DNA of 64,000 nt. It comes from Acidimicrobiales bacterium (GTDB lineage Bacteria > Actinomycetota > Acidimicrobiia > Acidimicrobiales > Bog-793). Below are positions 1-64,000 of the stretch, one piece after another. Location of the stretch: the NCBI GenBank assembly GCA_035294725.1, contig DATGKK010000125.1, positions 502 to 64,501 of the forward strand, given 5' to 3'. The notes under the pieces were generated by a model. It was not told the DNA's origin. It saw nothing but the letters and a program-made list of their open reading frames with translations, and did no database searches. The position numbers and the translations under genes were made by a program. Within the stretch, counting starts at the first letter, position 1. Each line of letters opens with the position of its first letter.

Positions 1-125
1 CGGACGCCGCCGTCCGCGAGGGCGCCGAGGACGGCCTCCGAGGCGAGATCGACGAGATCCTTGTCGGGGTGCTTGCCGAACTTGGTCATGTAGATGCCGA
101 GGATCCAGATGTCGTCACTGGCCAT
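1..125 (-). CDS. thiolase-like (SCP-x / lipid-transfer type) acyltransferase, N-terminal fragment; gene runs off the window start
   Basis: Hand translation from ATG at 125-123 gives MASDDIWILGIYMTKFGKHPDKDLVDLASEAVLGALADGGV. This N-terminus is typical of the thiolase-like partner found downstream of DUF35 genes. It overlaps the DUF35 stop by 11 nt. Confidence 0.55.
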   Translation of the reverse strand, partial: MASDDIWILGIYMTKFGKHPDKDLVDLASEAVLGALADGGV

Positions 126-528
126 TGCTCGCTCCTTCCACCGGCTCGAAGCCGTAGCCGATCGCCTCCGTGCCGGCTCCGTCGACTCCCACGAGCTGCG
201 TGGTGAGCCGCACCTTCATTCCCGTCAGCACGTGGGCGGGGTCGGGCGGCACGTTGACCAGGTTGCCCCGGACGCTCGTGCCGTCGCAGTCGACGACGGC
301 CGCGACGAACGGCGTCGGGATGCCCGGGGCGGCGAGCGAGACGATCGTGAAGGCTCTTACCTCACCTTCGGTCGCCACCTCCACGTCGTGGAAGGCGGTC
401 GCGCTGCAGGCCGCGCAAGCGTTGCGGTGGTCGAAGAAGCGGGCGCCGCAGCTCATGCACTCGTGCGCGACCAGGTGGGGCTCCGGCTCGAGCACGAGGT
501 AGTCGACGAAGGCGATCCGCTCAAGCAC
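115..528 (-). CDS. DUF35 Zn-ribbon / OB-fold protein (acyl-CoA-associated)
   Basis: 137-aa ORF with a CxxC...CxxC zinc ribbon (CMSCGARFFDHRNACAAC) followed by an OB-fold-like C-terminus. Classic pairing with the downstream thiolase-like gene. Confidence 0.8.
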   Translation of the reverse strand: MLERIAFVDYLVLEPEPHLVAHECMSCGARFFDHRNACAACSATAFHDVEVATEGEVRAFTIVSLAAPGIPTPFVAAVVDCDGTSVRGNLVNVPPDPAHVLTGMKVRLTTQLVGVDGAGTEAIGYGFEPVEGASNGQ

Positions 529-603
529 CTCAAGTCCCCCTGTCCGGGCTCGACCCTACTGCGCGCCGTCCGCCCACGCCCGGCGCCCTCGCGGTCGTGA
601 GCG

Positions 604-2304
604 TCACGCCGTCTGCACCGAGGCGGCCCCGCAGAGGCCGAGCTCGGCGATGCTGACTTCTCGCATCTCGACCTTGCGGACCTTACCGGTCACCGTCATC
701 GGAAAGGCGTCGACGACCTTTACGTAGCGGGGGATCTTGTGGTGCGCGATCTTGCCTGTGCAGTACTCCCGCAGCGCCTCGGCGGTGATCGGCGCCCGAC
801 CCTCCCGCATCCGGATCCAGGCCATCAGCTCCTCGCCGTAGCGCTCGTCGGGGACGCCGATCACCTGCACGTCCTCGATGTCGGGGTGGCCATAGAGGAA
901 CTCCTCGATCTCGCGGGGGTAGATGTTCTCCCCGCCCCGGATCACGAGGTCCTTGATCCTGCCGACGATGTTGACGTACCCGTCCTCACCCATCACGCCA
1001 AGGTCGCCGGTGTGCATCCAACGGGCCGGGTCGATGGCCTCGGCGGTCTTGTCGGGCTCCTCCCAGTAGCCGAGCATCACCGAGTAGCCGCGGGTGCAGA
1101 TCTCCCCGGGCGTTCCCTCGGGCACCACGCGGCCGCTCGCCGGGTCGACGACCTTCACCTCGATGTGGGGGAGGGGTCGACCGACCGTGGCAGTGCGGCG
1201 GCCGATGTCGTCGTCGCGGCGGGTCTGAGTCGACACGGGCGAGGTCTCCGTCATGCCATAAGAGATCGCCACCTCGCTCATGTGCATCTCGGTCATCACG
1301 CGCTTCATGACCTCGATCGGGCAGGGTGAGCCGGCCATGATGCCGGTGCGAAGCGAGGACAGGTCGTAGCGGTCGAAGTCGGGCAGGGCCAGCTCGGAGA
1401 TGAACATGGTCGGCACGCCGTACAACGACGTGCACCGCTCCTCGGCCACGGCGGTGAGCGTGGCGCCGGGGTCGAACAGGGGAGCGGGGATGACGATGGT
1501 GGCACCGTGGGACGTGCAGCCGAGGTTGCCCATGACCATCCCGAAGCAGTGGTAGAAGGGCACGGGAAGGCAGACCCGGTCCGCCTCGGTGTAGCCGAGG
1601 AGCTCCGTCACGAAATAGCCGTTGTTGAGGATGTTGTGGTGGGAGAGCGTGGCGCCCTTCGGGAAGCCCGTCGTGCCCGAGGTGTACTGGATGTTGATCG
1701 GGTCGTCGAAGGACAGGGTCGCTCCGATCGCCTCGAGCTCCGCGGACTCGATGCTCGCACCGCCGGCGACGAAGGCGTCCCAGCTCTCGTCGCCGATGTA
1801 GACCACGTCCCGGAGCTGGGGTGCCGCCGGCCGCACCTGCTCGACCATCTCGCGGTAGTTGCTCGTCTTGTGCGTGGTGGCGCTCACGAGCAGGGAGGTG
1901 CCCGACTGGCGGAGGACGTACTCGAGCTCCGAGGTGCGGTAGGCCGGGTTGACGTTGACGAGGATCGCCCCCATGAGTGCCGTGCCGTACTGCACGGCTA
2001 CCCACTCGGCGCAGTTCGGGCTCCAGATGCCGACCCGGTCCCCGGGCCGGAGGCCGCGGGCGAGCAGGGCCCGCGCCACCTCGTGCGCCCAGGCGTCGAG
2101 CTCCCGGTAGCTCCATCGCCGCCCGCTCGCGCGCTCGACGAGGGCCTCGTGCTCAGGCAGCCGAGCTGCGGTGGCAGCGAGGTTGTCGCCGATCGTCTCG
2201 CCGAGCAGCGGCACCTCGGACACTCCGTGGCGGTAGGACCATCCCACTGGGACCTCCCTCATTGCAGCGAGCGCGGACAGCGGACTCTCAACAGTCTGCT
2301 GCAC
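604..2304 (-). CDS. AMP-dependent acyl-CoA synthetase/ligase
   Basis: 566-aa ORF with the AMP-binding signature [20 protein letters not shown] and the C-terminal GDLG...GRIKD...[10 protein letters not shown] motifs. Confidence 0.9.
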
Positions 2305-2391
2305 TCCGGCAGCGCATCGGCAACGGTGCGCCCCTCTCCGCTCGATCGGCGCTCTCCGGTGCCGTGCCGCCCTGCTCGGACGAGAGCCGCC

Positions 2392-3966
2392 TCAGGCGCC
2401 CGCCTCAGGCCCTGTCACGCTCCGTGCGCTGATGTTGCCCTCGATGTGGCTCAGGTCGCGCTCGTCGTGGGGGCGGCCGGGTGGATCGATCTCTGCCCCG
2501 GAGCCGAGGAGGCGGCGGGTGGCCGCTTCGAGATCGTCGGGCGAGACCGCGCCCACGGCCATGACGGTGCCGTCCGAGTCGACGAAGACGTTCGTCGGTA
2601 CACCTCGCACCCCGACGGCGCGCGCGAACTCACCACGCTCGTCGAGCAGGACGGTGCCGTCCACGCCCCACAGCTCGCAGAAGCTGCGTGCCTCGTCGAG
2701 AGCGTTCACGCCCTCCCAGACATTCACGAGGATGATCTCCAGGCCCGACCGGCCGGTGCGTCGGCGCAGGTCCTCGATGACCGGCGCCTCCGCGTTGCAC
2801 GGGCCTCACCAGCTGGCGAAGAAGTTGAGGATGTACTTCTTCTCTGCCCACTCGACCTGGTGGCGAAGTGCCCCGGTGTGCAGATCGGGGAGCGCGAACT
2901 CCGGCAGCGGTCTCCCGACGAGCGGGTGCTCGATCGCTTCGACCCGCGAGGCGGGCGGCCCGGTGAGGTCGTCCTCGACGACCGTGATGGATCCCGTTCC
3001 GGCGTTGGCCACGAGGACGATCCGGGGGTCCTCCGGGTGCACGATGACCCCTCCGGGGGCGGCGCCGACCGCCACCCTCGCCCACTCGAGCCCGTCGCAA
3101 CCGAGGACGCTCATGCTCCCGTCGCCGCGGTTGGCGACGTAGATCCGATCCCCTGACGGCGCCGCCGTGATCCCGACCGGAGCGTTGGGGACGGGGAGCT
3201 CCTCCCGCACGCGATGGTCGTCAAGACCGATCCGTGCGATGGTGCCGGCGAGCGAATTGACGACGAACACCTCGTCACGATCGGGCACGACCACCGCCGC
3301 GCACGGACCCTCGCCCACGACGATCCGGTCGACCGCCTCCATGGCCTCCAGGTCCGCAACGGTCACCGAGCCGGTGACGAAGTTGACGCAGTAGGCCACG
3401 TTCCGTGCCCGATCGACGTCGACGGCGCCCGCGCCGAGCTCGGCCTCCACGGTGCCGAGGCGCTCCAGACGATCCACGTCGACGATGCTGAGTGTCGAGC
3501 CCATCGTGTCGCCGCAGTACAGGCGGCGGCGCTCGACGTCGATGGCGAGCCCGGCCGGATAGGCACCCACGGGGATCGTGGCAGTCACCTCGCCCACGTC
3601 GAGGTCGATGACGGAGACCTGGTTCGACCGGGCGTCCGCGGTGAACGCCCGGCGCGAGACGGGGTCGAGCACGATGTCGATCGGTTCCTGGCCGACCGCG
3701 ATCTCTCCGATCCGCTCGAGCTTCTCGAGGTCGACGACTGCGACGCTCCCCGAGCGCGAGCAGGCGACGTAGGCGCGGTTGGTCGTGCCGTCGACGACGA
3801 CGCCCTCCGGGTCGAGGCCGACCGCGACCTCACCTCTCACGCGGATCGCGGGATCGCTCGAGCCGGTCTCGAGATCGAGCCGGCAGCTCGCGCCGTACTC
3901 GAAGGACCACTCGGTCTGGCCACCCGCCTGCGCGTCCAACGCGGTCGGGCTGTCGTCCTCCAGCAT
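2392..3966 (-). CDS. YVTN-type beta-propeller repeat protein fused to a TlpA/ResA-like thioredoxin-fold domain; in-frame TGA (2806-2808) at the first Cys of W-C-G-P-C, candidate selenocysteine
   Basis: ORFs 2806..4008 and 2392..2727 share one frame and are separated by a single TGA. Read-through gives ...GRPLPEFALPDLHTGALRHQVEWAEKKYILNFFASW[TGA]GPCNAEAPVIEDL...GVRGVPTNVFVDSDG, a complete redoxin domain. The N-terminal half has repeated V/D/G-rich ~40-aa propeller units (NRAYVA, RRAFTA, RRLYCG, NVAYCV, DEVFVV, DRIYVA, PRIVLV). The likely start is ATG 3966 (MLEDD...), preceded by GGGAGAAAGGG. The TTG at 4008 is the ORF-track maximum. Confidence 0.6.
2758..2793 (-). promoter_or_regulatory. SECIS-like mRNA hairpin downstream of the in-frame UGA
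   Basis: The mRNA reads UGA-GGCCCGUGCAAC-GCG GA GGCGC C GGUC [AUCGAG] GACC U GCGCC GA CGC. That is 12 Watson-Crick pairs with one C/U mismatch and a symmetric GA/GA internal loop. The apical loop is 6 nt and contains G. The stem starts 12 nt after UGA. Confidence 0.45.
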
Positions 3967-4088
3967 GCGGCCCTTTCTCCCGGGGGCGCGCGAAGACGGC
4001 GAGCCCAAACGGCGTACAGCGCGGGGCCATTCTTAGCATCTCCCCGCTGGCCCGGACGAGCACCCGTGAGCGGGCTCGGGAGGCCGAC

Positions 4089-5120
4089 TCAGCTCGCGGT
4101 GGCGGTCCCGAAGGTGAGGTTCGCCCGCACGTAGCGCGGGCGGATGATGTTCACGTTCTCGTTGAGCAGCGCCCAGTCCGAGGTGTTCACGTCGTAGGAG
4201 ACGATGATCTGGTGGCCGTTGGTGAGCTCGGGGTGGACGGTCGCGCCGTAGGTGTACACGCTGGTGATCCCGTTCGTGCCGTATGGCAGGGGACCGCCTT
4301 CGGTCCGGTAGAGGAAGGATCCCCGCACGAATGGGCCCATCGGGCGGCAGGCGAAGTAGGCCTTCACCACGTCGGGCAGGTAGCCGCGGGCCATCGTGAC
4401 CAGGACGTAGACGTTGCCGACCATGGTGATGCTGAACTGCGGGCCGGTGACGGTCGAGATGGCGACACCCGCCTGCGGGTCGCTCGTCCAGGCGGATCCG
4501 TCCCAGTACTGCCATGCCCCGAGCAGGTCGGTGTAGGGAGCCCGGGCGAGGTACATCCTCGTTGTGGGGACGATGCCCGGGATCGAGTTGGTCCCGTAGA
4601 TGTACACGTAGGGGCCGTGGTGCATCATCCACACTCCCCACTGGATCGTCGCGTGGAGAACGTCCACCGCCGCGAGCCGCATGCTCGGCAGGTCGTACTT
4701 CGCGATGACGGTTCCGGTTCGCACGAAGCCGAACACCGTCGGCGTCTCGGGGTAGTAGTAGGACGAGTAGGAGACGTAGAGTGCGCCGTCGCTCGCAACG
4801 GCGCCGTTGTTCCAGTAAAAGTGCCGCGAACCCCGCCGAACCCGGTAGTTCATGTACTCGAGCTCCTGCCCGTCCCGGATCCGATGGAGGGCGGTGTAGG
4901 TCGTCCCGTGCTGGATGACGACCATGTTGTGGATCATGTGCGCCACCGGCCTCGTGCCGTTCACGACGGGGTTCGGGTAGCTGTCATCGAACAGCCAGGC
5001 AACGTCACCGCCGGGGAGCGCTGCGGAGACTCCGCCGTCGCCGCCGCTCCAGCCCTCGTTGCTGTTCGCGTACGACCGCATCTGGTTGTCCAGTGCGTAG
5101 TCCGGCCTGGAGCTTGCCAC
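4089..5120 (-). CDS. probable secreted glycosidase-like beta-propeller protein (DUF4185/DUF5005-like; family call unverified)
   Basis: 343-aa ORF from GTG 5120. It is W/Y/G-rich with ...GGDVAWLFDDSY... and repeated aromatic blades. The in-frame upstream extension (5121-5351) encodes an R-rich plus hydrophobic signal-like segment but has no ATG/GTG/TTG, so the true start is uncertain. Confidence 0.55.
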   Translation of the reverse strand: MASSRPDYALDNQMRSYANSNEGWSGGDGGVSAALPGGDVAWLFDDSYPNPVVNGTRPVAHMIHNMVVIQHGTTYTALHRIRDGQELEYMNYRVRRGSRHFYWNNGAVASDGALYVSYSSYYYPETPTVFGFVRTGTVIAKYDLPSMRLAAVDVLHATIQWGVWMMHHGPYVYIYGTNSIPGIVPTTRMYLARAPYTDLLGAWQYWDGSAWTSDPQAGVAISTVTGPQFSITMVGNVYVLVTMARGYLPDVVKAYFACRPMGPFVRGSFLYRTEGGPLPYGTNGITSVYTYGATVHPELTNGHQIIVSYDVNTSDWALLNENVNIIRPRYVRANLTFGTATAS

Positions 5121-5486
5121 CGACGCCTGGGCGAGCTCGTCCGGGCAGGTAGCGGTCGCCGTCGTGGCTGCGGAGACGGTCGCTCCCCGTGTGCCCGGCG
5201 CCGCACCGCCCGTGGTCGCACCGGCCCGGGGCGAGACGGCTCCAGTGGCGGCCGCCGCCAGGACCAGCGCACTGGACGCGACGACCCAGGCGACCCGCCA
5301 CGCCGGCTTGCCCGGAAGGTCGGTGTGCGCGAGACGACGCCGAGCCCTTATGCCCCTACCCCCTGGTGCCGATGGTCCTTCGCAGGTGTGCCGCTGCGTC
5401 GCGGCCAGCCTATCCGAGCGAAGTGAGCGGGAGGGAGCCGGCCCGAGGTGTCGCGGGACCTCGGGCCGGGGCGAGCCGTGGGCGGG

Positions 5487-7061
5487 TCACGTGGCGGGCG
5501 CGGCTACGTCTGCTGGCGCCGCCACGGCTACGTCTGCTGGCGCCGCCACGGCCCGGGAGAGCTCGATCGTGCCATCGTCGACCTGTCGGCCGCGAAGGAG
5601 TCGCAGGTCGAGCAGGTAGTTCTGGTGCAGGCGCCACGGCGTCCGCGTCGCCTGCTTGGGCAGCCGGTCGAGAGAACGCCGGACGTAACCGGAGGTGAGC
5701 CCGATGAACGGTTCGGTGCCCATCCCGGGGTCGGGTGCCCTCGGGATCGCGAGGTCGTAGCCCTGCTCCTCCATGAACTTGAGCAGGCGGCAGACGTACC
5801 GGGCGCCGAGGTCCGCCTTCAAGGTCCACGACGCGTTCGTGTACCCGAAGGTGGATGCCAGGTTCGGCAGGCCCGTGAACATGATCCCCTTGTAGCTGAA
5901 GGTCGCCGAGAGATCGACAGCGTGCCCGTCCACGTCGAGCTCGATGCCGCCCAGGAGCTGAAAGTTGAGGCCCGTGGCCGTGACGACGACCTCGGCCTCC
6001 AGCTCCCCGCCGGAGGCGAGCCGCAGGCCGTGCTCGGTGAAGGCCTCGATCTCGTCGGTCACGACGCTGACCGCCTCTGCCCTGATGGCCTCAAAGAGGT
6101 CGGAGTCCGGGACGAAGCACATCCTCTGGTCCCAGGGGTCGTAGCGCGGGTTGAAGTGGGTGTCGACGTCGTAGCTGGACGGCAGGCTCTTTGCCACCCC
6201 CTTTCGGAGCACCCTCCTCATGAAGCGGGGCGCCCGCTGGCAGATCTGGTAGAGCACGATGGCGGCCAGGATGTTCTTCCAGCGCACCAGCGGGTAGACG
6301 GCGCGAGCCGGGAGGTGTCGACGCAGCAGGGCGGCGAAGGGATCGAGCGTCGGGACCGAGGCAACGTAGGACGGGGACCGCTGGAGCATGGTGACGTGGG
6401 CTGCCTTCTCCGCCATGGCCGGCACCAGAGTGACGGCCGTCGCACCGCTGCCGATCACGACCACCCGCTTGTTCTCGTAGTCGAGGTCCTCGGGCCAGTG
6501 CTGGGGATGGACGATCGTCCCCTCGAAGCGGTCCGCCTCGGGGAGCTCTGGCACATAGCCGGCGTCGTAGCGGTAGTAGCCACAGTTCAGGTAGAGGAAG
6601 GAGCAGGTGAGCTCCGAGCTGCGGCCCGTCGTCTCGTCGGCCACTTCGAGATGCCAGCGCGCTCTCGGGGTGGACCAACTGGCCTTCACGACGCGCTGGC
6701 GGTAGCGGATGTGCCGGTCGAGACCGTAGGCGGCGGCGGTCTCCCGGATGTAGCCGAGGATCGAGGGTCCATCGGCGAGCGTCTTCAGCTCGGTCCAGGG
6801 GTTGAAGGAGTAGCCGAGGGTGAACATGTCGGAGTCCGAGCGGATGCCCGGGTACCGGAACAGGTCCCAGGTGCCGCCCATGGACGCTCGCGCCTCGAGG
6901 ATGACGAAGCTCTTGCCCGGGCAGGCGTTCGAGAGGTGGCAGGCGGCCCCGATCCCCGAGAGGCCGGCACCCACCACGACCACATCGAAGTGCTCGGGCT
7001 CCGCAGAGAGGTAGTGCGGGGCCGTGCGCATGAGGGTAGCCGGCGTCCGCGTCTCGCTCAC
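5487..7061 (-). CDS. flavin-containing / Baeyer-Villiger monooxygenase (class B, EthA-like)
   Basis: 524-aa ORF with two Rossmann motifs (VVVGAGLSGIGAA and VIGSGATAV) and the BVMO fingerprint FEGTIVHPQHWP. Confidence 0.9.
   Translation of the reverse strand: MSETRTPATLMRTAPHYLSAEPEHFDVVVVGAGLSGIGAACHLSNACPGKSFVILEARASMGGTWDLFRYPGIRSDSDMFTLGYSFNPWTELKTLADGPSILGYIRETAAAYGLDRHIRYRQRVVKASWSTPRARWHLEVADETTGRSSELTCSFLYLNCGYYRYDAGYVPELPEADRFEGTIVHPQHWPEDLDYENKRVVVIGSGATAVTLVPAMAEKAAHVTMLQRSPSYVASVPTLDPFAALLRRHLPARAVYPLVRWKNILAAIVLYQICQRAPRFMRRVLRKGVAKSLPSSYDVDTHFNPRYDPWDQRMCFVPDSDLFEAIRAEAVSVVTDEIEAFTEHGLRLASGGELEAEVVVTATGLNFQLLGGIELDVDGHAVDLSATFSYKGIMFTGLPNLASTFGYTNASWTLKADLGARYVCRLLKFMEEQGYDLAIPRAPDPGMGTEPFIGLTSGYVRRSLDRLPKQATRTPWRLHQNYLLDLRLLRGRQVDDGTIELSRAVAAPADVAVAAPADVAAPAT
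5502..5549. repeat. perfect 24-bp x2 tandem duplication inside the 3-prime end of the monooxygenase gene
   Basis: ggctacgtctgctggcgccgccac occurs at 5502-5525 and again at 5526-5549. It encodes the repeated VAAPADVA C-terminal tail. Confidence 0.9.
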
Positions 7062-7136
7062 AGCTCAGTCTCGCGCGCCGGCAGCGCCTGGGACCCAGTC
7101 GGCAGACGGCGGGTCAGCGTGCGAGGATCTGCGCCC

Positions 7137-7913
7137 ATGAGCGCCATCTCTCGCCGCCAGGTGTTGCAACGCGGCAGCTCGGCGTCGCTCGCCGGGCTCG
7201 CCATGCTCCTGCCGCCGGAACTGCTGCGCAGGCCGGGTGAGCGGGCGCCCGCCGCCGCCCGCCGCCGCGTTGCGGGCGAGGAGCACTGGCTGGTCTTCAC
7301 TCGCCACGAGGCGGCCGTGGTGCGGGAGGCGACGGCTCGCCTCATCCCCGGACCCTACGACGACCCCGCAGAGCGGGGTCATCCAGGTGCGAGAGAGGCC
7401 GACGTCGTGCGCTTCATCGACACCATGCTCGGCTGCCTCGACCACTCGCCCCAGAAGGTCTTCGCCGGTGGTCCCTTCTCGAACCGGGCCGGCTGGCCTG
7501 TCGACGACATGGCACAGTTCATCGGCCTCACCTCGAGCCAGGCCTACGGTTGGAGGATCCGGCTCGCGGCCTGGCGGCAGGCGTACCGCGCCGGCGTGGT
7601 GGCCCTCGACGACCTCACCGGGGGCGACTTCACGAGGGCGACGGACACCGAGCGTGACCGCGCCCTGGCTGAGAACCCGAACGGCTTCACGACCCTGTTG
7701 TTCGGACATGCCGTCGACGGGATGTACTCGGTCCCCGAGTACGGCGGCAACAGAGGCCTGGTCGGCTGGAAAGACATCTCCTTCCCGGGCGACGTCCAGC
7801 CGCGCGGCTACACGGCGAGCGAGGTGAGCCGCTCCGACGGTCCCGACCCCTACGACCCGGAAGGCCCAGGGAAGGCCCTCGTCGACCTGATCCGGCTGTC
7901 GAACGAGCGATGA
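7137..7913 (+). CDS. gluconate 2-dehydrogenase subunit 3 family protein (Tat-signal small subunit)
   Basis: This is the real part of ORF 5448..7913 and starts at ATG 7137: MSAISRRQVLQRGSSASLAGLAML (twin-arginine signal). The C-terminal motif is YSVPEYGGNRGLVGWK. An ATGA overlap joins it to the GMC gene. Confidence 0.8.
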   Translation: MSAISRRQVLQRGSSASLAGLAMLLPPELLRRPGERAPAAARRRVAGEEHWLVFTRHEAAVVREATARLIPGPYDDPAERGHPGAREADVVRFIDTMLGCLDHSPQKVFAGGPFSNRAGWPVDDMAQFIGLTSSQAYGWRIRLAAWRQAYRAGVVALDDLTGGDFTRATDTERDRALAENPNGFTTLLFGHAVDGMYSVPEYGGNRGLVGWKDISFPGDVQPRGYTASEVSRSDGPDPYDPEGPGKALVDLIRLSNER

Positions 7914-9607
7914 GAACCCGAGTTGCCATCGTGGGCAGCGGGCCGGGTGGCGCGACGGCCGCCATGGTGCTCGCCGAGGCGGGCCTCGACGTCGTGGTCT
8001 TCGAGAAGGGCGCCAATTTCTTCACCGACCTCACCTCCGAGCGCCCGGGCACGGTCTTTTCGAATGACGAGCTGAAAGACGACCGGAGCTTCGCCGAGCC
8101 CGACTCCATCGCCGAGCCCCGGGTCTTTCGCACCTCCCCGTCGGACTCGAACCCGTTCGTCGGGGCAGTCCAGTCGCTCCCGCAGACGGTGGGAGGGGGC
8201 GCCGTGCACTGGGACGCGAAGACTCCCCGCTACTGGGACATCGACTTCCAGAAGCTGAGCCTGCTCGGGCCGCTGCCCGGAGCCGCCGTCGAGGACTGGC
8301 CGTTCACCTACGACGAGATCGCCCCCCACTACGACGCCGTCGAGGCGCTCATCGGCGTCCAGGGCGACGTGGCGAGCCTCCCGGAGCTGACACTCCGCCA
8401 CGCTCCCCGCTCGGGAAACTTCCCGATGCCGCCCGGCCCCCCTCAGTACTCGTCCCTCCTCGCCGCCAAGGGCGCGAGGTCAGTTGGCCTCCACCCCTTC
8501 CCTGCGGCGATGGCCATCAACAGCGTGCCCTATGCCGGTCGTCCGGCCTGCAACGACTGCGGGTTCTGCTCCGGCTACGGCTGCCCGATCCTCGCGAGGA
8601 TCGGCGCCCTCGCACCGCTCCGCCGAGCGCTGCTCGCCGGCGCCGAGGTGCGGGAGCGCTCGGTGGTCGTGCGGGTGGGGCACCAGGGGCGCAAGGTGGA
8701 CGGCGTGCTCGTGATGAGGGAGGGCGGCGGCTACTACCGGGAGCACTTCGACGCCGTCGTGCTCGCCGGGAACGCGATCGAGTCCTCCCGTCTCGCCCTT
8801 CTCTCCGAGCTGCCGGATCCGTACGGGACCACCGGTCGCTACGTGATGTTCCACTGGTTCACCGACGCCTCTGGCCTGTTCTTCTCGGAGCGGCTGCATG
8901 CCTACCGGGGGCGCGACCACACCCACGACATCGACGACTTTGCCGACCCCGACTTCCCCGGGGCGCGGGCCGCCGCCAGAGAGGCCGGCTTGCCCTACTT
9001 CCGGGCGGGCAAGGTCGAGATGGGCGGGACCGATCGCCCTCTCGGAGAGGCGCACCAGTACCTCGAGATCTTGCCGGTGCTCTCACCCCGCAAGCCGTTC
9101 GGGGTCCCGTTCAAGAAGCTGATGCGGGCGAGCCTGCTGCGTGACCGCCTGCTCGGCCTCACCCTCATGGGCGAGGACTTGCCCTACGCGACCAACCGTG
9201 TCGACCTCGACCCGTCGGTCCGCGACTGGCGGGGCCACCCGGTCGCCCGTATCACCTACAGCCCCGGGCGCTATGAGCTGGCTGCCCAGGCCTTCTACCT
9301 CCCCTGGCTGGTGAAGCTGCTCGACGGCGCCGGTGCGGACGTGTCGATCGCGATCCCCCAGGACCCCTCGAAGACCTTTCCGATCGGCGCCAGCCCCGTG
9401 ATCGACACCGAGCACGTCATGGGGGGGATGAGGATGGGCACGAACCCCCGCACGAGCGTCACGGACGGCACGGGCCGGCACCACCAGCTCGACAACCTCT
9501 TCGTGGCCGACGGCTCGGTCTTCCCGACCTCCGGGGGGCACAACCCGACGCTGACTATCATGGCGACGGCGCTGAGGAACTCGAGGCAGTGGGCACGGTC
9601 GTTGTGA
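7910..9607 (+). CDS. GMC family FAD-dependent oxidoreductase (large subunit)
   Basis: 565-aa ORF with the N-terminal motif VAIVGSGPGGATAAMVLAEAGLDVVVFEKG and the C-terminal GMC motif HVMGGMRMG...LFVADGSVFPTSGGHNPTLTIMA. Confidence 0.9.
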   Translation: MRTRVAIVGSGPGGATAAMVLAEAGLDVVVFEKGANFFTDLTSERPGTVFSNDELKDDRSFAEPDSIAEPRVFRTSPSDSNPFVGAVQSLPQTVGGGAVHWDAKTPRYWDIDFQKLSLLGPLPGAAVEDWPFTYDEIAPHYDAVEALIGVQGDVASLPELTLRHAPRSGNFPMPPGPPQYSSLLAAKGARSVGLHPFPAAMAINSVPYAGRPACNDCGFCSGYGCPILARIGALAPLRRALLAGAEVRERSVVVRVGHQGRKVDGVLVMREGGGYYREHFDAVVLAGNAIESSRLALLSELPDPYGTTGRYVMFHWFTDASGLFFSERLHAYRGRDHTHDIDDFADPDFPGARAAAREAGLPYFRAGKVEMGGTDRPLGEAHQYLEILPVLSPRKPFGVPFKKLMRASLLRDRLLGLTLMGEDLPYATNRVDLDPSVRDWRGHPVARITYSPGRYELAAQAFYLPWLVKLLDGAGADVSIAIPQDPSKTFPIGASPVIDTEHVMGGMRMGTNPRTSVTDGTGRHHQLDNLFVADGSVFPTSGGHNPTLTIMATALRNSRQWARSL

Positions 9608-11565
9608 CGGCTACGGAGATCGACGTACCGTCCGGAGGGTCCTCGGACCAGAGCACCGAGCGAGACCCCGACCTACTTGGCACCCTCGAGGTCGAGCTGT
9701 CGGCGCGATCCCCTCGCCGGTGGAGACGCGTCGCCGCCGGGCTCGGTGCGACAGCGTTCTTCCTCCTCGTGGGGTTCCTCTGCTACTGGCCCGACTCGCC
9801 CATCGCGAGCGGCCGGATCGTGACCCGGCCCACGAGCGACCTCGCACAGGGCCTGTGGTTCGTCGAGTGGTTTGCCTTCGCCCTCACCCACGGGCTCAAC
9901 CCCTTTTACACCCACTACCTGCTCGCCCCGAAGGGCGCGAACCTTGCCCTCGACAACACGGCGCCGCTCCTCAGCCTCCTCGTGATGCCCGTCACGCTGC
10001 TCGCGGGCCCGCTCGCTGCCTTCAACCTCCTGTTCCGGCTGGGCGTGGGGCTCTCGGGGGCAAGCACCTACTTCATGCTCCGCCGGTACACGAGCTGGTG
10101 GCCCGCCGCAGCGCTCGGGGGCCTCGTGTTCGAGCTCAGCCCGTACCTGATGGGGCACGCTCACCGTCACGACTTCCTCACCTTCGTCGTCTTCGTGCCG
10201 ATGCTGGTCCTTCTCGTCGACGACTGGCTCTGGTCGTGCCGCAGGGGACCGGTCGCCTCCGGGTTGCTCGTCGGCCTCGTCGCGGCGCTGCAGTTCCTCG
10301 TCTCGGTGGAGGTGCTCGCCGGGACGGCGGTGGTGCTCGCCGGGACGGTGGCCGTCCTGGCAGCCCGCCACCGACAGGCGGTCCGCTCCCGGCTCGCGAG
10401 GCTGTGGAAAGGCGGCCTCGCCGCTGGAGGGCTCTTCCTCGTCCTCACGGGATACCCGCTCTGGATGCTGCTCTACGGGCCGCAGCGCCCCGCGGCCGGC
10501 CTGCACGACCTCTCAAATCTCGCCCACTACCACGGCGACCTCCTCGCGCCGCTGTTCCCGAGCAGCTTCACCTGGTGGCACTTCAGCAACGTCGCGCAGC
10601 GGTTCGTGTACGCGAGCCGGGTGGAGGACGGCTTCTATCTTGGCGCCCCGCTCATCGTTCTGCTCGGCTGCCTCGCCATCCGTTTCCGGCGCGATCGCGT
10701 CGTCGCGATCGGAGCCCTTGTCGCCATCGCCGCCTTTGTCCTCGGGCTCGGCCCCCGGCTCTACGTCGACGGGAAGGACCTGCACGTGCCGCTCCCGTTC
10801 GCGCTCCTCACCCACCTGCCCTTGCTGAGGAACCTCGAGCCGGCTCGGATGACCCTGTTCATGTGGCTCGGCGCCGTCACCGTCCTCGCCGTAGGGCTCG
10901 ACCGGCTCCGCGCCGCCGGCTGGCGGTGGCGATCCCCGGCCGCCACCGAGCGAGGGCGCCACCTGAGGTCGGCATCTCCCGGGGCGTGGCCGCGGGCGCT
11001 GCTCGCCTGCGTCGCCGTCGCCGTCGCGCTCGCCCCTGTGATGCCGCGGCTGCCGATCGCTTCGAAACGTGTGGGTGCGCCGCCGTTCTTCGTGACGAGC
11101 CGCGACCTCCGGCTCGTCCCGACCGGTGCGCTCGTGCTGACCTTCCCCTACAACCTCGCTCCCTACGACGCCCCGATGGTCTGGCAGGTGACCTCCCGCA
11201 TGAGGTACCGCATCCTCGGCGGGGAGGCAACGGTTCCCGGCCCGGAGGGCGTTGCGCTCAGCCACCAGCGTCCTCAGGCCCCGGCACCCCTCGCGACGCT
11301 GCTCGTCTCGTCGTGGCGCAACTCACACGGACAGTGGGACCTGCATCCGCCCGACGGACCGGAGCTCGTTCCGATGCTGCGCTCGTACTTACGTCGCGAG
11401 GGTGTCGACGACGTGCTCGTGGTCCAAAAGGCGCTCCACTCCGTCCTTGTGGCGAGGATCGTCACCGAGGCCCTCGGCAGCTCGCCGCTGGTGGTGGGCC
11501 GTGTCGACGTCTGGCTACATGTGCGCTCCGCCCTCGATGGTCGACACCCCGATCGCCGCAGCTGA
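9589..11565 (+). CDS. large polytopic membrane protein, GT-C-fold glycosyltransferase-like
   Basis: 658-aa ORF with more than 10 hydrophobic helices followed by a soluble C-terminal domain. The start is GTG 9589 or GTG 9604 (GTGA overlap with the GMC stop). The family call is architecture-based only. Confidence 0.6.
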   Translation: MGTVVVTATEIDVPSGGSSDQSTERDPDLLGTLEVELSARSPRRWRRVAAGLGATAFFLLVGFLCYWPDSPIASGRIVTRPTSDLAQGLWFVEWFAFALTHGLNPFYTHYLLAPKGANLALDNTAPLLSLLVMPVTLLAGPLAAFNLLFRLGVGLSGASTYFMLRRYTSWWPAAALGGLVFELSPYLMGHAHRHDFLTFVVFVPMLVLLVDDWLWSCRRGPVASGLLVGLVAALQFLVSVEVLAGTAVVLAGTVAVLAARHRQAVRSRLARLWKGGLAAGGLFLVLTGYPLWMLLYGPQRPAAGLHDLSNLAHYHGDLLAPLFPSSFTWWHFSNVAQRFVYASRVEDGFYLGAPLIVLLGCLAIRFRRDRVVAIGALVAIAAFVLGLGPRLYVDGKDLHVPLPFALLTHLPLLRNLEPARMTLFMWLGAVTVLAVGLDRLRAAGWRWRSPAATERGRHLRSASPGAWPRALLACVAVAVALAPVMPRLPIASKRVGAPPFFVTSRDLRLVPTGALVLTFPYNLAPYDAPMVWQVTSRMRYRILGGEATVPGPEGVALSHQRPQAPAPLATLLVSSWRNSHGQWDLHPPDGPELVPMLRSYLRREGVDDVLVVQKALHSVLVARIVTEALGSSPLVVGRVDVWLHVRSALDGRHPDRRS

Positions 11566-13198
11566 GCGGCCTCGCCGTCGTTCCCACGGGAGCGCGCGGC
11601 TGCACGGGCGGCGATCGGATCGCACCCCAGCTGCCACGAGTGGGACCGTCCGGCCGCCCGCCCGATCTCTCGCGATCCTCCCGGCGATAGCGGCTCTTGC
11701 CATCTGCGTGATCCCACTCACCTGGCCCCACCACTGGGCGGGGGTGTTCTCCTACGACGAGGGCGCCTATGTCGGGTCTGCCATCGAGCTCGCCCGGGGC
11801 CTCGTGCCCTACAAGGACTTTGCCTTCGTCCAGCCGCCGGGCATCTCGCTCCTGCTCGCCCCGGTGGCCGGCCTGTTCCGCCTCGCCGGTCTCGGGACCG
11901 AGGATGTCCTATCGGCGGCTCGGGTGATGACAGCGATCGCCACAGCACTCGGCTCGGGACTGGCGGCTCTTGCTCTCCGTCACCGGGGGGTCGTCGGGAT
12001 GATGGTGGCCGGCGGGGCACTGGCCGCCTTCCCGCTCGCCTACACCGCGTTCAGCTCCACGCTCCTCGAGCCATACCTCGACCTGTTGTGCCTTGCCGGC
12101 GTGGTGCTGCTGTTCCGCGGCGGCCACCTCGCGACGGGCTGGCGGCTCGCCCTGGCCGGCCTCGCGTTCGGGCTGGCCTTCGGCTTCAAGGTGTGGGCCG
12201 TCATCCCGGCCGGCCTCGGCGTTCTCTGGGTCTTCCGCTCCGGTGCGCGGGACGTTGCGCGATACACGGGCGGAGTCGTCGCGGGGGTGGCCGCGATCTA
12301 CGGTCCCTTCCTCGCCCTTGCGCCGCGGGCGTTCATCCGCGACGTCTTTCTCGCCCAGGTGAACCGTCTCGACCTCGTCGGCTTCGGCTTCCACCGGTTC
12401 GTGCTCGTGAGCGGCGTCAAGTACCTGCGTCTCCCCGCATGGTGGGCCGTCCTGCTCATCGCCGTCTGGGTGGCGCTCCTTGCCGCAGCACATCTCCTCG
12501 CCCCCACCGCCGACAGGTCTGGGCGGTCCTTCGAATGGTACGTCGCCGTGGTGGCCGTAGTGATCCTGTGCATCTTGATGCTCGGTCACCCCTACTACGC
12601 CCACTACTCCGACATCCTCGCCCCATGGGCGGCGCTGTCGGCCGGCTCTCTTGTGGCCCGGGCCGTCGTCGGAGCCTCAGGGCGGCTCGCGCTCCGAGGC
12701 TCTGCCGGGGATCCTGCACGGTCACGGCGGAGTATGACCGGGCTGGTGATGGCCGTCGTGCTCGTGGCGATCGTGGTGGTGCCGACGCGCGAGCTGTGGT
12801 CGGCCCGTAAATTCGACACCGCGCCCCAAAATGCGGCGATCCTCCGTCTTGTCTCAGCGACGCCAGCCACGAGCTGTGTCGTGAGCGACGAGTCGGAGAT
12901 GCTCGAAGCCGCCAACCGCCTCACCACGGGAGGACCCCTCTGCCCGGTCGTCATCGACTCCGACGGCGAACGCCTCGTCACCTTGGCGGAGCTCGGCCGG
13001 CGGCGCGCGGCCTACGTGGCTCTTGCCGCCCAGTGGCAACGGTGGTTCGGCCGCGCCCGTTACGTCTACCTCACTCGGCGGTTCCACCTTCGCATCCCCT
13101 GGACGCGGGAGCTCTCGGGCTGGTTCCACCGCCACTTTGTTCGCGTACGGCTGCCGGCTCGCGACGAGATCCTCGGCTGGTGGTTCCGGCGGCGCTGA
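11537..13198 (+). CDS. polytopic membrane glycosyltransferase, GT-C (ArnT/PMT_2-like)
   Basis: First TM LAILPAIAALAICVIPL, then the loop motif FSYDEGAYVGSAIELARG (GT-C D-E-x-x-Y type), then many TM helices. The only in-frame starts are ATG 11519 or 11537, both overlapping the upstream gene end (11565). Confidence 0.6.
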   Translation: MVDTPIAAAERPRRRSHGSARLHGRRSDRTPAATSGTVRPPARSLAILPAIAALAICVIPLTWPHHWAGVFSYDEGAYVGSAIELARGLVPYKDFAFVQPPGISLLLAPVAGLFRLAGLGTEDVLSAARVMTAIATALGSGLAALALRHRGVVGMMVAGGALAAFPLAYTAFSSTLLEPYLDLLCLAGVVLLFRGGHLATGWRLALAGLAFGLAFGFKVWAVIPAGLGVLWVFRSGARDVARYTGGVVAGVAAIYGPFLALAPRAFIRDVFLAQVNRLDLVGFGFHRFVLVSGVKYLRLPAWWAVLLIAVWVALLAAAHLLAPTADRSGRSFEWYVAVVAVVILCILMLGHPYYAHYSDILAPWAALSAGSLVARAVVGASGRLALRGSAGDPARSRRSMTGLVMAVVLVAIVVVPTRELWSARKFDTAPQNAAILRLVSATPATSCVVSDESEMLEAANRLTTGGPLCPVVIDSDGERLVTLAELGRRRAAYVALAAQWQRWFGRARYVYLTRRFHLRIPWTRELSGWFHRHFVRVRLPARDEILGWWFRRR

Positions 13199-13253
13199 GG
13201 GTCCGGAGAGCACTCCGGTGATCGGGCAGCCCGTCGAGGTGCCTCCTCCACCG

Positions 13254-14867
13254 ATGGCACCGCAGCGTGCGAGTACGAGCTCCGGGCAGCCTCCCGACCA
13301 GTCGCGGCGTCGACCGGGCTGGCGCCGCCTGGTTGTCGTCCTCGTGCCGGCCGCCGTTGCCGTCGCGCTGTGCGCCGTCGACCTGTCCGGCCGGAGCATC
13401 TGGATCGACGAGTCGGCGACACTCAGCATCGCGAGCCAGCACGGAGCGGCCCTCTGGGCTGCCATGCGGCGGGACGGCGGCAACATGCTCGCCTACTACG
13501 CCCTTGTGCACCTGCTGTTCTCCTGGTTCGGTGACGGCACGGCCGTGCTGCGTGCGCCGTCGGTCGTGGCGGCTGGTCTCACCGCCGGGGCGGTGGCGGC
13601 ACTTGGAGCCCGCCTGTTCCGTCCCGTCGTCGGGCTCGCCGCCGGCCTTCTCACGGCCGTCAGCGTGGCGTACGTGTACTGGGGCCAGAACGGACGCGCC
13701 TACGCCTTCATGTTCGCCTTCGTCGCCCTGTCCTATGTCGCCTTTGCCCACCTCGTGACCGGCGACTCCCGGCGCCGGCCGGGCCACGCCTCGCGCCTGG
13801 CGGCGATCGGCTACAGCGCGGCTCTCGTCCTCGCGCTCTACATGAGCTTCGTCGCCGTCCTCGTTGTGCCGGCGCAGCTGGTCTCGCTCTACTGGTACCG
13901 GCGCCGGTTCGGCCTCGTCGCGGCGTGCCTCGCGGTGGCGGCGGTCGCCTCGGTTCCCATCGTGCTCCTTGCACACGCAAGGGGGTCCTCGCAGCTGTTC
14001 TGGGTCCCCCGCCCGAACCTCCAGTCGGAGTCGGAGGTCGTCCAAGCCGTGGCCGGCTCCGGCCTGCCGCCGGTGTTCCACAACACCGCCTCGAGCGTTC
14101 CGCTTCTCGTCCTCACTGTGCTCGGCGTCCTCGCGGCCGCCACCGCCGGTCTCCGCCGTGCCAGCCGGCAGCCACTGGCCGACGGGATCTCCCCCGCTCG
14201 GTGGGCGGGTGCGCTCGTCGCCGCCTGGCTCGTCGTGCCGACGGTGCTCGATTTCGCCGAGTCGCTCGTCGGCCAGTCGGTCTTCGAGTCCCGTTACCTG
14301 CTCATGTCGGCGCCCGCCGTGGCGCTGCTCCTCGCGTGGGGGCTGTTCGAGTCCGGGCTCGCTCCGGCCCTCGCATGGTGCGGGCTGGCGGGCCTGCTCG
14401 TGCTCCGCGGCGCTCAGATTGTGCCGACCTACGGCGTATCGCCGGAGGACTGGCACGCGGCGACGGCCTACGTGCTCGCTCGGGAACGCCCCGGTGACTG
14501 CGCGCTGTTCTACCCCTCCGACGTCCGCCAGGCGTTCGACTACTACCTTCTCCACTCGAGTGCTCCCCGGAGCTCGTGGCCGAGACCCGTCCTGCCGACG
14601 GCGCCGTTCACGGAGGTCCGCCCCTACGTCGAGGACTACGCGACGCTCGGCGGCGCGCAGCTCGACGCCGTGGCCCGATCCTGCCGGCGGGTCTGGTTCG
14701 TTTCCTCCCACGCCGGGGTGCCGAACGGCACGCCGCTCTCCCGGGTCCACTACTCCCGCTACCTCGCCCTCGTGCGCGGGCTCGAGTCCCGCTACGTTGG
14801 CCACCGCCTCGTCCGAATGAGCTACGCAAGCCAGATCGACATCTGGCTGTTCCAGGACCGCCGGTGA
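13254..14867 (+). CDS. polytopic membrane glycosyltransferase, GT-C (family 39 / mannosyltransferase-like)
   Basis: After the first TM comes SIWIDESATLSIA, the typical LWxDEaxS loop of bacterial GT39/PMT_2 proteins. Multiple TM helices and a soluble C-terminal domain follow. The start is ATG 13254 or GTG 13218. Confidence 0.7.
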   Translation: MAPQRASTSSGQPPDQSRRRPGWRRLVVVLVPAAVAVALCAVDLSGRSIWIDESATLSIASQHGAALWAAMRRDGGNMLAYYALVHLLFSWFGDGTAVLRAPSVVAAGLTAGAVAALGARLFRPVVGLAAGLLTAVSVAYVYWGQNGRAYAFMFAFVALSYVAFAHLVTGDSRRRPGHASRLAAIGYSAALVLALYMSFVAVLVVPAQLVSLYWYRRRFGLVAACLAVAAVASVPIVLLAHARGSSQLFWVPRPNLQSESEVVQAVAGSGLPPVFHNTASSVPLLVLTVLGVLAAATAGLRRASRQPLADGISPARWAGALVAAWLVVPTVLDFAESLVGQSVFESRYLLMSAPAVALLLAWGLFESGLAPALAWCGLAGLLVLRGAQIVPTYGVSPEDWHAATAYVLARERPGDCALFYPSDVRQAFDYYLLHSSAPRSSWPRPVLPTAPFTEVRPYVEDYATLGGAQLDAVARSCRRVWFVSSHAGVPNGTPLSRVHYSRYLALVRGLESRYVGHRLVRMSYASQIDIWLFQDRR

Positions 14868-14885
14868 GCGCCGAGCGCGCGGGCA

Positions 14886-16070
14886 TTAATCAAAGCCGGC
14901 GACGGGATGCTGGTCGCGCAGGTACTCGGCGAACAGCGGCACGGTGAAGTCGATCTGACCCCGCCGTGGCGACCAGACGAGCCCTTTTTGGAGCAGCCCG
15001 TCGCGATGCGGTGACGTCCTGCGCTGGTCGGTCGCGCCCCATGCCCGGCTGACCTCGGCCGTGGAGTACGGGCCGGCTCCGAGCGAGGCCATGGCGGCGA
15101 GGTAGCGCTGCTCGGCGTCGCTCGCCATTGCGAGGCGGGTCCCGTAGAAGGTCCGGCTCAGCTGTTCCCGGACGAGGTCGTGGACCTCCCGGACGTCGCT
15201 CAAGGTGATCGGAGACCGCTCCGCGGCGTTCCACAGCTCGCGCCCGTACTCCTGGAGGAAGTAGGGGTAACCGGCGGCGAGCCGCACGACCTCGCGCGCG
15301 GCCTCGAGCTCGAACTCGACCCCGAGGGTGGCGGCGGGCTTCACGAGGGCCACCCGCGCCTCCGGGTCGCGAAGGCTCCCGAGCTCGCGGTACTCGAATA
15401 ACCGGTCGGCGTAGGGCTTCGCCCGCATCAGGCGGACCTTGAGGTCGGGGAGGCCTGCTCCGACAAGTGCCACGGGGAGTGCCTCCCGGCTGATCGTCTG
15501 GAACGCCATGCAGACTGCCGCCAGGCAGGCTGCATCGAGGTTGTGCATCTCGTCCACGAGGAACAGGGCGCCGCTGCCGGCCGAGCGCGCCGCCTCGCCG
15601 ATCTCGCGGAGCAGGTCGACGAGGTCCTGCTCGGGGTCGCCCGAGTCGGCCACTCCTCGTGTAGGCGCGACGTCGAGCTTCAACTGGACTCCTCCGGGGC
15701 CAACGAGGCTGAAGGCCTTCACGACACCGAGCGCCCGGTCGACCCGCTCCTTCATCCGGTACCGCCGGCTCATCTCGCGAAGCAGCCTGGAGGCCATCTG
15801 GGCGAAGGTCGCTCGGAAGTCCGGCTGGGAGCCAACCTCCTGGACATCGGTCGTCGCCCAGCCCGCCTCGGATGCGAGGACGTCGAACTCGAGGAGGAGC
15901 ACCGTCTTGCCGACGCCCCGCAGCCCGTAGTACACGAGGCTGCGGTCCGAGCCGCCGCCGGAGAGGATCTCGACGAGCGAGCTGAAGTCCTCGAGGTCGC
16001 GGTCCCGGCCGGCCAGGTAGGGCGGCTTGCGGCCTGCGCCCGGGGTGTAGGGGTTGTCCCGGCGTTGCAC
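14886..16070 (-). CDS. AAA-type ATPase (ATPase_2/AAA_16-like) with C-terminal winged-helix
   Basis: 394-aa ORF. N-terminus NPYTPGAGRKPPYLAGRDRDLEDF, Walker A GLRGVGKT, Walker B LFLVDEMH, and C-terminus LLQKGLVWSPRRGQIDFTVPLFAEYLR. Confidence 0.7.
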   Translation of the reverse strand: MQRRDNPYTPGAGRKPPYLAGRDRDLEDFSSLVEILSGGGSDRSLVYYGLRGVGKTVLLLEFDVLASEAGWATTDVQEVGSQPDFRATFAQMASRLLREMSRRYRMKERVDRALGVVKAFSLVGPGGVQLKLDVAPTRGVADSGDPEQDLVDLLREIGEAARSAGSGALFLVDEMHNLDAACLAAVCMAFQTISREALPVALVGAGLPDLKVRLMRAKPYADRLFEYRELGSLRDPEARVALVKPAATLGVEFELEAAREVVRLAAGYPYFLQEYGRELWNAAERSPITLSDVREVHDLVREQLSRTFYGTRLAMASDAEQRYLAAMASLGAGPYSTAEVSRAWGATDQRRTSPHRDGLLQKGLVWSPRRGQIDFTVPLFAEYLRDQHPVAGFD

Positions 16071-16082
16071 GAGACGAATCTA
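16071..16082 (-). promoter_or_regulatory. -10 box TAGATT located 6 nt upstream of the GTG start (candidate leaderless promoter of the ATPase gene)
   Basis: The minus strand reads TAGATT-cgtctc-GTG(16070). There is no Shine-Dalgarno sequence. It lies in a locally AT-rich 65-bp spacer. Confidence 0.4.
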
Positions 16083-16124
16083 GCTGTGTCTAAGCCATGA
16101 ATATGCCTGCTTAGAAAATGCTAG
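16080..16124. repeat. 45-bp composite inverted repeat in an AT-rich spacer
   Basis: CTAGC-tgtgt-CTAAGC (16080-16095), a 13-nt centre, then GCTTAG-aaaat-GCTAG (16109-16124). Both outer 5-mers and both inner 6-mers are exact reverse complements. Confidence 0.7.
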
Positions 16125-16135
16125 AGAACCGCTGC

Positions 16136-17443
16136 CTATGGACGGAGGACGCTGCCGACGTAGGTGAGCGTGCTCATCACGATCAGTGCTCCGCCCATCG
16201 CCCAGACAAAGCGCGTCCATGCCCGGCCGCGCACCCACTTGGCGAAGATGAGGACGACCGGGAAGGCGGTGATCAGCATCCGCGGGTTCGGAGGGACGTG
16301 TGCCGAGGTGCACATGAGCACCGTCATCGTTCCCACGAAGGCCCACACCTCGATCGGGATCGTGAACCGGTCGCGCCATAGCCAGCGCAGCCCGACGAGC
16401 AGGAAGGCGGCCCCGAGGATGCCGGAGATGTTGTTCAAGTTGAGGTTCGAGATGTTGCCCGGGGCGAACAGCTCTCGGACGGTGTCGACGATCGTGGCGG
16501 GGATGGCAAAAGGAGTAGTGGTCTCGTTCCAGCCGTCCTTCTGGGCGATGAAGCTCGCGAGGAACGACCCCGTCCACAGCTTCAGGAAGAGTGCGAACGC
16601 GACCGCCCCGGCGGGGGCGAGGAGGGGCGCCACGAGGCTGCGGCGAGCCTCGGCGTCGCGCCAGCCGTACCGTCGCAGCTGGACGAGGGATGCGACCGCG
16701 CACATTGCGATCAGCGTGAACGAGTCCGGGCCGATGGCCGTGGCGAACCCGGCCAGGACGCCGGCGAGCAGCCACCGGCGCTTCGAGAGCGCCAGCATGC
16801 AGCCGGCAGCCAGCGGGATGAGCAGGCCCTCGGAGTAGTCCATCGAGAACACGACGGAGCCAGGGAACAAACAGAACAGCAGCACCGCCTTGCGGGCCAC
16901 GTCGGGACCCCACCACTCGGTCGCGAGGCGCTGGACGATGACGGTGGCGACGAAGCCGCCGATCAGGGAGACGACGAGGCCGCTCACGAAGTAGGGGAGC
17001 ATGGTGACGTGGCTGACGAGCCACATGACCATCGAGTAGAGGGGGAAGAAGCCGAGCGTGGTCTGAGCGTGCGACACGGCGGCCGGGTAGCCGAGCGTGG
17101 CCACCCTGATGTACCAGTAGCCGTCCCAGTTGCCGATCTCGTGCGCGATCGAGGTCTTCGGCACGATCGGGCCGAAGACGACGTCGCAGACGATGGCGAG
17201 CAGCAAGAGGGCGAGCCGCGTCCCGCCGTAGGTGAGGAGGGGCCAGCGCAGCTCCTCTCGGAACTGCTCGCGGCGGCTTGGGTGGGCGACGGTCTCGAGC
17301 TCGAGCTCGGTGACGGTGGCACGCGGGGCAGTGACAGTCTTGCTGGACACGCCGGCTCCGCCCAGGAGCTCGGGGTCGGCCGGGTCGAGCAGGGTCACGT
17401 CGCCGTGAGGGCGCGCTGCTACCAGGGGCCGACCCACTTCCAT
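16136..17443 (-). CDS. polytopic membrane mannosyltransferase-like protein, GT-C (PIG-V / GT76-like)
   Basis: Motif NWDGYWYIRVATLGYP...TLGFFPLYS followed by about 9 TM helices. The probable start is ATG 17443 (MEVGRPL). The ORF-track maximum is 17560. Confidence 0.7.
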   Translation of the reverse strand: MEVGRPLVAARPHGDVTLLDPADPELLGGAGVSSKTVTAPRATVTELELETVAHPSRREQFREELRWPLLTYGGTRLALLLLAIVCDVVFGPIVPKTSIAHEIGNWDGYWYIRVATLGYPAAVSHAQTTLGFFPLYSMVMWLVSHVTMLPYFVSGLVVSLIGGFVATVIVQRLATEWWGPDVARKAVLLFCLFPGSVVFSMDYSEGLLIPLAAGCMLALSKRRWLLAGVLAGFATAIGPDSFTLIAMCAVASLVQLRRYGWRDAEARRSLVAPLLAPAGAVAFALFLKLWTGSFLASFIAQKDGWNETTTPFAIPATIVDTVRELFAPGNISNLNLNNISGILGAAFLLVGLRWLWRDRFTIPIEVWAFVGTMTVLMCTSAHVPPNPRMLITAFPVVLIFAKWVRGRAWTRFVWAMGGALIVMSTLTYVGSVLRP

Positions 17444-17549
17444 GGCGCTCGATTTTAGGCTGTCAGCGCGAGCCACGGGCGCGCGCTGTGTTCCGGATGA
17501 GGGTGCCGCCTGCGAGCATGGGCGCCGCGCGGCGGTACCGTGCACGGGC

Positions 17550-17771
17550 ATGACGGGCACGGAGTGGTTGCGCGAGCTTGCCGAGCGGCTCGGGACCGAC
17601 CCGCCGACCGAGGAGGAGGTCGAGGACCTCCTAGCGCTCGCCGGCTTGGCCGCTCACGCGTCGGAGCGGACGGCTGCACCGGTCTCGTGCTGGATCGCGG
17701 CGCGCGCCGGGGTGAGCGCAGCGGCGGCTCGGCAGGTGGCCGCTGAGATCGCCGGCACAGATGCCAGCTGA
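17550..17771 (+). CDS. DUF6457-like small protein (MobA-associated)
   Basis: MTGTEWLRELAERLGTDPPTEEEVEDLLALAGLAAHASERTAAPVSCWIAARAG. It overlaps the mobA start by 11 nt. The start is ATG 17550 within ORF 17442..17771. Confidence 0.6.
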   Translation: MTGTEWLRELAERLGTDPPTEEEVEDLLALAGLAAHASERTAAPVSCWIAARAGVSAAAARQVAAEIAGTDAS

Positions 17772-18381
17772 GCTGAGCGGCCTGCTGCTCACCGGCGGCG
17801 CCAGCCGGCGGCTCGGCCGGGACAAGGCCCTGCTGCCCGTCGGGGAGGGCGGGGAACCCCTCGCCCGCACCCTCGGTCGCTCGCTCGCGGCGGTCACCGG
17901 CGTCGCCCTCGAGGTGGGACCCGGGCACTCCGGACTCCCGGTGCCTGACGAGCCGGATCCGGGCGAGGGCCCTCTCGCCGCCATCGCCGCGGGCTGGTCG
18001 TACCTGCTCGCGCACGGCAGGCCCGGACCGGCGCTCGTGCTCGCGACCGACCTGCCCCGGCTCTCGCCGAGGTGCCTTCGCGAGATCGCCTCGTGGCCGG
18101 CCCCGAAGGGCTCGAGCGTCGTGCCCGTCCTCCACGGTCGCCTGCAGCCGCTGTGCGCGAGATGGTCTGCCGGCGCGCTCGAGCGCGCCGCTGCTCTCGT
18201 GGCACAGGGCGAGCGGCGGGTCCAGGCAGCTCTCGATCACGGCCCGCTGCTTCGCCTCACCGAGGGCGACCTCGCGCGCTGCACCCCGCCGATCGATGCT
18301 GCGACCGAGCTCGCCGACGTCGACCTGCCCGGCGACCTGTGCCGCCTCGGGCTCGATCTCGAAGGCGGGAGGGCTCCCTGA
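17761..18381 (+). CDS. mobA: molybdenum cofactor guanylyltransferase
   Basis: 206-aa ORF with LLLTGGASRRLGRDKALLP, GPLAAIAAG and LATDLP motifs. Confidence 0.8.
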   Translation: MPAELSGLLLTGGASRRLGRDKALLPVGEGGEPLARTLGRSLAAVTGVALEVGPGHSGLPVPDEPDPGEGPLAAIAAGWSYLLAHGRPGPALVLATDLPRLSPRCLREIASWPAPKGSSVVPVLHGRLQPLCARWSAGALERAAALVAQGERRVQAALDHGPLLRLTEGDLARCTPPIDAATELADVDLPGDLCRLGLDLEGGRAP

Positions 18382-18406
18382 ACGAGAACGGGAGCACCGC
18401 CCAGGG

Positions 18407-21220
18407 TCACAGGCCGTAGAAGCGCTGCTCAACGACCCGGCGGGCGCGCCGGGTCACCCGCCGGTACCGCTCTCGTAGCTCCGACGGAAGCTCACCGAGG
18501 GAGCGGGCGAGCAGGGCGAGCCGTTCGGATGACTGAGGGAGGGAGTCGGCGCCCGAGCGGGTGATGGCGGCTCCTGCCCCGGCCACGTAGTTGCCGACGA
18601 GGTGCCAGCGGTTCCGGGTGCGCTCGAGGAAGGCGAGGGCCTCGCCCAGCGCCGCGCTCTCGCCCGGCGCCAGCGCGCCTGCCTGCTCCAGAGCCGCGAG
18701 GGCCTCGCCCGTGCTCGTGGCTCGCACGCCGTGCTCGATCTGGAGCAGCTGCACGGTCCACTCGATATCCGCGAGGGAGCCCCGCCCGAGCTTGAAGTGG
18801 AACTGCGGGTCCTCTCCGCTCGGGATCCGCTCCCGCTCGGTGCGAGCCTTGAGGCGCCGGATCTCACGCAGGTCGTCCGTGCCGAATGGCCGCTCCCACA
18901 CGGTGGCCTCGGCGAGCCTCATGAACCGGTCGAGCACTCCGGCGTCCCCTGCGAGCGGGCGGGCCCGGACGAGGGCCTGGCGCTCCCAGGGGGAGATCCA
19001 GCGGGCGTGGTACTGGGCGAACGCGTCGAGCGAGCGGGCGAGAGGTCCGCGGCGACCCTCCGGGCGCAAGGAGGCGTCGGTGGCCCAGACGCCCTCGGAC
19101 GGCGTCGGGCCGTTCAGCAGCCGTAGCAGCGCGGCTGCTGCGCGCTCGCCCTCTGCGGTGTCGGCGGCGCCGTGGCCGTCGTAGACGGCGAGCACGTCGA
19201 GGTCGCTCCCGTAGGCGAGCTCCGAGCCACCGAGGCGGCCCATGGCGACGAGCCCGAAGGGGAGCCCCGGTGCCGCCACATGGAGCGCGGCGGCGAGGGT
19301 TGCCTCACCGAGCTCGGCGAGCTGGCGGGAGACCGGCGGCTCGACCCGGCGCTCCTTGTTGGAGAGGAGGTCGGCTGCCGCGATGCGCAGCACGTGCTCG
19401 CCGACGACCCTGCGCAGGGCGCGGCCTGCCCGGGAGGGGTCGCAGTCGGCGGCCATGACGGCTTGCTCGACGAGTGCCTGGCGCGCCGGTGGCGCGAGCG
19501 AGGCGTCGTCGCCGATGGCGAGCGCGGCAGCGGGGTGGCGCTTGGCGAGCTCTCCAAGGCTTCTGCTCGTCCCGAGCACGACACAAAGCCGGCGCGCGAG
19601 CTCAGGCGAGTCGCGGAAGGCGGCGACGAGCACGTCGCGCTGGTGCGGCATCCCCGCCAGATTGCGCAGGCCAAGCAGACCGAGGTCCGGGTCGGGAGTC
19701 TCAGAGAGCCAGTCGAGGAGCACCGGTAGGAGCTGGTGCATGAGGCGGGAGGAGCGGGTGAGGCCACGCGTCAGCTCCGTGAGTGCCTCGCGCGTCCGGT
19801 CCGTCCGGCGGAAGCCGAAGGCGGCGAGGCGCTCGGCGGCGGCAGCCTCCGAGAGCCGCAAGGCGCCGCCCGCGGCGCCGGTCTCGCCGCCGGGAAGGCC
19901 GGCGGCGAAGACCTCGAGCAGCGGGCGGAAGAACAGCCGCTCGTGGATCGAGCGAGCCGCGGACTGGTGACGGGCGAGGACCACGTCGAAGCGGTCGGTC
20001 CGGCTCCTGCCGGCGCTCGTCGTGCGGCGTCTCGTCGCGAGCGGAGGGTCCTCCTCGGGCACGGGGCCGAGCGGCGCCCCGGCGAAGCCGAGGACCCGCA
20101 CCAGGTGGTCGCGGGCCGGGCCGGGGGGCGGCACGGTGTGGACCTGGGCCTCCTCGACGAGCTGGAGCCGGTGCTCGACGGTTCGAAGGAAGCGGTAGGC
20201 GAGCGCGAGCGCCGTGGCGTCGCCGGCGTCGACGTACCCGGCCCCGGCGAGCTCGGAGAGAGCCCCGAGTGTCTGGCGCACCCGCAGGGCGGTGTCGGAC
20301 GGACCGTGCACGAGCTGGAGGAGCTGAACCGCGAACTCGACGTCGCGGATCCCACCTGGGCCGCGCTTCAGCTCCCGTCCTGCGAGGCCGCGACGGACGA
20401 CGATCTCCTCGGTCCGCGCCTTCATCGTCCGCAGCTCCGCGAGCGCCTCGGCGTCGATCCGGCGTGACCAGAGGGCCTCGGCAGCCGAGAGGGCGAAGCG
20501 CCGGCCGAGCTCCTCGTCGCCGGCCGACGGCCGTGCCTTCACGAGCGCCTGGAACTCCCAGGGACGGGCCCATCTCGCCCAGTAGGCCTCGTAGGCGTCG
20601 AGTGTCCGGACGAGGGCGCCGTTGCGCCCCTCCGGGCGCAGGTCGGTGTCGATCCGGTAGGACTGGGAGGCGAGGGCGAGCACCCGGCGAGCCGCCGTCG
20701 TGGCGACGGCCAGCTCGACCCCGTTCGGAGCGACGACGACGACGTCCACGTCGCTCGCGTAATTGAGCTCCTCGGCCCCGTGCTTGCCCATACCGATCAC
20801 CGCCAGCGGCACTTCGGGCTCAGCGAGACGGTAGGCCCCGGCGAGCACGGCGTCGGCGAGGCGCGAGAGGGCCTCGCCGACCTGCTCGAGGGTGGCGTCC
20901 CCCGTGAGGTCGGCTGCGGCGATCCGCAGGAAGCAGAGGCGCTTGCGGCGGGCGAGCTCCGGGGCGTCGGCCGCCCCCGCCACGGCGGCGAGGTCGATCG
21001 GCCCCTCGAGAGCCGCGAGGGCGTCGGCATCGGCCACGACGAGGCGGGAGAGCGACCTGCTCGCGGCGACCACGGCGGCGAAGGTGCGGGCCAGCGGCTC
21101 GTCGAGGCGGTCGAGGCTCGCCGGCCGAGCCTCGGCGATCCGTTCGGCCGCGAGGCGGACGGCCGCGGGGTCCGCCGAGGACCGGGCCGCGTCCTCGATC
21201 GGCGGAGGGAGAGTGGCCAT
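18407..21220 (-). CDS. glnE: bifunctional glutamine synthetase adenylyltransferase / adenylyl-removing enzyme
   Basis: 937 aa from ATG 21220 (MATLPPPIEDAARS...). It has two nucleotidyltransferase halves (GKHGAEELNYASDVDV and GRLGGSELAYGSDLDV). The ORF-track N-terminal extension to 21940 is antisense to nadE and was discarded. Confidence 0.9.
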   Translation of the reverse strand: MATLPPPIEDAARSSADPAAVRLAAERIAEARPASLDRLDEPLARTFAAVVAASRSLSRLVVADADALAALEGPIDLAAVAGAADAPELARRKRLCFLRIAAADLTGDATLEQVGEALSRLADAVLAGAYRLAEPEVPLAVIGMGKHGAEELNYASDVDVVVVAPNGVELAVATTAARRVLALASQSYRIDTDLRPEGRNGALVRTLDAYEAYWARWARPWEFQALVKARPSAGDEELGRRFALSAAEALWSRRIDAEALAELRTMKARTEEIVVRRGLAGRELKRGPGGIRDVEFAVQLLQLVHGPSDTALRVRQTLGALSELAGAGYVDAGDATALALAYRFLRTVEHRLQLVEEAQVHTVPPPGPARDHLVRVLGFAGAPLGPVPEEDPPLATRRRTTSAGRSRTDRFDVVLARHQSAARSIHERLFFRPLLEVFAAGLPGGETGAAGGALRLSEAAAAERLAAFGFRRTDRTREALTELTRGLTRSSRLMHQLLPVLLDWLSETPDPDLGLLGLRNLAGMPHQRDVLVAAFRDSPELARRLCVVLGTSRSLGELAKRHPAAALAIGDDASLAPPARQALVEQAVMAADCDPSRAGRALRRVVGEHVLRIAAADLLSNKERRVEPPVSRQLAELGEATLAAALHVAAPGLPFGLVAMGRLGGSELAYGSDLDVLAVYDGHGAADTAEGERAAAALLRLLNGPTPSEGVWATDASLRPEGRRGPLARSLDAFAQYHARWISPWERQALVRARPLAGDAGVLDRFMRLAEATVWERPFGTDDLREIRRLKARTERERIPSGEDPQFHFKLGRGSLADIEWTVQLLQIEHGVRATSTGEALAALEQAGALAPGESAALGEALAFLERTRNRWHLVGNYVAGAGAAITRSGADSLPQSSERLALLARSLGELPSELRERYRRVTRRARRVVEQRFYGL

Positions 21221-21274
21221 GACCTGGGTCAAGGGTAACGAGGGGGCGGCGGGTGCGCCGGTACGCTCACCTGC

Positions 21275-23080
21275 GTGGCTCACTGCCGTGTCGCGCTGTG
21301 CCAGCTCGATCTCGTGGTCGGCGACCTCGAGGCGAACGTCGCGAAGATCCTCGCGGCGATGGCCAGCGCCGAGGAGGGCGGCGCCGACCTCGCGGTCTTC
21401 CCGGAGCTCGCGGTCACGGGCTACCCGCCCGAGGACCTCCTCTTCAAGCCCTCGTTCGTCGCGGAGAACCTCCGCGCGCTCGACCGGCTCGCAGGAGAGA
21501 GCCGGCGGGTCGCAAGCGTCGTCGGGTACGTGGCCGAGGACGGCTACCTCCACAACGCGGCGGCCGTCCTTGCCGGGGGGAAGATCCAGGCCGTTTTCAG
21601 AAAGCAGCTTCTGCCGAACTACGGGGTATTCGATGAACGTCGCTACTTCGCACCGGGGCGCGACCCTGCCGAGGTCGTCCTCGTCGGCGGGGTGCGGGTC
21701 GGTGTCACGATCTGCGAGGACGCCTGGAGCCCGGCTGGGCCGGTTGCGCTCCTCGGGGCGGGAGGCGCTGAGCTCGTCGTCGTCGTGAACGCGTCGCCGT
21801 ACCGGCGCGGCGTGCTCTGGGAGCGCCGCCGCATGCTCGCGACGCGGGCCGCCGACGCCTCGGTGGCCCTCGTGTACGTGAACCTCGTCGGCGGCCAGGA
21901 CGAGCTCGTGTTCGACGGGGGCTCGATGGTCGTGGACCACTCGGGCGAGATCGTCGCCTCGCTGCCGCAGTTCGAGGAGCGGGTCGAGCTCGTCGACCTC
22001 GAGATCCAGCCGGCCTACCGCAAGCGGCTCCTCGACCCCCGGGGTTCCGAAGGCGCCCCGGTCCTGCCGGCCGTTCCCGTCACCGAGGCGCCCCGTGGCG
22101 CCGGCTTGGCACGGGTGGCACCCCCGCTCGCGGCGCCGCTCGAGGAGTGCGAGGAGGTGTACCGCGCGCTCGTGCTCGGGACGCGGGACTACGTCGACAA
22201 GGGCGGCTTCTCAGGCGTGCTCGTCGCGCTCTCCGGGGGCATCGACTCCTCCCTCGTCGCCGCGGTCGCCGTCGACGCGCTCGGCCCTGGCCGCGTCCAC
22301 GGGGTCTCGCTCCCCTCCCGGTACTCCTCGGACCACTCCCGTGCCGACGCCCTCGCGCTCGGGAGCAACCTCGGCATCGAGGTACGGACGATCGAGATCG
22401 AGGCTGCGCACGAGGCGCTCTCCTCGATGCTGTCGCCCGTTGTTCGAAGCGGAGCAGAGCTCGGGGGCCTCACCGACGAGAACCTCCAGGCGCGCATCCG
22501 CGGCGTCATCGTCATGGCGATCTCGAACGAGCTCGGCTGGCTCGTCCTCACCACCGGCAACAAAAGCGAGATGGCGGTCGGCTACGCCACCTTGTACGGG
22601 GACATGGCGGGCGGCTACGCCGTGATCAAGGACGTGCCAAAGACGCTCGTCTACGACCTGTGCCGCTGGCGCAACGGGCGTGCCGGGACCGACCTCATCC
22701 CCGAAGGCGTGCTCGCGAAGCCGCCGTCGGCCGAGCTGCGGCCCGGACAGCGCGACGACGAGAGCCTGCCGCCGTACGAGGTCCTCGACCCGATCCTGCA
22801 GGGCTACGTCGAAGAGGACCGCACGATCGACGAGCTCGTGGCCGCCGGATTCGACCCGGCGGTGGTCGCGAAGGTGGTCGAGCTCGTCGACCGAGCCGAG
22901 TACAAGCGGCGCCAGGCAGCGCCCGGGCCGCGGGTGACCTCCCGAGGGTTCGGGAAGGACCGCCGCATGCCGATCACGAACCACTACCGGGAGATCCGGG
23001 CGGTGCCGAGCACGAGAGCGCCCGAGGCGGAGCGGGGCCCGTCGGGCCCGATCGGAGCCGGCGAGGCGGCGCCCTCGTGA
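21275..23080 (+). CDS. nadE: glutamine-dependent NAD+ synthetase
   Basis: 601-aa ORF. The N-terminal CN-hydrolase domain has FPELAVTGYPPEDL and the C-terminal NAD synthase domain has the SGGIDSS P-loop. Confidence 0.9.
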   Translation: MAHCRVALCQLDLVVGDLEANVAKILAAMASAEEGGADLAVFPELAVTGYPPEDLLFKPSFVAENLRALDRLAGESRRVASVVGYVAEDGYLHNAAAVLAGGKIQAVFRKQLLPNYGVFDERRYFAPGRDPAEVVLVGGVRVGVTICEDAWSPAGPVALLGAGGAELVVVVNASPYRRGVLWERRRMLATRAADASVALVYVNLVGGQDELVFDGGSMVVDHSGEIVASLPQFEERVELVDLEIQPAYRKRLLDPRGSEGAPVLPAVPVTEAPRGAGLARVAPPLAAPLEECEEVYRALVLGTRDYVDKGGFSGVLVALSGGIDSSLVAAVAVDALGPGRVHGVSLPSRYSSDHSRADALALGSNLGIEVRTIEIEAAHEALSSMLSPVVRSGAELGGLTDENLQARIRGVIVMAISNELGWLVLTTGNKSEMAVGYATLYGDMAGGYAVIKDVPKTLVYDLCRWRNGRAGTDLIPEGVLAKPPSAELRPGQRDDESLPPYEVLDPILQGYVEEDRTIDELVAAGFDPAVVAKVVELVDRAEYKRRQAAPGPRVTSRGFGKDRRMPITNHYREIRAVPSTRAPEAERGPSGPIGAGEAAPS

Positions 23081-23637
23081 TCCCGACCGCCTGGGAGGGC
23101 CTTGCACCCGCCCCCACCGGTCGGGAAGGGCAGCTCTCTCTCCTCGAGTCGGCCCGCGCCCTCGGGTCGCTTCGCTGGCTCGAGCTCGAGGGACATGCCC
23201 GTCTTGGCGCCCTCGCGGCAGGCGGATCGTTGCCCCCGCGCACGGCGGTGTGGGCCTCCGGTGCGAGCCTGGCGCACGCGTGGCGGGCGGAGCAGCTGCG
23301 TGAGCTGCTCCCGGTCTCGGCCGGGCTTCCCGGGGTCGACGAGTCGACCCGAGCCTCCGCGAGCGGCGGCGCCCTGGCTCGGGACCTCGAGGTCGCGCTC
23401 CGCTCCGCCGACTCGGGTGCGCTCTCTCGGTGGTACCGCGCGCTCTCCGCGGTGTACGCGGCACTCAGCGAGGGCGTTGGCGTGGCGGGAGGTGCTCCCG
23501 CCCGCCGGATGCTCAACCGGCTGGCTGCGGATGCCGATAGAGAAGCGGGTGAGATCGCCGTCGACCGAGCACCGTGCGGCGAGGCCGCGGGCACCACGCC
23601 GGGGAGTGGGACGCCCACCCTCGGCGGGAAGGCTTGA
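23077..23637 (+). CDS. hypothetical protein, translationally coupled to nadE
   Basis: 186-aa frame starting at GTG 23077 (GTGA overlap with the nadE stop). Third-position GC stays high. The protein is helical and Ala/Leu-rich with no motif I recognise. Confidence 0.4.
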   Translation: MIPTAWEGLAPAPTGREGQLSLLESARALGSLRWLELEGHARLGALAAGGSLPPRTAVWASGASLAHAWRAEQLRELLPVSAGLPGVDESTRASASGGALARDLEVALRSADSGALSRWYRALSAVYAALSEGVGVAGGAPARRMLNRLAADADREAGEIAVDRAPCGEAAGTTPGSGTPTLGGKA

Positions 23638-23813
23638 CTCCGTCGGTACACTGAGGCAGGAGCGTTACGGAACGGCGTTCTGAAGGCTGCTTCCCCATAG
23701 GTCGACGAGCAGTCGGATTCACGGGTGAGCGAGCCTGAGGGGCCGGGTGGCGACCTCGACGGCGCCTCAGCCGCATCGAACACCCCCACACTGCGATTAC
23801 GGAGGATTCGGAT

Positions 23814-24752
23814 TTGGCGAAGGAGCGAGTCGAGAGGGACGAGGAGGACCTGGTACGGCTCTACCTCACCGACATCGGCCAGTACCCGCTGCTCACCAAG
23901 GATGACGAGGTCCGCCTCGCTCAGGCCATCGAGGCCCGCTGGGAGGCCGAGCGGGAGCTGAAGAGCAACAAGAAGGGGATGACGCCCACCCGGCGGCGGG
24001 AGCTCAACCGGGCGATCCGGGAGGGTGAGAGCGCCCAGCGGACCTTCGTCCAGTCGAACCTGCGGCTCGTGGTGTCGATCGCGAAGAAGTACCAGGCATC
24101 AGGACTGCCACTTCTCGACCTGATCCAAGAGGGCAACCTCGGCCTCATGCACGCCGTCGAGAAGTTCGACTGGCGCAAGGGCTTCAAGTTCTCCACCTAC
24201 GCGACCTGGTGGATCCGCCAGGCGATCACCCGTGGCATCGCCAACACGGGTCGCACGATCCGCCTCCCGGTTCACGCCGGCGACACGCTGGCCAGAGTTC
24301 AGAAGGCCCAGGCCCGGCTCGAGCTGAAGCTCGGTCGCCCGGCGACCCTCTCCGAGCTCGGTGCCGAGGTCGAGCTGCCCGAGGACAAGCTGATCGAGGC
24401 GCTCAGGTTCCGAGCAGAGCCGCTGTCGCTCTCCGAGCCGTTGCGCGAGGACGGCGACGCCGAGCTCGGCGACGTGGTCGAGGACCGCTCGGCTGAGTCA
24501 CCGTTCGAGGTGGCGGCGACGGCCCTCCTCCCGGTCGAGATCAACCGCCTCCTCGCTCCGCTCGACGAGCGGGAGCGGGAGATCCTCCGCCTCCGCTTCG
24601 GCCTCGACCGGGGCGAGCCCCGCACCCTCGAGGAGGTGGGGGAGCACTTCAACCTGACCCGGGAGCGGATCCGCCAGATCGAGGCTCGAGCGATGTCGAA
24701 GCTGCGCCACCCCTCGAGCGACACGGGGGCCCGGGACCTGCTCACGGTCTGA
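23814..24752 (+). CDS. RNA polymerase sigma-70 family factor, group 1/2 (SigA/SigB-like, no region 1.1)
   Basis: 312-aa ORF with LYLTDIGQYPLLTKDDE, region 2 NLRLVVSIAKKY...LDLIQEGNLGLMHAVEKFDWRKGFKFSTYATWWIRQAI, and region 4 TLEEVGEHFNLTRERIRQIEARAMSKLR. The TTG start is preceded by GGAGGA. Confidence 0.9.
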   Translation: MAKERVERDEEDLVRLYLTDIGQYPLLTKDDEVRLAQAIEARWEAERELKSNKKGMTPTRRRELNRAIREGESAQRTFVQSNLRLVVSIAKKYQASGLPLLDLIQEGNLGLMHAVEKFDWRKGFKFSTYATWWIRQAITRGIANTGRTIRLPVHAGDTLARVQKAQARLELKLGRPATLSELGAEVELPEDKLIEALRFRAEPLSLSEPLREDGDAELGDVVEDRSAESPFEVAATALLPVEINRLLAPLDEREREILRLRFGLDRGEPRTLEEVGEHFNLTRERIRQIEARAMSKLRHPSSDTGARDLLTV

Positions 24753-24789
24753 GGGACGTGCCCGAGGCGCGACCGCTACGCTGCTGCCC

Positions 24790-24864
24790 ATGCTGAAGAA
24801 GGTCCTCATCCTGGTGGTGCTGGTCGCACTCGGCGCCATCGCCGCGAAGCGCCTTCGCGGGTAG
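24790..24864 (+). CDS. candidate 24-aa single-helix membrane peptide
   Basis: ATG...TAG encodes MLKKVLILVVLVALGAIAAKRLRG, below the ORF-track size cutoff. It has K-flanked hydrophobic helix topology. No clear Shine-Dalgarno sequence is present. Confidence 0.3.
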   Translation: MLKKVLILVVLVALGAIAAKRLRG

Positions 24865-24932
24865 CGCCCCGGCTCGACCGCCCGGGCACCAGCAGCCCAG
24901 CGAGGCCGCCCCGCGCCTCGGCGGGTTGGCCG

Positions 24933-25835
24933 TCAGAGCTCTTCGAGCGCGCCGTGGAGGCGCTCCAACGTCCGTCGCGACCCGAGCCACCAGCCGAGCG
25001 CGGCGGCCGCCGCAGAAAGGGTGATGGCCCCGACCGACACGGCGATGGCCGGCTTGGGCGGGACCGAGGAGATCCGGCCGCGCACGCGGTCCCACAGTCG
25101 CACCGGCTGGGAGAAGCGGGCGACCTCGAAGCTGTGCTCTCGGGCGTAACGGGCGAGGACGCGGTCGGGGTTCACCGCGACGGGATGGCCGACCGCCTCC
25201 AGCATCGGCAGGTCGGTGTAGGAGTCCGTGTAGGCGAACGACTCCGCGAGGTCGATCCCTTCGGCCTCGGCGAGTTGGCGCATCGCCTCGGCCTTGAACT
25301 CGCCGTAGGCGTAGAACTCCATCAAGCCCGTGTAGCGACCCTCGTCGTCGAGGCGGGCCCTGCTCGCGATCACCCGATCGGCACCGAGGTAGCGGCCGAG
25401 CGGCGACACGATCTCCTCGGGCGAGGCCGAGACGATGACGACGAGGCGTCCCGCCTCCTTGTGCTGGTCGATGAGATCGGCGGCCTCGGCGTAGATGATC
25501 GGCTCGACGATCTGCTCGAGGGCCTCGGCGACGATGTCAGCCACCCGCTGGCGAGACCAGCCCTTGGTGAGCTTGAGCACGGATTCCCGGATCCGCTCGA
25601 GCCGCTCTTCGGAGGCTCCGAGGTGCAGGTAGACGAGCTGACCGTAGAGCGCCCGGAGCACCGTGCGGCGGGTGATGAGGCCGCCGCGGTAGAAGGGACG
25701 GCCGAAGGCGACGATCGAGGCGCGGGCGATCACGGTCTTGTCGAGGTCGAAAAAGGCAGCCTGGCGGAGAGGTCGACCGGCGCCAGGAGGGACGGCCGGT
25801 GCGCCCCCTCCCGCCGCCCCTGAGCCCGTCGTCAC
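24933..25835 (-). CDS. HAD-IB family hydrolase (SerB-like) with C-terminal membrane anchor
   Basis: Motif I FFDLDKTV, then VIVSASPEE, then YTDSYTDLPML. The C-terminal TM is IAVSVGAITLSAAAAALGWWL. The start GTG 25835 forms a GTGA overlap with the upstream trkA stop. Confidence 0.8.
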   Translation of the reverse strand: MTTGSGAAGGGAPAVPPGAGRPLRQAAFFDLDKTVIARASIVAFGRPFYRGGLITRRTVLRALYGQLVYLHLGASEERLERIRESVLKLTKGWSRQRVADIVAEALEQIVEPIIYAEAADLIDQHKEAGRLVVIVSASPEEIVSPLGRYLGADRVIASRARLDDEGRYTGLMEFYAYGEFKAEAMRQLAEAEGIDLAESFAYTDSYTDLPMLEAVGHPVAVNPDRVLARYAREHSFEVARFSQPVRLWDRVRGRISSVPPKPAIAVSVGAITLSAAAAALGWWLGSRRTLERLHGALEEL

Positions 25836-26503
25836 GGCGCGGCGAGGAGAGCGCGGATCTCGTCGTCGTCGGTACTGGCGCTCGCGAGGAGGAGGACCTC
25901 GTCGCCGGTGTCGAGCATCGTGTCGGCTCGCGGGACGACCACGTGGCCGTCGCGGACGACGGCCACGATGGTGACCCCTCGGGGCAGACCGAGGTCGGCG
26001 AGGGAGCGGCTCGCGGCGGGGGAGCCTTCGGCGAGGGTGACCTCGACAAGGCGGGTGTTGCCGCCCTCGAACTGCAGCAGCCTCACGAGGACACCGACCG
26101 AGACCGCCTCCTCGACGAGGCCGGCGAGGATCTGCGGCGTGGAGACGGCGACATCGACGCCCCACGCCTCGTTGAACAGCCAGTGGTTCTTCGGGTGGTT
26201 CACGCGGGCGATGACCCGGGGAACGGCGAACTCCTGCTTGGCGAGCAGGGAGATGACAAGGTTGTCCTCGTCGTCTCCGGTGACCGCCACCATCACCTCG
26301 ACCTCGTCGAGGTGAAGCGCCTGGAGCGAGGCGACCTCGCAGGCGTCGGCCGTCACGATCCTCACACCGTGGGCGTCGACTTCGCCGAGGGCCGCCACCC
26401 GGTCCGGATCCTTGTCGATCAGCATGACGTCGTGGCCGCTCAGGGCGAGGTCCTCTGCGAGGAACCTCCCCACCTTGCCCGCTCCCGCCACGGCGACCTT
26501 CAT
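25832..26503 (-). CDS. trkA: Trk system potassium uptake protein TrkA (NAD-binding, ceoC-like)
   Basis: MKVAVAGAGKVGRFLAEDLALSGHDVMLID Rossmann motif plus a TrkA-C domain. ATGA overlap with the upstream paralog. Confidence 0.85.
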   Translation of the reverse strand: MKVAVAGAGKVGRFLAEDLALSGHDVMLIDKDPDRVAALGEVDAHGVRIVTADACEVASLQALHLDEVEVMVAVTGDDEDNLVISLLAKQEFAVPRVIARVNHPKNHWLFNEAWGVDVAVSTPQILAGLVEEAVSVGVLVRLLQFEGGNTRLVEVTLAEGSPAASRSLADLGLPRGVTIVAVVRDGHVVVPRADTMLDTGDEVLLLASASTDDDEIRALLAAP

Positions 26504-27168
26504 CGGATCGCCTCAGCCGATTGGAACAGGCGCCGCACCTCGGCAGCCGAGTCGGCGGTCACGAGCAGGTGGAGGACGTCGCCCTCCTGCCCGACGAGGT
26601 CACGCACGAGCACGGTCGGGATACCGGCGCGGGTGACCGCCGCGATGCGGATCCCCGTCGGGATGACGTCCGCGAGCCGCCGTCCTGCCCAGGCGGCCGG
26701 CATCACGCGCTCGACGAGATGGAGCCCGCCGGTCGAGTCGGTCCACTCCCAGGAGCCCTCGTCCGGCACGATCTTGCGAAGGACCTGGTCGGTGGTCCAC
26801 GACACGCTCGGCACGGTCGGGATGCCGAGCCGCTGGAAGATCTGGGCACGGCGCGGGTCGTAGATGCGGGCGACGACGTTCGGGATCTCGTAGGTCTCAC
26901 GAGCGATCCGGGCGGTGAGGATGTTGGAGTTGTCGCCGCTCGTGACCGCCGCCAGGGCCGAGGCCTCGCGGGCTCCCGCCTCGTCGAGATCGTCCCGGTC
27001 GAAGCCGAACCCGAGCACGGTGCGGCCCGTCCATTCGGGCGGCAGGCGGCGGAATGCACGCTCTTGCTTGTCGATCACCGTGACGCTGTGGCCGGCAATG
27101 GCGAGGTCGACGGCGAGGCCCGAGCCAACCCGGCCGCACCCGACGATGATGACGTGCATCGCTCTCAA
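26500..27168 (-). CDS. trkA: Trk system potassium uptake protein TrkA (NAD-binding, ceoB-like)
   Basis: VIIVGCGRVGSGLAVDLAIAGHSVTVID Rossmann motif plus a TrkA-C domain. Confidence 0.85.
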   Translation of the reverse strand: MRAMHVIIVGCGRVGSGLAVDLAIAGHSVTVIDKQERAFRRLPPEWTGRTVLGFGFDRDDLDEAGAREASALAAVTSGDNSNILTARIARETYEIPNVVARIYDPRRAQIFQRLGIPTVPSVSWTTDQVLRKIVPDEGSWEWTDSTGGLHLVERVMPAAWAGRRLADVIPTGIRIAAVTRAGIPTVLVRDLVGQEGDVLHLLVTADSAAEVRRLFQSAEAIR

Positions 27169-27248
27169 TCCTTCCCCGTGCCGGGGTACGGCTCAACCCG
27201 AGACCGGGCGGGTTCGACCGGCCGGTCAGGCCACGTCAAGATAGCCGG

Positions 27249-29930
27249 ATGGCCACGACGGGCAAAGCGGGGCAGCCAGGGCCCGGCGAGCGCGCGGGCT
27301 CGTCCCCTGACGGCGCGCCCGCCCGAGCCGCCGGCGCGACGCCGGTCGCCGAGCCGCGCCCGCCCGAGCCGCCGCCGGGCTCCTTCGTGCTGACCGAGCC
27401 GTGGCGGTACCGCCTGAAGCTGAAGCTCCTCGGGCCACCGCTCACGACCGAGCGGCTCTCGGAGGAGAAGCTGTCGAAGGTCCTTGCGCTCGGCGTCCTC
27501 TCGCCGGACATGATCTCCTCGAGCGCGTACGGCACCGAGGAGATGCTGAACCAGCTCGTGCCGGTGATCGGCGTGGCGGCCTTCTCCCTGCTGCTGCCGA
27601 TCACCTTCGCCATCTTGCTCGTGCTGTTCTTCGTGACCCTCTCGTACCGAGAGGTCGTGATGGTCTACACGAAGGCCGGCGGCTCGTACGTCGTGAGCCG
27701 GGACAACTTCGGCCCCCGGGTGGCCCAGATCGCCGCCACGGCGCTCATCATCGACTACATCCTCACCGTCTGCGTCCAGTCGGCCGCCGGCACCGACGCC
27801 CTCGTCTCGGCCATCGACGTCAACGGCCACCTCGTGCTCAACCATGTCGGCTACGTCGTCGGCGTCACGGTCGGCATCGTCCTCCTCCTCACCTGGGGGA
27901 ACCTGCGGGGCATCCGTGAGGCGGGCAAGACCTTCGCCCTGCCGACCTACCTGTTCGTGCTGGGCGTGGGCGGCCTCGTCGTGCTCGGCCTCGTCCGAGC
28001 GGGGCTCGGGCAGCTGCATGCCCACCCCATCAACCTGCCAGGGGTGTCGGTCGGGCACGCCACGAGCGGCCTGTTCTTCGGGGCGAGCCTTCTCGTGGTG
28101 CTGCGCGCGTTCGCGAACGGCGGCTCGTCGCTCACCGGCCTCGAGGCGATCTCGAACGGGATCGCCACGATCAAAGAGCCGAGGGGGCCGAACGCCCGGC
28201 GGGTGCTCGTCGTCATGTCGGCGATCCTCGGCTTCCTCGTGCTCGGTGTCTCCCTCCTTGCCAAGATCACCCACGCCGTTCCCTACGACCTCGGGAACCC
28301 GACGGTGCTCTCGCAGGAGGCGTCGTACGTGTTCGGCTCCTCGGCGGCAGGGCGGGCGGCCTTCTACTACGTCCAGGCCGTCTCGATGCTGATCTTGTGG
28401 ACGGGGGCCAACACGAGCTTCAACGGCTTCCCGAACCTCGCGAGCTTCGTCGCCGAGGACGCCTACCTGCCCCGCCAGCTCACGCGGCGCGGCCACCGCC
28501 TCGTGTTCTCGAACGGCATCGTCATCCTCGCCGCCGCCTCGACCGTCCTGCTCGTCGTGACCCGGGCGAGCGTCAACGCCCTCGTCGCCCTCTACGCCAT
28601 CGGAGTCTTCGTCGGCTTCACGATGGCAGGGGCCGGCATGGTGAAGCACCACGTCACCCATCGCGAGACCGGGTGGCGGTACAAGATCGTCATCAACGGC
28701 TTCGCGGCCGTCCTGTCCTTCCTTATTGTCGGCATCCTTGCGGTGGTCAAGTTCACCCAGGGCGCCTGGCTCGTGGTGGTCCTCTTCCCGATCCTGTTCA
28801 CCGTGCTGATCCGCCTCCACCGCCAGTACGAGGAGGAGAAGGCCGAGCTCGAGGAGAACGCCCCGCATGCCGCCGAGGCGCCGATCCTCCGCCGCCACGT
28901 CGTCCTTGTCCTCGTGGAGCGGCTGGACCTCGCCACGGCGCGGGCGCTCCAGTACGCCCGCACCCTCCAGCCCGACGAGCTCCGGGCCGTCCACTTCGTC
29001 CTCGACACGGCCGTCGCGAGCGAGCTCGAGGCCCAGTGGACCCGCCTCGGGCTCAGCCGCTTCCCACTCGACCTCATCGAATGCCCGGACCGCCGCCTCA
29101 CGCGAGCCGCGATGGAGCTCGTCGCCGAGGTGGCAGAGGACGGGCGCACCGAGGTGAGCGTGCTGCTGCCGAGGCGCGTCTTCGAGGGGCTGTGGCGTCG
29201 CGTGCTCCACGACCGCACGGCGGACCGTATCGCCGGGTACGTGAGCCAGCTCCCGAACGCCACGGCGACGATCGTCCCCTTCCCTCTCGGCAAGCGGCGC
29301 AAGGACCTCGGGTCGTGGCGCCGCCACGACGTGCTCGAGTCGGAGGGCGACCTCGCCGAGGCGGGGCTCTCTCCGCCGGCGGGAGGAGGCGCCCCGCCGC
29401 AGGACGCCGGCGCAGCCGGGCGGGTCGGCCCCCCGGGAGAGGCGGCGAAGCCGGACGGGGTAGGGCACGGTCGCATTCGCTCCGGGGCGGGCGGCGCAGG
29501 CCGGCACGGCGACGGCCCGCCGGGCGGCCACCTTGCCCGCCCGGACGGTGGGCGGTCCTCGGCCGCGGCGGCCGAAGGCGCCTCGGCGCGCCTTGCAAGC
29601 CTGCCCGGCACGATCCCGATCGCCCGGCTCCGCTGGCGGCAGCGGGCCAAGGTGGCAGGTCGGGTGCGCTCCGTGCGGGTGCAGCCCCGAGCGGGCGTGC
29701 CGAGCGTCGAGTGCACCCTCGCCGACCCGACCGGGCAGCTCCTGCTCGTGTTCCAGGGCCGGCGACGTTATCCCGGGATCGAGCCGGGAGCGATCGTGAC
29801 CGCAGAGGGTATGGTGGGGGACCGCAACCACCGGACGGCGATGATCAATCCCGTAGTCGAGATTGTGCGCCCCGGGGAGGCGTCGTCGGGATCGGCACAG
29901 GACGACGCCGCGGCTGGCCAGCAGGAGTGA
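27249..29930 (+). CDS. APC-superfamily permease with a cytoplasmic C-domain, fused in frame through a G/A/P/R-rich linker to an OB-fold domain
   Basis: 893-aa ORF. About 12 TM helices start at LGVLSPDMISSSAYGTEE. A soluble domain follows (RHVVLVLVERLDLATARALQYA...). A low-complexity linker (about 29330-29620) leads to IPIARLRWRQRAKVAGRVRSVRVQP...LLLVFQGRRRYPGIEPGAIVTAEGMVG, which is OB-fold-like. There is no stop in frame and no plausible internal start for the OB part. Confidence 0.75.
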   Translation: MATTGKAGQPGPGERAGSSPDGAPARAAGATPVAEPRPPEPPPGSFVLTEPWRYRLKLKLLGPPLTTERLSEEKLSKVLALGVLSPDMISSSAYGTEEMLNQLVPVIGVAAFSLLLPITFAILLVLFFVTLSYREVVMVYTKAGGSYVVSRDNFGPRVAQIAATALIIDYILTVCVQSAAGTDALVSAIDVNGHLVLNHVGYVVGVTVGIVLLLTWGNLRGIREAGKTFALPTYLFVLGVGGLVVLGLVRAGLGQLHAHPINLPGVSVGHATSGLFFGASLLVVLRAFANGGSSLTGLEAISNGIATIKEPRGPNARRVLVVMSAILGFLVLGVSLLAKITHAVPYDLGNPTVLSQEASYVFGSSAAGRAAFYYVQAVSMLILWTGANTSFNGFPNLASFVAEDAYLPRQLTRRGHRLVFSNGIVILAAASTVLLVVTRASVNALVALYAIGVFVGFTMAGAGMVKHHVTHRETGWRYKIVINGFAAVLSFLIVGILAVVKFTQGAWLVVVLFPILFTVLIRLHRQYEEEKAELEENAPHAAEAPILRRHVVLVLVERLDLATARALQYARTLQPDELRAVHFVLDTAVASELEAQWTRLGLSRFPLDLIECPDRRLTRAAMELVAEVAEDGRTEVSVLLPRRVFEGLWRRVLHDRTADRIAGYVSQLPNATATIVPFPLGKRRKDLGSWRRHDVLESEGDLAEAGLSPPAGGGAPPQDAGAAGRVGPPGEAAKPDGVGHGRIRSGAGGAGRHGDGPPGGHLARPDGGRSSAAAAEGASARLASLPGTIPIARLRWRQRAKVAGRVRSVRVQPRAGVPSVECTLADPTGQLLLVFQGRRRYPGIEPGAIVTAEGMVGDRNHRTAMINPVVEIVRPGEASSGSAQDDAAAGQQE

Positions 29931-29947
29931 GCGGCACTAGTGAAATC

Positions 29948-29977
29948 TTGAACACCCTGGTCCCACTCGTTTATCCT
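29948..29977 (+). promoter_or_regulatory. candidate sigma-70-type promoter of hppA
   Basis: TTGAAC (29948-29953), an 18-nt spacer, then TATCCT (29972-29977). It sits in a locally AT-richer spacer. An AAAGGAG Shine-Dalgarno ends 7 nt before GTG 30007. Confidence 0.45.
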
Positions 29978-30006
29978 CCCCCCGACTCAAGCAAAGGAGC
30001 CGATAG

Positions 30007-32385
30007 GTGCCCTCCCACCTCCTAGCGGTCTCCGGCGGCTACCAGGCCTTCTCCCTCGGCGGAGCCGAGCGTGCCTGGTTGGGCTTCGCCCTCGCCACCG
30101 GAGCCGTCGCCATCCTCGTCGCGCTGTACCTGATGCGGGGCGTGCTCGCCGCGGACCAGGGCACGCCGTCGATGCGGGAGATTGCGGCCGCCATCCAAGA
30201 GGGCGCTGTCGCCTTCCTTCGGCGGCAGTTCCGGACCATCGCCATCATCGTCGTCCCGCTGTTCGTCCTCGTGTTCTTCACGGCCACGAAGGTCGTCGGG
30301 CCAGGCGGCCACGTGGCGCTCACGTTCGTCTCGGCCGGCTTCGCACGAGCGGTCGCCTTCCTCGTCGGAGCGCTCTTCTCGTCGCTCACCGGTTTCATCG
30401 GCATGAGCATCGCCGTGCGCGGCAACGTGCGGACGGCTGCTGCCGCCCGGAGCGGCCAGCTGCCGGGCGCCCTCCGGGTCGCCTTCCGCACCGGTGGCAT
30501 CACCGGCATGTTCTGTGTCGGCCTCGGCATCATCGGCGCCACCGGCATCGTCTTCATCTTCCAGAACAGCGCGACGGCGGTGCTCGTCGGGTTCGGCTTC
30601 GGCGCCTCGCTCCTCGCGCTGTTCATGCGTGTCGGCGGCGGCATCTTCACCAAGGCCGCCGACGTGGGGGCCGACCTCGTCGGCAAGGTCGAGGCGGGCA
30701 TCCCCGAGGACGACCCCCGCAACGCCGCCACGATCGCCGACAACGTCGGCGACAACGTCGGCGACTGCGCCGGAATGGCGGCCGACCTGTTCGAGTCCTA
30801 CGAGATCACGATCATCGCCTCGCTCATCCTCGGCTACTCGGCGTTCAGGACCCTGTACGCCCATGACCCGGGCAACTGGGCGAAGGGGCTCATCTACCCG
30901 CTCGTCGTCGCCGGGATCGGCATCCTCACGTCGGCTCTCGGCATCCTCCTCGTGCGGGCGAGCGGCCGGGACAAGTCGGCCATGGCCCCGATCAACCGGG
31001 GCTTTCGCCTCTCCGCCTTCCTCACTCTCGTCGGCGCATTCCTCGTCGCCCAGTTCTGGGTCCACAACCTGAAGGTGTTCTGGGCCGTCCTCGTCGGCGT
31101 CGCGCTCGCCCTCGTGGCCAGCCTGATCACCGAGTACTTCACCTCCACCGAGACGCGGCCGGTGCGCGAGGTGGCCGAGTCCACGCGGACCGGTCCTGCG
31201 ACCACCGTGCTCTCCGGCATCTCGCTCGGCCTCGAGTCCAGCGTCTGGGCGGTGCTCGCCATCGTCGTCGCCATCGCGGCGGCGGTCGGGCTTGGCGGCC
31301 GCAACATCGACGTCGACCTGTACCTCGTCGCCCTCGTGGGCATCGGCATGCTGTCGACCACGGGCATGGTCATCTCGGAGGACTCCTTCGGGCCGGTGGC
31401 CGACAACGCAGCGGGAGTCGCCGAGATGTCGGGCGAGTTCCACGGCGAGGCTCAGCGGGTGATGGTGAGCCTCGACGCCGTCGGCAACACGACGAAGGCC
31501 ATCACCAAGGGTGTCGCCATCGGGTCCGCCGTCATCGCGTCGGTGGCGCTGTTCGCCTCCTTCATCGAGACGATCGGGAGCCAGCTCCACATCGCGGCGA
31601 TCGGCAACGCACTGTTCGGCAGCTCGCTCACCCAGATCAACGTTGCCAAGCCGGCCACCTTCATCGGCCTCCTCATCGGGGGCACGATCGCCTTCTTGTT
31701 CTCCTCGCTCGCCATCCGCGCCGTCGGCCGCTCGGCCGGCACGGTCGTGGTCGAGGTGCGCCGCCAGTTCCGCGAGCACCCCGGCATCATGGACGGGAGC
31801 GAGAAGCCCGAGTACGGGCGGGTGATCGGCATCTGCACCGCCGCCGCGCAGCGGGAGCTCGCCACGCCGGCGCTCCTCGCCATCCTCTCACCCGTGATCG
31901 TCGGCTTCCTCATCAACTACCTGGCGCTCGGCGCCTTCCTCGCCGGGACGATCCTCACCGGCCAGCTGATGGCCAATTTCCTCTCGAACTCGGGCGGCGC
32001 CTGGGACAACGCGAAGAAGTACATCGAGGACGGCTTCCACGGCGGCAAGGGGTCCGACGCCCACAAGGCGGCGGTGATCGGCGACACGGTCGGCGACCCG
32101 TTCAAGGACACGGCCGGCCCGGCACTGAACCCGCTCATCAAGGTGATGAACCTGGTCTCGCTCCTCATCCTCCCTGCCGTCATCACCTTGCGGCACAGCG
32201 ACGCCCGCTTTGCCATCGCGGGGGTCGCCATCGTCATCCTCCTCGGAGCGATCCTGTTCTCGAAGCGCTCGACCGGAAGCTTCGGCGAGGAGAGCCCGCA
32301 GGTGGCCTCTGCGGCCGCCGGCGAGGCCGACGCCGCTGCCGCTCCGGCCGGTGCCGGCACGGGCGGCGCCCCCGTGTCGGCCTAG
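30007..32385 (+). CDS. hppA: membrane-bound proton/sodium-translocating pyrophosphatase
   Basis: 792-aa ORF with the motifs GGIFTKAADVGADLVGKVEAGIPEDDPRNAATIADNVGDNVGDCAGMAADLFESY and DTVGDPFKDTAGPALN. Confidence 0.95.
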   Translation: MPSHLLAVSGGYQAFSLGGAERAWLGFALATGAVAILVALYLMRGVLAADQGTPSMREIAAAIQEGAVAFLRRQFRTIAIIVVPLFVLVFFTATKVVGPGGHVALTFVSAGFARAVAFLVGALFSSLTGFIGMSIAVRGNVRTAAAARSGQLPGALRVAFRTGGITGMFCVGLGIIGATGIVFIFQNSATAVLVGFGFGASLLALFMRVGGGIFTKAADVGADLVGKVEAGIPEDDPRNAATIADNVGDNVGDCAGMAADLFESYEITIIASLILGYSAFRTLYAHDPGNWAKGLIYPLVVAGIGILTSALGILLVRASGRDKSAMAPINRGFRLSAFLTLVGAFLVAQFWVHNLKVFWAVLVGVALALVASLITEYFTSTETRPVREVAESTRTGPATTVLSGISLGLESSVWAVLAIVVAIAAAVGLGGRNIDVDLYLVALVGIGMLSTTGMVISEDSFGPVADNAAGVAEMSGEFHGEAQRVMVSLDAVGNTTKAITKGVAIGSAVIASVALFASFIETIGSQLHIAAIGNALFGSSLTQINVAKPATFIGLLIGGTIAFLFSSLAIRAVGRSAGTVVVEVRRQFREHPGIMDGSEKPEYGRVIGICTAAAQRELATPALLAILSPVIVGFLINYLALGAFLAGTILTGQLMANFLSNSGGAWDNAKKYIEDGFHGGKGSDAHKAAVIGDTVGDPFKDTAGPALNPLIKVMNLVSLLILPAVITLRHSDARFAIAGVAIVILLGAILFSKRSTGSFGEESPQVASAAAGEADAAAAPAGAGTGGAPVSA

Positions 32386-32396
32386 AACGGGGGCAG

Positions 32397-35297
32397 ATGC
32401 CCAAGCCGCTCGTGATCGTGGAGTCTCCGGCGAAGGCGAAGACCATCGCCGGGTTCCTCGGGCGCGACTACGTGGTCGAGTCCTCGATCGGCCACATCCG
32501 CGACCTGCCCCGGTCGGCGGCCGACGTCCCGCCGGCGTTCAAGAAGGAGCCGTGGGCACGGCTCGGTGTCGACGTCGACAACCACTTCAAGGCGCTCTAC
32601 GTCGTCAGCCGGGAGAAGAAGGAGCAGGTCGCGAAGCTGAAGCGGCTCGTCGGCGATGCGAGCGAGGTCTACCTCGCCACCGACGGGGACCGCGAGGGCG
32701 AGTCGATCGCCTGGCATCTGGTCGAGGTGCTCTCCCCCAGGGTGCCGGTGCGGAGGATGGTCTTCCACGAGATCACCGAAGGCGCGATCCGCGACGCGAT
32801 CGAGCATCCGCGCGAGCTCGACCGCCGGCTCGTCGACGCCCAGGAGGCTCGCCGCATCCTCGACCGGCTCTACGGCTACGAGGTCTCGCCGGTGCTGTGG
32901 CGCAAGGTGCGCCAGGGCCTGTCGGCCGGGCGGGTCCAGAGCGTCGCCACGCGGATCGTCGTCGAGCGGGAGCGGGAGCGCATGCGCTTCTCCTCGGCGG
33001 CGTGGTGGAGCCTCGAGGGGAGGTTCTCGTCCGCCGGCCAACCCTTCGGCGCCCGCCTCGTCGACGTGGGTGGCCGCCGTGTCGCCACTGGCGACGACTT
33101 CGGGCCGAGCGGCCGGATCGAGAACCCGGACGCGTTGCTGCTCGAGGAGCAGACCGCGTCCGAGCTCGCCGCCGTGCTCGAGGGAGCCAGCTTCGCCGTG
33201 GCCTCGGTCGAAGAGCGACCCTTCCGGCGCGCGCCGGCGGCGCCCTTCATCACCTCGACCTTGCAGCAGGAGGCGGCCCGCAAGCTCCGTTTCTCGGCCC
33301 AGCGCACGATGCGAACCGCCCAGTCGCTGTACGAGCGGGGCTACATCACCTACATGCGGACCGACTCGACGACGCTCTCGGAGACCGCGGTCGCCGCCGC
33401 GCGCGAGCAGGCCAAGGAGCTGTACGGGGCCGGGTCGGTGCCCGGGTCGCCCCGGCTCTACCGCAGCCGGGTGAAGAACGCGCAGGAGGCGCACGAGGCG
33501 ATCCGACCTGCCGGCGACCGCTTCCGCCTCCCGAGCCAGGTCGCCGGTGAACTGTCGCCCGACGAGGCGCGTCTGTACGAGCTCGTGTGGCAGCGGACGG
33601 TCGCGTCGCAGATGATCGACGCCACCGGGACGACGGCCCGGGTGCGGCTCGAGGCGGCGGCGAGCGCGGCCACCTCCGTCGCCGGCGCAGGCGCCATAGC
33701 CGGGTTCGTCGCCACGGGCACGGTGATCACCTCGCCGGGGTTCCTCCAGGTCTACAGGGAGGACGAGGACGAGGTCGTCGAGGGGGGAGGTGACCCACGC
33801 GGCCGGCCGGAGGAGACCCGGCTGCCGCGGCTCTCGACCGGCGAGGAGGTGGGCTGCGAGGGAATCGACGTGGAGGGTCACTCCACCAAACCTCCGGCGC
33901 GCTACACCGAGGCGTCGCTCGTGCGACGGCTCGAGGAGCTCGGGGTAGGGCGGCCGTCGACCTATGCCACGATCCTCCAGACGATCCAGGACCGCGGCTA
34001 CGTCTGGCGAAAGGGCAACGCGCTCGTCCCTTCGTTCACGGCGTTCGCCGTCGTGCAGCTGCTCGAGCGCCACTTCCCGTCCCTCGTGGACTACGGCTTC
34101 ACCGCCAGCATGGAGGACGACCTCGATGAGATCGCCTCGGGAGTCGAGGAGCAGATCCCCTGGCTGGAGCGCTTCTACTTCGGGGAGCCCCGGCATCACT
34201 CCGGTTCGGCCACTGGCGTGGCCCACGGCGCAGACGGCGCCGTCAGCGGTGCGGCGGCGCCCCGGCACTCGCTCGCGGTCGACGGAAAGCGGGGCCTCAA
34301 GGACGCCGTGCTCGCCCACCTCGAGGAGATCGACGCGCGGGAGGTCAACTCGATCCCGATCGGAGCGGACGGCAACGGCGAGGAGATCGTGGTGCGTGTC
34401 GGCCGGTACGGGCCGTATGTCCAGCGGGGCGACGAGCGCGCCGGTGTCCCCGACGAGCTCGCGCCGGACGAGCTCACGGTGGAGCGCGCGCTCGAGCTGC
34501 TCTCGAGCCCCTCGGGCGATCGCGAGCTCGGCAGGGACCCCGAGACCGGGAAGTCCGTCTACGCGAGAGCCGGGCGGTTCGGGCCCTACGTCCAGCTCGG
34601 CGAGGTCGGAGCCGAAGGCGGCGAGAAGCCGAGGACGGCGTCGCTGTTCCGGTCGATGTCGCTCGACACCGTCACCCTCGAGGACGCGCTCCGCCTCCTC
34701 CAGCTCCCGCGCACCCTCGGCACGGACCCGGAAACGGGTGAGCCGGTGGTAGCGAGCAACGGCCGCTACGGCCCCTACCTGAAGCGGGGCAGGGACACCC
34801 GCAGCCTGGACGACGAGGAGCAGCTGTTCGAGATCACCCTCGAGGAGGCGCTCGACCGCCTCGCCCAGCCGAAGCAACGCCGCTTCGGCCAGCCCGCGGC
34901 GCCGGTCCGTGAGCTCGGCGCCGACCCGGTGAGTGGCCAGCCCATCGTCCTGCGCTCGGGGCGGTTCGGGCCGTACGTGACGGACGGGACGGTCAATGCA
35001 TCGCTGCGCCGAGGCGACGATCCCGAGACCATCACGGCCGAGAGAGCAGCAGAGCTGCTGCAGGCGCGGAGAGAGGCCGGCCCCACGACCCGGAGCAGGG
35101 GAGCAAGGAAGGCGACGGCCTCGACGAAGAAGGCGGGGGCGGCGAAGAAGGCCGGCGCTGCCAAGGCGGGCGCGACGAAGAAGAAGGCGGGCGCGGCAAC
35201 GGCTCGAGGGGCGAAGAGGGCTGCTCCCCGAGGGTCGGCGGCCGCAGCGGCAGGGCGGGCCGGTGGCCGAAGCCGCCCGAGTGGCGACCCGAGCTGA
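32397..35297 (+). CDS. topA: DNA topoisomerase I (type IA) with Lys/Ala-rich C-terminal tail
   Basis: 966-aa ORF. Toprim N-terminus LVIVESPAKAKTIAGFLG, active-site region ITYMRTDS, and a C-terminal tail with KKAGAAKKAGAAKAGATKKKAGAA. Confidence 0.95.
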   Translation: MPKPLVIVESPAKAKTIAGFLGRDYVVESSIGHIRDLPRSAADVPPAFKKEPWARLGVDVDNHFKALYVVSREKKEQVAKLKRLVGDASEVYLATDGDREGESIAWHLVEVLSPRVPVRRMVFHEITEGAIRDAIEHPRELDRRLVDAQEARRILDRLYGYEVSPVLWRKVRQGLSAGRVQSVATRIVVERERERMRFSSAAWWSLEGRFSSAGQPFGARLVDVGGRRVATGDDFGPSGRIENPDALLLEEQTASELAAVLEGASFAVASVEERPFRRAPAAPFITSTLQQEAARKLRFSAQRTMRTAQSLYERGYITYMRTDSTTLSETAVAAAREQAKELYGAGSVPGSPRLYRSRVKNAQEAHEAIRPAGDRFRLPSQVAGELSPDEARLYELVWQRTVASQMIDATGTTARVRLEAAASAATSVAGAGAIAGFVATGTVITSPGFLQVYREDEDEVVEGGGDPRGRPEETRLPRLSTGEEVGCEGIDVEGHSTKPPARYTEASLVRRLEELGVGRPSTYATILQTIQDRGYVWRKGNALVPSFTAFAVVQLLERHFPSLVDYGFTASMEDDLDEIASGVEEQIPWLERFYFGEPRHHSGSATGVAHGADGAVSGAAAPRHSLAVDGKRGLKDAVLAHLEEIDAREVNSIPIGADGNGEEIVVRVGRYGPYVQRGDERAGVPDELAPDELTVERALELLSSPSGDRELGRDPETGKSVYARAGRFGPYVQLGEVGAEGGEKPRTASLFRSMSLDTVTLEDALRLLQLPRTLGTDPETGEPVVASNGRYGPYLKRGRDTRSLDDEEQLFEITLEEALDRLAQPKQRRFGQPAAPVRELGADPVSGQPIVLRSGRFGPYVTDGTVNASLRRGDDPETITAERAAELLQARREAGPTTRSRGARKATASTKKAGAAKKAGAAKAGATKKKAGAATARGAKRAAPRGSAAAAAGRAGGRSRPSGDPS

Positions 35298-35311
35298 ACG
35301 GGTCGCAGCCG

Positions 35312-35941
35312 GTGACAGCCCCGGCCGGAAGGCTGATCGCGATCGAGGGCGGTGAGGGAGCTGGGAAGTCGACCCAGGCGTCGGCGCTGGCGGCGGCCCT
35401 CGGAGCTGAGCTCACACGCGAGCCGGGCGGCACTGCTCTCGGCGAACAGGTCCGCCGCCTCCTCCTCGACCCTCGTTCCGGCCAGATCGGCGACCGCACG
35501 GAGCTCTTGCTGATGCTGGCGGCGCGAGCCGAGCACCTCGTCCGGCGGATCGAGCCGGCGCTCGCCCGAGGTCTCGACGTGGTGGTGGACCGCTTCTCCG
35601 GATCCACGCTTGCCTACCAGGGCTACGGGCGTGGGCTCCCGGTCGAGGAGGTGCGGCTCCTCTGCGGGCTGGCTGCCGGCGAGCGCTGGCCGGACCTGAA
35701 CGTGCTCATCGACGTGCCGGTACCCCTCGGAGCAGCCAGGCGCCGGCAGCGTCCGGGGCTGGACCGGATCGAGGCGGCCGACAGCTCCTTCCACGAGCGC
35801 GTGCGGAACGGCTACCTCGCCGAAGCCGCGCGTGACCCCGGCCACTGGCTCGTGGTCGACGGCAGCGGCCCGGTGGGCGAGGTCACCCGTGCGGTGCTCG
35901 AGGGGGTGCAGCACCGGCTCGGGCCGCATGTGGCAGGGTGA
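35312..35941 (+). CDS. tmk: thymidylate kinase
   Basis: 209-aa ORF with P-loop IAIEGGEGAGKST, and the motifs TREPGGT and DRF. Confidence 0.9.
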   Translation: MTAPAGRLIAIEGGEGAGKSTQASALAAALGAELTREPGGTALGEQVRRLLLDPRSGQIGDRTELLLMLAARAEHLVRRIEPALARGLDVVVDRFSGSTLAYQGYGRGLPVEEVRLLCGLAAGERWPDLNVLIDVPVPLGAARRRQRPGLDRIEAADSSFHERVRNGYLAEAARDPGHWLVVDGSGPVGEVTRAVLEGVQHRLGPHVAG

Positions 35942-37010
35942 GAGCGTGACCGTCGGGGCCGCGGCCGCTCCCGTGCTCGATCGCATCGTCGGCCAGAAGG
36001 GCGCCGTCCGGATGCTCCGGGCCTCGCTCCGTGCGCCGTTGCATGCCTACCTCTTCGCGGGGCCGCCCGGCACGGGCCGGGAGGAGGCTGCCGCCGCGTT
36101 CGCGGCGGCTCTGTTCTGCCCTGACGGCGGTTGCAGCAAGTGCGAGGTGTGCCGAGCCACCCTCGAGCGGCGCCACCCCGACCTGGTCGTTGTCGAGCGG
36201 GAGGGCGCCGCCATTGCGAGATGGCAGGTGGACGAGGTCGTCCGGCTTGCCTCCCGCTCGCCGCGAGCCGCGCCGTACCAGGTGCTCGTGCTCGTGGACT
36301 TCCACCTGATCGGCGCCGCCGCGCCGGCTCTGCTGAAGACGATCGAGGAGCCGCCCTCGACGACCGTCATCATCGTGACCGCCGACTCGGTCCCGGCCGA
36401 CTTCGTCACGATCGCGAGCAGGTGCGCGCGAGTCGACTTCCGGCCGCTGTCGAGCGAGGACCTCGTCGAGGTGCTCGTCGGCGAGGGCGCTGACCGCGGA
36501 GCGGCCGAGACCGTGGCTCAGGTGGCGCGGGGTCGGCTCGACCGCGCCCGCCTGCTGCTGCAGGATCCGGGGTTCTCGCACCGGGTCGCGCTCTGGCGCG
36601 ACCTGCCCGCTCACCTCGACGGCACCGGGGCCACGGCCGCCGCCCTGGCTGCGCAGCTCGTGGCGTCGGCCGAGGAGCCGGTCGAAGTGGTGAGGCAGCG
36701 CCAGGCCCGAGAGCTCGAGGAGCGCGCCGCCCAGGCGAGCGCCGCCGGCGAGCGGAGCGTGCCGGGGCGCGCCGAGATCGAGGCGCGGCACCGGCGGGAG
36801 CAGCGCCGGGTGCGGACCGACGAGCTGCGGGCCGGGCTCGCTGTGCTCGCCGGCTCCTACCGCCGGCGGCTCGACGGCGCCGGCGGGCAGTCTCGCAGCG
36901 CGATCACAGCGATCGAGCTGATCGACGAGGCGGCGTCCCGGCTACTGCTCAACGTCAACGAGACCTTGCTGCTCGAATGGCTTCTCGTCAAGCTCGACCG
37001 GGTCCACTGA
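35928..37010 (+). CDS. holB: DNA polymerase III subunit delta-prime
   Basis: HAYLFAGPPGTGREEAA, zinc module CPDGGCSKCEVC, and LLKTIEEPP. The start is ATG 35928 (14-nt overlap with tmk) or GTG 35946. Confidence 0.85.
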   Translation: MWQGESVTVGAAAAPVLDRIVGQKGAVRMLRASLRAPLHAYLFAGPPGTGREEAAAAFAAALFCPDGGCSKCEVCRATLERRHPDLVVVEREGAAIARWQVDEVVRLASRSPRAAPYQVLVLVDFHLIGAAAPALLKTIEEPPSTTVIIVTADSVPADFVTIASRCARVDFRPLSSEDLVEVLVGEGADRGAAETVAQVARGRLDRARLLLQDPGFSHRVALWRDLPAHLDGTGATAAALAAQLVASAEEPVEVVRQRQARELEERAAQASAAGERSVPGRAEIEARHRREQRRVRTDELRAGLAVLAGSYRRRLDGAGGQSRSAITAIELIDEAASRLLLNVNETLLLEWLLVKLDRVH

Positions 37011-37020
37011 GCGCCGCGCG

Positions 37021-38964
37021 GTGGACGAGCTCCGGGGCACCAGCGTGGACCGGGTGAGCACCGGCTTGCCGCCAAAGGCGCCTGCCGGCGCGGCCGGCAG
37101 CGCGGTCTCCTCGGTGCCACCGGCACGTGCGGCCGGGGCGCCACATGCCTCCCGTCCTCGCCACCACCGTCGCCCTGCCTGGCCGCTCGTCGTCGAGGGA
37201 GCGCTCCTCGCACTCTCACCTTTGCTGGCCGAGCTCGTGTTCCGGCTCGCCATCATGTCGCCGGTCGAGCTGCCCGATCCGAGCATCCACACCTCGTACC
37301 TCGTCGACCCCCACCAGGTCTACGCGCGCTACCAGGCGGCCTACGCCTCGACCGCTCGGCTGAGGGAAGGTGCGCGGGTCGGTTTCGTCGTGCCGGGGCG
37401 GATCTTCTACGAGCTGTTCGGCTCCGTCGGCGGCTTCGTCGCCTTCCGGTACCTCCTCGCCCTGATCGCCGTCGTGCCGGCCTACGTGCTCGTGCGGCGC
37501 CTCTACCAGCGTCCGGCGGCCGCGATGACCGTGGTGCTCATCTTGAGCTGCCCGGTCTTCGTGAGGGCGTGGGGCACCGACTACCCCAACAGCGCCGCCA
37601 TCTCCTATCTGACCGGCGCCCTCGCGTGCCTCGGTCTCGCCCTCGCGGCCCGGCGGCGCCGGAGCGCCTGGGTCGCGGCCGGGGCCGCCCTCGTGACCCT
37701 GGCGGTCTGGGCATTTCTGACCGCCGCCGTGGTCGCCCTGCCGGCGCTCGTCGTCTACGTCGCGATCCGCTCCTGGCAGTCACGGCGAGGCGCGCTCGGC
37801 GACGTGGGGATGCTCGCCGGCTCCGCAGTCGTCACCTCCGGTGTGCTCGCCGTCGGCTCGTACTTCCTCATCGGCCCGCTCAACTACATCACCCCGACCT
37901 GGCAGGCCTACGTCTACCTCTCCACACCGTCGCAGCAGGTCCAGTGGCACTCGACGAACTGGCACTGGCTTCCGTACGACACCTACCTCCTCGTCCCCGT
38001 CGCCGTGCTCGGGATCGGCGCCGTCGCGTTCGCGAGGTGGCCCCGCCGGCTGCCTCCGGTGCAGAGCTTCCTCGTAGTCTCGACCGCTCTCGCCGCAGGA
38101 CTGATGGCGTACCTCCAATTCTTCCGCAACGTGCAGATCCTGGAGGTGCACTTCTGGTCGTCCCTGCTCTGGTCAGGGACGTACCTCGTGCTCGGCCTCG
38201 CCCTTGGTGAGCTGACGCGACGCGTCGGCGACGACCTCCTCGGGCGATGGCTGCCCGTGGCCGTCGTCGTCGCCGTCCCACTCGTCTACGAGTCACGGCG
38301 TTCGGTCCCGGCCTTCACCTGGAGCCCGGCCGGCGTTGCGCTGACCGGCGCTGTGGTGGCCGTGGCGATCCTGGCCCGTGCCGGCACGGCGCTCGCCAGG
38401 CCGGGTCGATCGGCGCTCGGTCTCGCCTCCGGAGTGGTCGTGACCATCGCGGCGGCGAGTGGGCTCCTCGTCCTCACGGTCGCCCCGGCGGTCGCCCATG
38501 CCCATATCCCCCACACCGTGAACGATCCTCCTGCGGCCTACGCCGCCACCCTCGGCGTGAACGACGCTCTCTCGATCGACGAGTACCGCGTCGCCGCCGA
38601 GCTGCCGCACTTCACCGGAGAGCCGGCCTACCGAGGGGAGCAGCTCCTCATCTGGTGGCCGATCGACCAGTTCTCGCAGATGATCGAGCCGATGGGCATC
38701 TACCACGCCGGGTTCAACTCGATCCCGGGGCCGTGGGGCATGCTCGCCCCGGTGGCGGCCCGCAAGATCGAGCAACGGCGGCCCGGCCAGGTCCTCCTCA
38801 TGAGCATGACCGGGTTCGAGCTCCAGTCGTGCTACGACGCGCTCCAGCAGTTCGACCCGAGGCTCGTGCGTCGAGCTGTGCTGAGCTCGGGCCCGGTGCA
38901 CCTCCACGTCTGGCTGATCGACCTCGAGCGCTACACGAGGGTCGAGGCCGGCCGCCTCCGCTGA
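37021..38964 (+). CDS. large polytopic membrane protein (GT-C-like architecture, family unassigned)
   Basis: 647-aa ORF with about 12 hydrophobic helices followed by a soluble C-terminal domain of about 170 aa. It directly follows holB. Confidence 0.55.
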   Translation: MDELRGTSVDRVSTGLPPKAPAGAAGSAVSSVPPARAAGAPHASRPRHHRRPAWPLVVEGALLALSPLLAELVFRLAIMSPVELPDPSIHTSYLVDPHQVYARYQAAYASTARLREGARVGFVVPGRIFYELFGSVGGFVAFRYLLALIAVVPAYVLVRRLYQRPAAAMTVVLILSCPVFVRAWGTDYPNSAAISYLTGALACLGLALAARRRRSAWVAAGAALVTLAVWAFLTAAVVALPALVVYVAIRSWQSRRGALGDVGMLAGSAVVTSGVLAVGSYFLIGPLNYITPTWQAYVYLSTPSQQVQWHSTNWHWLPYDTYLLVPVAVLGIGAVAFARWPRRLPPVQSFLVVSTALAAGLMAYLQFFRNVQILEVHFWSSLLWSGTYLVLGLALGELTRRVGDDLLGRWLPVAVVVAVPLVYESRRSVPAFTWSPAGVALTGAVVAVAILARAGTALARPGRSALGLASGVVVTIAAASGLLVLTVAPAVAHAHIPHTVNDPPAAYAATLGVNDALSIDEYRVAAELPHFTGEPAYRGEQLLIWWPIDQFSQMIEPMGIYHAGFNSIPGPWGMLAPVAARKIEQRRPGQVLLMSMTGFELQSCYDALQQFDPRLVRRAVLSSGPVHLHVWLIDLERYTRVEAGRLR

Positions 38965-39068
38965 GGGCGGTGACGGGGGCAGGCCGAGCGGGCTCGCTCC
39001 CAAGGGAACGTTCCGCCCCGCCGCCGTGTTGAAGGCCATGACGCACCACCGACGAAGGAGCTCCGACC

Positions 39069-39716
39069 GTGCTGTTCGCCTCACGCAAGCAGGAGATGGT
39101 CTCGCCCGAGGCAGCCTTGCCCGGCCGGTCCGCGAGGATGCGGGTGCCCGAGCGTCACTACGTGCTCGGTACCCCGCTCATGCCTCCCTTCCCCGACGGC
39201 CTCGAGACGGCGGTGCTCGGCCTCGGGTGCTTCTGGGGTGCCGAGCGCCGCTTCTGGGAGGCCGACGGCGTCTACACGACGGCGGTGGGCTACGCAGGGG
39301 GCTACACGCCGAACCCGACCTACGAGGAGGTGTGCAGCTCGAAGACAGGACATGCAGAGGTCGTGCTCGTGGTGTTCGACCCTGCGCGGCTCGGCTATCG
39401 CGAGCTGCTGCAGCGCTTCTGGGAGTCTCACGACCCGACCCAGGGCATGCGCCAGGGCAACGACGTCGGCACCCAGTACCGCTCGGCCATCTACACGACC
39501 TCGGATGCGCAGCGCGAGCTGGCGCTCTCCTCGCGCGACCGGTACCAGGCCGCCCTCGCCGAGGCAGGGTACGGCGCCATCACCACTGAGATCGCGCCAG
39601 CCGGACCCTTCTACTACGCGGAGGAGTACCACCAGCAGTACCTGGCGAAGAACCCGAGCGGCTACTGCGGGCTCGGTGGGACCGGCGTGAGCTGCCCGAC
39701 CGGCCTCATCGCCTGA
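39069..39716 (+). CDS. msrA: peptide-methionine (S)-S-oxide reductase
   Basis: 215-aa ORF with active site [13 protein letters not shown] and the HDPT motif. A GAAGGAG Shine-Dalgarno ends 8 nt upstream of GTG 39069. Confidence 0.9.
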
Positions 39717-39719
39717 GCG

Positions 39720-39741
39720 GGCCGCCGTCCGCCCGGCGGCC
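39720..39741 (+). terminator. GC-rich hairpin just after the msrA stop (no U-tract)
   Basis: GGCCGCCG-tccgcc-CGGCGGCC: a perfect 8-bp stem with a 6-nt loop, beginning 4 nt after the TGA. Confidence 0.35.
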
Positions 39742-39767
39742 GGTGCGCTGAGTATCGTTCGCTCCCG

Positions 39768-41366
39768 ATGTCCCGAGCTGCCGCCGGACGGCTTCTTCGC
39801 GGCCTCGTCGCGGTCGCCGCTCTCGTCGGGCTCGCGGTGCTCCTCGAGGCCGTGAGCGTGCATGCCTTCGCGCCGGACTCCGACGGCGCGACCGTGGTGC
39901 TCGAGGGGTACGCGATGGGCCACGGCCACGCCATGTTGCACAACTGGGGGCTCTCGCTCGACTCGTTCTGGACCGTGGATGCCCTCTGGTACCTCGCCGG
40001 TGTCACGGTGGCGGGGCTCACGCCCGCCCTTGCCCATGCCGTGCCGGCGGCGATCGCCGCCGCGGTCGTCGGCATGGGCGTCCTCATCGCGACCGAGGAG
40101 CGACGGGGCGCCGCCGGGGTCGCGGCAGGGGCGACCGTGGTGGCGATCCTCGCCTTCCCCTCGCATGCGCTCGCCATCTTCTTGCTGCGCGGCCCGCTCC
40201 ACGTCGGCACGGTGCTCTGGTGCCTGATCGCCTTCTACGCGATGCGACGCGGGCGGTTCGGGTGGGGCTTCGTGGCCGCGGTCGTGCTGCTCGCGGCCGG
40301 GATGCTCGGCGACCTGCAGGCGCTCGCGCTCGGTGTCGTGCCACTCGCGCTCTCCGGTCTCACCGCGGCTGGCCGCACCCGTGACTGGCGCCAGGGTGTG
40401 CCGCTCGTGGCGGCCGCCGGCTCAGCCGTGATCCTGGCAGAGCTCGTCCGCACGATCGCCCGGGCGATCGGCAGCTTCAGCATCGCCGGCGCCAATCCCA
40501 CCTCGACGCTGCACCAGATGGTCCTCAACCTGAAGCACGGCGTGCACGAGGGCGCGCTCCTCATGGGCGTCGGGAGCTCGTACTACGGTCTCGGTGGCGA
40601 GCCGGTGGCGCTCTCGTACACCCACGTGCTCGCGATCCTCGTGGTCCTTGCCGCGCTGGCGGGCACGGCGTGGTCCGTCGTCTGGGGCACGGCCACCGGG
40701 CGGCCCACCGTCGTCGGCACGAGCACAAAGGCCGCCTGGCGGCTCGACGACATGCTCGTCTTCGCGACCTTCGCGTCACCGGCGACCTTCGTGCTGCTGG
40801 CCACGGCGCCCGATCCCGCCTATGCCCGCTACCTCACGGCCGGCGTGATCTTCGGAGCCGTCCTCGCCGGCCGTGTCGTCGGCAGGGTGGCACAGGACCT
40901 CGAGTGGCGCTCGCTCGCGAGGATCGGGGCCGGGATCGGGCTCGCAGCGATCGGTTGCTTCGCGGCGGGGACGATCATCGAGATCACCGAGCCGGCTCCA
41001 CCGACGCCGGCCTCGGCGCTCGCCTCCTTCCTTGAGGCACACCACCTGCGAGATGGGATCGGCGCCTACTGGTCGGCGTCGGTGACGACGCTTGAGTCGC
41101 ACGGCGAGGTGGACGTGCGCCCCGTCGTCGCTCCGGGCGGGCGCCTGTACCGCTACGACCGGAACTCCGCGGCGTACTGGTACCGGGAGCCGTTCCGGTT
41201 CCTCGTCTTCCAGCCCGGGGCACCGTGGGGGTCGGTGGACGAGTCGAGCGCCGCCGCCAGTTTCGGCCCGCCAACAGCGACCTACGAGGTGGCCGGCTAC
41301 GAGGTGATGGTCTGGGACCACGTCCTCGTCATCCCCCGCCGGCCTTCGGCGCAGGCCGCCCGCTAG
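39768..41366 (+). CDS. polytopic membrane protein (GT-C-like architecture, family unassigned)
   Basis: 532-aa ORF. An N-terminal TM is followed by the loop DSDGATVVLEGYAMGHGHAMLHNWGLSLDSFW, about 11 further TM helices, and a soluble C-terminal domain of about 130 aa. Confidence 0.55.
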   Translation: MSRAAAGRLLRGLVAVAALVGLAVLLEAVSVHAFAPDSDGATVVLEGYAMGHGHAMLHNWGLSLDSFWTVDALWYLAGVTVAGLTPALAHAVPAAIAAAVVGMGVLIATEERRGAAGVAAGATVVAILAFPSHALAIFLLRGPLHVGTVLWCLIAFYAMRRGRFGWGFVAAVVLLAAGMLGDLQALALGVVPLALSGLTAAGRTRDWRQGVPLVAAAGSAVILAELVRTIARAIGSFSIAGANPTSTLHQMVLNLKHGVHEGALLMGVGSSYYGLGGEPVALSYTHVLAILVVLAALAGTAWSVVWGTATGRPTVVGTSTKAAWRLDDMLVFATFASPATFVLLATAPDPAYARYLTAGVIFGAVLAGRVVGRVAQDLEWRSLARIGAGIGLAAIGCFAAGTIIEITEPAPPTPASALASFLEAHHLRDGIGAYWSASVTTLESHGEVDVRPVVAPGGRLYRYDRNSAAYWYREPFRFLVFQPGAPWGSVDESSAAASFGPPTATYEVAGYEVMVWDHVLVIPRRPSAQAAR

Positions 41367-41374
41367 CCGGTCGC

Positions 41375-41635
41375 TCAGATGTTGGCGAGGTCCTCGCTCG
41401 AGTAGGACCGGAAGGCGATGAGGGTGCGTGTCCTGGTCACGCCCCTGAGCGGCGCGATCCGCTCGGTCACGAGCTCGGCCAGCTTCTCGTGGTCGCCCAC
41501 CCGGACGAGCGCCACCAGGTCCTCGTCGCCGGCCACCGAGTAGGCGACGTCGACCCCCGCGACGTCGGCGAGCTCCCGGCCGAGGGGCGCCACCCGCTCG
41601 GGGTCGGCCTGGATGAGGACGATGGCCGTCACCAT
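41375..41635 (-). CDS. stand-alone Lrp/AsnC ligand-binding (RAM) domain protein
   Basis: 86-aa ORF: MVTAIVLIQADPERVAPLGRELADVAGVDVAYSVAGDEDLVALVRVGDHEKLAELV. This is a RAM-domain pattern with no HTH. Confidence 0.75.
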   Translation of the reverse strand: MVTAIVLIQADPERVAPLGRELADVAGVDVAYSVAGDEDLVALVRVGDHEKLAELVTERIAPLRGVTRTRTLIAFRSYSSEDLANI

Positions 41636-41691
41636 GGGGGCATGCTACGCCGCCCGCCGAGAGCTCGGCCGCGTGGTCCGCGTCCGCCCGC

Positions 41692-42777
41692 TCAGCCGTT
41701 GATGGGCCCTGAGCCCTCGCGCAGGCTCCCCGCGTTCCTGCCTGACCGGTGGGCGAGGATCTCGGCGACGATGGCGACCGCCGTCTCCTCCGGGGTGCGC
41801 GCACCGAGGTCGAGGCCGACCGGGCCGTGGATCCGCTCGAGGTCGTCGCGGGCCACGCCGAGCTGGGTGAGGCGCTCGATCCGGGCCGCCTGGGTGTGGC
41901 GAGAGCCGAGAGCGCCGACGTAGCACCCGGTCGCGAGCGCGGCTGCGAGCGCCGGGGTGTCGACCTCGGGGTCATGGGAGAGCACGACCGCGGCGTCGCG
42001 CTCTCCGAGCGAGGCCACGGCCACTGCCGCCGAGGGTCCGTCGGTGACCTCCACGTCCCAGCCGAGGAGCCTCCCCTGCACGCCGAGGGCGGTGGCGAGC
42101 TCCGCCTCGCCGACCACGACGAGCCGCGTCGTCGGCACGTGGGCCTCGACCACCACGTTGTGGCCGGCCGCCGTGTGGACCTCGCTCACGGCCCGCCCTG
42201 CCCTGAGGGCCGCGAGGCACCAGGCCTCCGCCTGCGCGTCGAGGGCGGCGTCACCGAGAGAGCCGAGGCGTCGGGCGCCTCGCGTCGCCGGCTCGTCGAC
42301 CATGGCGAGCGACGCCGCCCTCAGTGCTCGGCCCGGCTCGTCACCGGGGACGAGGGTGGCGATGGCAACCGGACGGCTCGCCTCGGCGAGGGCGGCGAGG
42401 GCGTCCTGCCCGAGGCACTCGAGCGTGGTCGTGAGCACCTCGGCGACCCCGCCGCATGCCATCCCTGCCGCAACGGCGTCGGTGTCGCCGACGCGCACCC
42501 CGATCAAGGTGGCCGGCGTGCCGAGCGCTCCGGCGAGGACGCCGTCGGCCAGACCACCGAGCAGGGAGCCGCTCGTGACGCCGGAGCGATCAAGCAGCGC
42601 CGCCTCGCCGGCGCGCCGGCCACCGAAGCCGCGGAAGGCCACCACCCTCGCGAGGGCGAGCTCGCCGGGCCTGGCGCCATCGGCAAGTGCCGATGCGGCG
42701 CGGCGAGCGACCGCATGGATCCCCGTGCCGGTCGTCTCCGCCCGCTCGGCTTGGCTCGGCGGCTGGCTCGGCGTCAT
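41692..42777 (-). CDS. XdhC/CoxI family accessory protein
   Basis: 361-aa ORF. The N-terminal XdhC_CoxI region has LALARVVAFRG. The C-terminal Rossmann-like region has LVVVGEAELATAL...AVVVLSHDPEVDTPALAAAL...YVGALGSRHT. Confidence 0.8.
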   Translation of the reverse strand: MTPSQPPSQAERAETTGTGIHAVARRAASALADGARPGELALARVVAFRGFGGRRAGEAALLDRSGVTSGSLLGGLADGVLAGALGTPATLIGVRVGDTDAVAAGMACGGVAEVLTTTLECLGQDALAALAEASRPVAIATLVPGDEPGRALRAASLAMVDEPATRGARRLGSLGDAALDAQAEAWCLAALRAGRAVSEVHTAAGHNVVVEAHVPTTRLVVVGEAELATALGVQGRLLGWDVEVTDGPSAAVAVASLGERDAAVVLSHDPEVDTPALAAALATGCYVGALGSRHTQAARIERLTQLGVARDDLERIHGPVGLDLGARTPEETAVAIVAEILAHRSGRNAGSLREGSGPING

Positions 42778-42809
42778 CTGGCCGCCCGGGTGCTCGTCAC
42801 GCCGGCATC

Positions 42810-43013
42810 CTACGGGCCGGGAGCGAGCTCCTCGATGGCGAACTCAGGGCAGTTGGCGATCGCGAGGCGCGCCTTGGCCTCGAGCTCGGGCGGGACGGTG
42901 CCGTCGCCGACGACGCTCGAGGTGCCGTAGTCGTCGACGTCGAACAGCTCCGGGGCCAGCCCGTAGCAGCGTGCGTGGCCCTGGCACTTGTCGGGGTCGA
43001 CTCTGATCCTCAC
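42810..43013 (-). CDS. 3Fe-4S-type ferredoxin (P450 redox partner)
   Basis: 67 aa from GTG 43013: VRIRVDPDKCQGHARCYGLAPELF...IANCPEFAI (CxxHxxC...CP). A GTGA overlap joins it to the P450 stop. The rest of ORF 42810..43886 was discarded. Confidence 0.8.
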   Translation of the reverse strand: MRIRVDPDKCQGHARCYGLAPELFDVDDYGTSSVVGDGTVPPELEAKARLAIANCPEFAIEELAPGP

Positions 43014-44212
43014 GGGAACACCACGGGCAGCTGCCGCGGACCCCGCACCTGGCCGCCAGCCCACGTGACCTCGGCGCCCTCTTCGAGGCGGAACTCGGGG
43101 ATGGCCGCGAGCCACTCCTCGAGAGCCACCCGCAGCTCCATGCGGGCGAGGTTGGAGCCGGCGCAGCGGTGGATGCCGGCGCCGAAGGCGACGTGACGGT
43201 TGTGTGCCCGGTCGAGCACGACCTCGTCGGGCCGCTCGAACACCTCGGGGTCCCGGTTGGCGGCGGGGAAGCTCAACAGGATGCGATCGCCCGCTTTCAT
43301 CGGGCAGCCGTTCAGCTCGACGTCGCCGGTCACGATGCGGGCCATCGTCACTGGCGAGTACGCCCGGAGCAGTTCCTCGATCGCTAGCGGCCAGATCTCG
43401 GGCTCGGCCACGAGCCGCCGCCGGTCCTCGGGATGAGTGGCGAGGTGCCACAGCGAAGAGCCGATCGCGCTCCAGGTCGTGTCGATGCCCGCGATGAGCA
43501 CGAGAGCGGCCGCCCCCATCACGATGCTGTCGTCGATGGGCTGGCCGTCGACCTCCGTGCGGAGGAGCTCGCTCAGCAGGTCGCCCCCCGGTCCGCGGCG
43601 GCGGCGCTCGACCTCCGCCACGAAGTAGTTGAGGAGGCCCTCCATCCCGTGGAGGGAGCGTTCGGCGTCGTCGGCGAACTCGAGGACCTCCCGAACCCAG
43701 CCGGTGAAGGTGTCGGAAAGGTCCTCTTCCACCCCGAGGATGTGGCTGATGACGCGGACCGGGATCTGCTGCGCGTAGTCGGCAGCCGCGTCCGCCCTCC
43801 CGTCCTCGACGAAGCACTCGATCAACCTGCGGCAGAGCTGGCGGGTGAGGTCCTCGTAGCCCTCGACCCGGCGGTGGGAGAACCACGGCAGGAGCAGGCG
43901 GCGGGTCCAGGTGTGAAGCGGCGGGTCGGCCGAGATGGGCGGCAGCCCGTAGGCGAGCACCGGCTCGTCCGGCTCCTCGCCGTCAAAGGGGATGACCCCG
44001 ACCTCGATCGAGCTGAAGTGCTCGATGTCGTGGGCGATGGCGGTGACGTCCTCGTAGCGAGTGGGCAGCCAGTTGCTGCCGCGCCGGTTGGTGTGGGCGA
44101 TCGGGCAGCTCTCCCGAAGCATCCGCCAGGTCTCGAACGGGCTGCGGACGTAGTCCGGATCCATGACGTCGAAGTCGGAGGTCCAGTCGCTCACCGGTCG
44201 GGTGGTCGTCAT
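43010..44212 (-). CDS. cytochrome P450
   Basis: 400-aa ORF with heme-binding loop FGAGIHRCAGSNLA, the EELLR (ExxR) motif, and an AGIDTT I-helix. Confidence 0.9.
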   Translation of the reverse strand: MTTTRPVSDWTSDFDVMDPDYVRSPFETWRMLRESCPIAHTNRRGSNWLPTRYEDVTAIAHDIEHFSSIEVGVIPFDGEEPDEPVLAYGLPPISADPPLHTWTRRLLLPWFSHRRVEGYEDLTRQLCRRLIECFVEDGRADAAADYAQQIPVRVISHILGVEEDLSDTFTGWVREVLEFADDAERSLHGMEGLLNYFVAEVERRRRGPGGDLLSELLRTEVDGQPIDDSIVMGAAALVLIAGIDTTWSAIGSSLWHLATHPEDRRRLVAEPEIWPLAIEELLRAYSPVTMARIVTGDVELNGCPMKAGDRILLSFPAANRDPEVFERPDEVVLDRAHNRHVAFGAGIHRCAGSNLARMELRVALEEWLAAIPEFRLEEGAEVTWAGGQVRGPRQLPVVFP

Positions 44213-44260
44213 GTCGTCCCCTTGTCCCGGGCGGGTTCCCCCCTCGCCGCAGCGATCACA

Positions 44261-45247
44261 CTATGCCTCCGGCACCCTGGCGTGCACGTCGATGACAGTT
44301 CGGCAGACAGCAGCGGACTGCGCCGACGACGGCGAACCTGCCGGGCCGTCCGGCGGGGCCCCCTCGCGCCGTGGCGCCTTCGGCTCGCTCGCTCGGCTCG
44401 CCCACCAGCCTGCGCCGGCGATCACGAGGGCGGCCGCCACGGCACCGGCGAGCGCAGCCGTGCCGAGACCGAGGCACTTCAGGGCGGCGGCGGCGACGAC
44501 GAGGGTGATGGCAGGTCGAAGGCGACGGCCCCGGGTTGAACGCGACGACACCAGCGAGCCCGCGACGACCGCCGGGGTGCTCCCGATCACGACCGAGAGG
44601 CTGAGCGGGAGCTCGACATGCCCGAAGAGGAGCGAGCCCACCCCGGCGGCGAGCGTGAGTGGCACGGCCTGTGCGAGATCGGTGCCCACGAGCTGGCGGA
44701 GCTCGACGGCCGGGTAGATGAGGAGGAGGAGGACCATGACGAGCGAGCCGGCGCCGACCGACGTGAGGCCGACGGCGAGACCGGCGACCGCGCCTGCGGC
44801 CGCGCTCGCGACCGGGCGGAGCTCGAGCTCGTGGACGCTTGCGGGTGGCACGGTTCTCCGGCGCCGGGCGACGAGGGGGCGGAGGCGGGCCGCCGCCACC
44901 CCGAGGAGCATCACTGCGCCGAGGGTGCTCTCGACGGCTCGTTCGGCCGCGTGGGACTCCCCGAGGGTGCGCAGCAGGAGCGTTCCGAGGAGAGCCGCCG
45001 GGACCGAACCTATCGTCAGCCAGCCGGCAAGACGGAAGTTGACGGTGCCGGCGGCGGCATGCACGGCGGCGCCGGCCGGGCGCATCACGATCGCGGCGAC
45101 GAGGTCGCTCGAGATCGCCGCCGAGGGGGCCACGCCGAACACGAGGACCAGCATGGGGGTCATGAGGGCGCCACCGCCGGTGCCGGTGAGACCCACGAGG
45201 AGACCGACCGCCGCGGCACCGAGCACGACGGGCAGCTCCAGGTGCAC
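44261..45247 (-). CDS. TauE/SafE (TSUP) family anion exporter with extended C-terminal tail
   Basis: 328-aa ORF. LVGLTGTGGGALMTPMLVLVFG and a second-half repeat VGLTSVGAGSLVMVLL. An extra hydrophilic tail of about 60 aa follows. Confidence 0.8.
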   Translation of the reverse strand: MHLELPVVLGAAAVGLLVGLTGTGGGALMTPMLVLVFGVAPSAAISSDLVAAIVMRPAGAAVHAAAGTVNFRLAGWLTIGSVPAALLGTLLLRTLGESHAAERAVESTLGAVMLLGVAAARLRPLVARRRRTVPPASVHELELRPVASAAAGAVAGLAVGLTSVGAGSLVMVLLLLIYPAVELRQLVGTDLAQAVPLTLAAGVGSLLFGHVELPLSLSVVIGSTPAVVAGSLVSSRSTRGRRLRPAITLVVAAAALKCLGLGTAALAGAVAAALVIAGAGWWASRASEPKAPRREGAPPDGPAGSPSSAQSAAVCRTVIDVHARVPEA

Positions 45248-45259
45248 CGCCGTATTATA
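45248..45259 (-). promoter_or_regulatory. consensus -10 box TATAAT 6 nt upstream of the GTG start (candidate leaderless promoter of the TauE-family gene)
   Basis: The minus strand reads TATAAT(45259-45254)-acggcg-GTG(45247). There is no Shine-Dalgarno sequence. It lies in a ~36-bp island of about 28% GC. Confidence 0.5.
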
Positions 45260-45287
45260 GTAAAACCATAAACTAACTAGCTAATGC

Positions 45288-46322
45288 TCACGCGCTCCCG
45301 TGCGTGCACGAGAGGTACGCCGGCAGTCGCGGCGCGGCTGCCGGCACCAGCTCGGAGAGGAAGCGGAGCGTCGGCCACGCCTGCTCGGTGAAAAAGGCCG
45401 TGCCGGCTGGCCCGCTGAGCACGGCCACGTCGGCCGGGCGGGGGCACGCACGAGCGAAGTCGGCGACACCCCTCGCAAAGGCGTCACCGGTGTGCTGCAC
45501 CACGCGAAGCGGCTTGCCGGCGAGCGCGCCGGCGTGCCGGATCACGTCGTAACGGTCGAACTGGGCCCGAGAGGTGAAGGCGGACGGGTCGGCCTTCCTC
45601 GCGGCGTGGTAGTCGGGCCAGATCGACGGGCTGATGGCCGCCGCCGCCGCAAAGAGCTCGGGGTGCTCCTCGGCAAAGAGGATCGCGCCGTAACCGCCCA
45701 TGGCGATCCCGGTGACGAGCACGGGGCGGGAGTGGCCGAGGCCGATCCGCTGGCACATCGGGATGAGCTCCTCGACGACCATCGCCATCGGGTCGTCGCC
45801 GGGGCGGGGGTGCCAGTAGCCGTCCCCACCGTCTGCGCAGACCATGGCCATCGGGTGGATCGTGTTCCCGTCGTGGCCGAGACTGAGCGCCGTGGCGAGC
45901 GGGTACCCGCCGAACAGGCTCGCGTGGCTTCCGCCGTAGGGGTGGAGGTAGACGAGGAGCGGGAGCACGTCACCCCTCACGTAGCCGGGCGGGTAGGCCA
46001 GGGTGTAACCGACCTGGCGGTTCCTCGCCCGTGAGAAGAACTGGCCGGTGTAGGTGACCCCGCGGCCGATTCGCCGGTAGGGAGGGTCGGTCGTGCAGCG
46101 GCCGGAGAACGTGCTGAGCGGGGGACCGAGGAGGATGCCGCCCTGGTCCTCCTGGCGGCGGGAGAGCTCGATGCCGGTGATGCCACCGGCAAGCGCGATC
46201 GGGATGCCGAGACCGAGGCCGAGCACCTTGCGCCGCGACCAGGCGTGCCGCCGGTTCCCGGCGGCCTCGGGAGGGGCGTCGTGACCGAGATCGCTCACGG
46301 GCCGAACTGTAGGTTGCGGCAC
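45288..46322 (-). CDS. secreted alpha/beta hydrolase, esterase family (Tat signal)
   Basis: 344-aa ORF with the twin-arginine signal SRRKVLGLGLGIPIALAGG, LLVYLHPYGGS, and the nucleophile elbow GIAMGGYGA. Confidence 0.75.
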   Translation of the reverse strand: MPQPTVRPVSDLGHDAPPEAAGNRRHAWSRRKVLGLGLGIPIALAGGITGIELSRRQEDQGGILLGPPLSTFSGRCTTDPPYRRIGRGVTYTGQFFSRARNRQVGYTLAYPPGYVRGDVLPLLVYLHPYGGSHASLFGGYPLATALSLGHDGNTIHPMAMVCADGGDGYWHPRPGDDPMAMVVEELIPMCQRIGLGHSRPVLVTGIAMGGYGAILFAEEHPELFAAAAAISPSIWPDYHAARKADPSAFTSRAQFDRYDVIRHAGALAGKPLRVVQHTGDAFARGVADFARACPRPADVAVLSGPAGTAFFTEQAWPTLRFLSELVPAAAPRLPAYLSCTHGSA

Positions 46323-46437
46323 CGGAGCAAGAGCGTCGGCACCGCGGTGGCTTCCTGCTCCTCGGGCCCGGAGGTCACCTCGCCGCCCACGTGCCGAGGC
46401 TACCTCCCGATGCCGGGATCTGCTGGCGGGGGAGCTG

Positions 46438-46809
46438 TCAGGAGCGGCGAAACCGGTCGAGCCGGCGACGGTCGCGCTTGGTCGGCCGCCCGGAGGAGGC
46501 CGGGCGCGCGAGCGCCGGGCGGGCGTCCTCTCGCGCCGTCGGTGGAGTGCGGTCGGCCAGGCACTCCGCGGCGAGGGCGGCGCCGACCCGGCGCTCGATC
46601 ACCCGGGTCACCTCGAGCACGCGCATGCGCCCTCCGGCGTAGGCCGTCACCGTGTCGCCGACGCGCACCGCAGTGGCCGGCTTGGCCGGCATCCGGTTCA
46701 CCTTGACGTGGCCGCCCCGGCAGGCGCCGGTCGCCGCGGAGCGGGACGGGTAGATCCGCACCGCCCAGAGCCAGCGGTCGACGCGCGTGCTGAGGAGCTC
46801 TCCGGCCAC
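46438..46809 (-). CDS. RNA-binding S4 domain protein (Hsp15-like)
   Basis: 123-aa ORF with TRVDRWLWAVRIYPSRSAATGACRGGHVKVN and a basic tail. It sits 8 nt downstream of ettA. Confidence 0.75.
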   Translation of the reverse strand: MAGELLSTRVDRWLWAVRIYPSRSAATGACRGGHVKVNRMPAKPATAVRVGDTVTAYAGGRMRVLEVTRVIERRVGAALAAECLADRTPPTAREDARPALARPASSGRPTKRDRRRLDRFRRS

Positions 46810-46816
46810 GCCGCGG

Positions 46817-48496
46817 TCAGCCTCTTGTGAGGGGTCGGTACTTGATGCGGTGGGGCTGGTCTGCTTCGAGCCCGAGCCGCTTGCGGCGGTCTGCCTCGTA
46901 GTCGCTGAAGTTGCCCTCGAACCACCGCACCTGCGACTCGCCCTCGAAGGCGAGGACGTGGGTCGAGATCCGGTCGAGGAACCACCGGTCGTGGCTCACG
47001 ACGACGACGCAGCCCGGGAAGGCGAGAAGGCCGTCCTCCAGCGCGCGCAGCGTGTCGACGTCGAGGTCGTTCGTCGGCTCGTCGAGGAGCAGGACGTTGG
47101 CCCCGCTCTTCAGCACCTTGGCCAGCTGCACCCGGTTGCGCTCGCCGCCTGAGAGCTCTCCCACCTTCTTTTGCTGGTCGCTCCCCCTGAAGCCGAAGCT
47201 CGAGACCCACGCCCTGGCGTGGATCTCCCGGTTGCCGATGACGATCCGCTCGAGCCCTCCGGTGATCTCGTCGAAGACGGTGGCGCCGGGGTCGAGGGCG
47301 TCCCGGGACTGGTCGACGTAGGCGAGCACCACGGTCGCGCCGATCTCGAGCCTGCCGGCGTCCGACTCCTCCTCGCCGACGATCAGCCTGAGGAGCGTGG
47401 TCTTGCCCGAGCCGTTCGGGCCGATGACGCCGACGATGCCGCCCGGGGGGAGGAGGAACGAGAGACCGTCGATGAGGAGCCGGTCCTCGTAGCCCTTCGA
47501 GAGCCCATGCGCGTCGACGACCTGGTCGCCGAGGCGCGGTCCAGGGGGGATCGAGATCTCGAGCCCCGCCGGGCGGCGCTCGGCCGACTCGGCCTCGGCG
47601 ACGAGGTCGTGGTAGGCGTTGATGCGGGCCTTGCCCTTCGCCTGGCGGGCGCGAGGTGACATCCGGATCCACTCGAGCTCCCGCTCGAGTGCCTCAGCTC
47701 GTGCCCGGTCGGCCCGCTCCTCCGCGGCGAGGCGCGCCTGTTTCTGCTCGAGCCAGGAGGTGTAGTTGCCCTCCCACGGGATCCCGAAGCCCCGGTCCAG
47801 CTCGAGGATCCAGCCGGCGACGTGGTCGAGGAAGTAGCGGTCGTGCGTGACCGCCACGACCGTGCCGGGGTACTCCTGCAGGGTCCGCTCCAGCCATGCC
47901 ACCGACTCGGCGTCGAGGTGGTTCGTCGGCTCGTCGAGCAGGAGGAGGTCGGGCCTCGAGAGGAGAAGGCGGCACAGCGCGACACGGCGTCGCTCCCCTC
48001 CCGAGAGGGTCGTCACCGGAGCGTCGGCGGGCGGGAGCCGGAGGGCGTCCATCGCGATCTCGAGGGTCCGCTCGAGGTCCCAGGCTCCGGCGGCGTCGAT
48101 CTCGCTCTGGAGCTGGGCCTGCTCGGCGAGTAGGGCGTCGAGGTCGGCGCCAGGCTCACCGAAGGCGGCGCAGACCTCGTTGAAGCGCTCGATGAGCGCC
48201 CGTTGTGCGGCGACGCCATCCGACACGTTGCCGAGCACGTCCTTTTCGGGGTCGAGCTGTGGCTCCTGGGGAAGGTACCCGACGGTGAAGCCAGGCGTCA
48301 GCCGTGCTTGGCCGGTGAAGCCGTCGTCGGTTCCCGCCATGATGCGTAGGAGCGAGGACTTCCCGGAGCCGTTGGCACCGATGACGCCGATCTTGGCGCC
48401 CGGGTAGAAGGAGAGGTTGATGCCGCGCAGGACCTCCCGGTCGGGGGGGTAGAAGCGGCGCAGGTCGCGCATCGTGAAGATGAACTGGGCCGGCAT
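46817..48496 (-). CDS. ettA: energy-dependent translational throttle protein, ABC-F ATPase
   Basis: 559 aa from ATG 48496: MPAQFIFTMRDLRRFYPPDREVL. It has two ABC cassettes (GANGSGKSS and GPNGSGKTT; LSGGERRRVAL and LSGGERNRVQL). Confidence 0.9.
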   Translation of the reverse strand: MPAQFIFTMRDLRRFYPPDREVLRGINLSFYPGAKIGVIGANGSGKSSLLRIMAGTDDGFTGQARLTPGFTVGYLPQEPQLDPEKDVLGNVSDGVAAQRALIERFNEVCAAFGEPGADLDALLAEQAQLQSEIDAAGAWDLERTLEIAMDALRLPPADAPVTTLSGGERRRVALCRLLLSRPDLLLLDEPTNHLDAESVAWLERTLQEYPGTVVAVTHDRYFLDHVAGWILELDRGFGIPWEGNYTSWLEQKQARLAAEERADRARAEALERELEWIRMSPRARQAKGKARINAYHDLVAEAESAERRPAGLEISIPPGPRLGDQVVDAHGLSKGYEDRLLIDGLSFLLPPGGIVGVIGPNGSGKTTLLRLIVGEEESDAGRLEIGATVVLAYVDQSRDALDPGATVFDEITGGLERIVIGNREIHARAWVSSFGFRGSDQQKKVGELSGGERNRVQLAKVLKSGANVLLLDEPTNDLDVDTLRALEDGLLAFPGCVVVVSHDRWFLDRISTHVLAFEGESQVRWFEGNFSDYEADRRKRLGLEADQPHRIKYRPLTRG

Positions 48497-48815
48497 GCCC
48501 TCAAGTGTGCCGGGAACGGGACCCTCTCGGAGCGCTCGCCTCCGCGCGGGCGGCACCCGCTCGGGGGATGTTGGCCCAAGCACGGGGCGAGCTGGCCGCC
48601 CGAGGCGGTGAGTGGAGACGACGCCTGGCGAACGGATCGACGCGACGCTGGCGGCGCCTCACGAGTATGGCGCGCCGACATGCTCCGTTGCTCGTCCCAC
48701 TCTGGGTGCAGGCGAGGAGAACCCCCGGGTGGACCGAGCCGGACTACCCCGACCTCGACGCGCAGATCCCCGAGGGGCCGCGCCGGCGAGGCCGCGCTGG
48801 GACCGAGCTACCGCT

Positions 48816-48836
48816 CCCGACGGCGTCGCCGTCGGG
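48816..48836 (-). terminator. perfect 9-bp-stem hairpin 21 nt downstream of the MBL hydrolase stop
   Basis: CCCGACGGC-gtc-GCCGTCGGG (palindromic, so it can form on either strand). No U-tract, as is common in high-GC actinobacteria. Confidence 0.45.
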
Positions 48837-48857
48837 CCGAGCTCTGTCGTGCAGGGC

Positions 48858-49814
48858 TCAGATCGAGCCCACGCGGGTGGAAAGCGGCGCGCCTGCGTTC
48901 CAGGCGATCGCGTCGGCGAAGGCGAGAGCGAGGTCGACGTCGCCGGACTCTGCGTCCGCGTAGGCCCGGTGCAGGTTGAGCACGAGGCGTTCGGAGTCGG
49001 CCCAGGCGGCGAACTCGCCGAGCTCGGTCTCGCGGGCCACCTCGAGGGGCGACCGGCCGGCCCGCCTCCCCGCCTCTGCGCGATCGAGCACGAGCCGGTA
49101 GTACCGCTCGTGCTCACCGAGCACCCGGTCGAGCTCCCGGGCCGGGACGATCGGACCGTGGCCCGGCACGAGTTGCTCTGGCCGGAACGACCACAGCCAC
49201 TCGAGCGAGCGGAGGGCGCCCTCGATCGAGCCGGCCACGACGAGCGGGGTCAGCCCGTGGAAGATGAGGTCGCCGCTGTAGAGGACCTGCTGGTCCGGCA
49301 GCCACACGGCGAGGTCGCCGGTCGTGTGGGCGGCATAGCCGGGGTGCAGGACCTCGACCCGCACGCCGCCCAGGTGGATCGTGACGTCACGGCTGATCGT
49401 GAGGTCGGGCACGCGGCGGCCGACCCCGCCCCAGTCCGGCACCGGGTCCCACAGGGGTGGGCAGGCATCGATGACCGGGTCGACGAGCAGGCGGGCGCGC
49501 ATGTTCTCGTGGCCGATCAAGAGCGCCTCGTTCGGCAAGAGGCTGTTGCCGTAGGTGTGGTCGCCGTGCTCGTGGGTGTTGACGGCGATCCGCACTGGGC
49601 TCCCACCGGTCGCGCCGGCGAGCGACCCGAGGAATCGCCGGGTTCTCGCGGCCGTGGCGCAGGTGTCGATGACGAGGGTCTGGCCGGCCGCAACGACGGC
49701 TCCTGCGTTGTTCACCCACCAGGTGCCGTCGGGCTGCACGTAGGCGAAAACGCCGGGAGCAAGCTCGTGGAGCGCAGGCTCGCCGTGCTCGCCAGCCGGG
49801 TGGGGCTCGGCCAT
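48858..49814 (-). CDS. MBL-fold metallo-hydrolase
   Basis: 318-aa ORF with the motif NTHEHGDHTYGN (HxHxDH) and later H/D ligands. Confidence 0.85.
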   Translation of the reverse strand: MAEPHPAGEHGEPALHELAPGVFAYVQPDGTWWVNNAGAVVAAGQTLVIDTCATAARTRRFLGSLAGATGGSPVRIAVNTHEHGDHTYGNSLLPNEALLIGHENMRARLLVDPVIDACPPLWDPVPDWGGVGRRVPDLTISRDVTIHLGGVRVEVLHPGYAAHTTGDLAVWLPDQQVLYSGDLIFHGLTPLVVAGSIEGALRSLEWLWSFRPEQLVPGHGPIVPARELDRVLGEHERYYRLVLDRAEAGRRAGRSPLEVARETELGEFAAWADSERLVLNLHRAYADAESGDVDLALAFADAIAWNAGAPLSTRVGSI

Positions 49815-49875
49815 GAGCTCCGATCGTAGGTCGCTCGGGGCGCAACCGGCCCCGGGAGGCGATAGGTTGCCGGAG

Positions 49876-50304
49876 ATGGCCGGCGGCGAGATCCCGCTGT
49901 CGCGAGGAGTGCCCGAGACGGTGCTGCCCGAGGTGCCCGCAGACTGGGCGGCCGACTTGGCGCGGGCGCAGGCGGCGCCCGCCGAGGAACGGCTCGCGGC
50001 GGTCTCCCAGGTGGCCGCGAGCCACCCGCGCTACCTCGAGGCGTGGGCGACGCTCGCCGAGCTTGCCGGCGACCCGGTGGCCTCCTACGCCTACGCCCGC
50101 GTCGGCTACCACCGCGGCCTCGACGCGCTGCGCGCGGCCGGATGGAAAGGCTCCGGCTACGTCCGCTCGCGCGAGCCCTCCAACCTCGGCTTCCTCCGCT
50201 CGCTCGCAGCCCTCCGGCGGGCGGCCGAGACGATCGGGGAGGAGGACGAGGCCGAGCGGTGCCGGCTCTTCCTCGCCCAGCTCGACCCGGACCGGCGCCG
50301 GTGA
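49876..50304 (+). CDS. DUF3151 family protein
   Basis: Starts at ATG 49876. HPRYLEAWATLAELAGDPVASYAYARVGYHRGLDALRAAGWKGSGYV...EPSNLGFLRSL...IGEEDEAERCRLFL matches my recollection of the actinobacterial DUF3151 pattern. Confidence 0.7.
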   Translation: MAGGEIPLSRGVPETVLPEVPADWAADLARAQAAPAEERLAAVSQVAASHPRYLEAWATLAELAGDPVASYAYARVGYHRGLDALRAAGWKGSGYVRSREPSNLGFLRSLAALRRAAETIGEEDEAERCRLFLAQLDPDRRR

Positions 50305-50332
50305 CCGCCTTGTCAGCGGCCGAGTGGCGGGC

Positions 50333-51886
50333 TCACTTCCCCTCGAGGAGCTGCTCGACCGGTTTCACGCCGGCCCGGCCGGCCCTGATCCGCCAGTGGA
50401 GCACGGCTCCGTACCAGACGAGGGCGACGATCGCTCCGTAGCCGAGGAACTTGTCCGAGCCGAGGAAGATGCCCGGCGCCGACAGGGCGAGCATCACCGC
50501 AACGGAGTAGACGAGCACGATCCCGATCACCGGCACGGCCCACCGTCCGAGGTTGAAGGCTCCTGGGACGGCGTCGGCCACCCTGCGCTTGTGGGCGTAG
50601 GCGACGGTGATGAGGAAGTAGATGATGTAGGGGATGATCGCCGTCGCACCCACGAGCGTCCCGTAGGCGCTCGACTGGAAGTAGCCGTACACCATCACTC
50701 CGATGTCGATGACGGCGAAGACGAGGAGGGCGACGATCGGCGTCTGCGTGCGGGTGTTCACCTTCCGCAGCCATCCGGACGCCGGCAGCATGTTGTCGCG
50801 GGCCATCGAGTAGACGAGGCGGGCCTGGGCGCCGGCTCCGACGACAAGGATGGCGAACATCGAGAAGATGACGAAGGCGACGAACACCTTCACGAGCCAC
50901 GGAGTGAGCCAGTAGCCGGCAATCGTGATGAGGGGCAGCGGCGACTTCTCGACGGCGGGAAGGCTCGGGATGGCGAGCGTGAAGCCGATGAGGGCGAGCA
51001 TGCCGAGCACGCCCGAGCCGACGACGGCCATGATGACGCCGCGCGGGACCGAGCGGCGGGCGTCGACGGCCTCCTCGGAGAGGTCGGCGGCGAGCTCGAA
51101 GCCGACGAGCGTGTAGGCGCCGAGCAGGCTCGCGAGCACGAACGAGTACCAGACCGGGTTGCCGCTCGGGTTCGTCGTCTGGAACAAGATGCCGTATCCG
51201 TGCGTGCTCGGCTTGTCGTGGATCCCCCAGAGCACGAAGAGCAGGACGGCGAAGACGACGGTGCCGAGGATCTCGGTGAACACGGCGATGTTGTTGACCC
51301 TCGCCGCGACCTGCACGCTCACGATATTGATGATCGCCGGCAGGATCATGAGGATGATGGCGACCGTGAGCACGAGGTGCGGGCTTGGTGTGTTGACGTT
51401 GAACTCGCTCAGCAGCAGCGGCGACGCCACGAGCAGCATGATCGATCCGCCGCCCACCGTCATGTAGAGGAGGCCTGCGAAGCCGACGAACCAGCCGTAG
51501 GAGGGGTTCACGAGGCGGGCGCTCCACTGGTAGGCATAGCCGGCGAGCGGTATGCGGGTACCGAGCTCGGCCACGACGAGGGCGATGAAGGTGTTGCCGA
51601 CCGCCACGATCGGCCACGTCCAGATCGAGGCGGGGCCCCAGTGGGTGAGGCCGAACGAGTAGTTGAGGAAGATGCCGGTCGTGATCGAGATGATCGAGAA
51701 GGCGATGGCGAACATCGAGAAGAAGCGGAGGGTCCGCCGCAGCTCGGGCCGGTAGCCGGAGCGGCGGACGAACGCGTCCTCCTGCTCGGGCCCGTTCGCC
51801 GGGCCGGTGTTCCTGTCCGGTCCGGTCACGGCGGCGGTGGCCTGGGAGCCGCCCTCGCCGGGCTCGCGTGTCGTCACTTCGGACAT
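50333..51886 (-). CDS. APC family amino acid/polyamine permease
   Basis: 517-aa ORF with 12 predicted TM helices. The N-terminal motif is LRFFSMFAIAFSIISITTGIF. Confidence 0.85.
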   Translation of the reverse strand: MSEVTTREPGEGGSQATAAVTGPDRNTGPANGPEQEDAFVRRSGYRPELRRTLRFFSMFAIAFSIISITTGIFLNYSFGLTHWGPASIWTWPIVAVGNTFIALVVAELGTRIPLAGYAYQWSARLVNPSYGWFVGFAGLLYMTVGGGSIMLLVASPLLLSEFNVNTPSPHLVLTVAIILMILPAIINIVSVQVAARVNNIAVFTEILGTVVFAVLLFVLWGIHDKPSTHGYGILFQTTNPSGNPVWYSFVLASLLGAYTLVGFELAADLSEEAVDARRSVPRGVIMAVVGSGVLGMLALIGFTLAIPSLPAVEKSPLPLITIAGYWLTPWLVKVFVAFVIFSMFAILVVGAGAQARLVYSMARDNMLPASGWLRKVNTRTQTPIVALLVFAVIDIGVMVYGYFQSSAYGTLVGATAIIPYIIYFLITVAYAHKRRVADAVPGAFNLGRWAVPVIGIVLVYSVAVMLALSAPGIFLGSDKFLGYGAIVALVWYGAVLHWRIRAGRAGVKPVEQLLEGK

Positions 51887-51902
51887 CTGCTACCTCCTGT
51901 CG

Positions 51903-53153
51903 TCACGGGTGGTGATGTGCGCGAAGAGCCGCGAAGGCGCCGTCGGTCGCCTCGAGGACCCGTTCGAGCTGGTCCTCGGTCATGGCGGCCGACACGAACC
52001 AGTTGTGGCGGGGGTGGATGAAGGCGCCCCGGCGGAGCGCCTCGGCGGCAAAGCGATCGGCCATCTCATGGTGGCGGTCACCGTCGAACGAGAGGTAGGG
52101 CATCTGGGGCGGCCCGGTCTGGCTCACCGTGAACCCCCAGCTCTCCGCCTGTTTGGCGAGCCCGGCCCTCAGCTGCTCGCCGCGCGAGGCCATCCTCGTG
52201 ACGGCGTCCTCGGCTCGCAGGCTGGCGATCGTGGCCAGGCTGGCCGCCATCGGCACGGCGGCGAACCAGAACGAGCCGGTGGCGAAGACCTCCTCTGCTG
52301 CTGCCCTGTAGCGCTCGCTGCCGAGCACGGCCGCGAGCGGGTAGCCGTTCGCGATCGCCTTGCTCCACGCGGAGAGGTCCGGCAGGACGCCGATCGGCTC
52401 CCAGCTGCTCCCGAAGTGGAGGCGGAAGCCGCATCGGACGTCGTCGAGCACGAGGGCGGCGCCCGTCTCGTCGCAGAGGGCTCTCAGGCCGTGAGCAAAG
52501 GCCGGGTCGACGAGCTCCTGATCGAACCCGGCGTCGTGGCGGAAGGGCGAGACGACGACGGCGGCGAGGTCTCCTCCTGCTCGCTCGGCCGCCTCTTCGA
52601 CCGAGGCGAGGTCGTTGTAGAGGTAGGTGTCGAGGTTGGCGCGGTCGGCTGCGGTCACTCCGGCGGGTCGAGGGGTGCACCACGGCGCCGCTCCGTGATA
52701 GGCGCCTTTCGCCACGAGCACCCGCGCCCGCCCGGTGGCTGCTCTTGCGATCGTGCAGCACAGGGTCGTCGCGTCGGTGCCGTTCTTCTGGAACATCGCC
52801 CAGTCGGCGTGGGCGACGGTGCGCACCAGCTCCTCGGCGAGGTCCACGATGAGCTCCGAAGGGCCGTTCATGCAGTCGCCTCGGGCCGCCTGGGCCGCGA
52901 CGGCCTCCTCGACCGCCGGGTGGCGGTGGCCGAGCAGAACGGGTCCGAAACTGCACATGAGGTCGACGTACTCGTTGCCGTCGACGTCCCAGACGAGGGC
53001 GCCTTCGCCGGCGGCCATGAACTGCGGGTACTCCTCGGGGAGGTGCCGCGCGCTCTGGTGGCCGTACATGCCGCCAGGGATCACCTTCTCGGCCCGCCGG
53101 CGCAGGGCCGCGTCTCGGAGGTGAGGGTGGCGCTCTACCTCGTCGCTCGCCAT
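51903..53153 (-). CDS. class-III PLP aminotransferase (glutamate-1-semialdehyde aminomutase-like)
   Basis: GGMYGHQS..., DVDGNEYVDL, FGPVLLGHRHPAV, and the PLP-Lys region DLSAWSKAIANGYPL. ATG 53153 is preferred (GGAGG 5 nt upstream) over the ORF-track TTG 53216. Confidence 0.85.
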   Translation of the reverse strand: MASDEVERHPHLRDAALRRRAEKVIPGGMYGHQSARHLPEEYPQFMAAGEGALVWDVDGNEYVDLMCSFGPVLLGHRHPAVEEAVAAQAARGDCMNGPSELIVDLAEELVRTVAHADWAMFQKNGTDATTLCCTIARAATGRARVLVAKGAYHGAAPWCTPRPAGVTAADRANLDTYLYNDLASVEEAAERAGGDLAAVVVSPFRHDAGFDQELVDPAFAHGLRALCDETGAALVLDDVRCGFRLHFGSSWEPIGVLPDLSAWSKAIANGYPLAAVLGSERYRAAAEEVFATGSFWFAAVPMAASLATIASLRAEDAVTRMASRGEQLRAGLAKQAESWGFTVSQTGPPQMPYLSFDGDRHHEMADRFAAEALRRGAFIHPRHNWFVSAAMTEDQLERVLEATDGAFAALRAHHHP

Positions 53154-53196
53154 GGGGGCCTCCACGCAGTCGGTGCCAGCAGCGGGTTTCCAAGAG

Positions 53197-53218
53197 TTTA
53201 GCCGGACGTCCGTCAAAA
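53197..53218. promoter_or_regulatory. 22-bp imperfect palindrome, candidate TetR operator in the divergent spacer
   Basis: TTTAGCCGGACGTCCGTCAAAA. 18 of 22 positions are dyad-symmetric around a perfect GGACGTCC core. It lies between the aminotransferase start (53153) and the TetR start (53268). Confidence 0.4.
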
Positions 53219-53267
53219 ATCTAGAGGCGTATCATCGTCGGAGCTGGGTGGATCGGGAGGTGAGAGG

Positions 53268-53891
53268 TTGCCGAAGGTCGTCGACTGGGACGAGCGGCGG
53301 GACGAGATCTTGTCGGCCACCTGGCGCGTGATCGCGCGCGAAGGCCTCGTCGGGACCACGATCCGGGCCATTGCCGAGGAGGCGGGGTGCTCCCGGGGGA
53401 TCCTCGCCCACTATTTCAACGACAAGGCCGGCATCCTCGGCTCGGCGCTCGTGATGTCGCACCGCCGGGTCGGCGCCCGCATGGATGCGATCGCCGCCAC
53501 GGCCTCGGGGATGGCCGCGCTCCGGGCCGTCATGCTCGAGGCACTCCCGCTCGACGAGCAGCGTGACCTCGAGGCCCAGATCGAGGTGAGCTTCTGGGGC
53601 CGGGCGCTCTCGAGCGAGGAGCTCGCCGGCCTGCAGCACGCGGAGTTCGAGCGCCTCTGGAGCCGCTTGCGCCGGCACCTGGAGGAGGCGCTTGACGCCG
53701 GCGAGATCGACCCCGGGATCGACCTCGAGTGTGCGACCCATGAGCTCGTCATGCTGATCGACGGTCTCAGCGTCGAGCGGGTGCTCTATCCCTCCCGGGT
53801 GCCGGCCGATCGGCAGGTCACCCTGCTCGACCGGGTGCTCGACGGCTTCCGGCCCCGGTCTGCCGGCAACGGCCGGCGGCGGCGCACGTAA
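53268..53891 (+). CDS. TetR/AcrR family transcriptional regulator
   Basis: 207-aa ORF with the N-terminal HTH ILSATWRVIAREGLVGTTIRAIAEEAGCSRGILAHYF. The TTG start is preceded by GGGAGG. Confidence 0.85.
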   Translation: MPKVVDWDERRDEILSATWRVIAREGLVGTTIRAIAEEAGCSRGILAHYFNDKAGILGSALVMSHRRVGARMDAIAATASGMAALRAVMLEALPLDEQRDLEAQIEVSFWGRALSSEELAGLQHAEFERLWSRLRRHLEEALDAGEIDPGIDLECATHELVMLIDGLSVERVLYPSRVPADRQVTLLDRVLDGFRPRSAGNGRRRRT

Positions 53892-53936
53892 CCCTCCACG
53901 CAACCTGCCAAGAGCGCCGGGGCGGAGGCCCGGTGC

Positions 53937-54965
53937 TCACACCCCGCGCAGGTTGCGCGCGAACTGCTCCGCCCCGATGTTGGCGCCGCAGACGACGACG
54001 CCGACCCGGACGCCGTCGAGGCGGTCTCTGAGCGGGTGCATCACAGCCGCGAGCGCCGCTGCGCCGGCGGGCTCGGTGACGAGCTTTCCGGCAGAGAACA
54101 GGAGCCGCATCGCGTCGCGGATCTGGTCGTCGGTCACGAGCACCACCTCGCTCAGCATGAGGCGGTTGAGGCCGAACGAGTAGGGCTCACAGCGGGGCGC
54201 GCCGAGGGAGTCGGCAATCGTCCGGACGGCGTCGATCGCCTCCGGCCGCCCGCTCGCGAAGCTCCGGTGGAGGCTGTCGGCGCCCTCCGGCTCGACGGCG
54301 ACGACCGCCGCCTCGGGCAGCAGCTGTCGCACCGCGCTCGCGACCCCGGCCGAGAGGCCGCCGCCCCCGGCGGCCACGACGACGGCGTCAAGCGAGTCGC
54401 CGGCGGCCCGGACCTGCTCGACGAGCTCGAGCCCGACCCCGGCCGTGCCGAGTGCCGTCTTCGGGCCCTCGAAGGGGTGCACCATCGTGCGGCCCTCGCG
54501 ACGGACGATCTCCTCGGCCCTGTCGAAGGCGACGTGGACGTCCTCGACGAACTCGACCATCCCGCCGTAGGCAGTGCAGAGCTCGACTCGGAACGGATCG
54601 GCGCTGTGCGGCATCACGATCTTCGCCGTCGTGTGGAGGATGCGGGCGGAGTAGGCGAGCGAGATGGCGTGGTTGCCGGCCGAGACGCCGGTGACGCCTC
54701 GGGCGAGGGCCGCCTCGTCGAGATCGAGCATCACCGACAAAGCGCCGCGGGGCTTGAAGCTGCCCGTCTTCTGGAACAGCTCCTCCTTCAGCCAGATCCG
54801 CGTCGAGGCCCCGACTGCCGCATCCACGGCATCTCCCTCGAGGCGGCGGACGGGCGTCGTGAGGACGAGGTCGCCGAGCCGGGCACGATTCGCGCGGATC
54901 TCCTCGATCGTCGGCACCCTTGGCGGGCCAGGGCCGTCGGGCGGAGGCGACGTGGTCGGGGTCAT
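53937..54965 (-). CDS. PLP-dependent threonine/serine dehydratase family enzyme
   Basis: Starts at ATG 54965 (MTPTTSPP...). The PLP-Lys motif is FQKTGSFKPRGA, with GVSAGNHA and a glycine-rich loop VVAAGGGGLSAG. Confidence 0.8.
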   Translation of the reverse strand: MTPTTSPPPDGPGPPRVPTIEEIRANRARLGDLVLTTPVRRLEGDAVDAAVGASTRIWLKEELFQKTGSFKPRGALSVMLDLDEAALARGVTGVSAGNHAISLAYSARILHTTAKIVMPHSADPFRVELCTAYGGMVEFVEDVHVAFDRAEEIVRREGRTMVHPFEGPKTALGTAGVGLELVEQVRAAGDSLDAVVVAAGGGGLSAGVASAVRQLLPEAAVVAVEPEGADSLHRSFASGRPEAIDAVRTIADSLGAPRCEPYSFGLNRLMLSEVVLVTDDQIRDAMRLLFSAGKLVTEPAGAAALAAVMHPLRDRLDGVRVGVVVCGANIGAEQFARNLRGV

Positions 54966-55008
54966 CGCGGCCACGGTACCGCCGCCGGTCAGAAGGCGGT
55001 GGACCGGC

Positions 55009-55434
55009 TCACGCGGGCTCGGCGAAGCGCACCCCAGGGAAGCGTCCGAAGTCGGAGTCGTAGGTACGGACCGTTGCCCGGTGCTCGAGAGCGAGCGCCG
55101 CGAGGTGCGCATCGCTCGTCAGGTTGGCGCCCGTCCCGGTCCGGCTGAGGAGGCCGGCGAGGATGTTGAGGTGGTCGGGCGTCGGGTGGACGAGGACCGC
55201 GCGAGGAGCCTCCAGCCAGCCGGCGACGACGGCGATGGCGTCTTCCGGGTCAAGCGGGTTCGGGAAGAGCCCGGGACGGGTCGTGAGGCGCAGGAAGGCC
55301 AGGAGAACCTGCCAGGCGAACCCGATCGACTCGCCGGCGTAGAGCTCATGGTCCAACCAGTCGCGCGCGACCGAGTGGCGCCGGTCGCTCCGGTTGACGG
55401 CGTAGATGAGGACGTTCGCGTCGACGAGGTTCAC
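55009..55434 (-). CDS. vapC: type II toxin-antitoxin system VapC-family PIN-domain toxin
   Basis: 141-aa ORF with N-terminus MNLVDANVLIYAV (first acidic PIN residue), a later LTSDAHLAALA, and a C-terminal DSDF. Confidence 0.85.
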   Translation of the reverse strand: MNLVDANVLIYAVNRSDRRHSVARDWLDHELYAGESIGFAWQVLLAFLRLTTRPGLFPNPLDPEDAIAVVAGWLEAPRAVLVHPTPDHLNILAGLLSRTGTGANLTSDAHLAALALEHRATVRTYDSDFGRFPGVRFAEPA

Positions 55435-55686
55435 TTACTTGCCGGCGCGCCGCTTCCGCACCAGCTCCTCGTCCTCGATCTCGTCGGCGAGGCTGAGGGC
55501 TCGGTCCAGGTTCACCTGCGGCGCACCGAGGTCGTAGGCCGTGGTCCGCCGCAGGGGCGCAGGAGCGCTGCCGAGACCTGCCCGGATCGCCTCGTTCACG
55601 ACCTGCTTGAACGAGCCACCACGCTCCCGCATGCGACGCCGCACCAGCTCCTCGGTGTCCGGGTCGAGCGTGAGGGTGGTCCGCAC
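55435..55686 (-). CDS. vapB: type II antitoxin (VapB-type)
   Basis: 83-aa ORF, MRTTLTLDPDTEELVRRRMRERGGSFKQVVNEAIRAGL. Its TAA stop abuts the vapC GTG start. Confidence 0.8.
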   Translation of the reverse strand: MRTTLTLDPDTEELVRRRMRERGGSFKQVVNEAIRAGLGSAPAPLRRTTAYDLGAPQVNLDRALSLADEIEDEELVRKRRAGK

Positions 55687-55696
55687 GGTGCCATCA

Positions 55697-55727
55697 TGAC
55701 ATCAGCAAGCTTGATGTTTCAACATCA
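55697..55727. promoter_or_regulatory. repeated ACATCA/TGATGT hexamers upstream of vapB (candidate autoregulatory operator)
   Basis: ACATCA occurs at 55699-55704 and 55722-55727, and TGATGT at 55712-55717. This gives a perfect TGATGT-ttca-ACATCA inverted repeat (55712-55727). A central AAGCTT palindrome is also present, and the spacer is AT-richer than its surroundings. Confidence 0.45.
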
Positions 55728-55742
55728 TCATGGCGGCCTCAG

Positions 55743-57569
55743 TCACACGAGGCTCTCGCGCCAGGCGGCGTGCAGCGAGGCGTAGTGACCGGAGCCCTGC
55801 GCGAGGAGCGATCTCGGCGAGCCGTCTTCGACGATCCGGCCCGCCTCGAGCACGAGGACCCGGTCGGCGATCTCCACCGTGGAGAGCCGGTGGGCGATGA
55901 TGACCGAGGTGCGCCCGGCGAGCACCGTCTTCAGCGCCGACTGGACGAGCCGCTCCATCGGTGCGTCGAGCGAGGAGCTCGCCTCGTCGAGGATGAGGAC
56001 CGCCGGGTCGGCGAGCAGGGCGCGGGCGAGCGCGACGAGCTGGCGCTGGCCGGCCGACAGCCTCGATCCCGACTTTCCCACGTCGCTCTCATAGCCCTCG
56101 CCGAGGGTGTGCACGAACGAGTCGACCCCGACGGCACGCGCCGCCGCGATGACCTGCTCGCGGGTCGCGTCTGGGGAGCCGAAGGCGATGTTGTCGGCGA
56201 TCGTCCCCGAGAAGATGAAGCTTTCCTGGGTCACCATCGCGACTGCCCGCCGGAGACCTGCCTGGTCGAGTGCTCTGAGGTCGATCCCGTCGATCGTGAC
56301 CCTGCCCGAGGTCGGGTCGTAGAAGCGGGCCAGCAGCCGGGCCACCGTGCTCTTACCCGCTCCGGTCCGCCCGAGCAATGCGACGGTCTCCCCGGTGCCG
56401 ATCTCGAGGTTGAAGTCCGTCAGCACCTCCGGCCCGCTCCGGTAGGAGAAGTGGACGTGGTGGAAGCCGACCGTGCCGCGAAGCCCTCCGGCCGGGAGCG
56501 CGGCGCCCTTTGCCGGCATGGGCACGCCCGGCTCCTCGTCGAGGACGCCGGCCAGCTTCTCGAAGCCGGCGGCCGCCGCCTGGAAGGAGTCGTAGAACTG
56601 GCTCACCTCGGCCAAGGGCTCGAAGAACCGCCGCAGGTAGAGCACGAACGACGCCAGCACGCCGACCTCCATCTCGCCGCCGATGACCCGTGCTCCCCCG
56701 TAGAGGAGCACCGCCGCGGTCGTGAGGTTGCCGACGAGCACGATGCCGGGCCAGTAGATGCCGAGCAGCTGGAAGGACTTCGACATCGCCTTGCGGTAGC
56801 CCTCGGACAACCCGCCGAAGATCTCGTCGTTGCGAGGCTCACGCCGGAAGGCCTGGACGGCCCGGATGCCCCGCAGCGACTCGGTGAAGTGCACGATGAC
56901 GAGCGCCATCGCGTTGCGGGTCGTCCGGTAGGCCGCCGTCGACTCCCGTTGGTACCAGCGGCTGAGGAAGTAGAGGGGGATGAACCCGCTCAGGCAGACG
57001 AGCCCGAGCGGGAGGTCGAGGACGAGCAGCACGATGCCGACCCCGACTACCGACAAGACGGCGTTCACGAGCGTGTCGAGGCCGAGGGAGAACATGTCGT
57101 TGATGGACTCGAAGTCCGAGGTGAGACGGGCGATCATGCGACCGGTCGTGTAGTGCTCGTGGAAGGCGAGGCTGAGGCCCTGGAAGTGGGCGAAGACGCG
57201 CTGGCGGAGGTCGTAGATCATCTCCTGGCCGACGCGGCCGGACCCTGCGACGAACACCCGGTACAGCAGCGCCTGCGCCAGCGCGCAGACCGCGATGAGA
57301 CCGGTGATGAGCCCGATCGGCAGGTAGTCCCCGTGGCGCGCGCCGGAGATGCCCCGGTCGATCCCGAGACCGACGAGGTACGGGATCGCGGTCGCCGCCA
57401 GGTTCGAGACGAGGATGGCGACCCCGACCACGATGAGGGCGCGGCGGTGGGGCCGGGCGAGCGAGCCGATGAGCCGGCGGGTTCGTGCCCGCAGCAGGCC
57501 GGTCCAGGCCGGCGGCACCTCCTCGATCTCCTCGGCGGCGATCCCGCGCCAGGACTCTGCCGCGCTCAC
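55743..57569 (-). CDS. ABC exporter, fused permease/ATPase (MsbA/multidrug type)
   Basis: 608-aa ORF. Six TM helices, then Walker A GRTGAGKST, signature LSAGQRQ, and Walker B ILILDEA. A GTGA overlap joins it to the upstream partner. Confidence 0.9.
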   Translation of the reverse strand: MSAAESWRGIAAEEIEEVPPAWTGLLRARTRRLIGSLARPHRRALIVVGVAILVSNLAATAIPYLVGLGIDRGISGARHGDYLPIGLITGLIAVCALAQALLYRVFVAGSGRVGQEMIYDLRQRVFAHFQGLSLAFHEHYTTGRMIARLTSDFESINDMFSLGLDTLVNAVLSVVGVGIVLLVLDLPLGLVCLSGFIPLYFLSRWYQRESTAAYRTTRNAMALVIVHFTESLRGIRAVQAFRREPRNDEIFGGLSEGYRKAMSKSFQLLGIYWPGIVLVGNLTTAAVLLYGGARVIGGEMEVGVLASFVLYLRRFFEPLAEVSQFYDSFQAAAAGFEKLAGVLDEEPGVPMPAKGAALPAGGLRGTVGFHHVHFSYRSGPEVLTDFNLEIGTGETVALLGRTGAGKSTVARLLARFYDPTSGRVTIDGIDLRALDQAGLRRAVAMVTQESFIFSGTIADNIAFGSPDATREQVIAAARAVGVDSFVHTLGEGYESDVGKSGSRLSAGQRQLVALARALLADPAVLILDEASSSLDAPMERLVQSALKTVLAGRTSVIIAHRLSTVEIADRVLVLEAGRIVEDGSPRSLLAQGSGHYASLHAAWRESLV

Positions 57570-59329
57570 GTGATCCCCATGGGGTGTCCGACCGAGAGCA
57601 CCGAGGCGTACTCCGGTAGCTCCATGAGCTCGTGGTGGGTGCCGACGGCGACGAGCACGCCGTCGCGCAGCAGCGCGACCCGGTCGGCGAGCGCCACCGT
57701 CGAGGGCCGGTGGACGACCAGGAGGCCGGTGGTCCCCCGGAGCACCCTTGCGAGCGCCGCCTCGACGAGCGCCTCGGTGTTGACGTCGAGGGCGGAAAGG
57801 GGATCGTCGAGGACGATCACCGACGGCCGCGCGATCACTGCACGCGCGAGGGCGAGGCGCTGGCGCTGACCCCCCGACAACGCCATGCCCTGCTCGCCGA
57901 TGCGCGTGTCGAGGCCCCAGGGCAGGTCGTAGACGAACCCTGCCTGCGCGACGTCGAGGGCGGCGGCGATCTCGTCTGCCGTCGCCTCGGGCCGGCCGAG
58001 GAGGATGTTCTCCCTCACGCTCATCGAGAACAGCGTCGGGTCCTCGAACACGACGGCGACGTGGCGGCGGAGCGAGGCGAGGCTGAGATCGCGGATGTCG
58101 ATCCCGTCGAGGGTGATGCGGCCGCCCGTCACGTCGTACAGGCGGGGAGGCAGGGCCGCAAGGGTGCTCTTACCGGAGCCGGTGAGGCCGACGATGGCGA
58201 CGGTCTCACCGGGTTCGATCGTGAGATTGACGTCACGCAGCACGAGCCGGCCCGAGCCGGGGAAGGAGAAGGCGACGTGCTCGAAGCAAAGACGCCCCGC
58301 CGACTCGCTCATCTCGATGGCCCCCGGCCGGTCGGTGACGGTGAGCTCGGCGTCGAAGACCTCGCAGACACGGTCGGCGGCGGTGGCGGCCTGCTGGGCC
58401 ATCGACAGGATCCAGCCGAGGTCGATGATCGGGAACTGGAGCAGCACGAGCAGGGTGGTGAACGCGACGAGGGCACCGACGGGGATCGTCCCGCGGGCGA
58501 CGGCGATCCCGCCGACGAGGACGGTGGCCGCCATCGAGATGTTGGGCACGAGGGTGAGCCATCCCCAAAAGCGAGCGCGCAGGCCCACGAGCTCGAGCGA
58601 GGAGCGGCGCAGCGTGTTGGCCGAGGCGCCGAAACGTTCCTGCATGAGCGGTGCCCGTCCGAAGGCCTTCACGACCCGCATGCCGGTGGCGGCTTCCTCG
58701 GTGATCGTCGCGAGGTCGCCCTGCTGGTCCTGCACCCGGCGGGAGATGAGCGAGTAGCCGGCTCCGAAGCGCTTTGCGAGCCAGATCACCGGCAGCGTGG
58801 TCACGAGCGCGACGGCGCCGAGCGGCAGGTAGGTCACGCACAACAGCGCCATCACGACGAGGTACTGCATCGCGTCGACCACGAAGTAGATGGCACCGAA
58901 GCCGAGGAAGCGCCGGATGGTCCCGAGGTCGGTCGTCGCTCGCGACAACAGCTGCCCGGTCTGCCACTCGTCGTGGAAGCCGATCGGCAGTCGCTGCAGT
59001 CGGGCGTAGAGGTCGTCTCGGATCTGGCGCTCGACGTGCTGGATCGCGACCGACTGGACCCGGCGCCGGCCCGCGATCAGCCCTGCTTCGGCGAGGCCGA
59101 GGCCGAGGGCCAGGAAGAACATGGGCACGAGGGCGGCCCGGTCATGGAGCCGGATCGGCCCGTCGACGACGGCTTCGAGCACGAGGGGGATGAGCGTGCT
59201 GGCGGCGACCGCGAGCAGCGCGCAGGCCAGCATGCTCCACATCTCGAGGGAGTACGGCAGCACGAACGTGCGAAGGCGCCACAGCGACCGGTACGAGCCC
59301 GCGCTCCTTGGAACCGGTTCGCTCGCCAT
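57566..59329 (-). CDS. ABC exporter, fused permease/ATPase (heterodimer partner)
   Basis: Starts at ATG 59329 (MASEPVPRS...). Six TM helices, then GLTGSGKST, LSGGQRQRLALARA, and VIVLDDP. Confidence 0.9.
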   Translation of the reverse strand: MASEPVPRSAGSYRSLWRLRTFVLPYSLEMWSMLACALLAVAASTLIPLVLEAVVDGPIRLHDRAALVPMFFLALGLGLAEAGLIAGRRRVQSVAIQHVERQIRDDLYARLQRLPIGFHDEWQTGQLLSRATTDLGTIRRFLGFGAIYFVVDAMQYLVVMALLCVTYLPLGAVALVTTLPVIWLAKRFGAGYSLISRRVQDQQGDLATITEEAATGMRVVKAFGRAPLMQERFGASANTLRRSSLELVGLRARFWGWLTLVPNISMAATVLVGGIAVARGTIPVGALVAFTTLLVLLQFPIIDLGWILSMAQQAATAADRVCEVFDAELTVTDRPGAIEMSESAGRLCFEHVAFSFPGSGRLVLRDVNLTIEPGETVAIVGLTGSGKSTLAALPPRLYDVTGGRITLDGIDIRDLSLASLRRHVAVVFEDPTLFSMSVRENILLGRPEATADEIAAALDVAQAGFVYDLPWGLDTRIGEQGMALSGGQRQRLALARAVIARPSVIVLDDPLSALDVNTEALVEAALARVLRGTTGLLVVHRPSTVALADRVALLRDGVLVAVGTHHELMELPEYASVLSVGHPMGIT

Positions 59330-59482
59330 GACAAGACGGTACCCAGCCCCCACGCGTGACCAGACCAGGAGGACGGGGTGCGGCACCGGCCGCGGCGGGC
59401 GGCGCGTGCTCAGCCGAGGCTCCCGGGCGGCGACCCACTGGTGCACCGTGCGCGACGGCGGACGGCGCCGTGCACGTGCCGC

Positions 59483-60238
59483 TCAGCGCGCCGAGAGGTC
59501 GACGATCGCCTCGTGCAAGAGCGTGGCAAGGAGGGTGCCGCCGGTGCTGACCTCGAGGCTCGCGGTGGCCCTCTCCCCGCTGCGGCGGAGCTCCCGGAGA
59601 ACGAGCGCGCCGGTGACGACGGCGTCGGCTCCCTCCCAGCCGGCGGCATAATGGCGCACCCTGCTTCGCGTGTGGACCCACGCTCCCCGGGCGAGCTGGG
59701 ACTGAACGACCTGGTTGGCGAGCGCCACGAACACGGCAGGGTGCACGAGGCCGGGAGGCAGTCCCGGGTCGGGGTCGCCCGCTCGCAGCCCGTACTCCGC
59801 TCCGTACTCGCCCTCGAGCCGGATCTCCACCGGAGTGAGGGTCTCGAGGGGGCTTGGTGCGCCCCGCCCCGTCCCACCCACGGTGTCGTCGGGAGGCGGG
59901 CCGGGCCAGGCTTGCATCTCGACGAGCGGCTCGGTCGATCGAGCTGCCGTCACGGTGACGTCGATGCCGCCGTCGGCTCGCTCCCGGCATGGCAGGAGGA
60001 GCTCGTCCCCGTCGAAGACCGGTGCCCGGAGCCGAACCTCCGCTGTTCCGTTCGTCACCCATGGGGGGCCGAAGCGGGCGATCGCCACGTGGCAGCAGTA
60101 GGCATACGACGTGACACCGGCCACGAGGGCCCGCTCGTAGCCTGCCGCCCGAGCCCCGGCGTCGGTGTGAATGGCGTTCCTCGCGTGCTCCGGGCTGTTG
60201 CGCGCAACGACGTGGAAGGTCTCCTCACCGGCCGTCAC
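59483..60238 (-). CDS. MaoC-like / double hot-dog fold dehydratase
   Basis: 251-aa ORF. ARNSPEHARNAIHTDAGARAAGYERALVAGV lies in the first half, and a second hot-dog-like half follows. Confidence 0.6.
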   Translation of the reverse strand: MTAGEETFHVVARNSPEHARNAIHTDAGARAAGYERALVAGVTSYAYCCHVAIARFGPPWVTNGTAEVRLRAPVFDGDELLLPCRERADGGIDVTVTAARSTEPLVEMQAWPGPPPDDTVGGTGRGAPSPLETLTPVEIRLEGEYGAEYGLRAGDPDPGLPPGLVHPAVFVALANQVVQSQLARGAWVHTRSRVRHYAAGWEGADAVVTGALVLRELRRSGERATASLEVSTGGTLLATLLHEAIVDLSAR

Positions 60239-60321
60239 GCCCCAAGGCTACGGGAGGGCGGCTCGCGCCGATGGCTCGATCCGAGGGCAGCGGGCTTCGG
60301 GTGCGCTCCTAGGATGCCGCG

Positions 60322-61536
60322 GTGACACTCGACGTCGAGGCCGTGAGGGCCGCCTACCCTGCACTCTCTGACGGTGCCGCCTACCTCGACGGCGCTGCCG
60401 GGACACAGGTGCCCCGCACCGTGATCGATGCGATCGCCGCTGCGTACGCCTCGGGGCTCGGCAACGTCGGGGGAGCTTTCCCGGCGAGCGCACGCTCCGC
60501 GGCGATCGTCACCGCCTGCCGGCAGGCCGTCGCCGATCTCGTGGGCGGCACACCCGAGGGCGTCGTCCTCGGGCCCAACATGACGACGATCACCTACAAG
60601 ATGGCGCTCGCCCTCGGCGCGACCTGGGAGCCGGGGGACGAGATCGTCGTGAGCCGCCTCGACCACGACGCGAACGTGCGGCCGTGGGTGCAGGCGGCCG
60701 AGCGAGCCGAGGTGACGGTGAGATGGGCGGAGGTGGACGCCGCCACCGGGACGCTCCCGGTCGAGCAGTACGGCGAGCTCGTGGGCGAGCGGACCCGCCT
60801 CGTGGCCGTCACGGCGGCCAGCAACGTGATCGGCACCCGGCCGGAGGTGCGCGCCATCGCCGATCGGGCGCACGCCGTCGGCGCGCTCGTCTACGTCGAC
60901 GGCGTCCACTGGACCCCTCACGGGCCGGTGGACGTCGGTGAGCTCGGCGCCGACTTCTACGTGACGAGCGCCTATAAGTGGTCGGGGCCCCATATCGGCT
61001 GCCTCGTGGCGGACCCGACCCTGCTGGCCCGGGTCCATCCCCCGAAGCTCGTGCCGTCGCCGGACGAGGTGCCCTGGCGCTTCGAGTGGGGGACGCCGCC
61101 GTTCGCCGACTTCGCCGGCGTGGTCGCCGCCGTCGACCACCTCGCCTCGCTTGACCCGGAGGCGGCGGCCGGCGGGGCGACCTCCCGCCGGGAGCGACTG
61201 CTCGCCTCGATGGCCTCCGTCGAGGCTCACGAGTCAGCGCTCTTCGCCTCGCTGATCTCGGCTCTCGACTCCATGGAGCACGTGACGCCCTACGGGCCTG
61301 CCTCGCGACGGGCGCCGACGGCGTTCTTCAACGTCGACGGGTGGCCTCCCGACGAGGTCGCCGCCCACCTCGCCCGGCGCGGCGTCAACGTCTGGAGCGG
61401 GGACAACTACGCCTACGAGCTCGTCACCGCGCTCGGGCTGCGCGAGAGGGGCGGCGCCGTGCGTGCCGGAGTCGTGCACTACAACGACGAGGCCGACGTC
61501 GCCCGCCTCGTCGACGCCGTGGCCGAGCTCGCCTGA
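60322..61536 (+). CDS. class-V PLP aminotransferase, cysteine desulfurase-like
   Basis: 404-aa ORF with YLDGAAGTQVP, RLDHDANVRPW, and the PLP-Lys region DFYVTSAYKWSGPHIG. Confidence 0.8.
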   Translation: MTLDVEAVRAAYPALSDGAAYLDGAAGTQVPRTVIDAIAAAYASGLGNVGGAFPASARSAAIVTACRQAVADLVGGTPEGVVLGPNMTTITYKMALALGATWEPGDEIVVSRLDHDANVRPWVQAAERAEVTVRWAEVDAATGTLPVEQYGELVGERTRLVAVTAASNVIGTRPEVRAIADRAHAVGALVYVDGVHWTPHGPVDVGELGADFYVTSAYKWSGPHIGCLVADPTLLARVHPPKLVPSPDEVPWRFEWGTPPFADFAGVVAAVDHLASLDPEAAAGGATSRRERLLASMASVEAHESALFASLISALDSMEHVTPYGPASRRAPTAFFNVDGWPPDEVAAHLARRGVNVWSGDNYAYELVTALGLRERGGAVRAGVVHYNDEADVARLVDAVAELA

Positions 61537-61642
61537 ACCGGCCTGCAGCGGCCTTTGCGAGGAGGGCTGGGCTGCCCGTCGCCGATCCTGCCTAACGTGG
61601 CAGGGAGACCCTCAGCGCGTGCAGCCCGAAGGAGCCGAGACC

Positions 61643-62875
61643 ATGCCGATCAAGGTCACCCCCGTCCCCACCCTCGACGACGCCGTCAACGACGTCCGCA
61701 TGCGGACGGCGGAGATCGTGAACGAGGAGATCCTCCCCATCGAGGACCAGCTCTGGCCCCAGCGCCGCAAGGAGAACGTCACCGACGAGGAGCGGTCGCA
61801 GGCGAAGAAGCTGCGCGAGTCGGTGAAGCAGAAGGTGAAGGACGCCGGGCTGTGGGCGCCGCACCTCCCCCAGGAGTACGGAGGGATGGGGCTCGACTTC
61901 CTCGCCCACGCCTACATGAACGAGATCCTCGCCTACGCCGTCGGTGCGGCGTCGCTGTTCGGGGTCGTGGCGCCGAACTCGGGGAACCAGACGATCCTCG
62001 TCAAGTACGGGACCGAGGAGCAAAAGGAGAAGTGGCTGCTGCCGTTGATCGAGGGGACGATGGAGTCCGGCTTTAGCATGACCGAGCCGGAGAACGCAGG
62101 CTCGGACCCCCGGTCGCTCCGCACGAGTGCTGTCCTCGATGGCCACGAGTGGGTCATCAACGGCCACAAGTGGTTCACCTCGAACGGCAAGGCGGCGGAC
62201 TTCTTCATCGTCATGTGCAGAGCGGAGAACGGCCAGATGGTGCAGATCATCGTCCCGACCGACACGCCCGGCGTCAACATCGTGCGCGGCGTCGGCATCT
62301 GGGGACACCCGACCTCGGACCACTGCGAGGTGATCTACGACAACGTGAGGGTCCCGGCCGAGAACGCTCTCGGCCAGGTGGGCGACGGCCACCGCGCGGC
62401 GCAGGACCGGCTCGGGGCAGGGCGCATCTTCCACTGCATGAACTCCGTGGGCCAGATGTGGCGCGCCTTCGACCTCACCGTCGAGCGAGCCCTCACCCGG
62501 GAGGTCCACGGCGGGCTGCTGAAAGACAAGCAGTTCATCCAGGGTTTCATCGCCGACAGCTACATCGACGTCACGACGGCGCGGCTCATGACCATCCACT
62601 GCGCCGAGAAGGTCGACCGCCAGGATCCCGAGCTGCGCACGGACATCTCCGCCCTCAAGGTCTACGTGCCGGCGGCCTACGAGCGGGTGGTCGACCGTGC
62701 GATCCAGGTCTGGGGAGCGGCCGGCGTCTCGAACGACCTCCCGCTGTCGGGCATGTACCTCGGGGCGCGCACTCTGCGGATCGCCGACGGACCGGACGAG
62801 GTGCACCGGATCCTCGTGGCGAAGAACGTGCTGCGCCGCTACGAGGCCGGAGACAGCTGGGACTTCGCCAACTGA
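61643..62875 (+). CDS. acyl-CoA dehydrogenase
   Basis: Starts at ATG 61643 (a GAAGGAG Shine-Dalgarno ends 7 nt upstream). Motifs are GFSMTEPENAGSDP, WFTSNG, and a C-terminal RIADGPDEVHR. Confidence 0.9.
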   Translation: MPIKVTPVPTLDDAVNDVRMRTAEIVNEEILPIEDQLWPQRRKENVTDEERSQAKKLRESVKQKVKDAGLWAPHLPQEYGGMGLDFLAHAYMNEILAYAVGAASLFGVVAPNSGNQTILVKYGTEEQKEKWLLPLIEGTMESGFSMTEPENAGSDPRSLRTSAVLDGHEWVINGHKWFTSNGKAADFFIVMCRAENGQMVQIIVPTDTPGVNIVRGVGIWGHPTSDHCEVIYDNVRVPAENALGQVGDGHRAAQDRLGAGRIFHCMNSVGQMWRAFDLTVERALTREVHGGLLKDKQFIQGFIADSYIDVTTARLMTIHCAEKVDRQDPELRTDISALKVYVPAAYERVVDRAIQVWGAAGVSNDLPLSGMYLGARTLRIADGPDEVHRILVAKNVLRRYEAGDSWDFAN

Positions 62876-62923
62876 TCCTGCTCGGCGGGCGGCCGCGCGG
62901 CGCCGCGCCGGCCGCCGGCCGGC

Positions 62924-63892
62924 TCAGCGACGGAACCGGCTCTTCACGAGGTCGGCGATCGCCGCCTTGCCGGTGCGCGGCTCGAAGCGGTCGCTCGCCT
63001 CGGTGAGGGCCTGGTCCTCGTCGTCGCTCAGCTCGAGGTCGGCCGCAGCGGCGTTCGCCTCCAGCTGGGCGACGCTGCTCGCCCCCGGGATGGCGACGAC
63101 GTTGGGGCGGCGGATGAGCCAGGCCAGGGCGACCTGGCTCGACGACGCATAGTGGGCCCGGGCTACCTCGTCGAGCACGCCGAGCAGCTCGCGTGCCCGC
63201 TCGAGGTTGTCGGGCAGGAAGAGCGCGTTGCCCTGGCGCGCCCTGCCCTGTGGCGGCCGCTCCTTGCTGTAGCGGCCCGAGAGCAGCCCCTGGGCGAGCG
63301 GGCTGTAGGCGATGACGACCCGGTCGTGCTCGGCTGCCCACGGCACGAGGACGTCGCCGTGCCGGCGAACCGCCAGGCTGAACTGCACCTGGTTCGAGAG
63401 GACGGGGCCGCCGAGCGCGTCGTCGGCCTGCCGCCACTGGTCGAGCGAGTAGTTGCTGACCCCCACGTGGCGGACGAGCCCGATGCGTTGCAGCTTCGCC
63501 ATCGCGCGCATCGGGGTTCCTGGAGCGAACAGCGGGTTCGGCCAGTGCACCTGGTACAGGTCGATGTGGTCGACCCCGGCTCGTGCCGCGCTCTCGAGTG
63601 CCCGCCACTCGACCACCGGCTCGAGGGGCACGAGCGGGAGGAGCTTGGTGGCGAGGAAGACCTCGTCCCGTCGCCCCTCGATGGCTCGCCCCACGATCCG
63701 CTCCGACCTGCCGAAGCCGTAGATCTCGGCGGTGTCGATGAGGGTGATGCCGAGGTCGAGCGCGCGCCGGACGATGGCGGGAGCGACCCTGGTGTCGTAC
63801 TCGGAGCCGTACCCCCACTCCCGTGCGCCGAACTGCCAGGTGCCGAGCCCGATCACCGAGAGCCGCGCTCCCCCCACCTCGATGGTGCGCAT
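62924..63892 (-). CDS. aldo/keto reductase
   Basis: Starts at ATG 63892 (preceded by GAGGAGG): MRTIEVGGARLSVIGLGTWQFG, IDTAEIYG, and VGVSNYS. Confidence 0.9.
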   Translation of the reverse strand: MRTIEVGGARLSVIGLGTWQFGAREWGYGSEYDTRVAPAIVRRALDLGITLIDTAEIYGFGRSERIVGRAIEGRRDEVFLATKLLPLVPLEPVVEWRALESAARAGVDHIDLYQVHWPNPLFAPGTPMRAMAKLQRIGLVRHVGVSNYSLDQWRQADDALGGPVLSNQVQFSLAVRRHGDVLVPWAAEHDRVVIAYSPLAQGLLSGRYSKERPPQGRARQGNALFLPDNLERARELLGVLDEVARAHYASSSQVALAWLIRRPNVVAIPGASSVAQLEANAAAADLELSDDEDQALTEASDRFEPRTGKAAIADLVKSRFRR

Positions 63893-64000
63893 CGCGACGA
63901 CCTCCTCGTGCTTGACGACCTGCCGCCAGTCTGCCGGGCTCTCCCGCCTCCGTCGACCCCAGCCGGGGCGTGCCGGCACCTCACCGGGAATCCGCAGTGC

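What the first reader, a model, noticed from the sequence alone, without database searches (positions are those of the whole stretch)
2392..3966. In-frame TGA exactly at the nucleophilic Cys of a W-C-G-P-C motif: candidate selenoprotein joining a YVTN beta-propeller to a TlpA-like redoxin
- **Same frame:** minus-strand ORFs 2806..4008 and 2392..2727 are in the same frame (2392..4008 is 1617 nt, or 539 codons). The only stop between them is TGA at 2806-2808.
- **Read-through sequence:** ...PEFALPDLHTGALRHQVEWAEKKYILNFFASW-[TGA]-GPCNAEAPVIEDLRRRTGRSGLEIILVNVWEG...GVRGVPTNVFVDSDGTV.
- **Position of the TGA:** it sits where the TlpA/ResA/thioredoxin motif (NFWASWCxPC, or WCGPC) has its attacking cysteine. 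The resolving Cys, the E-x-P after the motif and the cis-Pro region (GVPT) are all kept.
- **Neither half is complete alone:** the upstream ORF ends one residue before the active site, and the downstream ORF would start after it.
- **Interpretation:** Sec/Cys replacement at the first position of CxxC (UxxC) is a known pattern in bacterial thioredoxin-fold selenoproteins. I do not recognise a Sec-redoxin fused to a ~390-aa YVTN-type propeller as a described selenoprotein family.
Basis: partly seen in the sequence, partly recalled or inferred. Interest (0 to 1): 0.85.

Follow-up and report, generated by a model that had tools for sequence, protein, structure and literature searches.

The report
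Selenocysteine propeller-redoxin fusion gene
The in-frame TGA is almost certainly a selenocysteine codon in one 524-residue protein that joins a seven-bladed beta-propeller to a TlpA-like redoxin; the gene family is common in soil actinobacteria, and every database entry I saw for it is cut short at that TGA.

Summary
**Observation: confirmed.** Minus strand 2392..3966 is one reading frame with a single internal stop, TGA 2806-2808. It falls where the attacking Cys of a WCGPC redoxin motif would be. It is the only TGA in the 64 kb window with coding-type base composition on both sides.

**Interpretation: supported by comparative evidence.**
- The codon after ...FASW is TGA in all 80 related genome loci fetched. 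It is never TAA, TAG, TGC or TGT.
- GPCNA[E/A]AP follows in frame in all 80.
- dN/dS downstream of the TGA is about 0.2-0.3.
- A conserved hairpin lies 12-50 nt after the UGA and shows some compensatory changes.
- tRNA-Sec, and in some loci selA, selB and selD, lie next to the gene in 19 of 80 loci.
- I found no Cys-form ortholog of the fused architecture in 1.84 billion representative proteins or in a metagenome DNA scan (87 Sec forms, 0 Cys forms).

**Weak points.**
- The window has no Sec machinery, so this genome's ability to insert Sec is untested.
- The hairpin fails one rule of the published bacterial SECIS model (a G early in the loop).

**Novelty and function.** UxxC TlpA/redoxin selenoproteins are a known kind. 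The propeller fusion is not in NCBIfam or in the selenoprotein literature I could search. I file it as a new variant of a known kind. Its substrate is unknown.

The parts
2392..3966 (-). Complete coding sequence of the propeller-redoxin selenoprotein: 524 residues, ATG 3966-3964, Sec codon 2808-2806, terminal TGA 2394-2392.
   Evidence: One frame with a single internal TGA. GC3 is 0.89 upstream and 0.87 downstream of the TGA. Orthologs are colinear across the TGA in 80 of 80 loci.
3970..3980 (-). Shine-Dalgarno-like GGGAGAAAGGG, ending 3 nt before the ATG.
   Evidence: Read directly from the sequence. Inference only.
2971..3846 (-). Seven-bladed YVTN/YncE-type beta-propeller domain (residues 41-332). 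Family-conserved Cys residues are C69, C193 and C222.
   Evidence: Pfam PF21783 and NCBIfam TIGR02276 score above their cutoffs. The AlphaFold2 model has mean pLDDT 87.9 and 28 strands in 7 blades. Best Foldseek matches are 1l0q, 3bws, 5c2v_B and YncE.
2536..2919 (-). TlpA/ResA/CcmG-like redoxin (thioredoxin-fold) domain, residues 350-477.
   Evidence: Pfam Redoxin 63.3 bits and AhpC-TSA 53.4 bits. PDB sequence matches are DsbE, CycY, ResA and TlpA.
2797..2811 (-). Active-site motif W-U-G-P-C (residues 386-390). Sec is encoded by TGA 2808-2806 and the resolving Cys390 by TGC 2799-2797.
   Evidence: W386, the Sec column, G388, P389 and C390 are at least 97% conserved in 78 family members. The codon is TGA in 80 of 80 loci.
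2757..2794 (-). SECIS-like hairpin inside the coding sequence. It has a lower stem, a 5-bp middle stem GGCGC/GCGCC, a conserved C.U mismatch, a 4-bp upper stem GGUC/GACC, and the apical loop AUCGAG (2778-2773). The loop begins 27 nt after the UGA.
   Evidence: Present in the centroid fold of the window sequence. 83% of cells are paired across 77 sequences, against 31-54% when the 3' partners are slid; 6 pairs show changes on both sides. RNAalifold independently recovers the core.

Best explanation
**What it is.** A genuine bacterial selenoprotein gene. One mRNA encodes a 524-residue soluble protein with no signal peptide or membrane segment. It consists of a disordered N-terminus, a seven-bladed YVTN/YncE-type beta-propeller, a roughly 20-residue linker, and a TlpA-like thioredoxin-fold domain whose active site reads W-U-G-P-C.

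**How the UGA is read (inferred).** UGA 2808-2806 is decoded as selenocysteine by SelB.GTP.Sec-tRNA(Sec). SelB is recruited by the hairpin that starts 12 nt downstream, inside the coding sequence.

**How the protein works (inferred from the chemistry of the TlpA/ResA family).**
- The selenolate of U387 attacks a disulfide, or another oxidised sulfur, on a substrate.
- Cys390 resolves the mixed intermediate into an intramolecular selenenylsulfide.
- A cellular reductant then recycles the selenenylsulfide.
- The propeller most likely acts as the platform that binds the substrate or partner and gives specificity.

**Shown.** The gene structure, the conservation of TGA, coding constraint across the TGA, the hairpin, and the genomic link to the sel genes in relatives.

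**Inferred.** Sec insertion in this particular organism, the catalytic cycle, cytoplasmic location, and the role of the propeller. The substrate is unknown.
For: 1. **Truncated database entries.** All 55 closest database proteins (49-65% identity) end exactly at ...FASW.
2. **TGA conservation in genomes.** In 80 loci from different GTDB species (201 matched in total), the next codon is TGA in 80 of 80. GPCNA[E/A]AP and 100-170 further codons follow in frame.
3. **Coding constraint.** dN/dS downstream of the TGA is 0.21-0.29, as low as or lower than upstream. Amino-acid identity downstream is 69-79%.
4. **TGA is still a stop here.** It is the commonest stop of the window's other ORFs, so the code is not reassigned. 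Only this one TGA in 64 kb has coding signal on both sides.
5. **tRNA-Sec nearby.** tRNA-Sec(UCA) lies in 16 of 80 loci, mostly 300-450 bp upstream of the gene.
6. **Other sel genes nearby.** SelA, SelB and SelD score above NCBIfam equivalog cutoffs immediately beside the gene in L020, and SelA and SelB do in L032. tblastn finds SelA and SelB within 10 kb in 8 loci, 7 of them also with SelD.
7. **Conserved hairpin.** 83% of cells are paired against 31-54% in slid controls. Pair 34-45 takes six pair types. One example: Ile ATC at column 34 goes with the rare Asp codon GAT at column 45.
8. **Position of the TGA.** It aligns with the nucleophilic Cys of the redoxin/ResA/TlpA profiles.
9. **No Cys-form fusion.**
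   - Representative-protein search: none among 1.84e9 proteins.
   - Metagenome DNA scan open to TGA, TGC and TGT: 87 orthologs, all TGA. The 20 Cys matches were unrelated single-domain or other TlpA proteins.
Against: - **No Sec machinery in the window.** There is no tRNA-Sec, SelA, SelB or SelD in the 64 kb, so this organism's ability to insert Sec is unverified.
- **One SECIS rule fails.** The published bSECIS model (PMC13188914, Fig. [quoted passage not shown] The loop here is AUCGAG, or UCGA in other family members.
- **The hairpin alone is not significant.** The window copy folds no better than shuffled sequence (z = -0.64), which is expected at 71% GC.
- **Confounded conservation.** The hairpin lies under a strongly conserved peptide (NAEAPVIEDLRRR), so part of its conservation may come from protein constraint.
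- **No experimental evidence.** No selenium labelling, proteomics or ribosome profiling was available.
- **Function is inference only.** No neighbouring gene is conserved across the whole family.
Confidence: 0.9

Rival explanations
1. **Lost Sec trait.** The family is a selenoprotein family, but this organism has lost the ability to insert Sec. The UGA then terminates translation and leaves a 386-residue propeller with a useless redoxin stub.
For: No sel gene and no tRNA-Sec occur anywhere in the 64 kb window. Some relatives keep them next to the gene.
Against: - The 137 codons after the TGA are intact and have GC3 of 0.87.
- dN/dS against eight relatives is 0.21-0.29.
- The hairpin is intact.
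- Most relatives (61 of 80) also have no sel genes within 10 kb, so absence from the window says little.
Confidence: 0.05
2. **Read-through without Sec.** The UGA is read by a near-cognate tRNA (Trp, Cys or Arg) or through a reassigned code. The product would be a full-length protein without selenium.
For: - The hairpin lacks the canonical G in the first two loop positions.
- A structured region after a stop codon can promote read-through in general (my own knowledge).
Against: - TGA is the commonest stop codon of the window's other ORFs, so the code is not reassigned.
- The gene sits beside tRNA-Sec or selABD in 19 of 80 relatives, far more often than chance allows for a single-copy tRNA gene.
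- The UGA falls exactly at the redox-active position, where Sec/Cys exchange is the known pattern.
- If Cys were the residue inserted, TGC or TGT would be expected in some of the 167 orthologs. None has it.
Confidence: 0.03
3. **Error or pseudogene.** A TGC or TGT codon was miscalled as TGA, or the gene is a recent pseudogene.
For: It is a single-base difference from a Cys codon, and I could not inspect the reads.
Against: The same TGA occurs in 80 of 80 independent genome assemblies and in 87 orthologous metagenome contigs at 49-67% protein identity. Both sides are under purifying selection.
Confidence: 0.01
4. **Two separate genes.** A propeller protein is followed by an independently translated small redoxin fragment.
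For: Public gene callers annotate it this way: N-terminal pieces are named YncE or YVTN family protein, and C-terminal fragments of 60-131 aa exist as separate database entries.
Against: - Conservation starts at the very first codon after the TGA (GPCNAEAP in 80 of 80).
- The first in-frame start codon is 26 codons later and would remove the CxxC motif.
- The upstream ORF ends one residue before the active site.
- The separately called C-terminal fragments start at varying internal positions, after the motif.
Confidence: 0.01

Closest known systems
UxxC selenoproteins of the TlpA-like/redoxin thioredoxin fold. [quoted passage not shown]
   Same: - Same fold family: Pfam Redoxin and AhpC-TSA score above their cutoffs.
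- Same motif logic: Sec replaces the N-terminal attacking Cys of CxxC, and the resolving Cys is kept.
- Same decoding route by SelB and a hairpin.
- The metagenome scan also turned up other Sec-TlpA proteins with the identical W-U-G-P-C-N-A-E-A-P motif.
   Different: - This domain sits at the C-terminus of a ~390-residue region carrying a seven-bladed YVTN propeller.
- There is no signal peptide or membrane anchor.
- I found no Cys-form ortholog.
- The family is found in Acidimicrobiia and Thermoleophilia (Actinomycetota).
- It often sits next to selC and selABD.
- None of the papers I could search mentions a propeller, YVTN or YncE in connection with a selenoprotein.
NCBIfam NF041054, 'ResA-like WAxxUGC motif-containing protein' (a curated selenoprotein family)
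   Same: It is a ResA/TlpA-like selenoprotein with extra sequence beyond the redoxin domain, and it was the best-scoring selenoprotein model for the query.
   Different: - The score is 46.8 bits against a cutoff of 300.
- The motif is W-A-x-x-U-G-C, not A-S-W-U-G-P-C, so Sec occupies a different motif context.
- That family has no propeller.
- This gene is not a member.
Cys-type TlpA, ResA, CcmG/DsbE and CycY thiol-disulfide oxidoreductases
   Same: They are the best PDB sequence matches to residues 344-488 (3gl3, 1kng, 4nmu, 1st9, 1jfu). The WCxPC-type motif and the GVPT cis-Pro region are shared.
   Different: Those are small (140-190 aa), Cys-containing, membrane-anchored or periplasmic proteins that act in cytochrome c or copper-centre maturation. 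This protein contains Sec, is fused to a propeller and appears to be cytoplasmic.
YVTN/YncE seven-bladed beta-propellers (Methanosarcina S-layer YVTN domain 1l0q, E. coli YncE 3vgz, hydrazine synthase beta 5c2v_B)
   Same: The repeat signature is shared (TIGR02276, 78.6 bits). The predicted fold matches, with Foldseek E-values of 6e-22 to 1e-17.
   Different: Sequence identity is only 15-24%. None of these carries a redoxin domain, and their functions differ (surface layer, DNA binding, hydrazine synthesis), so they do not point to a substrate.

Membership tests
Bacterial selenoprotein gene (Sec-UGA recoding) | An in-frame UGA conserved as UGA (or exchanged with Cys codons) among orthologs | tested here: met
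   TGA in 80 of 80 genome loci and in 87 of 87 orthologous metagenome contigs. Never TAA or TAG.
Bacterial selenoprotein gene (Sec-UGA recoding) | Protein-coding conservation continues in frame on both sides of the UGA | tested here: met
   GPCNA[E/A]AP follows directly in all loci. dN/dS downstream is 0.21-0.29. GC3 is 0.87-0.89 on both sides.
Bacterial selenoprotein gene (Sec-UGA recoding) | The UGA aligns with a redox-active Cys of Cys-containing homologs (a Cys/Sec pair) | tested here: met
   The stop falls at the first Cys of WCxPC in the Redoxin, ResA, TlpA and DsbE alignments. Cys-type homologs in the metagenome scan read FFASW-C-GPCNAEAP. They are distant paralog-level homologs only, not orthologs.
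Bacterial selenoprotein gene (Sec-UGA recoding) | A bSECIS hairpin that fits the consensus model: loop of 3-9 nt, upper stem of 4-16 bp, G in the first two loop positions, 16-37 nt from UGA to loop, MFE of -7.5 kcal/mol or lower (PMC13188914, Fig. 2 legend) | tested here: inconclusive
   Met: loop of 4-6 nt, stem of 4-5 bp continued by 5 more bp, spacing of 27-28 nt, centroid hairpin energy of -19.1 kcal/mol. Not met: the loop is AUCGAG or UCGA, with no G in its first two positions. bSECISearch itself could not be run.
Bacterial selenoprotein gene (Sec-UGA recoding) | selA, selB, selC and selD present in the same genome | not testable with these tools
   None in the 64 kb window, and the rest of the genome is not available. 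In relatives, tRNA-Sec lies in 16 of the 80 loci fetched and SelA/B/D in 8 loci.
Bacterial selenoprotein gene (Sec-UGA recoding) | Selenium demonstrated in the polypeptide | not testable with these tools
   Needs 75Se labelling or mass spectrometry.
TlpA-like / Redoxin thioredoxin-fold oxidoreductases (PF08534, cd02966) | Profile score above the curated cutoff | tested here: met
   PF08534 scores 63.3 bits against 26.6, and PF00578 scores 53.4 against 26.
TlpA-like / Redoxin thioredoxin-fold oxidoreductases (PF08534, cd02966) | A CxxC-type active site and the cis-Pro loop | tested here: met
   W386-U387-G388-P389-C390 and R454-G455-V456-P457 are each at least 97% conserved in 78 family members.
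TlpA-like / Redoxin thioredoxin-fold oxidoreductases (PF08534, cd02966) | Extracytoplasmic location through a signal peptide or membrane anchor, typical of TlpA, ResA and CcmG (my own knowledge of the family) | tested here: not met
   No hydrophobic N-terminal segment occurs in any of 81 members. The hydropathy maximum of every member examined in detail, including all 12 above 1.6, lies inside a propeller strand. The N-terminal 37 residues are variable and predicted disordered. This was a simple hydropathy test, not SignalP.
NF041054 ResA-like WAxxUGC selenoprotein | Equivalog score of at least 300 bits and the WAxxUGC motif | tested here: not met
   46.8 bits. The motif here is ASWUGPC.
YVTN / YncE seven-bladed beta-propeller | Repeat and domain profiles above cutoff, and a seven-bladed fold | tested here: met
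   TIGR02276 scores 78.6 against 27.85 and PF21783 scores 38.2 against 27.1. The AlphaFold2 model has pLDDT 87.9 and 7 x 4 strands over residues 41-332. The top Foldseek match is 1l0q.
Published selenoprotein families 'Thiol-disulfide isomerase-like protein' and 'Redoxin family protein' (PMC13188914, table in the section 'Prokaryotic selenoproteins') | Sequence membership, meaning similarity to the representative sequences MGB1650493.1 and HEU0032618.1 | not testable with these tools
   The representative sequences could not be retrieved, and the BSepDB supplement is not held. Domain type and the UxxC motif agree. Whether those published families include propeller fusions is unknown.

The most novel reading that the evidence does not exclude
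This would be an undescribed, Sec-obligate selenoprotein family. It would be a cytoplasmic propeller-redoxin fusion with no Cys-form orthologs, widespread in soil Acidimicrobiia and Thermoleophilia. In part of that lineage it would be physically coupled to selC and selABD, which suggests it is a principal reason these actinobacteria keep the Sec trait. Its propeller would present a specific, still unknown substrate to a selenolate active site.
Probability: 0.45. Interest if true: 0.7.

Novelty: new variant of a known kind. Interest (0 to 1): 0.6.

Why it matters
**Annotation.** Every public protein entry I saw for this family is truncated at the Sec codon and named 'YncE/YVTN family protein' or 'hypothetical protein'. 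The redoxin half is missing or called as a fragment. At least 201 species-level genomes are affected. A curated model would correct the annotation of a common gene of soil actinobacteria.

**Biology.**
- Families with no Cys-form ortholog are rare. The deep-Sep paper (PMC12013277) says only one selenoprotein without Cys-containing homologs, GrdA, was previously known. This family does have Cys homologs, but only at the level of distant single-domain relatives.
- Homology filters that require Cys orthologs can therefore miss or misfile such families.
- The position of the gene beside selC and selABD suggests that it helps maintain the Sec trait in these lineages.
- The propeller offers a handle for finding the substrate of a selenium-dependent reductase.

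Tried and rejected
1. **Sec machinery in the window.** ARAGORN and Rfam at gathering thresholds found no tRNA and no RNA family. tblastn with SelA, SelB and SelD from relatives found nothing in the window.
2. **Full-length searches and fold.** I therefore searched only the C-terminal 137 residues and folded only the N-terminal 386.
3. **Apparent Cys-form fusions.** P0148 and P0141 looked like fusions in the representative search. They are frameshifted chimeric ORFs from error-prone assemblies.
4. **Conserved neighbours.** No gene is shared across the family. An antisense 'cluster' was a shadow-ORF artefact. Clade-specific neighbours gave no coherent functional hint: an acetyl-CoA-synthetase-like gene plus GPR1/FUN34/YaaH in Gaiellaceae, and MFS transporters and a subtilase elsewhere.
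5. **A second same-frame TGA.** TGA 5487-5489 lies between ORFs 5487..7061 and 4089..5486. The 366 nt after it lack any codon-position GC signal (0.75/0.76/0.80), so I treat this as chance.
6. **Literature.** No paper held both 'selenoprotein' and 'YVTN'. Nothing relevant came up for beta-propeller plus SECIS, Acidimicrobiia or Gaiellales. Haft & Tolstoy 2025 is not held, and the BSepDB supplement is not held.
7. **Source of the window.** The window's own protein is not in the 5.8-billion-protein collection (best hit 65% identity), so I could not trace the source genome.
Full report
**1.

- On the minus strand, 2392..4008 is a single frame of 539 codons. Its only internal stop is TGA at 2806-2808. 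The flanks read ...EWAEKKYILNFFASW-[TGA]-GPCNAEAPVIEDLRRRTGRSGLEI....
- The ORF listing reports the two pieces as 2806..4008 and 2392..2727.
- The most plausible start is ATG 3966-3964, preceded by GGGAGAAAGGG. This gives 386 residues, the recoded position, and 137 more, or 524 in all.
- With Cys in place of the stop, Pfam finds two domains above cutoff:
  - a YNCE-type propeller at residues 50-313 (38.2 bits, cutoff 27.1);
  - a Redoxin/AhpC-TSA domain at residues 350-477 (63.3 and 53.4 bits, cutoffs 26.6 and 26).
- The window is 71% G+C. Real genes show GC3 near 0.9, and both pieces of this frame do (0.89 and 0.87).
- I tested every TGA on both strands for stop-free 50-codon flanks with a coding-type GC1/GC2/GC3 pattern on both sides. 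Exactly one passed, 2806-2808.

**2. Comparative evidence that the TGA is decoded**

- *Truncated database entries.* A search with the merged protein returned 55 close homologs at 49-65% identity and 360-434 residues. They covered only about 70% of the query. Every one ends exactly at ...[FV]FASW.
- *Genome loci.* Fetching DNA for relatives from one genome per GTDB species gave 201 matching species, of which 80 loci were kept.
  - They come from Acidimicrobiales and Acidimicrobiaceae, Gaiellaceae and other Thermoleophilia, one Streptosporangiaceae MAG, and MAGs labelled only Actinomycetes or Actinomycetota.
  - In 80 of 80 the codon after W is TGA. It is never TAA, TAG, TGC or TGT.
  - GPCNA[E/A]AP and another 100-170 codons follow in the same frame.
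  - The search patterns did not include the codon after W, so Cys forms would have been recovered had they existed among the best matches.
- *Purifying selection.* Between the window and eight relatives, dN/dS for the 95 codons after the TGA is 0.21-0.29, against 0.16-0.37 for the 120 codons before it. Amino-acid identity after the TGA is 69-79%, higher than in the propeller.
- *No code reassignment.* TGA is the most frequent terminator of the window's other ORFs.

**3. Link to the selenocysteine machinery**

- ARAGORN finds tRNA-Sec (anticodon UCA) in 16 of the 80 loci. In most it lies 300-450 bp upstream of the gene's 5' end.
- In L020 the divergent neighbours are, in order, SelA (386 bits, cutoff 268), SelB (253, cutoff 242), SelD (374, cutoff 125) and tRNA-Sec.
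- In L032 the order is selA, selB, selD, selC, and then the gene.
- tblastn finds SelA and SelB within 10 kb in eight loci, seven of them also with SelD. In total, 19 of 80 loci carry some part of the machinery.
- For a single-copy tRNA gene in a genome of several megabases, this is far beyond chance.
- The window itself contains none of these genes. Its closest relatives (L001-L013) also lack them nearby, so this absence says little. Even so, Sec competence of this particular organism remains untested.

**4. The RNA element**

- An ungapped alignment of 77 sequences covers 62 nt, with the UGA at columns 7-9. It shows a hairpin across columns 21-58, which is window 2794-2757.
- Its parts are a lower stem, a 4-5 bp GC-rich middle stem, an always-present C.U mismatch (columns 32 and 47), a 4-5 bp upper stem, and a 4-6 nt loop (AUCGAG in the window).
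- 83% of cells form standard pairs, against 31-54% when the 3' partners are slid by 1-3 columns. Six pairs show changes on both sides.
- Pair 34-45 is the most telling, because it takes six pair types. Column 34 is the first base of the Val/Ile/Phe codon, and column 45 is the third base of the Asp/Glu codon. Five of the eight sequences with Ile ATC at column 34 use the rare Asp codon GAT at column 45. That is a choice at a synonymous site which keeps the pair.
- RNAalifold, run without my structure, recovers the core of the same hairpin.
- Against the published bSECIS model (PMC13188914, Fig. 2 legend):
  - met: loop size, stem length, energy (-19.1 kcal/mol for the centroid hairpin), and UGA-to-loop spacing (27-28 nt, allowed 16-37);
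  - not met: a G in the first two loop positions.
- The same review says a subset of predicted bSECIS elements fails to satisfy the model. BSepDB reports that 87.4% of its entries have canonical SECIS elements (PMC13326102).
- Two caveats apply. The hairpin lies under the best-conserved peptide of the protein, so protein and RNA constraints are partly confounded. The window copy alone does not fold better than shuffles (z = -0.64).

**5. No Cys-form ortholog found**

- *Representative-protein search.* I ran full HMMER with the 137 C-terminal residues against 1.84 billion representatives.
  - The closest hits (50-73% identity) are all 60-131 residue fragments that begin after the CxxC motif. 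These are mis-called C-terminal pieces of Sec forms.
  - Intact WCxxC proteins appear only at 35% identity or less, and none of them has a propeller.
  - The two apparent fusions, P0148 and P0141, are frameshifted chimeras.
Of these, 100 had TGA and 20 had TGC or TGT.
  - 87 of the TGA contigs are orthologs of the window protein (45% identity or more), and 53 of these are near full length.
  - None of the 20 Cys contigs is an ortholog. They match only the redoxin domain, most at 32-40% identity, and lack the propeller.
- Counting genome loci and metagenome contigs together, the ratio is 167 Sec forms to 0 Cys forms.

**6. What the protein looks like**

- AlphaFold2 on the N-terminal 386 residues, with 62 aligned sequences, gives mean pLDDT 87.9. 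Residues 41-332 form a seven-bladed propeller of 28 strands. Residues 1-37 are disordered. The start of the redoxin domain is poorly modelled without its other half.
- Foldseek's best matches are the archaeal YVTN S-layer domain 1l0q, Leptospira Lp49, hydrazine synthase beta and E. coli YncE.
- By sequence, the redoxin domain is closest to DsbE/CcmG, CycY, ResA and TlpA.
- Across 78 complete family members:
  - the motif N-x-F-A-S-W-U-G-P-C-N-A-x-A-P and the R-G-V-P cis-Pro loop are at least 97% conserved;
  - Cys69, Cys193 and Cys222 in the propeller are 100% conserved;
  - Cys28 is 96% conserved and Cys430 is 94% conserved.
- No member has a hydrophobic N-terminal segment. The hydropathy maximum of every member examined in detail, including all 12 above 1.6, lies inside a propeller strand. 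Unlike classical TlpA, ResA and CcmG, the protein is therefore probably cytoplasmic. This rests on hydropathy alone.

**7. How it most likely works**

- *Shown:* a single gene whose UGA is conserved, flanked by coding sequence, followed by a conserved hairpin, and genomically tied to the sel genes in relatives.
- *Inferred, decoding:* SelB.GTP.Sec-tRNA(Sec) binds the hairpin and inserts Sec at residue 387.
- *Inferred, catalysis (from thioredoxin-fold chemistry):* the selenolate attacks an oxidised sulfur on a substrate. Cys390 resolves the adduct into a selenenylsulfide. A cellular reductant regenerates the enzyme.
- *Inferred, role of the propeller:* it supplies partner or substrate recognition. 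The invariant propeller cysteines could be structural, could bind a metal, or could be an internal redox target. I could not tell these apart without coordinates.
- *No help from neighbours.* Gene neighbourhoods differ between clades, so they do not name a pathway:
  - window: AMP-dependent ligase, a DUF4185-like protein, a flavin monooxygenase and a GMC oxidoreductase;
  - Gaiellaceae: an acetyl-CoA-synthetase-like gene plus GPR1/FUN34/YaaH;
  - Acidimicrobiales: the sel genes.

**8. Comparison with what is known**

- Sec at the first position of CxxC in TlpA-like, redoxin or Prx-like domains is an established kind of bacterial selenoprotein. [quoted passage not shown]
- The metagenome scan itself turned up a different Sec-TlpA family with a signal peptide and the identical WUGPCNAEAP motif, including a Sec/Cys pair (L183 and L098).
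- The redoxin half is therefore not new in kind. Four things are not described in anything I could search:
  - the fusion to a YVTN propeller;
  - the apparent lack of any Cys ortholog;
  - the actinobacterial distribution;
  - the coupling to the sel operon.
- The database and literature checks behind that statement were these:
  - NCBIfam has no model for the family. The best selenoprotein model, NF041054, scores 46.8 bits against a cutoff of 300.
  - Sources name the truncated pieces 'YncE family protein', 'YVTN family beta-propeller protein' or 'hypothetical protein'.
  - No paper in the library holds both 'selenoprotein' and 'YVTN'.
  - The 2026 review, deep-Sep and BSepDB never mention a propeller or YncE.
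- I could not read Haft & Tolstoy 2025 or the BSepDB tables. Homology-based pipelines may have filed members under a generic redoxin family. The claim that the family is undescribed is therefore probable, not proven.

**9. Verdict**

- I put 0.9 on 'genuine selenoprotein gene'.
- I rate it a new variant of a known kind, and of moderate to good interest.

Noticed in passing
L183 (TGA) and L098 (TGT), metagenome contigs; also L119, L129, L154, L112, L188 and L163: This is a different family: a signal peptide, a roughly 330-residue N-terminal domain of unknown type, and a TlpA-like domain with ...NFFAHW-[U/C]-GPCNAEAP. L183 carries TGA and the nearly identical L098 carries TGT, which makes a clean Sec/Cys pair between close relatives. 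The active-site decapeptide is the same as in the propeller family.
   Followed up: partly
L030 8864-9469 (-), directly beside tRNA-Sec (9624-9717): An AhpD-core-domain protein sits next to selC. It gives weak hits to curated AhpD-type selenoprotein families (GSU3128 family, ArsM/AhpD selenoprotein). It could be a second selenoprotein in that locus.
   Followed up: no
L081 (GCA_042734225.1, labelled Streptomyces coelicoflavus), gene at 10001-11110 plus its continuation after the TGA: A family member with TGA, GPCNAEAP and the hairpin occurs on a contig of an assembly labelled as a Streptomyces. It lies between a transposase (7945-9165) and a phage-type integrase (14690-16123). No sel genes lie within 10 kb. 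It could be horizontal transfer, contamination, or a cultivable carrier worth testing.
   Followed up: partly
window 4089-5486 and 5487-7061 (-): A second pair of same-frame ORFs is separated by TGA 5487-5489: a flavin monooxygenase followed by a DUF4185-like protein. The 366 nt after the TGA have no codon-position GC signal, so I read this as chance. That stretch does encode a signal-peptide-like segment (AWRVAWVVASSALVLAAAATGAVS) upstream of the first ATG, GTG or TTG, so the DUF4185-like gene may start at a non-canonical codon.
   Followed up: partly
L051 5738-8647 (-) and equivalent positions in 15-24 Gaiellaceae loci: In the Gaiellaceae clade the gene is preceded, divergently, by an acetyl-CoA-synthetase-like AMP-binding enzyme and a GPR1/FUN34/YaaH (acetate/succinate transporter family) gene. 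L081 also has a YaaH-family gene nearby, and the window has an AMP-dependent ligase immediately downstream (604-2304). I could not tell whether this is functional or coincidental.
   Followed up: partly
P0148 and P0141 (representative-protein library): These database 'proteins' run through the family gene in several reading frames. They are probably products of indel-rich assemblies, and they mimic Cys-free fusions in searches.
   Followed up: yes
P0121 (1393 aa, representative-protein library): This was the top hit of the C-terminal search (E = 1.3e-32), through 19 matched stretches. Its best-scoring stretch aligns to query residues 95-121, near the C-terminal end of the redoxin domain. The protein also carries repeated VWCCPWC motifs. 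It appears to be a highly repetitive protein unrelated to the finding.
   Followed up: no
window 1-64000: ARAGORN found no tRNA gene and Rfam found no match above gathering score anywhere in the 64 kb.
   Followed up: no

What the first reader, a model, noticed from the sequence alone, without database searches (positions are those of the whole stretch)
2758..2793. SECIS-like stem-loop starting 12 nt after the in-frame UGA
The mRNA downstream of the UGA folds by eye as GCG-GA-GGCGC-C-GGUC-[AUCGAG]-GACC-U-GCGCC-GA-CGC.
- It has 12 Watson-Crick pairs, one C/U mismatch and a symmetric tandem GA/GA internal loop.
- The apical loop is 6 nt, contains G and begins 27 nt after the UGA.
- In bacteria the SelB-binding SECIS lies in the coding sequence immediately 3-prime of the UGA, with the apical loop a few tens of nt downstream. 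The geometry here is compatible with that.
- Caveat: in a genome this GC-rich, stable hairpins arise by chance fairly often, so this supports the Sec reading but does not prove it.
Basis: seen in the sequence. Interest (0 to 1): 0.6.

Follow-up and report, generated by a model that had tools for sequence, protein, structure and literature searches.

The report
Selenocysteine insertion hairpin in propeller–thioredoxin gene
The hairpin is real and is very probably the RNA signal that makes the ribosome read a UGA "stop" as selenocysteine in an unannotated propeller–thioredoxin enzyme, which public databases split into two truncated genes in at least 80 soil actinobacterial species.

Summary
The hairpin at 2793..2758 (minus strand) is exactly as described and starts 12 nt after an in-frame TGA (2808..2806). 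That TGA replaces the first Cys of a WCGPC active site in a YncE-type beta-propeller / TlpA-ResA-like thioredoxin fusion.

On its own the fold is unremarkable: dinucleotide-shuffle z is -1.75, and 0.7% of 42-nt windows here are as stable.

Comparative evidence supports a SECIS role:
- All 81 orthologs examined (80 species plus the window) have TGA there, never TGC/TGT/TAA/TAG, followed by a conserved in-frame thioredoxin domain.
- All 80 foldable orthologs place a hairpin loop 26-28 nt after the UGA.
- Synonymous-codon resampling gives z = -3.5 for the window (family mean -1.9; control windows -0.08).
- Four-fold-degenerate sites are least variable exactly there.
- Three Cys-form (TGC) homologs with the same local peptide lack the hairpin.
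- tRNA-Sec lies beside the gene in 17/80 loci and selA-selB-selD in 6/80.

Caveats:
- The loop (AUCGAG/UCGA) lacks the consensus G at loop position 1-2.
- The GA/GA internal loop is not conserved.
- Event-based covariation is modest.
- The window holds no Sec machinery.
- Neither Rfam nor NCBIfam claims it.

Verdict: a new member of a known kind.

The parts
2392..3966 (-). Read-through coding sequence of the selenoprotein: 524 codons counted from the first ATG at 3966, including the stop at 2394..2392. The open frame reaches back to a TTG at 4008, so the true start is uncertain. Gene callers would end it at 2806.
   Evidence: Translation. Pfam Redoxin and AhpC-TSA domains straddle the UGA. The frame is conserved on both sides of the TGA in 81/81 orthologs.
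3028..3819 (-). YncE/YVTN-type beta-propeller domain (residues about 50-313).
   Evidence: Pfam PF21783 YNCE, E = 1.4e-9, above cutoff. TIGR02276 YVTN repeat above cutoff.
2536..2919 (-). TlpA/ResA/DsbE-like thioredoxin-fold domain (residues about 350-477) with the active site W-U-G-P-C.
   Evidence: Pfam Redoxin E = 2.9e-17 and AhpC-TSA E = 3.2e-14. The best solved relative is 3gl3_A (DsbE-like, E = 2.9e-15), and its WCGPC aligns to the site.
2806..2808 (-). In-frame UGA, the predicted selenocysteine codon (residue 387). It replaces the N-terminal Cys of the CxxC motif.
   Evidence: TGA in 81/81 orthologs, never another codon. TGC in the Cys-form homologs L082-L085.
2794..2805 (-). 12-nt spacer (GGC CCG UGC AAC = G-P-C-N) between the UGA and the hairpin.
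   Evidence: Third positions here vary freely (Gly codon entropy 1.66 bits), unlike those in the hairpin.
2758..2793 (-). The SECIS-like hairpin as a whole, made of 12 codons encoding A-E-A-P-V-I-E-D-L-R-R-R.
2763..2788 (-). Conserved core minihelix: middle stem GGCGC/GCGCC (2788-2784 / 2767-2763), C.U mismatch (2783/2768), apical stem GGUC/GACC (2782-2779 / 2772-2769) and the loop.
   Evidence: Pairs 23-44, 24-43, 25-42, 29-38 and 30-37 are paired in 92-100% of sequences. RNAalifold recovers this core with RIBOSUM scoring and within clade A. The Ala codon GCG at +7 is invariant, 79/79.
2773..2778 (-). Apical loop AUCGAG. The family consensus is (A/C)UCGA(G), with U32, G34 and A35 invariant.
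   Evidence: Invariant columns. Loop census: UCGA 33, AUCGAG 19, AUCGAA 7, CUCGA 6.
2758..2762 (-). 3' half of the lower stem (CGC, 2760-2758) and of the tandem G.A internal loop (GA, 2762-2761). Their partners are 2793-2791 and 2790-2789. This is the variable basal part of the hairpin.
   Evidence: Pairs 19-48 and 20-47 are closed differently between lineages (G-C, G-U, A-U or C-G) and are open in the window.

Best explanation
The hairpin is a bacterial-type selenocysteine insertion sequence (SECIS) lying inside the coding region of a selenoprotein gene. The gene encodes a cytoplasmic-looking YncE-type beta-propeller fused to a TlpA/ResA-like thioredoxin-fold domain. In that domain the attacking Cys of the CxxC motif is selenocysteine (W-U-G-P-C).

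Proposed mechanism (inferred from the E. coli paradigm as summarised in PMC13188914, not shown here):
1. SelB.GTP.Sec-tRNASec binds the apical part of the hairpin: the 4-5 bp apical stem, the (A/C)UCGA(G) loop and probably the conserved C.U mismatch beneath.
2. The ribosome approaches. The fixed 26-28 nt distance from the UGA to the loop places SelB at the A site when the UGA arrives.
3. The basal helix melts, Sec is inserted instead of termination, and translation continues through the 12 hairpin codons (AEAPVIEDLRRR) into the rest of the thioredoxin fold.

Shown here: the hairpin exists, it is positionally invariant across 80 species, it is maintained by synonymous-codon choice, and it accompanies an obligate TGA at a catalytic-Cys position in a lineage that places tRNA-Sec and selABD next to the gene.

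Inferred: SelB binding, actual Sec insertion, and which nucleotides are recognised.
For: UGA identity:
- 55/55 complete database homologs end at ...FASW.
- 81/81 genomic orthologs have TGA after FASW, followed by the in-frame sequence GPCNAEAP... and a thioredoxin domain of 100-150 aa. The retrieval pattern ended at the Trp, so it was blind to the next codon.
- The UGA aligns to the first Cys of WCGPC in solved DsbE/ResA structures and to TGC in Cys-form homologs.

Hairpin:
- It is the MFE fold in the window.
- A hairpin loop lies over the same columns in 80/80 orthologs, with spacing of 26-28 nt and 11-15 pairs.
- 83% of cells pair, against 31-54% in slid registers. Covariation score is 0.161 against 0.112 for shuffles (0/500 reach it). 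Pair 28-39 occurs as UG, GC, UA, AU, GU and CG.
- Frequent G.U pairs (16-51, 19-48, 22-45, 28-39) point to a sense-strand RNA structure rather than a DNA palindrome.

RNA-level selection separated from protein-level selection:
- Synonymous resampling gives z = -3.5 for the window, a family mean of -1.9 and 95% below zero.
- 560 control windows in the same genes average z = -0.08, while the SECIS window averages -2.75.
- Four-fold-site entropy is 0.62 bits in the hairpin against 1.16 elsewhere (p = 0.011). The lowest sliding mean in the whole gene falls at codons +7..+20.

Specificity:
- The covariance model finds one site per locus (61-81 bits) and nothing else above 22 bits except reverse-complement echoes.
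- Cys-form homologs lack it.

Machinery:
- tRNA-Sec(UCA) lies in the flanks of 17/80 loci.
- selA, selB (with SelB winged-helix and beta-barrel domains), selD and tRNA-Sec lie divergently adjacent in L020. selABD is present in 6/80 loci.
Against: - The loop fails one of the four published consensus bSECIS criteria, a G in loop position 1 or 2. It is met in only 5/80 orthologs and not in the window (criteria from PMC13188914).
- No Rfam SECIS family matches, even at E <= 10.
- Default RNAalifold on all 80 sequences did not recover the hairpin. It did so only with RIBOSUM scoring or within clade A.
- Counted as evolutionary events on a tree, there are only 4 double-sided compensatory changes and 65 one-sided pair-preserving changes against 60 pair-breaking ones. 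Slid controls show 0-4 and 16-47. Covariation is therefore supportive, not decisive.
- Coding constraint and RNA constraint are entangled for the invariant loop bases.
- The 64-kb window has no tRNA-Sec, selA, selB or selD, so Sec competence of this particular organism is unverified.
- There is no expression or selenium-labelling evidence.
Confidence: 0.85

Rival explanations
1. By-product hairpin. The stem-loop is simply what a conserved peptide (AEAPVIEDLRRR) looks like when written in GC-rich codons. Under this reading it has no RNA function, and UGA recoding, if it happens at all, is directed by something else.
For: - The peptide is highly conserved, and E..P..L is typical of TlpA/ResA proteins after the CxxC motif.
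- The invariant loop bases U32, G34 and A35 are first or second codon positions.
- The dinucleotide-shuffle z is only -1.75.
- Equally stable 42-mers occur about once per kb in this window.
- Event-based compensatory changes are few.
Against: - Holding the protein fixed and resampling synonymous codons gives z = -3.5 for the window and a mean of -1.9 over 80 orthologs. The same test on 560 other windows averages -0.08.
- Third positions of four-fold codons are least variable exactly in the hairpin. For example, one Ala codon is GCG in 79/79, while the Gly codon two positions after the UGA uses all four bases.
- Cys-form homologs with the same GPCNAEAP(V/S)I peptide do not form it.
Confidence: 0.06
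2. SelB-independent read-through stimulator. The hairpin is a downstream structure that slows termination at the UGA, so that a near-cognate tRNA (Trp, Cys or Arg) or a suppressor reads through without selenocysteine.
For: - Stable structures a few nucleotides 3' of a stop codon are known to promote read-through in other systems (general knowledge).
- The loop lacks the consensus SelB-type G at position 1 or 2.
- There is no Sec machinery in the window.
- One public pipeline translated the codon as Trp (P0121).
Against: - The codon sits at the catalytic nucleophile of a CxxC motif, where only Cys or Sec gives an active enzyme.
- TGA is kept in 81/81 with no drift to TGG, TGC or CGA, as would be expected if another residue were acceptable.
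- tRNA-Sec lies beside the gene in 17/80 species and selABD in 6/80.
Confidence: 0.05
3. True stop. The TGA ends a propeller gene, and the thioredoxin-like sequence downstream is a separate gene or a decayed remnant. The hairpin would then be an intergenic regulatory or terminator-like element.
For: - This is how every public annotation treats it: about 55 protein clusters end at FASW, and about 90 short clusters start downstream at internal GTG/ATG codons.
Against: - The stop is always TGA, always in frame, with zero spacer, and always exactly at the Cys position.
- The Pfam Redoxin domain spans the stop (residues 350-477, UGA at 387), so neither half is a complete fold.
- The downstream part is conserved as protein in 80 species with no frame disruption.
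- No T-run follows the hairpin.
Confidence: 0.02

Closest known systems
Escherichia coli fdhF/fdnG/fdoG SECIS, the experimentally defined bacterial SECIS (as summarised in PMC13188914; details of G23/U24 and the bulged U17 are from my own knowledge)
   Same: - A stem-loop in the coding sequence directly 3' of the Sec-UGA.
- A small apical loop on a short upper helix.
- An irregularity a few pairs below the loop (here a conserved C.U mismatch).
- A fixed distance from the UGA to the loop, within the 16-37 nt range.
- A dispensable and variable basal helix.
   Different: - There is no sequence similarity.
- The loop is (A/C)UCGA(G) with G at position 3 or 4, rather than GGUC-like with G/U at the start.
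- The irregularity is a C.U mismatch with the U on the 3' strand, not a 5' bulged U.
- The hairpin starts 12 nt after the UGA rather than including it.
- SelB binding is untested.
Consensus bSECIS model / bSECISearch (Zhang & Gladyshev 2005, criteria quoted in PMC13188914 Fig. 2A)
   Same: Loop of 3-9 nt (here 6), upper stem of at least 4 bp (here 4), spacing of 16-37 nt (here 27) and MFE <= -7.5 kcal/mol (here -24.9).
   Different: The criterion 'G in one of the first two loop positions' is not met in the window or in 75/80 orthologs. The review itself notes that a subset of bSECIS elements fall outside the model.
UxxC thioredoxin-fold bacterial selenoproteins: 'Prx-like thiol:disulfide oxidoreductase' (PF00578), 'Thiol:disulfide interchange protein' (PF13098) and 'thiol-disulfide isomerase-like protein' (PMC1088965, PMC13188914)
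   Same: - A thioredoxin or AhpC-TSA fold.
- Sec at the first position of a UxxC redox motif.
- Cys-form homologs exist at the domain level.
   Different: - This family is a C-terminal fusion to a roughly 340-residue YncE-type beta-propeller.
- It occurs in Acidimicrobiia, Gaiellaceae and other Actinomycetota.
- No Cys-form of the fusion was seen among its close relatives.
- 'Propeller' does not occur in the 2026 review, and no paper in the library pairs YncE with selenoprotein.
NCBIfam NF041054, 'ResA-like WAxxUGC motif-containing protein' (curated selenoprotein family)
   Same: A ResA-like domain with Sec in the active-site motix U-G-(P)-C context.
   Different: It scores 46.8 bits against a cutoff of 300, the motif is WUGPC rather than WAxxUGC, and the architecture differs. 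It is not a member.
Mycobacterial fdhA SECIS, the only well-described actinobacterial SECIS (PMC13449736)
   Same: An actinobacterial host, a GC-rich stem-loop with bulges immediately 3' of the UGA, and selC next to selAB in some species.
   Different: That element is detected by Rfam SECIS models and this one is not. It serves a different protein family, formate dehydrogenase.

Membership tests
Bacterial SECIS, consensus structural model (bSECISearch criteria, PMC13188914 Fig. 2A) | A stem-loop in the coding region immediately downstream of an in-frame UGA | tested here: met
   The hairpin at 2793..2758 begins 12 nt after the UGA at 2808..2806. The same holds in 80/80 orthologs.
Bacterial SECIS, consensus structural model (bSECISearch criteria, PMC13188914 Fig. 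2A) | An apical loop of 3-9 nt on an upper stem of 4-16 bp | tested here: met
   The window has a 6-nt loop and a 4-bp upper stem, then a C.U mismatch, then 5 bp. In the orthologs the loops are 3-8 nt and the upper stem is at least 4 bp in 70/80.
Bacterial SECIS, consensus structural model (bSECISearch criteria, PMC13188914 Fig. 2A) | [quoted passage not shown] | tested here: not met
   The window loop is AUCGAG, with G at positions 4 and 6. In the family, G is at position 3 (38 sequences) or 4 (35). [quoted passage not shown] The element is therefore not filed under the consensus model. It is filed only as working like a bSECIS.
Bacterial SECIS, consensus structural model (bSECISearch criteria, PMC13188914 Fig. 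2A) | A spacing of 16-37 nt between the UGA and the apical loop | tested here: met
   27 nt in the window and 26-28 nt in all 80 orthologs.
Bacterial SECIS, consensus structural model (bSECISearch criteria, PMC13188914 Fig. 2A) | MFE <= -7.5 kcal/mol | tested here: met
   -24.9 kcal/mol for the 42-nt segment. The family range is -11.8 to -30.2.
Bacterial SECIS (functional definition) | Binds SelB.GTP.Sec-tRNASec and is required for Sec insertion at the upstream UGA | not testable with these tools
   This needs a SelB gel-shift or a reporter with stem and loop mutants. The only support here is indirect: synonymous-site constraint and absence from the Cys forms.
Rfam SECIS families | A covariance-model match at or above the gathering score | tested here: not met
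   There is no match at the gathering threshold in the window. No SECIS family matches at E <= 10 in 2600-2950.
Eukaryotic/archaeal-type SECIS (GA quartet or kink-turn core) | Conserved tandem sheared G.A pairs at the base of the upper helix | tested here: not met
   The window has a tandem GA/GA, but the positions are not conserved. Pair 19-48 is G-C or G-U in 56/78 sequences. Pair 20-47 is A-U or C-G in 37/78.
Selenoprotein gene (Sec-UGA) | The UGA aligns with a catalytic Cys in homologs, and protein conservation continues in frame on both sides | tested here: met
   Pfam Redoxin spans the UGA. WCGPC of 3gl3_A aligns to the site. The homologs L082-L085 have TGC. 81/81 have TGA with a conserved downstream domain.
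Selenoprotein gene (Sec-UGA) | The host genome encodes tRNA-Sec, SelA, SelB and SelD | tested here: inconclusive
   None is present in the 64-kb window, and the rest of this genome is not available. In orthologous loci, tRNA-Sec is adjacent in 17/80 and selABD in 6/80.
TlpA/ResA/DsbE-like thiol:disulfide oxidoreductase (Pfam Redoxin PF08534 / AhpC-TSA PF00578) | A domain score above the curated cutoff and a CxxC-type active site after the first beta-strand | tested here: met
   Redoxin scores 63.3 bits (cutoff 26.6) and AhpC-TSA 53.4 bits (cutoff 26). The motif is W-U-G-P-C. No NCBIfam equivalog (ResA, DsbE, TlpA, StoA) reaches its cutoff, so this is membership at superfamily level only.
NCBIfam NF041054 ResA-like WAxxUGC selenoprotein | A score of at least 300 bits | tested here: not met
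   46.8 bits.

The most novel reading that the evidence does not exclude
The hairpin may represent a distinct recognition class of bacterial SECIS. Its features are a (C/A)UCGA(G) loop with the conserved G at position 3 or 4, a conserved C.U mismatch five pairs below the loop, and a fixed 26-28 nt spacing. It would be read by the SelB of Acidimicrobiia and Thermoleophilia. It would serve a previously undescribed, apparently obligately Sec-dependent selenoprotein family (YncE propeller fused to a TlpA-like UGPC domain) that is widespread in uncultured soil Actinomycetota and is systematically mis-annotated as two genes. If so, the selenoproteome of a phylum thought to use Sec almost only in formate dehydrogenase is under-counted, and consensus-pattern SECIS finders miss it.
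Probability: 0.35. Interest if true: 0.6.

Novelty: new member of a known kind. Interest (0 to 1): 0.5.

Why it matters
- **Annotation.** It corrects a systematic error. In every public source examined, this gene is split into a 'YncE/YVTN beta-propeller protein' ending at ...FASW and a short 'TlpA family protein disulfide reductase, partial'.
- **Selenoproteome.** It adds a widespread selenoprotein family to soil Actinomycetota. At least 223 GTDB species had a relative and 80 were examined. The phylum's known Sec use is dominated by formate dehydrogenase.
- **SECIS models.** The element satisfies geometry, spacing and stability rules but not the loop-G rule of the standard bSECIS model. It also escapes Rfam. 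That makes it a concrete test case for how SelB recognition has diverged and for improving SECIS and selenoprotein predictors.
- **Biochemistry.** A propeller tethered to a Sec-based thiol:disulfide oxidoreductase, with no Cys-form orthologs found, is an unusual architecture with unknown function.

Tried and rejected
- **Rfam.** A gathering-threshold scan of the window and a permissive scan of 2600-2950 found no SECIS match. The only result was a noise hit to aceE-II on the opposite strand (14.6 bits against a gathering score of 100).
- **Default RNAalifold.** On the 80-sequence alignment it returned a trivial 3-bp helix. Re-running with RIBOSUM scoring, or within clade A, recovered the core. 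I therefore do not use alifold as evidence either way.
- **Outer stem.** The stem enclosing the hairpin (just after the UGA pairing with the CGG-UCG region) was seen in the first MFE fold. It was rejected as a selected feature: flank-only synonymous resampling gave z = +0.24, and resampled flanks formed more outer pairs than the real ones.
- **GA/GA tandem.** Considered as a kink-turn or SECIS-core analogue and rejected because it is not conserved.
- **Second copies.** A covariance-model scan for the element behind other UGAs in the window and 80 loci found none. Weak hits at L066:2850 and L073:5351 lie inside a glutaredoxin-like gene with no UGA.
- **P0121 'FASWWGPC'.** Considered as a Trp-form relative and rejected, because the DNA has TGA.
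- **CMD/AhpD-family gene.** It lies between tRNA-Sec and the gene in L030. Considered as a second selenoprotein and rejected, because it has an ordinary CxxC motif.
- **Sec machinery in the window.** None was found.
- **Conserved neighbourhood.** Clustering across loci showed no universal partner gene, and the output was clouded by GC-rich shadow ORFs.
- **Tree-based counting.** Compensatory events are too few (4) to carry the argument alone.
Full report
**1. The observation**

On the minus strand, 2793..2758 reads GCG-GA-GGCGC-C-GGUC-[AUCGAG]-GACC-U-GCGCC-GA-CGC.
- 12 Watson-Crick pairs;
- one C/U mismatch;
- a tandem GA/GA internal loop;
- a 6-nt loop;
- a hairpin start 12 nt after the TGA at 2808..2806;
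- a loop start 27 nt after that TGA.

ViennaRNA returns this hairpin as the MFE of 2740-2810(-) and adds an outer stem.

Taken alone, the fold is not remarkable:
- The z-score against dinucleotide shuffles is -1.75, and 13 of 200 shuffles fold as well.
- In the 71% GC window, 0.69% of all 42-nt segments are as stable. That is 131 distinct sites, about one per kb of single strand.
- Of 1136 TGA triplets, 9 are followed by an equally stable segment in the same register.

**2. What the UGA interrupts**

Reading through the TGA gives a 524-residue protein counted from the ATG at 3966. It has a YncE/YVTN-type beta-propeller at residues about 50-313. It also has a Redoxin/AhpC-TSA thioredoxin-fold domain at residues 350-477, which spans the UGA at residue 387. 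The local motif is F-A-S-W-[UGA]-G-P-C. The best solved relatives are DsbE/ResA/CcmG/TlpA-type thiol:disulfide oxidoreductases, and the UGA aligns with the first Cys of their WCGPC (3gl3_A, E = 2.9e-15).

**3. Family-wide behaviour of the UGA**

A search of 5.8 billion proteins returned 55 complete homologs at 49-65% identity. Every one ends in ...FASW. None contains the thioredoxin domain.

A scan of one genome per GTDB species used peptide patterns that stop at the Trp, so it was blind to the next codon. It found 223 relatives, and the best 80 loci were fetched. They come from Acidimicrobiia, Gaiellaceae/Thermoleophilia and other Actinomycetota MAGs.

In all 80 loci plus the window, the codon after FASW is TGA. 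It is never TAA, TAG, TGC, TGT or TGG. The frame continues into GPCNAEAP(V/F/I)(I/L)E(D/E)LR... and a conserved thioredoxin domain of 100-150 residues.

A second protein search with the thioredoxin half found about 90 short clusters that begin just after the UGA. These are the other halves of split gene calls. One protein appeared to have Trp at the site (P0121), but its DNA has TGA. A Streptomyces coelicoflavus isolate assembly also carries the gene with the TGA, the hairpin and an intact downstream domain, next to a transposase and an integrase.

**4. Is the hairpin conserved?**

Sixty nucleotides from the TGA align without gaps in 80 sequences. In every one of the 80, the MFE of the 42-nt segment places a hairpin loop over the same columns:
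- UGA-to-loop spacing is 26-28 nt.
- There are 11-15 pairs.
- The loops are UCGA (33), AUCGAG (19), AUCGAA (7), CUCGA (6) and rare variants.

For one fixed-register structure (columns 15-25/42-52 and 27-31/36-40), 83.3% of cells are paired, against 31-54% when the 3' partners are slid. The covariation score is 0.161 against 0.112 for shuffles, and 0 of 500 shuffles reach it. Pair 28-39 occurs as UG, GC, UA, AU, GU and CG. This includes Val-to-Ile (GUC to AUC) matched by a synonymous GAC-to-GAU change in one clade, and a rebuilt GUUCC/GGAAC stem in the Gaiellaceae. A subclade encoding E-D-V keeps a 5-bp apical stem through a 1-nt register shift.

The basal part is closed differently in different lineages, and the window's GA/GA internal loop is not conserved.

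There are honest limits to this evidence. Default RNAalifold on all 80 sequences failed; it recovered the core only with RIBOSUM scoring or within clade A. Counted as events on a tree, there are 4 double-sided compensatory changes and 65 one-sided pair-preserving changes against 60 pair-breaking ones. Slid controls give 0-4 and 16-47. Covariation is supportive, not decisive.

**5. Separating RNA constraint from protein constraint**

This is the key test, because the hairpin is made of 12 conserved codons (AEAPVIEDLRRR).

Synonymous resampling keeps each protein fixed and draws codons from the gene's own usage.

| Test set | Result |
|---|---|
| Window, 42-nt segment | -24.9 against -14.6 +/- 2.9 kcal/mol; z = -3.5; 0 of 300 as stable |
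| 80 orthologs | mean z = -1.9; 95% below zero; 46% below -2 |
| 560 other 14-codon windows, same genes | mean z = -0.08, sd 1.03 |
| Post-UGA window in those 10 genes | mean z = -2.75 |

In the window's gene, the post-UGA segment is the most stable and the most extreme of 57 windows.

Third positions of conserved four-fold codons have a mean entropy of 0.62 bits inside the hairpin against 1.16 elsewhere (p = 0.011). The lowest sliding mean in the whole gene falls at codons +7..+20. One Ala codon is GCG in 79/79, whereas the Gly codon right after the UGA uses all four bases.

Three Cys-form (TGC) stand-alone TlpA-like homologs share NFFASWCGPCNAEAP(V/S)I. They do not form the hairpin: each folds into 2-3 small stems, with z from -1.4 to +0.4.

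The outer stem is not selected. Flank-only resampling gives z = +0.24.

**6. Link to the Sec machinery**

ARAGORN finds tRNA-Sec (anticodon UCA) in the flanks of 17/80 loci, often 300-450 nt upstream of the gene. In L020 the gene is divergently adjacent to four components:
- selA (PF03841, E = 1e-92);
- selB (EF-Tu GTPase, SelB beta-barrel and SelB winged-helix 3);
- selD;
- tRNA-Sec.

selABD lie within the flanks in 6/80 loci. The 64-kb window itself has none of these. Its immediate neighbours are an acyl-CoA-synthetase-type enzyme and a DUF4185-like protein.

**7. Comparison with what is known**

The published consensus bSECIS model requires four things (PMC13188914):
1. a 3-9 nt loop on a 4-16 bp upper stem;
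2. a G in one of the first two loop positions;
3. 16-37 nt between the UGA and the loop;
4. MFE <= -7.5 kcal/mol.

This element meets the first, third and fourth. It fails the second in the window and in 75/80 orthologs. The same review states that a subset of bSECIS elements fall outside the model.

No Rfam family matches. A preprint on another Acidimicrobiia order likewise found Rfam SECIS models uninformative for bacterial elements.

UxxC thioredoxin-fold selenoproteins are long known (PMC1088965; PMC13188914). This propeller fusion, however, reaches no NCBIfam selenoprotein model: NF041054 scores 47 bits against a cutoff of 300. 'Propeller' does not occur in the 2026 review, and no paper in the library pairs YncE with selenoprotein.

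A covariance model of the UGA plus hairpin finds exactly one site per locus and nothing else.

**8. Verdict**

It works like a bacterial SECIS.

It is not filed under the consensus bSECIS pattern or any Rfam family, because the loop-G criterion and the model matches were tested and not met. It is best described as a new member of a known kind: a family-specific SECIS in a previously unannotated selenoprotein family. There is an open possibility, about 0.35, that its loop represents a distinct SelB-recognition class.

SelB binding, actual Sec insertion and the Sec competence of this particular organism remain untested.

Noticed in passing
window 2392-4008 (-); P0001-P0055 and P0122-P0215: Every public gene call splits this gene at the UGA. 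About 55 clusters are annotated as 'YVTN/YncE beta-propeller protein' ending in ...FASW. About 90 short clusters are annotated as 'TlpA family protein disulfide reductase, partial' or hypothetical, and start at internal GTG/ATG codons after the UGA.
   Followed up: yes
L081:742-1263 (JGI 3300064781, protein P0121): The JGI call reads FASW-W-GPC, but the DNA has TGA. The pipeline evidently applied a TGA=Trp code to this 1.5-kb contig and so produced a full-length but mistranslated product.
   Followed up: yes
window 2749-2751 (-) (Arg codon of R-S-G, 19 codons after the UGA; alignment codon +20): This Arg codon is CGG in 79/79 orthologs, although the neighbouring Arg codons vary freely at the third position. 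It lies outside the supported hairpin, and the outer-stem explanation was rejected, so the invariance is unexplained.
   Followed up: partly
L066:~2790-2990 and L073:~5290-5490 (+), about 0.8 kb downstream of the UGA in Gaiellaceae loci: A glutaredoxin/AhpF-N-terminal-like ORF (...AIEANEFPRLAEEMEVWAVPRIAVNG...) follows the selenoprotein gene in some Gaiellaceae. It could be a redox partner. The window does not have it; an acyl-CoA synthetase follows there instead.
   Followed up: partly
L030:4864-5427 (-) and tRNA-Sec at L030:5624-5717 (-): In a clade of Acidimicrobiia loci, a CMD/AhpD-family gene (CxxC form, TRECDGCIASH) and tRNA-Sec sit directly upstream of the selenoprotein gene without selABD. 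This suggests selC travels with the gene.
   Followed up: partly
L086 (Streptomyces coelicoflavus GCA_042734225.1, JBHWEO010000104.1), gene at 10001-11110 plus read-through to about 11420: A cultured-isolate assembly carries an intact copy with the TGA, the hairpin (-23.3 kcal/mol) and the thioredoxin domain. It is flanked by a Transposase_mut gene and a phage-type integrase, which suggests horizontal acquisition (or assembly contamination). Whether this strain has Sec machinery was not checked.
   Followed up: partly
16 Gaiellaceae loci at about -2.8 kb (e.g. L056:3866-4682 (-)) and L086:6659-7459 (-): A GPR1/FUN34/YaaH (SatP-like) membrane protein gene recurs upstream of the selenoprotein gene, and it is also present next to the Streptomyces copy.
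   Followed up: no
L064, L067, L072, L076, L078-L080 (subclade encoding E-D-V, GAG GAC GUG): The apical stem is kept at 5 bp by a 1-nt register shift with a 5-nt loop (CUCGA). The fixed-register pair counts score these as broken pairs.
   Followed up: partly
window 2765-2946 (+): There is a weak Rfam match to aceE-II on the opposite strand (14.6 bits against a gathering score of 100, E = 0.11). It was judged to be noise.
   Followed up: yes
window 1-64000: ARAGORN finds no tRNA gene of any kind in the 64-kb window.
   Followed up: no
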